This document shows, piece after piece, positions 1 through 32,442 of a stretch of DNA of 32,442 nt; position 1 is the stretch's first letter; each line of letters opens with the position of its first letter. The translations under genes and the position numbers were made by a program. The notes beneath the pieces were generated by a model that was not told the DNA's origin, did no database searches, and saw only the letters and a program-made list of their open reading frames with translations. The DNA is taken from contig CAJVPI010000375.1 in the NCBI GenBank assembly GCA_910592345.1, forward strand, positions 1 through 32,442, written 5' to 3'. The DNA comes from Paraglomus brasilianum (lineage: Eukaryota).

Positions 1-75
<75 letters not shown>
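1..75. repeat. poly(A) homopolymer at window edge
   Basis: 75 consecutive A from position 1; could be an assembly artefact or a retroposon tail. Confidence 0.9.
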
Positions 76-76
<1 letters not shown>

Positions 77-963
77 GACCAGGAAATTTGCAATCGATCG
101 ATAATTGATTGAGTTCAAGAACGCGTGAAATCTGGTGGAAACTTCCCGAATTCAGAAGCCAATTACGAGATGCTAATAAAATTATGAGTTGAGAGCATGT
201 TTAACGGATTTTTCTGGTATCAGGACATTATCCAGAAGAACGCGTTATGGTATTTTATTGGGTGAAAAAATTGGACTGGCCCTTGTCTATCGATACGAAA
301 CCCCACGGACATCAACGGATGTACAAAATCAAGTCTTATTATTATGGACCTTTCCTTACTAATGCAATAACAAAGCTTGGACGCAACATTTGATTTGGTC
401 CACCTTGTTAATAGAATTAAATCGAATCCAAGTCAACTCATGTTGTTATATATTGATGTCACCGGATCGACGAGGAACTTTACTTACAAACATTGCCGTC
501 CACCAGCAAACACAACAGCGACAGCACGTCATCAATCACGAAAAGTAAACAAAGAAGCAATATACTCGTTAATGAGCTTAATTTCTCGCTATCTACTATA
601 TGAAGTGTTTGCTAGGAAATAGGAACCGGAGTCCTCCTTCGAAACCCCCTCAATATTGGATGCGATTCGGATGACAATATAGAAGTTGCTGGATTAAACA
701 GAAAAGTAGAGGTGAGTTCTTCGTTGTCCAAGCGAAGCCATATAAATAATGACGCCCTAACATTAACAGTATAATTGTATTGCAAAGATTTATTAATATT
801 GGAAACTAATCATTTAAATTGAGACTCTTTGGTTACAGAAAATTTCCCTAATTTTGTTCTGTCCTGAAAAATTTGCTATAACCAGATTATAGCCTTAATT
901 TATAAAGTACCATTTTGAGTTGGTATAAATAAATCTTCACTCCATGCCTTCTGAAACTTCCTA

Positions 964-3873
964 TTATCTGTCATTTAGGAGAGCATCCAAGCACATGACT
1001 AAGTCGGTTGTATCATAACGCGCCTCTTTTGGCATTCCAACAAGTCTCAAAATACCATCTACGATGACAAAAAAGCGAAAGGGCCATGGTTTGTACAATT
1101 TTAAGAAAACGTCATCCATCGTATCTGCAAACACGGGAATTTCCAGCCGAGTCGCTTTGACCATTTCACGAGCAGCAGCTAAACGTTCATCTAATGTGCG
1201 GTGCTCCTTAACGCTCACAACATTACCAATAGGCCAAACATCGGAAGCATGTGCTTCTCGAATTTGAATCATGTAGAAATCGATTTGTGAATTATATTTC
1301 CTGTATATATCATTGAGCACATGAGATATGCATCGGTATAAAGGACAGGTATATGATCCACCGAGAATAACGAGTGGCCGTCCAGGTTGACAAAGTGAGC
1401 GCAAGGAAACTAGTGTTGATGAAGGGTCTAGTGGAACCAGTGGACAATCAGGTGCTGGCATTCCTTCGGTTAGATTTCCCAGATGACAAATGTTATTACG
1501 AACATACACTTGAGTTGTATGAAATCGAGGATCATCTGGATGATGAAGAAAAAAAAAGCCTTGAGTGCACGAAATCGCAAATGTCAAGGAAAATACATAA
1601 AGAATCGATAACCTCACCTGGATAAATTTGTGGGGCACGCCGTAGTAGTTGTACAGCCTCATCTGAATAGCCGAATTCTCGAACCAATTCATGCTACATC
1701 TGATCAGTAACATCCATCCAGTCCTTACCACATGTGGGATCAATCCCGACTTCATAATATCGCTTTTGTATTTCAGGTGAAAATCTTCGCTTCTCTTCTT
1801 CACGTAGCAGGGCTAACAGTTCCTCTTTTGTAGTTGGAAGTATTGGGGAAACAGTAACAGATGTGGATGCAGATGCGGATGCGGATGCAGATGTGGTATT
1901 GCTTAGATCATCCTTTGGATCTACGATTTTGCGAAAGTAATGTAGCACATCATGGAGCAAGTTGGAAATCGTAATACAATCAGAGCATAAGTCATAGTCA
2001 GGACATTCTAAACATTTATATCTGTAGGTGGAGGAAAAAGAGACATGTAAGCAGAATTGAAAATTTTTACAGATAATAATACATATGCAGCTAAATGATT
2101 ATTAATTAACCTTATTCCTTTCCATTCTTTTTTGCCACAATAATCACAGACAATACCAACATGAACTCCACATTGCAAAAGTTCTTCAGGTGTTTGCATA
2201 TATTGTGTGAGTGGGGGCAATGCATCAAATTCTTTACGGCCACTGGTTTCTTGAAGCATCCCACCACGTAGTCTAAGTACAAGATGCAATACGGACTCAT
2301 TCAAAATACCATAGTCTGCCAGAGTACGCCCATCTTCCAATTGCTTGCCAGCAAAAATCAGACGCTGTTGGTCAGGAGAGATGTCTTCTTTATCCATGAT
2401 CTTCTGTTTAACATTATCAATGGTATCAGACGAGTTTACTATTAAAGTTATTGTGCAACCAGTCAGTGTTTTCACATAGATGTGCATTCCTGAAATAATT
2501 TCAGAAGAATAAGAAGGCACAGGTTTATATCTAATTACAAGGTGTAATGTGGAATTATTTTGAATATTATAATCCGACAGAGTATTCCCATCTTCCAATT
2601 GCCGGCCAGCAAAAATCAGACGCTGTTGGTCAAGAGGGATGCCTTCTTTATCCAGGATCTTCTGTTTAACATTGCCAACAGTATCAGACGAGTCTACTGT
2701 TAAAGTTATCGTTTTACCAGTCAGTGTTTTCACAAAAATCGTTCCAAGTGGAATCCCAGAAGAAATCCCAGCTGATTTAATCATGAGTAGTAATGTGGTC
2801 TCATTTCGAAAATTGTAATCCATCAAGGTACGTGCATCTTCCAGGTGTCTGCCATTATGTACAAGAGATTGTTGATCAGGAGGAACACCTTCTTTATCAT
2901 GGATTTTTTTCTTGAACATGTAAATGGTTTCACACAATCCTACTTTCAAACTTATCGTTTTTCCAGTAGCCGTTTTGACAAAGACCGTTATTCTAACTAC
3001 AAGTTCCAGTGTGGACTCTTTTTGAATATGGTAATCTGACAGGGTATGTCTATCTTCCAGTTGCACATGAGCATAGCTAATTTGTTGTTGATAAGGAGGG
3101 ATGCCTTCCTGATCCTGGATCCTTTCTTTAAGTGAGGAAACGGTTTCATGCATATCTACTCCCAGGTTTAATATTTTTCCACTCATCAATTTCACATATA
3201 TTGTTGTTGAACCTCTTGGAATCTTTGGAACGCGAATGCTGGGTAATCTGCTAGGTTTAGGTTGTCTAGGTTGTAAATGCAACGTGGACTCTTTTTGAAT
3301 ATTGTAATATGACAAGGTGTATCTGTCATGTAGTTGCATGCCGTCAAATACGATATCGACTTGATCAAGAGTAACTCCTTCATCTTGAATCATTTTTTTA
3401 AGCTGGGAAATGGTGTCACTCCATCTCACATTCATTTCTATAATTTTTCCAGTTGTCAATTTCACATAGATTAGAATTGGGCCTGTTGAGAACTCTGTTG
3501 TAGTCGGCATTGACTCGACATGTGACGGGACAATTGCACTAGTTGAATTCTCGCCTCTATCATACTCAGCTTTGACCAAGTCTCCTTCCTGTGAAACAGA
3601 TATGTGAGTACTAACTCGTTTCCAAGCAAATCGCTTAAATATTATATACTTCACCTTGATTCCAAGTTTTTCAAGAGTATCTGCAAATTGGATGTCTTTA
3701 TCATCGTATGTAAGCTTGTAGTGACTATAACTCGTTCCTACACAAGCTTGGAAGTTCTTCAACAGTAACTCTCCAGTAGTGTATGTATTCACATTAGCTA
3801 CATATACAGACTCTGTAAGGAACCGAATGCGGATAGGAAATATCGGAGGAGCAGGCGCAGTAGTCAAACGCAT
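964..3873 (-). CDS. Multi-ubiquitin-like (6 UBL) - ZZ zinc finger - iodothyronine deiodinase-like fusion protein with one in-frame TAG (possible pseudogene allele)
   Basis: Inferred exons 3873-3655, 3588-2111, 2021-1618, 1535-964 joined by GT-AG introns of 66, 89 and 82 nt; 891 codons in one frame including TAG at 1696-1694 (codon 675). UBL motifs ([13 protein letters not shown]...[24 protein letters not shown]; last unit ends LRLRGG). Spliced ZZ finger [33 protein letters not shown]...H...H. Deiodinase motifs [28 protein letters not shown]...[10 protein letters not shown]. Confidence 0.85.
1859..1895 (-). repeat. Hexamer microsatellite encoding (SA)n linker
   Basis: gatgtg/gatgca/gatgcg units on + strand encode [12 protein letters not shown] on minus strand after the ZZ finger. 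Confidence 0.7.
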
Positions 3874-4564
3874 TTTGTGACAAGCATTCTTCGTTATCTT
3901 TACGATTCAGTGTCTTTATAGTTACCTTCATTGTTTGGCCCTATTAGGAAAGGCCATATCGTAATAACACCGGAAGAACTGTCCGAGACGCCACCAATAT
4001 ACGAAACAATTACCTAACCCCCAAACAAACCGAATAAAGGAACGCGTACTCACCTATGCATCACAAGGAGCCCCTGAGCACAGGGAATAAACAGCACGGA
4101 TCAATCAGATTACCAGGCCAGGGCCCTCGTAATAACCTTAACGTTAGTCATCGCCGCATGCATAAACTATAGTGTTTACGATGTTCTGTTTAAACATATT
4201 GAGACAAGAAGAATACAGTATCCACGAACGTAGTTAAGCGACAGCCTGAATCGTTCGTTTCTGATGATAGTTTTGACATAATAAGAATTGCAGTTGAAAC
4301 TCTTGCGAGTCTCTTAATGGTTCAAACTGGTGTTGCCTGCATTGTAAACATCCCTTAAAAACAGATCGTCGGTCTTCTGCAAGAATTCTATTTAAGGTTT
4401 CGACTATTTGCAATCATAGTGCCTTACAATAGTTTACAATATATAAACCTCTACAAACTGCTAACGCCTTAATGCATCAACGGTAAGCAACATACCTTCT
4501 ACTTACTATTTTCAAGGATTAAGTATTAACTTCTAGTCCATACTTATTATCAACTATTAAATAG

Positions 4565-5260
4565 GGTTGGATGTCCAATTTTAAAAAAGGAAATTAAGCA
4601 ATATCGCATAACAGGAGAAGCAGGAATTGCAATCTTTAATTTCGCAATTACAATATAATTTGGAAGATATCTAAGGATCGCATAACAATAATGCTCGCAT
4701 GCAATCTAACTGGTACACATAAATTACCTGTTGTCCTTATTCACAAATACAAAAATCCCCCACTGTATTCGCCGCGTCAATAAAAAGACACTTCCTGTGT
4801 TGTACTATTGGAACAATTCAGCATATGGATTAGGCTCACTATATAAAACTACTCTGTAAGATAGAATTGATGCATGAAGATGAATATCAAAGTTATGGTT
4901 ACGAAATTCCTGCACTGAATATATTTCATGCAATCAACTGGACTGCAGAAGCATGGAATAACATAACTGATGATGTAATTTATCGATGTTGGCAAGGATT
5001 GGCATTATTATCCCTAAAGAACATCAAACGGAAAATATGTCGATTGAAATCGAAGAAAACAGATTTGACGGCAAACGACTATATTGGCATTGATTCAAAC
5101 TTGGAAGCAACTCAAGTAGTTGATGACAGTGAAATTATCGATGCAATTTAGGGTACAATTGAAAATGAAAAAGAAGCGGAAGAAGACAAATGTCCATCGG
5201 TTTCGCACTTTAGAAAGCATCCAAAATTTACTGAACTAATTACAGCAATCGAATAACGTT
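4565..5260 (+). mobile_element. Degenerate pogo/Tigger (CENP-B-like, DDE_1) transposase remnant
   Basis: Fragments GWMSNFKKR (HTH end), KDRITIMLACNLTGTHKLPVVLIHKYKNP, KKTLPVLYYWNNSA, NIFHAINWTAEAWNNITDDVIYRCW; interrupted by frameshifts, stops and deletions; no TIRs identified. Confidence 0.85.
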
Positions 5261-5386
5261 AGTGTAAGCAGTTCTGTTATCAGGACATTTTAATATAATA
5301 AGTTATGATAAAAACGACAAAACTTTCAATTCGAAAAATAATTATTTCATATAGAAATTGAAAAGCAACCAATTACAGTTATAGTA

Positions 5387-5560
5387 ATGGCATTCTATTC
5401 TTACATCAATGGACGCGTTTGTGGAAAAGGCTGCTATCAACAGGATGATTGTGCTTTTCATTGGAAAATGCGATCACGCTTTCTTTGTGGAGAGTGTGAC
5501 ACACCAACTGCTTCGAAATACGGTATGTGCAAATTATTGGAAAAAGAAAAACGTGAATAA
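5387..5560 (+). CDS. 57-aa Cys/His-rich putative zinc-binding micro-ORF (repeat-associated, possibly decayed)
   Basis: ATG 5387 to TAA 5560: MAFYSYINGRVCGKGCYQQDDCAFHWKMRSRFLCGECDTPTASKYGMCKLLEKEKRE; below the ORF-track cutoff. Confidence 0.45.
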   Translation: MAFYSYINGRVCGKGCYQQDDCAFHWKMRSRFLCGECDTPTASKYGMCKLLEKEKRE

Positions 5561-5759
5561 CGCACGGAGTGCGAGTACTGTACCTTGATATTCAAGTAAA
5601 TCAGAGGCAAGCCTCCTCACTTTGCGAGTCGTTTCAGCAGTTGTCTAATGCCAATTATTTCATATAACGCGAAAAAAATGATTAAATTGGTGTTTGACGA
5701 AATGAAAAATGTTTCTGTGGTACCACTGCATTTGAATCCCAACACTCAATGACTCCGGT

Positions 5760-6745
5760 GTTTTTGAAATCACCTTTTTATATCTGTAGGACGCGAAGTT
5801 AGCTGGGTTTCGGGTGGTCTATTATTGCTAGAACATTTTGCGTTTTGTGTAGCAATTTTTTCCTGTGGTCAAGGGCAATTTATTTTCAACATTTTGCTAA
5901 GCTTTTTCTCCATAATTTTTTCTACGATCTGTTCTAACCGCGTTTGTTTATACTGATTTTTCTCAGAGCTAGAATAAGGAGGCAGAGTTTTTGAACACTT
6001 CTTATTTGCTTCGCAAAGCGACTTACGTCGCCTCTGTGAAGGCATAGAACTATGTGTCAGAGACTCTGAGCTTCGTTCGTTCTTTTGCTTTACTTTTTTT
6101 TTTCTCGGCTTATATTGACATTGATCTCAGCTTCGGATTCACTTGAAGAATTTTTTACAGTTGCGAGCATTATGTCCAGTCTTACCACAGTTGAGCATCG
6201 ATGTTGAGACAATTTTTTGGACACATAAATTTGTGGATCGGGAAAAGGTTCTTTTTTGGAGGCTTTAGCCATAAAAGCTTCAACAGCACCTAATCTTGTG
6301 TTAGCTCTTCAGTAACATAGATTATTTAAGGTTGAGGCGTTTTTTTGATTAAGTATCTTCTGCGGACACCCTAGCGCTGTGCAAGTATATACAGATGTTC
6401 TAATGCCTCATTCTTCTGAGAAGTTTGAGGGGGGCGTATTTGAGCTGGTTGTGGTATTTGTTCTTGTAAGGATACCATTTTCGAATTTAACTTTTCGATC
6501 TCAGCAAATGTAATACCTGGAGAAGTAGTTACTGGAGCCTGATATATAGGCTGGGTAAGCCCAACTAATTGATGAGCTTTATCTCTCAAACCAGAAATAG
6601 GTGTTTCTAAATCGATTCGTCCAGCTTCCATTTGATTATCAGGAGTAAAACCCTGGAAAAATTGCTGTCTGACTAATTCGTCTTGATTTACTGTTGGAAG
6701 CATTGGGGTAGGCGAGTTTACCTACAGTATCATTGCCTTGAAAAA
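5760..6745 (-). mobile_element. Degenerate gag-like ORF with CCHC zinc knuckle
   Basis: NQDELVRQQFFQGFTPDNQMEA (gag-like helix) and, after restoring 1 nt near 6192, RCS(N)CGKTGHNARNC at about 6158-6200; multiple frameshifts; no pol or LTR seen. Confidence 0.55.
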
Positions 6746-6825
6746 GAGACTAAAACGCGACTTTAGTCTTATATTATTTAGACGGAGAATATGCTCCATC
6801 GCGTGGATTTGTTAGAGAAGAGCTC

Positions 6826-7370
6826 ATGCATGTCTACGACCCAGATAAGATCCAATATCCTCCTCAACGTATATTGTCTGAGAATCGGCTTACCCGGTTA
6901 GTTCATATAGCGCGAGTTTCCGAAAAATTAACTAAAGCCAAAAGACGTGGAGGGAGTGTTATAGCAAAAACCGGTAAAATAAATGGCTACAATGTTTTTC
7001 TTTGATCCTGCAAAATGGCGCACATCAATGGGAATATCCACTGAAATTAATTACGAAAAGGTTTGAATGGTGCCCAATTTGCCCGCATTTTACCGATGAG
7101 CGAGACGGTGTAGATATATTTTCAAAGATTTGCTGGGCAAAGACTTCCCGCCATGTACACCAAAGTTCTTAGAAGGGTTGTTACAATGAAGAGCTAAAAT
7201 TAGCGTTTGAATTTAACAGGCCACATCATTGTTATCGTAATGATTTGTATCACAGGAAAAACGGATTATGCATGCAACAAGGTATAGACCTTATTGAAAT
7301 TCCGTATACCTGCGATCTTTTACCTTACATTTATCGCTCATTGCAGGAAAAAGGGTATTTGAGTGCGAAC
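6826..7370 (+). pseudogene. Frameshifted zinc-ribbon + Vsr/PD-(D/E)XK-like endonuclease
   Basis: Stitched frames: AKRRGG...[12 protein letters not shown]...FEWCPICP...[22 protein letters not shown]...[12 protein letters not shown]...[13 protein letters not shown]; the catalytic LDG segment before YNEEL is missing. Confidence 0.65.
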
Positions 7371-8724
7371 ATTTGCAAACGTATTTTCAATAAATTTATC
7401 TCGATTAAAAAAATATATCGGCTAGTGAAGATATAGAATTTTCGATGACATGTACCAGCCACGTAAAGTGGAGTCTGTAGAAACTCTTTATGATTTATAA
7501 AAAAAAGAACATCATTATTATGTAGTATTTGGTAAAAGATGTAGATAACATGCTAATTATGATATAGGTTACTTTACGAAATTTCTGGAAAGGCCACTAA
7601 AGGAATTCAAGATACCACTTGATCGAGAAAAAGATCGTAAAAATCAGCCTACGCACTTGAGACTTAAAATAGATGAACATTTGAAGGTTCTCGCTCAAGC
7701 GACAATACAATCATGAATACGCCAAAATCAATTCTCAATTTTACAGTTGAGAAGAAAATGTCTGGGCTCTCGATTTCTTCGTCTTCAGAATTTCTTATCA
7801 AAAACGAATCTGACATAGATAACCTTACAGCAAAAATGCGAGAAAAATGGAAGGCCAATATTGTCTTTGAATTTCGGGATAATACAAACTACTGGAAAAA
7901 AGAACGTAAAAGTATAAACGAGGATGATTTCTTAAAACATAAGCGGGAATATGAAGCCCGCCTTGGTATTCCTACTACTCCATACAAAAAAAGAATTACG
8001 TAAATTTTCCTTGATATCTATAATGGTCTTAATTCGAATAGAAAGTGTAAATAAGGTAAATTTTTGGCGACTGAAGATTGTGGTTCAGCGAATTATTTAT
8101 CCAGGTAATAAGCAAGGGGATTGTTACTGTCCCTTACAATAATTTCTTAATACTTAAATCATATATGAGGTTTTTGCATTATAGTCTCATCTTACATGCG
8201 TGTTTGTTTTGCAATAAAGCATCATTATTTATAACCTTTAGAACTATTTGCGAAATATTTTTTATCGCACGGAGTGCGTGTGGTACCACTTCGCTTTGCG
8301 CGATATTTAAAAGGTATTCGATCCAGCTAAAAACGTTAAAAAAGTGCCGATTGCTGTCCCAAATTTTTTCTCACATAATTTTTTATCGATAAATGATTTA
8401 ATACTTTAAGTGTCATCATCGTACGCACCTATTACTATTTGTTTCTGCTTAAATTAGTTACGTAAGCAAGTTTTCGCGATCTCCTTTTTGACGATGTTTG
8501 ATAGTTCGAGTTATTTCTACCTTTACAGAGTGGTGATTATGACATTATACGAATATGATGCGCAGTATATTATTGCTGAATATTAAAAAGGGTATTATTA
8601 TACCGCTCTTTTTTTTATTATTATCAATGATTTCGTGTCATACTTTATGTATGAAAGAAATACTCTTAATCGCATTTATTTTTCTATTTCATGTCCCATG
8701 ATTCTACCATTAATACAACCAGTA

Positions 8725-11241
8725 CTACGCATCTCTTTTGGAGCCCTGCTGCTTTTGTTGGCCTCGTCGCATCAAGTTCTTTCTAACGCTTGTAGGACTA
8801 TGTCCCACGCCACCGGTGGGATCAAGAGACAAATACGGTACTCTTTCCCATGGTACTCCACATAAATGTGTGGAAGATTTAGAATTATGATCTAGCATGG
8901 CCCATACTGGAAGTTCAAGACTTCCTTTCATGATGGCAGTTACTTTTCTGAGAGTAGTATATGAAACTGGAGTGAGGATATGGAGTGTATTAGTGGAAGG
9001 AGAAATGGATCTGATTATGGCCAGTCCATGGCAGGTGTAGTTTGTTGGGTGTGGAAGCGGATGTGGGGGAGATCGGTAGTAGAGGGGTGGATGCTGATAA
9101 ATATGATATAATATGAAATAATGTGAATTAAAATTGTTCCAAGAGTAATGAGATGTATTAATGTAAGATATCAAATACCTATCAGGCATAATACGCTTCT
9201 GACAGTTATTCCAACTTACCGCACCAACAGACTCTGTAACATTTATCTTTTCGTTATTATAACGATCTTCTTTATCCTCATCACACACTTCCACAACCGC
9301 CTCTTTATCGACAACTGCATCTCCAATCAGCCCAACAACAGATCCGTTAAGAGCGTACAATAGGTGACTCAATGATACATCTGAGTTGATTAAAATCACG
9401 CCTTTGCTCAATCCTTTCTTCCAATTCAGACACCAAGGTACCCGATATACTAGTGGGTTGTTATAATCCCACCATGGTGAGTTCAACTCTAATAGATTTG
9501 ACGCATAAAAATATGATAAAAAGTTTAATGTCCGTCGAGTATGTGGAGTGAGACGAGTTGAGCTTGAGACAGAATCCGGAATATCAATGAGGATATGCTT
9601 TGGAAGATAATCTTTATGTTGAATATCAGAGGTAGTAGGAATGGTAGGACAGTTACGATAGAGGTTTGTTGGTGAATGGAATTGAAATATGTGTGTTGGA
9701 TTGAGAAATTTGATAATTTCGAGGAAGATGTCATGGCCCAGACCTGCAATCAAATTTAGCAGTTCAAATTTTGAATTTACATACAAATACAAGAACTCGT
9801 ATACTTGTAAATTTAATTTGACAATTACTGACCTTTGGTCCAGCCGTGAGCATTAAATATTAAGGGTACTATGCCTTGGCTTCTTGTGTCCTCATCCATA
9901 TGTCCCATTCGTTCCATTGCAATTTCATGTCGATATACGTTAACCAACTCGTTTAAACATGTGAGATAATAATCGGGATCATCCCTTGGCTTTGTATCGC
10001 CAATAAAATATGATCGATACGGTTGAGAGAGATGTGTAAATGAAGGCCCTATTGATCAATAAGTTAGTCAACCAAAGACTCCGAGAAGATATACGTGATG
10101 TCCTTAATGTAATGGTCAGATACCAAATAAAGGTGATTCGCAAACGGTTAGAGACACAAGGCCAGCGGGTGTGAATTCTGACTGTCCAACATCACTTTCC
10201 ACATATGCAACTTTGGGAAATCTATTCGAAGAGTAATGTAGCAATAAGATTGAAATACTCGAATGGTGACAGACAGGAGCAGATAACATACATGTTCAAT
10301 AGAGCATTTATCAGCATTCTTGAGAACGTTGATTTTCCAACATTCTTTTGGCCGTATGTGATGCTAATTGCTGGTATACTCCTAGAAGCTGCAAAATAAT
10401 CGAAAACCTCAACAATGATTGTCATATTCCAATATTGAGACAACGTCAAGCTTACCTAGTTGCACAGCTTCAGCAACAAATTGATTGATAGCCCCAGTCC
10501 AGGTCTCCGTTGAGGAAAGAGCGAATAGGCCAGGAGTGCTTTCAAATATCTACAATAATGTTATCAACGTCTAATTCCAGAATCTTACAATTCGTCGTAT
10601 CATACCGGATGGAATAATCTTAATCTGAACAAATCTTCTGCATCTGCATTGACCTCCTGACCGACTTGTCCAGAAAACAAATTCTTATATAAAGACGGTG
10701 CCACTCTTTCGATTCCATCAACTCCGCACCAAGCCATCTCACGCAATATAATAATTAAGAGAATATCGTCTGTATCCATGAGTTGATTTAATAGCTCTAT
10801 GGCTATTCGTTTTTCGTCTTTGGTAACTTTGATACTACTGCGGGCATTTAATTCGCTTTCTGTTGGCCATCTGTCAGGTTCCAATTTCAGCAATCCATCG
10901 CTAGAAGGCGAGAATAAAGGATAGTATGGAATCGTGACATTTTCATCGAGTAGATCGGTGAACCGAATGTTGTAACTGATGGGTATTGGCCCACGTAAAG
11001 TATGGTTCATGATAGTGATCGAACCTAAAATTGGAGCTACTAAAATGCAACCTTGGAAACATATTGACTTGTTGCGTTAGAATTAAAAATAAATAGATAT
11101 TAATAAATCCTCTAAAGCAACATGTAATATAAGATATCGGATGGCTACCTCATCTCTTCTCATGATCACCAAACATAATCCAGGCGCTTCTTCAGAACGA
11201 AGTACATTCAATCGAGTTGGAGTAAACTGTGATATGGCCAT
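8725..11241 (-). CDS. GRC3: Polynucleotide 5'-hydroxyl kinase Grc3/Nol9 (Clp1 family), multi-exon
   Basis: P-loop GQKNVGKSTFSRMLINALL, ESDVGQSEFTPAGLVSL, PLIFNAHGWTKGLG (across an intron), C-terminal CHGLAIIRSI...LHILTP...VPYLS; start MAISQFTP at 11241 has an in-frame TAA just upstream; internal exon limits approximate. Confidence 0.9.
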
Positions 11242-22501: not shown

Positions 22502-24929
22502 TTTGTTGGATAGAACGTGTGTCGCGCTATTCGTAGCGTACAAACAAAAAGTCATTGTCCAAAGTAATTACCAAATTTGGTCAAACTATTTTTGTCCGAA
22601 ATAGATGACCAGTGGCGAGAATTCTGGCTGACTTAAATGTTTGACAATGCGTATCCTGCTTATAGCATATAGGACATGTTAGCTCCTTGATTACACAAAT
22701 TCGTTAATGACTTTTAAATTATAAACAAGGTTTAAACTTAAACAATGTTTGCAAAACGATGGCCAGTTAGTTGAGAGATTGACAAAGTAATAATAATTTA
22801 AAATTCTGTTATTTGTAATGTTGTTCCTTTTTGCGGAACATTTGGTAAATGCGTCCCCCTTTTATGGGCGTAACATTATTGGGCATGAGACATGCATCTT
22901 ATTTTATATATGCAAGTGACGTAGTGGTAGTGCTTGTGATTTGATAAATATAGATATGTACTGTATATTATACAGACATGTGTCACATTCGCAAATTACT
23001 GTCAACAAATATGGTGTGACAAGAAAATCACAAGTAAAAATAGTAATGGCCACTTCTCGTTGCTTGCTCAGTCGTTCTATAATTGACATGCTATTTCTGA
23101 AAATAAGTATGCAGCAACCAATATATTTCGCAAACAAACTATGACCATAGAAAATTCGCTGAATGCATCTAATCACTAAAATTTATCACAACGGCAACAA
23201 TAAAGAATAACAATTCTCTCTCGTGAAAAAGCTATGGTCTATGTAGACATAAGAATTTTGTCAGATAATGACTTGCCATCCTAACTATAAATAACGTCAT
23301 GCTAACAATAATGCATATAACATCTCACAAGTTGGCCAATGCAATTCGTATCAATGTATAGAATTCAAGTCTGTGGTAAATTGACAATTAAGACCAGCTG
23401 ACTTGGAGTTAAAAAACTATTTCGATTATTGCATGCGTCTAAGAATACCCAGTTGCGCTTACTTTGGTTTATGCACAAATGTTACGATTAACAATAAAGG
23501 AGGCTAGCGAGAAAACAAAAAAGATAGAAACAACAAATAGTAAAATCATTAACCGAGTCCTTTTTTTTTATCAGCTGTTAGTAAGTGCAAGCAGTCTTGT
23601 GAGTTGTAGAATAAGCTGTCTGTAAAGTTTTGTCGAACGCTAAACAAAGTTTCAAAATCTGAGAATTTTCGATGCAGATTTCCCCATGTTTCCCTTACGG
23701 AAATTAGAATCATTGAAACCCTCGAGTTTCAAATCTTGAACTAAAGTTATCTGACAACCTGTTCGGACATTTCAATCTTTCTCGGAATTTTGACCATGTG
23801 TCTATTATCACGCCATCTAACGTTATGCTGCGTTACTATTTATAATATTGATAACATTTGTCTTACCTCTCTTGCAGTGTGAGATATTTTTACCAATGCA
23901 TAAATGTTCACTATTGGTATATATGTTGTATGTAAATCCTGTCACCATGTAAATGCGGTTGTTAGGGACCCCAAACGGGATTTACAGTTTTTAAGGAGAG
24001 CAGAGTATAATTCCTTGATCACGACTCATCGATTAGATGTTCATTTGGCCCAAACCATTTATCAATGTCTGGTCTTAACATCCAACAGAATACGAAAGAA
24101 ACAAAATTATGTTCAACATGAAATGAAATCAGTTGTGCGCGGAACACCACGACTTACATAAAGAGATAAGGTTATATGAAATGACCGTGACAAAGGTTGG
24201 TTATGGAATTTCTTCAAGTTATTGCTCATAATATGTCATTTTAATAATGCGCTACTTGTTAATTGTCTGCTCATCTTAACATGAGTTATTCGCAATATAT
24301 ATATTCAAATAGACCTTAACATTAAACAATCCCATCGATTGATCATTACTTTATTACGATGCTTATGAAATGACTGTCGATGATCGTCAAGAAACACAGC
24401 GCCGTGTACGACGATGGGGGTTTGAGTAATAAAAATAAATATAAACAAGCAATTTATTCCTTGGCCCAAACTTGGAAATTAATGTAGATAATAAAAGAAC
24501 GCAAAACTCCAAACTTGGAAATTAAAAATGAATAGTCAACGGATTTCCAATGTGATAACCCGTTTTTCGAAAATACTAACACTAGTTGCTATCCCTATTT
24601 GCTATCGTTATCGCCACTGCTACTGTAGTTTGCTATCGTCAAGTCATACTCTATATGCTATCGCTTGTCTCATATACGGATACACTGCTTGGTCAATCTC
24701 GAAAAATATCCGCAAATTATTTGTAATTATTACAAATCCCAAACAAATACACGTAATGCCAGAACTAAAGTAATAGCTGTTTTGGTCTCTTCCAAGCACA
24801 TACCAATCATGAAAGAATTTAATGTTTGTTTTATACAAGTGTCTCATTAAAAAACTCAAAACAGTAGAATAATTAATCTGTTATATAACACAAACGCTCC
24901 AATGTCTGTTTTTGGTCGATCTTTTGCCT

Positions 24930-24940
24930 CACGTTATAAA
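24930..24940 (+). promoter_or_regulatory. CACGTT (Pho4-type E-box variant) overlapping TATAAA
   Basis: CACGTTATAAA 40 bp upstream of the first transporter ATG. Confidence 0.3.
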
Positions 24941-24980
24941 TAGATCCCAGCCAACTTCAACTTGACAATTAACAAACAAA

Positions 24981-26790
24981 ATGAGTACAGAAAAACGCTC
25001 TCGGACAAACTCGATTTCTTCATCTTCCTCACAAACTTCGCAAGACTTTCTTGCTCAACGCAAAAAAGCACTCAAGGAATTTGATGAAGCCATCATCAAT
25101 TCGTCGCACTTTAGAGTCTGCTTAGTAGCGAGCGCCGGTTTCTTCACCTCAGGGTATAGTCTAAATACAATCAGCTTTGTACTGTTAATGTTAGGCGCAT
25201 ATGGTAACGATGCGCCCACTCGATTTATCATGAGAACTTCGGTTCGGTTTGGCTCTATATTGGGTCACTTGCTATTCGGCTACATGGCCGACAAGTATGG
25301 ACGGAAAAAAGTAATAGTAATGAATATAGTTGAAGAGTCGAATTCAAAAGTCGTGTAAATCCTAATTCATGTTTTTTCGATTTACGCAGATGTTTGGCGT
25401 AGAGTTGATCCTCGTGGTGATCGGCACGCTGTTTTCTGCTATAGCTGGACAGAGTCTTGCCGTGTCATTTGTGGGCAGTTTCGTCTTTTGTCGAGTCATT
25501 CTCGGCATAGGAATTGGTGGGGATTACCCAATTAGTGCGCGTATGTATCATTTCTTTATATTAAAGGTAACATTTTCAACGCACGACTTAATTTACCATT
25601 TATTCGCCCACAGTTATCATCTCTGAACTTGCGCCTACAAGATTCAGGGGAAGAATGTTGGCAGCAGGGTTTGCCATTTTTGCCTTGGGGATGCTTTCGG
25701 CTGGCATTGTCTCTATTATCGTTCTTGCTGCGTTCCGAGAATCCATCGACCATGATCCACAAAGTCTCGATTATGTGTGGAGACTTACTGTCGGGTTTGG
25801 CGCTATACCTGCGATAATCGCACTGTACTTTAGATTATCGATTCCCGAGACACCTCGCTATATAATCGACGTTGAAGGAGAAATCGATTGGACTCACAAA
25901 ATCGAACCGTCGCAGATTGGAAACTACGACTACCAAAGAAAATCCAAACCAACGCAAAGCACAAACCATTTGCTCGACATGTACAAACATTTTCGTTCAG
26001 GAAAAAGCGGAAAATACTTGATTGTGACGTCTCTGATTTGGTTCTGCGCCAACATTAGCTCAACTGGATATCGGGCTGATGCTCTTGTTGATGGAATTAT
26101 CATAAATAATGGCGAGAGCTCGCCTTATACTGTTCTCATGCAACATAATTTGAACAATGTGATTCGCCTTATTGTTGGTTATATACCTGGTGCCTTACTT
26201 ACCATATGTCTAATAGACCGGTGGGGCAGAAAACCTATTTTATACACTGGGTTTACGGCATGTGCAATTTTATTCACCCTTTCGGGATTCTTGATTCAGT
26301 TTGTGCAAATAGACGAACTGGGTCAAAGCCGTTTATATTATTCAGTTTCTACCGTCACTCTCGTAAGCATTCAGTTTTTGAAAAATTCTTGACAGCACAG
26401 CTTATTTTTCCCCCAATGCTAACCGTAAAACAACTTTATTTTTTAAAACATTACTAGTTCTTTTTAACGTTCGGTTCGCAAGCGGTGGCCTTCGTCGTGC
26501 CCGCCGAACTATTTCCAACACGCTATCGTTCAACTGCTTATGGTATAAGCGCAGCGTTTGGAAAAGTTGGCGTCATACTGTCCTATTTGATATTTGAATG
26601 GCTTTATGACGTCCATTCGGTTGAAAATTTTCGGTCGCGATTTTTCGTTGCCTCTCTCGTGTATTCCGTCTCCATGGTAATTGGGGCAGCGTCTACAACT
26701 CGTTTACCTGAGACCAACAATGAGCCGTTGGAGAAAATTGCTGACGACGGTGAATTTGTTGCAAGACGCCATAATTCCACGGATGTGTAA
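24981..26790 (+). CDS. Divergent PHO84/PHT1-like MFS transporter (PHS family), copy A, about 520 aa
   Basis: Exons 24981-25310, 25390-25540, 25614-26362, 26458-26790 splice in frame; motifs ADKYGRKK, LGIGIGGDYP, RGRM, PETPRY, DRWGRK, PAELFPTRYRSTAYGISAAFGK, LPET. Confidence 0.92.
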
Positions 26791-29700
26791 AGCAAATAGC
26801 TAGATTTTAGTATGGTAACGTTCAGTATGTATATAGTTGAATGTTTTGTTGCAGCATATTGTAATTATAAATTAAGTGCTCATTGCATGCGTTATTGTAA
26901 TGTATATTATTAAATAAAGTAAATAATACTCCTTATAATATGTAATACGTTTGTGAATGCTCTTGTGTCTTTTTTAATACACTGTTGGCAAAGGCCAACA
27001 ATACCCTAGTGGCATGAGCACAAAAAGTAGATACTGTAAATAGTTGGTGGAGCATCATCTACGTCTATGACAAATATACAGCTCTCTTAGTCGAGTGATA
27101 GTTTATTTGGATACACAAATAAAATTACTATGTTACAAAAAAAGTAATTACAAAGGTCCATTGTATGTTAACCTCTATAACAATGGTACCAATAACCACT
27201 CATTTAATATTCCGTTTTTAAGAATTAATCTGGAGTACCTCTGTGCTGTCTTAATTGAGGTTGTTCTGGTAAACTTCTTCCTTCTCAATAATAATCGGCC
27301 AAACTTCTGGTTTTCCGTTCCATACTGTATTAGTAATTTTATCATAGTTTGTAAGTTAAAAAGCGGTTTATTCTGGCGAATGACAGTCGTCATACCGGTT
27401 TTGCATTAGTATTAGTTTATCGCCTTGAAATCGATGTTAAACGGCTAGCATTGTTATTACGCATTTTTTATATTAATGTTACTATCGCGGTTATCATTGG
27501 TTGCAACTATAAAGTTGTGTTACGTAAACAATAGATGCGCTTTTTACATTATCAAGTTATGCAGTTCATCACTTTTTTCGCGTTCCAGAATTTATGCCAC
27601 ACATTCGCGCAGCTTTTAGCAAACTCGAAAATTATTCTGTTGATCAGAATGCTCAAGGTTAAATAGTATAACATAATTTCAAGAGTATACTGTATATGAC
27701 ATTCTTATATACTGTGATCAATTTTTGATAAGGCAATTTGCCACAATACCCACTTTTAAAGTTGTATCATAAATACAGTATATTTACAGTAAAGACTCAT
27801 TCTAAATTATGTGTTAAATACATCAATGTGAACTTAACTTTGCCATAATAACCCATTCACCTTAAGGTGCGTATTTCAGAGAAATAAATACTCGTATACT
27901 TCAAATTGTTATGCGCTATGAATAAAAGACTATATCGGAAGGATCGAATGGACAACTTACACAACAGATTACGTCACAAGTCGGCTATTATAGTTAATTA
28001 AATAACCTAAATGCAAATATACGATTGAGTATATTGATATAGGTGCTAGAACTGAAATCGGATTCCGTCTTCCAATTGTTTAGAGTAACATACAGTACAT
28101 AGCGATTGTATGCAGGCAGAGTAAGAGTAAACTTGCAATTATTAAACGCTTCGATTAAAATTTACAGTGCAATAAATACCAAAGAATTGATACTCCTGCT
28201 TCCCTGTGGGTAATTGGAAACATGTTAAGGCCAATGTATGCGATCTACTGCCGCCGTCAGCAAGATCACAATTATGTGGGCCTGTAAACTCTATCACAGG
28301 CATTATCTAAAGAAGAGATTTGTTTGTCGGTAGGAGGCGAGGATAGAGGCTGATTGCATCGTAAAGTGTGTAAATATTAATGGAAAGTCCTTTCAAAATT
28401 AAGGTATTAATCTATGACATGTTTCAATGACGTATTATGATTGGTTTACTCGTCTGCCTTGGTTGTTGATTCTAGAAACTTATTTGTGCCTGGTCAATAT
28501 TCCTGTCACTCACTATTATTTAATTTATATGTTTAATAATAAGAAGGGTATGAGCCTGATATGTTGACTCGTTCCGCTATTTGCGTAATTACGTACAAAT
28601 ATCTTTCGAACGTTTCCACGTATCGTATCAACTCTAGACACTTTTAGAAAAAACAAAGGTGAAAGAGCTTTTTATTACATAAGGGATTGCAATATCAATT
28701 GGATGATGGAATTCCACTTCGGGCAACGCCTAAATTTAGAATCGGTTACACTGTGTCAGCTGCAGTTACTAAACTAAGAACTAATCAGGTAGTTTGTTTG
28801 ACATTATGGTACCGCATTAGAGGAAGATTTATCACATGATTTCCTTATTCGATTCATCAGATAGACATAGACTCGCCGTAACACGGCAGTGGGCGTAATA
28901 AGTAAAGTTTTCCACTTTTCATTGTTATATCATAATAAGATAATTTATAATGATTCATTTCCAAGCTACATGTACATGCTAACGCCAGTTTTTAACATAT
29001 CTACTTTTACCAAGTAAAGAAGAGGGGAAATAGAAAAATACATTCTTTGAAAGAGGGAGAATGGTTTCAAATACGTCAATCCTTCTCCGCTTGCGGATCT
29101 TGTACGATTTTACATTCGTCAGTTTCTGTATACTAAATTCAACGTCTTCGGTTTCAGTTTTGACGTAAAATTATTCTACCAGAAGATGTACCTGTAAACG
29201 AAGCTTAAACTGTCACCTAGCGACAGCGCTTGTATTAATCATTGATAAAACATGATAATGGTCGAAAGCATTTTGTCATAAAAAGTAGTAAATATAAAAC
29301 AAATAATCCACCTCTATGTAATAAAAATTGTCTGTATGTGTTACTGTGATTGTTCTTTACCAGAATGGGTTGTAACAATAATTTGCGGAAATTCAAATTA
29401 GTGATCATCAATTAAATTTTCTGGCGTGTGCGACGATAACATACGTGTAAACCGTTTATTATGATACATTTTCGAAGAAAAAAAAAACGACTTTTGAATA
29501 CCTGCTCAATTTTTGCAACCTTAAAACCATTACAAGTAACGATCGTAATTGATGTGATGACACCCGGTAGTGAATATGCTTGCAGGCCAGATTAAATAAT
29601 CATTGTTTATATTGCAAATACGTACGTAATCATTGTTTACATTGCGCCAACACCAATCATAGAAAATTCAATGTTTTTAATATTGCATCATGAAACTCGA

Positions 29701-29810
29701 AAAGTAGAAACAATGGGTATACGTACTTCTCGGCGAACATTTTTTTTCTCCTACTGCCTCCATAATAAATACAGCACATTCCCGTCCAAATTGAATATAG
29801 ATGTTACAAA

Positions 29811-31600
29811 ATGGCTAACCGGAAAAACAATCCCTCTGAGACAAACTCAATTTCCTCAAATGATTTTCTCGCTCAACGCAAAAAAAAACTCACGGAATTT
29901 GATAACGCCAAATTCTCTTCGTTGCACATTAGGGCCTGCCTAGTAGCAAGCGCGGGTTTCTTCACCGATGGATACAGTCTACATGCAATCAGCTTTGTGC
30001 TGTTGATGTTGGACTATGTTTATGGTGATGATAACCTTACTGCATCTGCCCGGTTTATGTTAAAATCTTCGATTCGGGTTGGCGCTGTAGTGGGCCACTT
30101 ACTGTTCGGCTATTATGCCGATAAATATGGACGGAAAAAGGTAATAGTAATGAATATAGTTGAAGAATCGAATTCTAATTGGTTGTCATGTAAATCCTAA
30201 TTTATGTTGTCGATTTTTATGCAGATGTTCGGAGTAGAGCTGATAATCGTGGTGATCGGTACGCTGTTTTCAGCTATCGCTGGCCAGGGTCCTGCCGTAT
30301 CGTTTGTGGGCAGTTTCGCCTTTTGTCGAGTTATTCTCGGCATAGGAATTGGTGGGGATTACCCCATCAGCGCACGTACGTACTATTTCTTTATATTAAA
30401 GATAACATTTCAATGCACGACCTAATTTACCATTTATTCGCCACAGTTATCATTTCTGAGCTTGTGCCAGCAAGACTCAGGGGAAGAATGCTGGCAGCAG
30501 GTTTTGCGATTTTTGCCTTCGGCATGCTTTCTGCCGGTATTGTCTCTGCTGTCGTTCTTACTGCATTCCGTGCAGCCATCGATCGAGATCCACAAAATCT
30601 TGATTATGCATGGAGAATTATTATTGGATTTGGCGCTATACCTGCGATAATCGCATTGTATTTTCGTTTGTCAATTGGCGAAACGCCTCGCTATATAATC
30701 GACGTTGAAGGAGAAATCGACAACATAGAATTATCGCAGATTGGAAATTACAAATCCCCAAGAAGACCCAAACCGACACAAAGCACAAATCATTTACGAG
30801 ACATGTATAAACATTTTCGTTCAGGAAATAGCGGGAAATATCTGCTCGCGACGTCTGTCATCTGGTTTTGTATCAACTTCTGTTCGACTGGATATCGGGC
30901 TGATGCCCTTGTTGATGGAATCATCATAAATAAGGGCGAGAGCTCGTCTTATAATGTCCTCATAGAACATAATGTGAACAATGTGCTTCGCCTTCTTCTT
31001 GGCTATGTTCCCGGTGCTTTAGTCACCGTGTACCTAATAGACAAATGGGGCCGAAAACCCATTTTATACGTTGGGTTTACGGCATGTGCAATTTTATTCG
31101 CCCTCTTGGGCTTCTTGATCCAATTTGTGCAAATAGATGAACTGGGTCGAAACCGTTTATATTATTCGGTTTCTACCGTTACTCTCGTAAGCATTCAGTT
31201 TTTGAAAAAATTGTTGCCAGTTTATTAAAAATTTTTTTCGATCCTAATAGTAAGACAACTTTCTTTTTTAAATCATTACTAGTTCTTTTTGGTCGGTCCG
31301 CATTCGGTAATCTTTGTCGTGCCAGCCGAACTATTTCCTACCCGCTATCGCTCAACGGCTTACGGTGCAGCCGCATCGTTTGGAAAATCAGGTAGCATAT
31401 TATGCTACCTGATTTTTGAATGGCTTTACGATGTTCGTGGGATTTTTCATCCGCGTTTTCTCGTTGTTTCTCTGATTTATGCTGCTTTCATGGCAGTTGG
31501 AGCTGCGGGTACCACTCTTTTACCCGAGACAAACAATAAACCATTGGAGGAAATTGCCGGCGACGACGAATATGTCTCTTTGAATGCAAAAAATCCGTAA
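29811..31600 (+). CDS. Divergent PHO84/PHT1-like MFS transporter (PHS family), copy B, about 512 aa
   Basis: Exons 29811-30140, 30225-30375, 30447-31186, 31283-31600 splice in frame; same intron positions and motifs as copy A. Confidence 0.92.
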
Positions 31601-32442
31601 TTTGATGGGTTATAGCTAACTTTTATAATACAAACTTAGATAGTAGAGTTTAGACTAGTAATATTTTGTTTGATTAAGTTACATATAATTGTAATTGTAA
31701 ATTAAGGGCTCATTGCACATATTATTATGTGTAAATTTTGATGTGAATAAACCAATTGTTATATATGTAAAATCAAACCATTGTTGTTTCATATAAATAT
31801 TTATTGAGCTTGAGTGAACGATTTATTAAATAAACGATGTATTCAACCAAATATGTATATCGATAAAGCTCCTCTGAACTTTACTCTTTTCTATCTTTTT
31901 TTTAGGACGAAAAAAATTCTTGTGTATGCCCTTTCTTAAATATGCTGTACTGTTACAGTCCAGGAAAAAAATAATGGCGGTCAGCAAAAACATTTTTACA
32001 GTAAATCTTGCAGAGTAAGCGGTCGCAAAAATTTGGGTTTAAACTGCTTAAAAGCACACGGTTACTATTATTACGTCCTAAAAAAGTTTATGCATAATAT
32101 TAATTGTTTATGTTTCAATGATATTTAGAATAAAATAGCAAGTGAACAAGTTATAACTTGATAAAAAAAACTGTAGGCCATATGTCAGACATCTTTTCTA
32201 CTAAGAAATTTAATCTTCCAGTGCTAAGTAAAACTATTTACAATAACAAATGCTACCTTATTTGCAACTTTTTTTAACAATTTAGAGCTATTGAATTAAT
32301 ATTTTTATTATACAGTGCCTTTGACCAAAAGCAATGCTTGCTTTTATTGTATAAAAGTTAAATGTCAAAAACATGTTGAAACTTTTTTGTGAAATTTATC
32401 ATCTCTTTATTACAAGTAGAATTTGTTATCGTGAACAACATT

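Follow-up and report, generated by a model that had tools for sequence, protein, structure and literature searches.

The window, a 32,442-nucleotide stretch of Paraglomus brasilianum DNA (contig CAJVPI010000375.1, assembly GCA_910592345.1), contains one genuine spliced gene that encodes an 890-residue protein, with glutamine at position 675 in most copies. The protein runs from a chain of ubiquitin-like domains, the last of which ends in LRLRGG, through a conserved Met arm, a ZZ zinc finger and a soluble helical cap to a deiodinase-type thioredoxin fold with cysteine at the active site. The LRLRGG|M junction is the strongest clue to mechanism and was absent from an earlier note on this DNA. 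The fold and catalytic residues are known from deiodinases; the conserved ubiquitin-GG, Met arm and cap architecture appears to be new. We propose, with moderate confidence, that the product is a precursor from which a deubiquitinase cut would free a soluble thiol oxidoreductase for protein quality control.

Gene structure and transcripts

The gene lies on the minus strand, with its ATG at 3873, and three GT..AG introns join the exons into 891 codons including the final stop, as had been proposed from three separate open reading frames. Exon 1 (3655..3873) is followed by intron 1 (3589..3654; 66 nt, in frame), exon 2 (2111..3588), intron 2 (2022..2110; 89 nt), exon 3 (1618..2021), intron 3 (1536..1617; 82 nt), and the coding part of exon 4 (964..1535), which ends in TAA. 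All three joints are present in RNA-type contigs from four runs: that of intron 1 in X5, X12, X15, and X14, that of intron 2 in X5, X12, and X14, and that of intron 3 in X5 and X12. RNA contigs extend to 3873–3876 at the start of the gene and, together with the spliced model, define exons 2 to 4. An X5 contig (678–1535) carries the 3' untranslated region at least to 678 (678..963).

The stretch between the fourth ubiquitin-like domain and the 3' untranslated region, both included, is covered by RNA contigs of two studies that overlap one another. One X5 contig (2574–1870) covers the last ubiquitin-like domain, the GG|Met junction, the ZZ finger and intron 2, and one X12 contig (2215–943) crosses introns 2 and 3; none of the contigs examined runs from ubiquitin to the enzyme in one piece. 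Where the window and the RNA contigs differ in the thioredoxin part, synonymous changes do not strongly prevail (3/6 in X12 and 2/6 in X14, from partial lists).

Ubiquitin-like domains and the Met arm

Five ubiquitin-like domains passed both Pfam and phmmer. The sixth in the earlier count of six, a degenerate N-terminal domain (residues 12–80; 3568..3840, minus strand, as are all features of the protein below), was recognized by eye only, with no Pfam stretch passing and 14–29% identity to the other five. Four internal domains (2524..3474; individually 3474–3259, 3207–2989, 2991–2770, and 2745–2524) have no GG end and share 40–54% mutual identity. The last domain (residues 441–516; 2260..2487) is the only one in the window protein to end in LRLRGG, and 60 of its 76 residues, counted from the alignment, are identical to ubiquitin. 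It retains L8, R42, I44, H68, V70, R72, and R74, including the Leu8/Ile44/Val70 patch, and so combines a ubiquitin fold, an LRLRGG end and an intact recognition surface, the marks of a ubiquitin fusion. Ubiquitin-fusion precursors (ubiquitin-eL40, ubiquitin-eS31, and polyubiquitin) share the arrangement of LRLRGG followed in frame by another protein. The fungal ubiquitin differs in being diverged (60/76) and placed behind one to five GG-less domains, and what follows it is an enzyme that carries a conserved Met arm. The chain is also distinct from polyubiquitin, as its repeats are 40–70% identical and GG is found only on the last.

An 11-residue Met-arm motif (2227..2259) follows immediately after GG and conforms to the family pattern M-x-x-x-x-[SN]-G-[RK]-x-x-[FY]. 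The motif is preceded by xGG in 51 of 53 fungal junctions, compared with 6 among 119 internal domains. A Met-free version of the pattern, applied to 85 loci, recovered Met at position -5 in 28/28 motifs, including internal ones, which also occur downstream of F-box, DnaJ or ZZ domains. The residue preceding the motif in non-ubiquitin relatives is often not Gly, and the motif itself therefore does not require GG. A copper-binding x-x-His N-terminus was ruled out because His is not invariant (15/28, with Gln in most fungal copies), and myristoylation of relatives that start with MG was not supported, position 6 being variable. The Met arm was placed in neither of two homologue models (pLDDT about 31 and about 50).

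ZZ finger, helical cap and deiodinase-type domain

The ZZ finger (residues 549–598; 1925..2163) is interrupted by intron 2 and, as predicted, is completed by splicing at the joint seen in three runs. Pfam matched the exon-3 half (E 3.4e-5), and the spliced finger has the three CxxC pairs and HxxxH that form two-zinc ligands. The ZZ of a homologue matches the readers p62/SQSTM1, HERC2, KCMF1, and PRT1 (E 9e-8 to 5e-3). Like such readers of protein N-termini, the window protein carries the zinc ligands, and three of its pocket positions are Asp, but its ZZ is optional in the family and is accompanied by no PB1, UBA or RING domain. The acidic-pocket positions read D-G-D-D in the window; we take the p62 positions that receive a free N-terminus to be D129, N132, D147, and D149. 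The N-degron or autophagy role previously suggested for the finger is conjectural: our own pattern recovered ZZ in only 36 of 66 homologues, and in 28 of these the first acidic pocket position is Asn (N-G-D-D).

The Ser-Ala linker, the helical segment and the deiodinase-like fold described earlier are all present. The linker (1865..1891) is length-polymorphic, being 12 nt shorter in X12 and 6 nt shorter in X14. The soluble helical cap (residues 632–715; 1492..1825) had no Pfam or PDB sequence match, a profile compared with PDB matched the thioredoxin part only, and an Atlas look-up returned no usable match. In models of two homologues, whose mean pLDDT values are 77 and 87.5, both the cap and the fold are confident; the ZZ was also unplaced in the first of these.

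The deiodinase-type thioredoxin fold (967..1500; Pfam T4_deiodinase E 1.8e-25) includes the active-site motif GGSYTCP (1362–1342), an 11-residue motif (1266–1234), KEHR (1209–1198) and WPFR (1086–1075). Foldseek searches with a homologue model gave Dio2 and Dio3 as best matches (E 2e-13 and 2e-12), and comparison of a homologue model with 4tr4 (Dio3) by VIA gave Z 23.7, rmsd 4.9 and 179 aligned residues, with the next row at 16.0, confirming the expected structural likeness to deiodinases. The active site of the window protein has Cys (TGT) rather than Sec, and no SECIS-like hairpin was found in the window's 3' untranslated region. When compared to Dio3, with residue numbering and roles as given in sections of PMC7506546 and PMC9141512, the homologue P0004 keeps Ser167, Thr169, Glu200, His202, Trp207, His219, Arg225, and Arg260. 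Sec170 is Cys in P0004, Cys168 differs, Tyr197 is Gln, the distal Cys239 is Ile, and Tyr257/Phe258/Glu259 are Trp/Pro/Phe; Tyr197 and Cys239 are conserved across DIO1-3. The catalytic set of Ser, Thr, Cys, Glu, His, Trp, His, and Arg is kept, with the S-x-T-U/C-P motif, as the motifs of the window protein and the counts across the family also indicate. The proximal Cys is replaced by Tyr, His or Leu in the family, and DIO2 likewise lacks it, according to a section of PMC9141512. A C-terminal Cys is kept in 49 of 56 fungal copies. No membrane helix was found in the protein, where the maximum 19-residue hydropathy is 1.43, compared with 1.6–2.6 in four animal-type deiodinases. DIO1-3 (PF00837; PDB 4TR3/4TR4, 9H48) and the fungal protein have in common a thioredoxin/peroxiredoxin fold that includes the deiodinase loop, the motifs S-x-T-(U/C)-P and E-A-H-x-x-D-x-W, and the downstream His and Arg. 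The fungal protein differs in its soluble helical cap, which replaces the membrane anchor, in its Cys, in lacking both the proximal and the distal Cys, in Gln for Tyr197, in the ubiquitin chain, Met arm and ZZ that precede the enzyme, and in its position in a separate clade.

A gene family of arbuscular mycorrhizal fungi

All 66 matches longer than 331 residues belong to arbuscular mycorrhizal genera, often with several per species. One to six ubiquitin domains precede the same enzyme domain in 64 of the 66, and the junction motif was recovered by our own pattern in 53 and was absent by that pattern in 13. Judged from these protein sequences, the fixed core is ubiquitin-GG, motif, cap and enzyme, with ZZ and extra domains optional. 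Database labels of the members are automatic, either 'iodothyronine deiodinase' or 'ubiquitin-domain-containing protein'. A wide-profile search for fusions longer than 637 residues returned none and is weak, since such fungal proteins are known. A quick tree (107 rows, site residue masked; left out were three proteins and any locus that had stops, several TGA codons or a short stretch) separated the capped module from animal-type and bacterial-type proteins (support 99) and placed Gonapodya sp. P0074, which has a helical cap, as sister to the mycorrhizal clade (support 96). The P0074 model skips the active-site stretch and continues into a ketopantoate reductase, probably a misprediction around a Sec codon.

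Deiodinase homologues outside animals have been reported before, in available sections of the respective papers, as DI-like selenoproteins of Dictyostelium, where the finding was called unexpected (PMC2375036), and of Gonapodya prolifera (bioRxiv 10.1101/314781). The word 'ubiquitin' has no match in the main texts of these two papers, and the main-text parts available do not describe a helical cap, a Met arm or ubiquitin coupling. No description of the fusion was found in the literature covered, mostly open-access papers, on deiodinase and deiodinase-like proteins with ubiquitin, fungi, giant viruses, rotifers, and protists.

Selenoprotein relatives and split genes

Seven rotifer proteins combine ubiquitin, xGG, M[YF]H[FI]TSGR and a helical cap, and their models end at GSYT. 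These bdelloid models (P0245, P0247, P0249, P0250, P0254, P0256, and P0259) stop exactly there, with the remainder in separate 117-residue models, likely a split selenoprotein present in multiple copies. From the protein models we infer a TGA at the rotifer active site. Of 86 metagenome and viral loci, 65 were parsed by the first pattern, and all 65 have TGA as the site codon, although one of the two search patterns demanded Trp or Cys at the active site. These TGA codons align with Cys and have sense sequence on both sides, as expected for Sec. SECIS-like hairpins were identified with our own pattern in 16 of 46 3' regions (0.4 expected) and with a looser setting in 13 of 21 (1.0 expected; four loci shared with the first count), and the Rfam SECIS model matched 1 of 20, below its cut-off. 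The rotifer, giant-virus and metagenome relatives are predicted to be selenoproteins. A helical cap is present in 80 of the 86 loci and in none of the 80 best-scoring among 496 prokaryote loci, and the metagenome relatives probably derive from microbial eukaryotes. Many environmental relatives start at the Met-arm motif without ubiquitin, and the partners found upstream of the capped module in distant lineages are ubiquitin, ZZ, F-box, and DnaJ. The bacterial deiodinase family (NF038285) shares the thioredoxin part (E 1.5e-19), but the match falls far under the family's cut-off (70.7 vs 250 bits). Bacterial deiodinase-like genes (best 80, from Planctomycetota, Acidobacteriota, and others) have TGA at the site in 79 of 80 but no helical cap.

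Seven loci (L045, L049, L054, L060, L065, L069, and L076) have ubiquitin-GG in frame upstream and, in all seven, one TGA between tail and cap with no other stop; three are close kin, leaving about five independent groups. This linker TGA is a second in-frame TGA in each of the seven, and Cys adjoins it in L054, L060, and L065 (C-U) and in L076 (U-C). Read-through is likely in L069, because no Met occurs for 87 codons after the linker TGA. TGA is a common stop in GC-rich loci, and some of the seven may therefore be adjacent genes.

The ubiquitin-motif part and the enzyme are separate neighboring genes at four loci. An independent junction scan of viral contigs yielded 10 ubiquitin-motif loci, four of them with an enzyme gene within 0.2–2.3 kb (two on the opposite strand) and a fifth with an enzyme gene elsewhere in the same genome bin. 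Six of the 10 have no enzyme gene within the available DNA, and several viral enzyme genes have no Met arm in cis, so the pairing of arm and module may not be obligate. We propose that the two act together mainly on the grounds that the separate viral genes are linked. Nine loci on viral contigs of giant-virus type, four labelled GVMAG (L082–L086, L170–L172, and L175), encode the capped module with TGA at the active site, and L082, L083, L084, and L086 have SECIS-like hairpins downstream at the looser setting, making them candidate viral selenoproteins. Database entries from Terrestrivirus and Catovirus resemble post-TGA halves (103- and 114-residue fragments). On a 341 kb viral contig, L081:2419-3771 holds a Pfam ubiquitin-like domain, a ZZ-like finger (by eye), the cap and a TGA enzyme in one frame, a layout that is nearly that of the window gene but without the Met-arm motif.

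Proposed processing and function

Ubiquitin ending in LRLRGG is normally cut fast by deubiquitinases in eukaryotic cells. A cut after LRLRGG (GG|M) would release two products: a soluble enzyme of 374 residues whose first residue is the invariant Met, and the chain of ubiquitin-like domains, now with GG as its free end. The relatives that start at the motif without ubiquitin match this predicted enzyme product. The freed enzyme is a predicted single-thiol oxidoreductase of the deiodinase/peroxiredoxin type, and the Met arm may dock on the cap and thioredoxin module, as a gate or as a first substrate, in cis for the fungal protein and in trans for those of giant viruses. An oxidized or halogenated residue on a protein client would be reduced by the active Cys, which is Sec in relatives. 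Since the enzyme has neither of the resolving cysteines of deiodinases, it would need an outside thiol to be reset, supplied by glutathione, thioredoxin or a partner; the C-terminal Cys is a candidate. The ZZ and the ubiquitin-like chain may be interchangeable adaptors, either recruiting protein clients or positioning the enzyme at the ubiquitin-proteasome system. The proposal that a deiodinase-like thiol enzyme is coupled to ubiquitin-system domains is supported, and the coupling recurs in distant lineages, with ubiquitin, ZZ, F-box, and DnaJ ahead of the same module. These recurring partners favor protein clients, and the many partner-free relatives make such clients provisional.

A different reading, which we consider rather unlikely, is that the enzyme is a small-molecule reductive dehalogenase or peroxidase, acting on halogenated aromatics of soil and roots, with ubiquitin as an expression or folding aid as in the eL40 and eS31 fusions. 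It would account for the retained deiodinase catalytic residues and the many relatives without a partner domain, and Cys forms can function: sections of PMC9141512 and PMC8143656 report that DIO1 U126C is active and that an amphioxus Cys enzyme deiodinates triac, respectively. However, Tyr197 is Gln and Tyr257/Phe258/Glu259 are Trp/Pro/Phe, the module falls in a clade apart from animal- and bacterial-type proteins (99 in the quick tree), and a folding aid leaves up to six domains, ZZ, F-box and linked viral genes unexplained. We regard it as unlikely that the protein stays uncut and acts as a ubiquitin-like-domain shuttle, with the proteasome or p97 as the site to which the enzyme is tethered. 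In 64 of 66 homologues, one to six such domains are indeed kept, and the internal ones are uncuttable at GG, but GG is kept selectively on the last domain, and ubiquitin with an intact LRLRGG is normally cleaved rapidly in eukaryotic cells.

The in-frame TAG and the gene model

The earlier note described one open frame and overlooked a TAG at codon 675 (1694..1696; 1696–1694 on the minus strand), inside the stretch that it abbreviated 'DWMDVT...FGY'. The codon is CAG (Gln) in 6 of 7 covering runs, namely the RNA-type runs X5, X12, X15, and X14 and two DNA runs of the same sample, X1 and X3. The one run that agrees with the window is X4, which has the greatest depth among the three same-sample DNA runs compared (640 vs 77 and 41). 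Gln occupies this position in 62 of 62 parsed homologues (66 examined). Read-through of TAG or an altered genetic code was ruled out by CAG in homologues and in the other runs. The deposited model for the locus (P0001, 787 residues) omits 551–631 and 664–685, evading the TAG by two extra introns and thereby losing the ZZ finger. An intron of this kind was ruled out, as RNA contigs are continuous through both omitted stretches.

Because the six other runs have CAG, the TAG probably either arose as an amplification error and prevailed in the assembly consensus or is a minor nuclear allele. That the copy is instead broken in this isolate, with TAG as a real allele whose message decays or yields 674 residues that lack the enzyme, is very unlikely. 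The window and X4 at depth 640 both carry TAG, and arbuscular mycorrhizal fungi are multinucleate, so a minor allele is possible, but X1 and X3 from the same sample have CAG, as do four RNA-type runs, and the error that whole-genome amplification usually introduces is C-to-T. A fusion of two adjacent genes by gene prediction, to which the viral split genes and the absence of a single contig spanning the whole coding region might point, is extremely improbable given the overlap of X5 (1870–2574) and X12 (943–2215) across the junction, ZZ and both introns, and the fusion in 64 of 66 fungal models.

Other features of the window

Positions 1–75 of the window are 75 A, and X4 has a poly-T loose end at 3399; both are probably assembly or amplification artefacts. 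A NOL9 C-terminal domain fragment (8725–9852, minus strand; Pfam E 2e-8) likely belongs to a Grc3/Nol9 polynucleotide kinase gene. Two similar spliced genes (24966–26790 and 29769–31600), in tandem on opposite strands, resemble major-facilitator phosphate transporters by eye. A 147-residue protein (21934–22386, minus strand) has a signal-peptide-like start and no Pfam match.

Implications

What deiodinase homologues do in organisms that lack thyroid hormone has been a question since the amoeba finding (PMC2375036). The Paraglomus enzyme is a soluble, natural Cys form with a clue to its partner, which makes this question approachable without selenium recoding or membranes. The comparison also points to a selenoprotein family that is cut at UGA in gene databases, as seen in the rotifer GSYT ends and the viral fragments. 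A broader reading, which we offer tentatively as possible though doubtful, is that eukaryotes and giant viruses have an ancient redox system made of two parts. One would be ubiquitin with an invariant Met peptide after Gly76; the other would be an enzyme of deiodinase fold, with Sec or Cys, that binds this peptide or modifies it after a deubiquitinase has exposed it. Lineages would set the ratio of the two by full fusion (mycorrhizal fungi and rotifers), by a leaky in-frame UGA between them, or by separate linked genes (giant viruses). If true, giant viruses would encode SECIS-bearing selenoproteins. For the fungi themselves, the finding points to a multi-copy gene family of crop symbionts, with a deposited model that is wrong at the Paraglomus locus.
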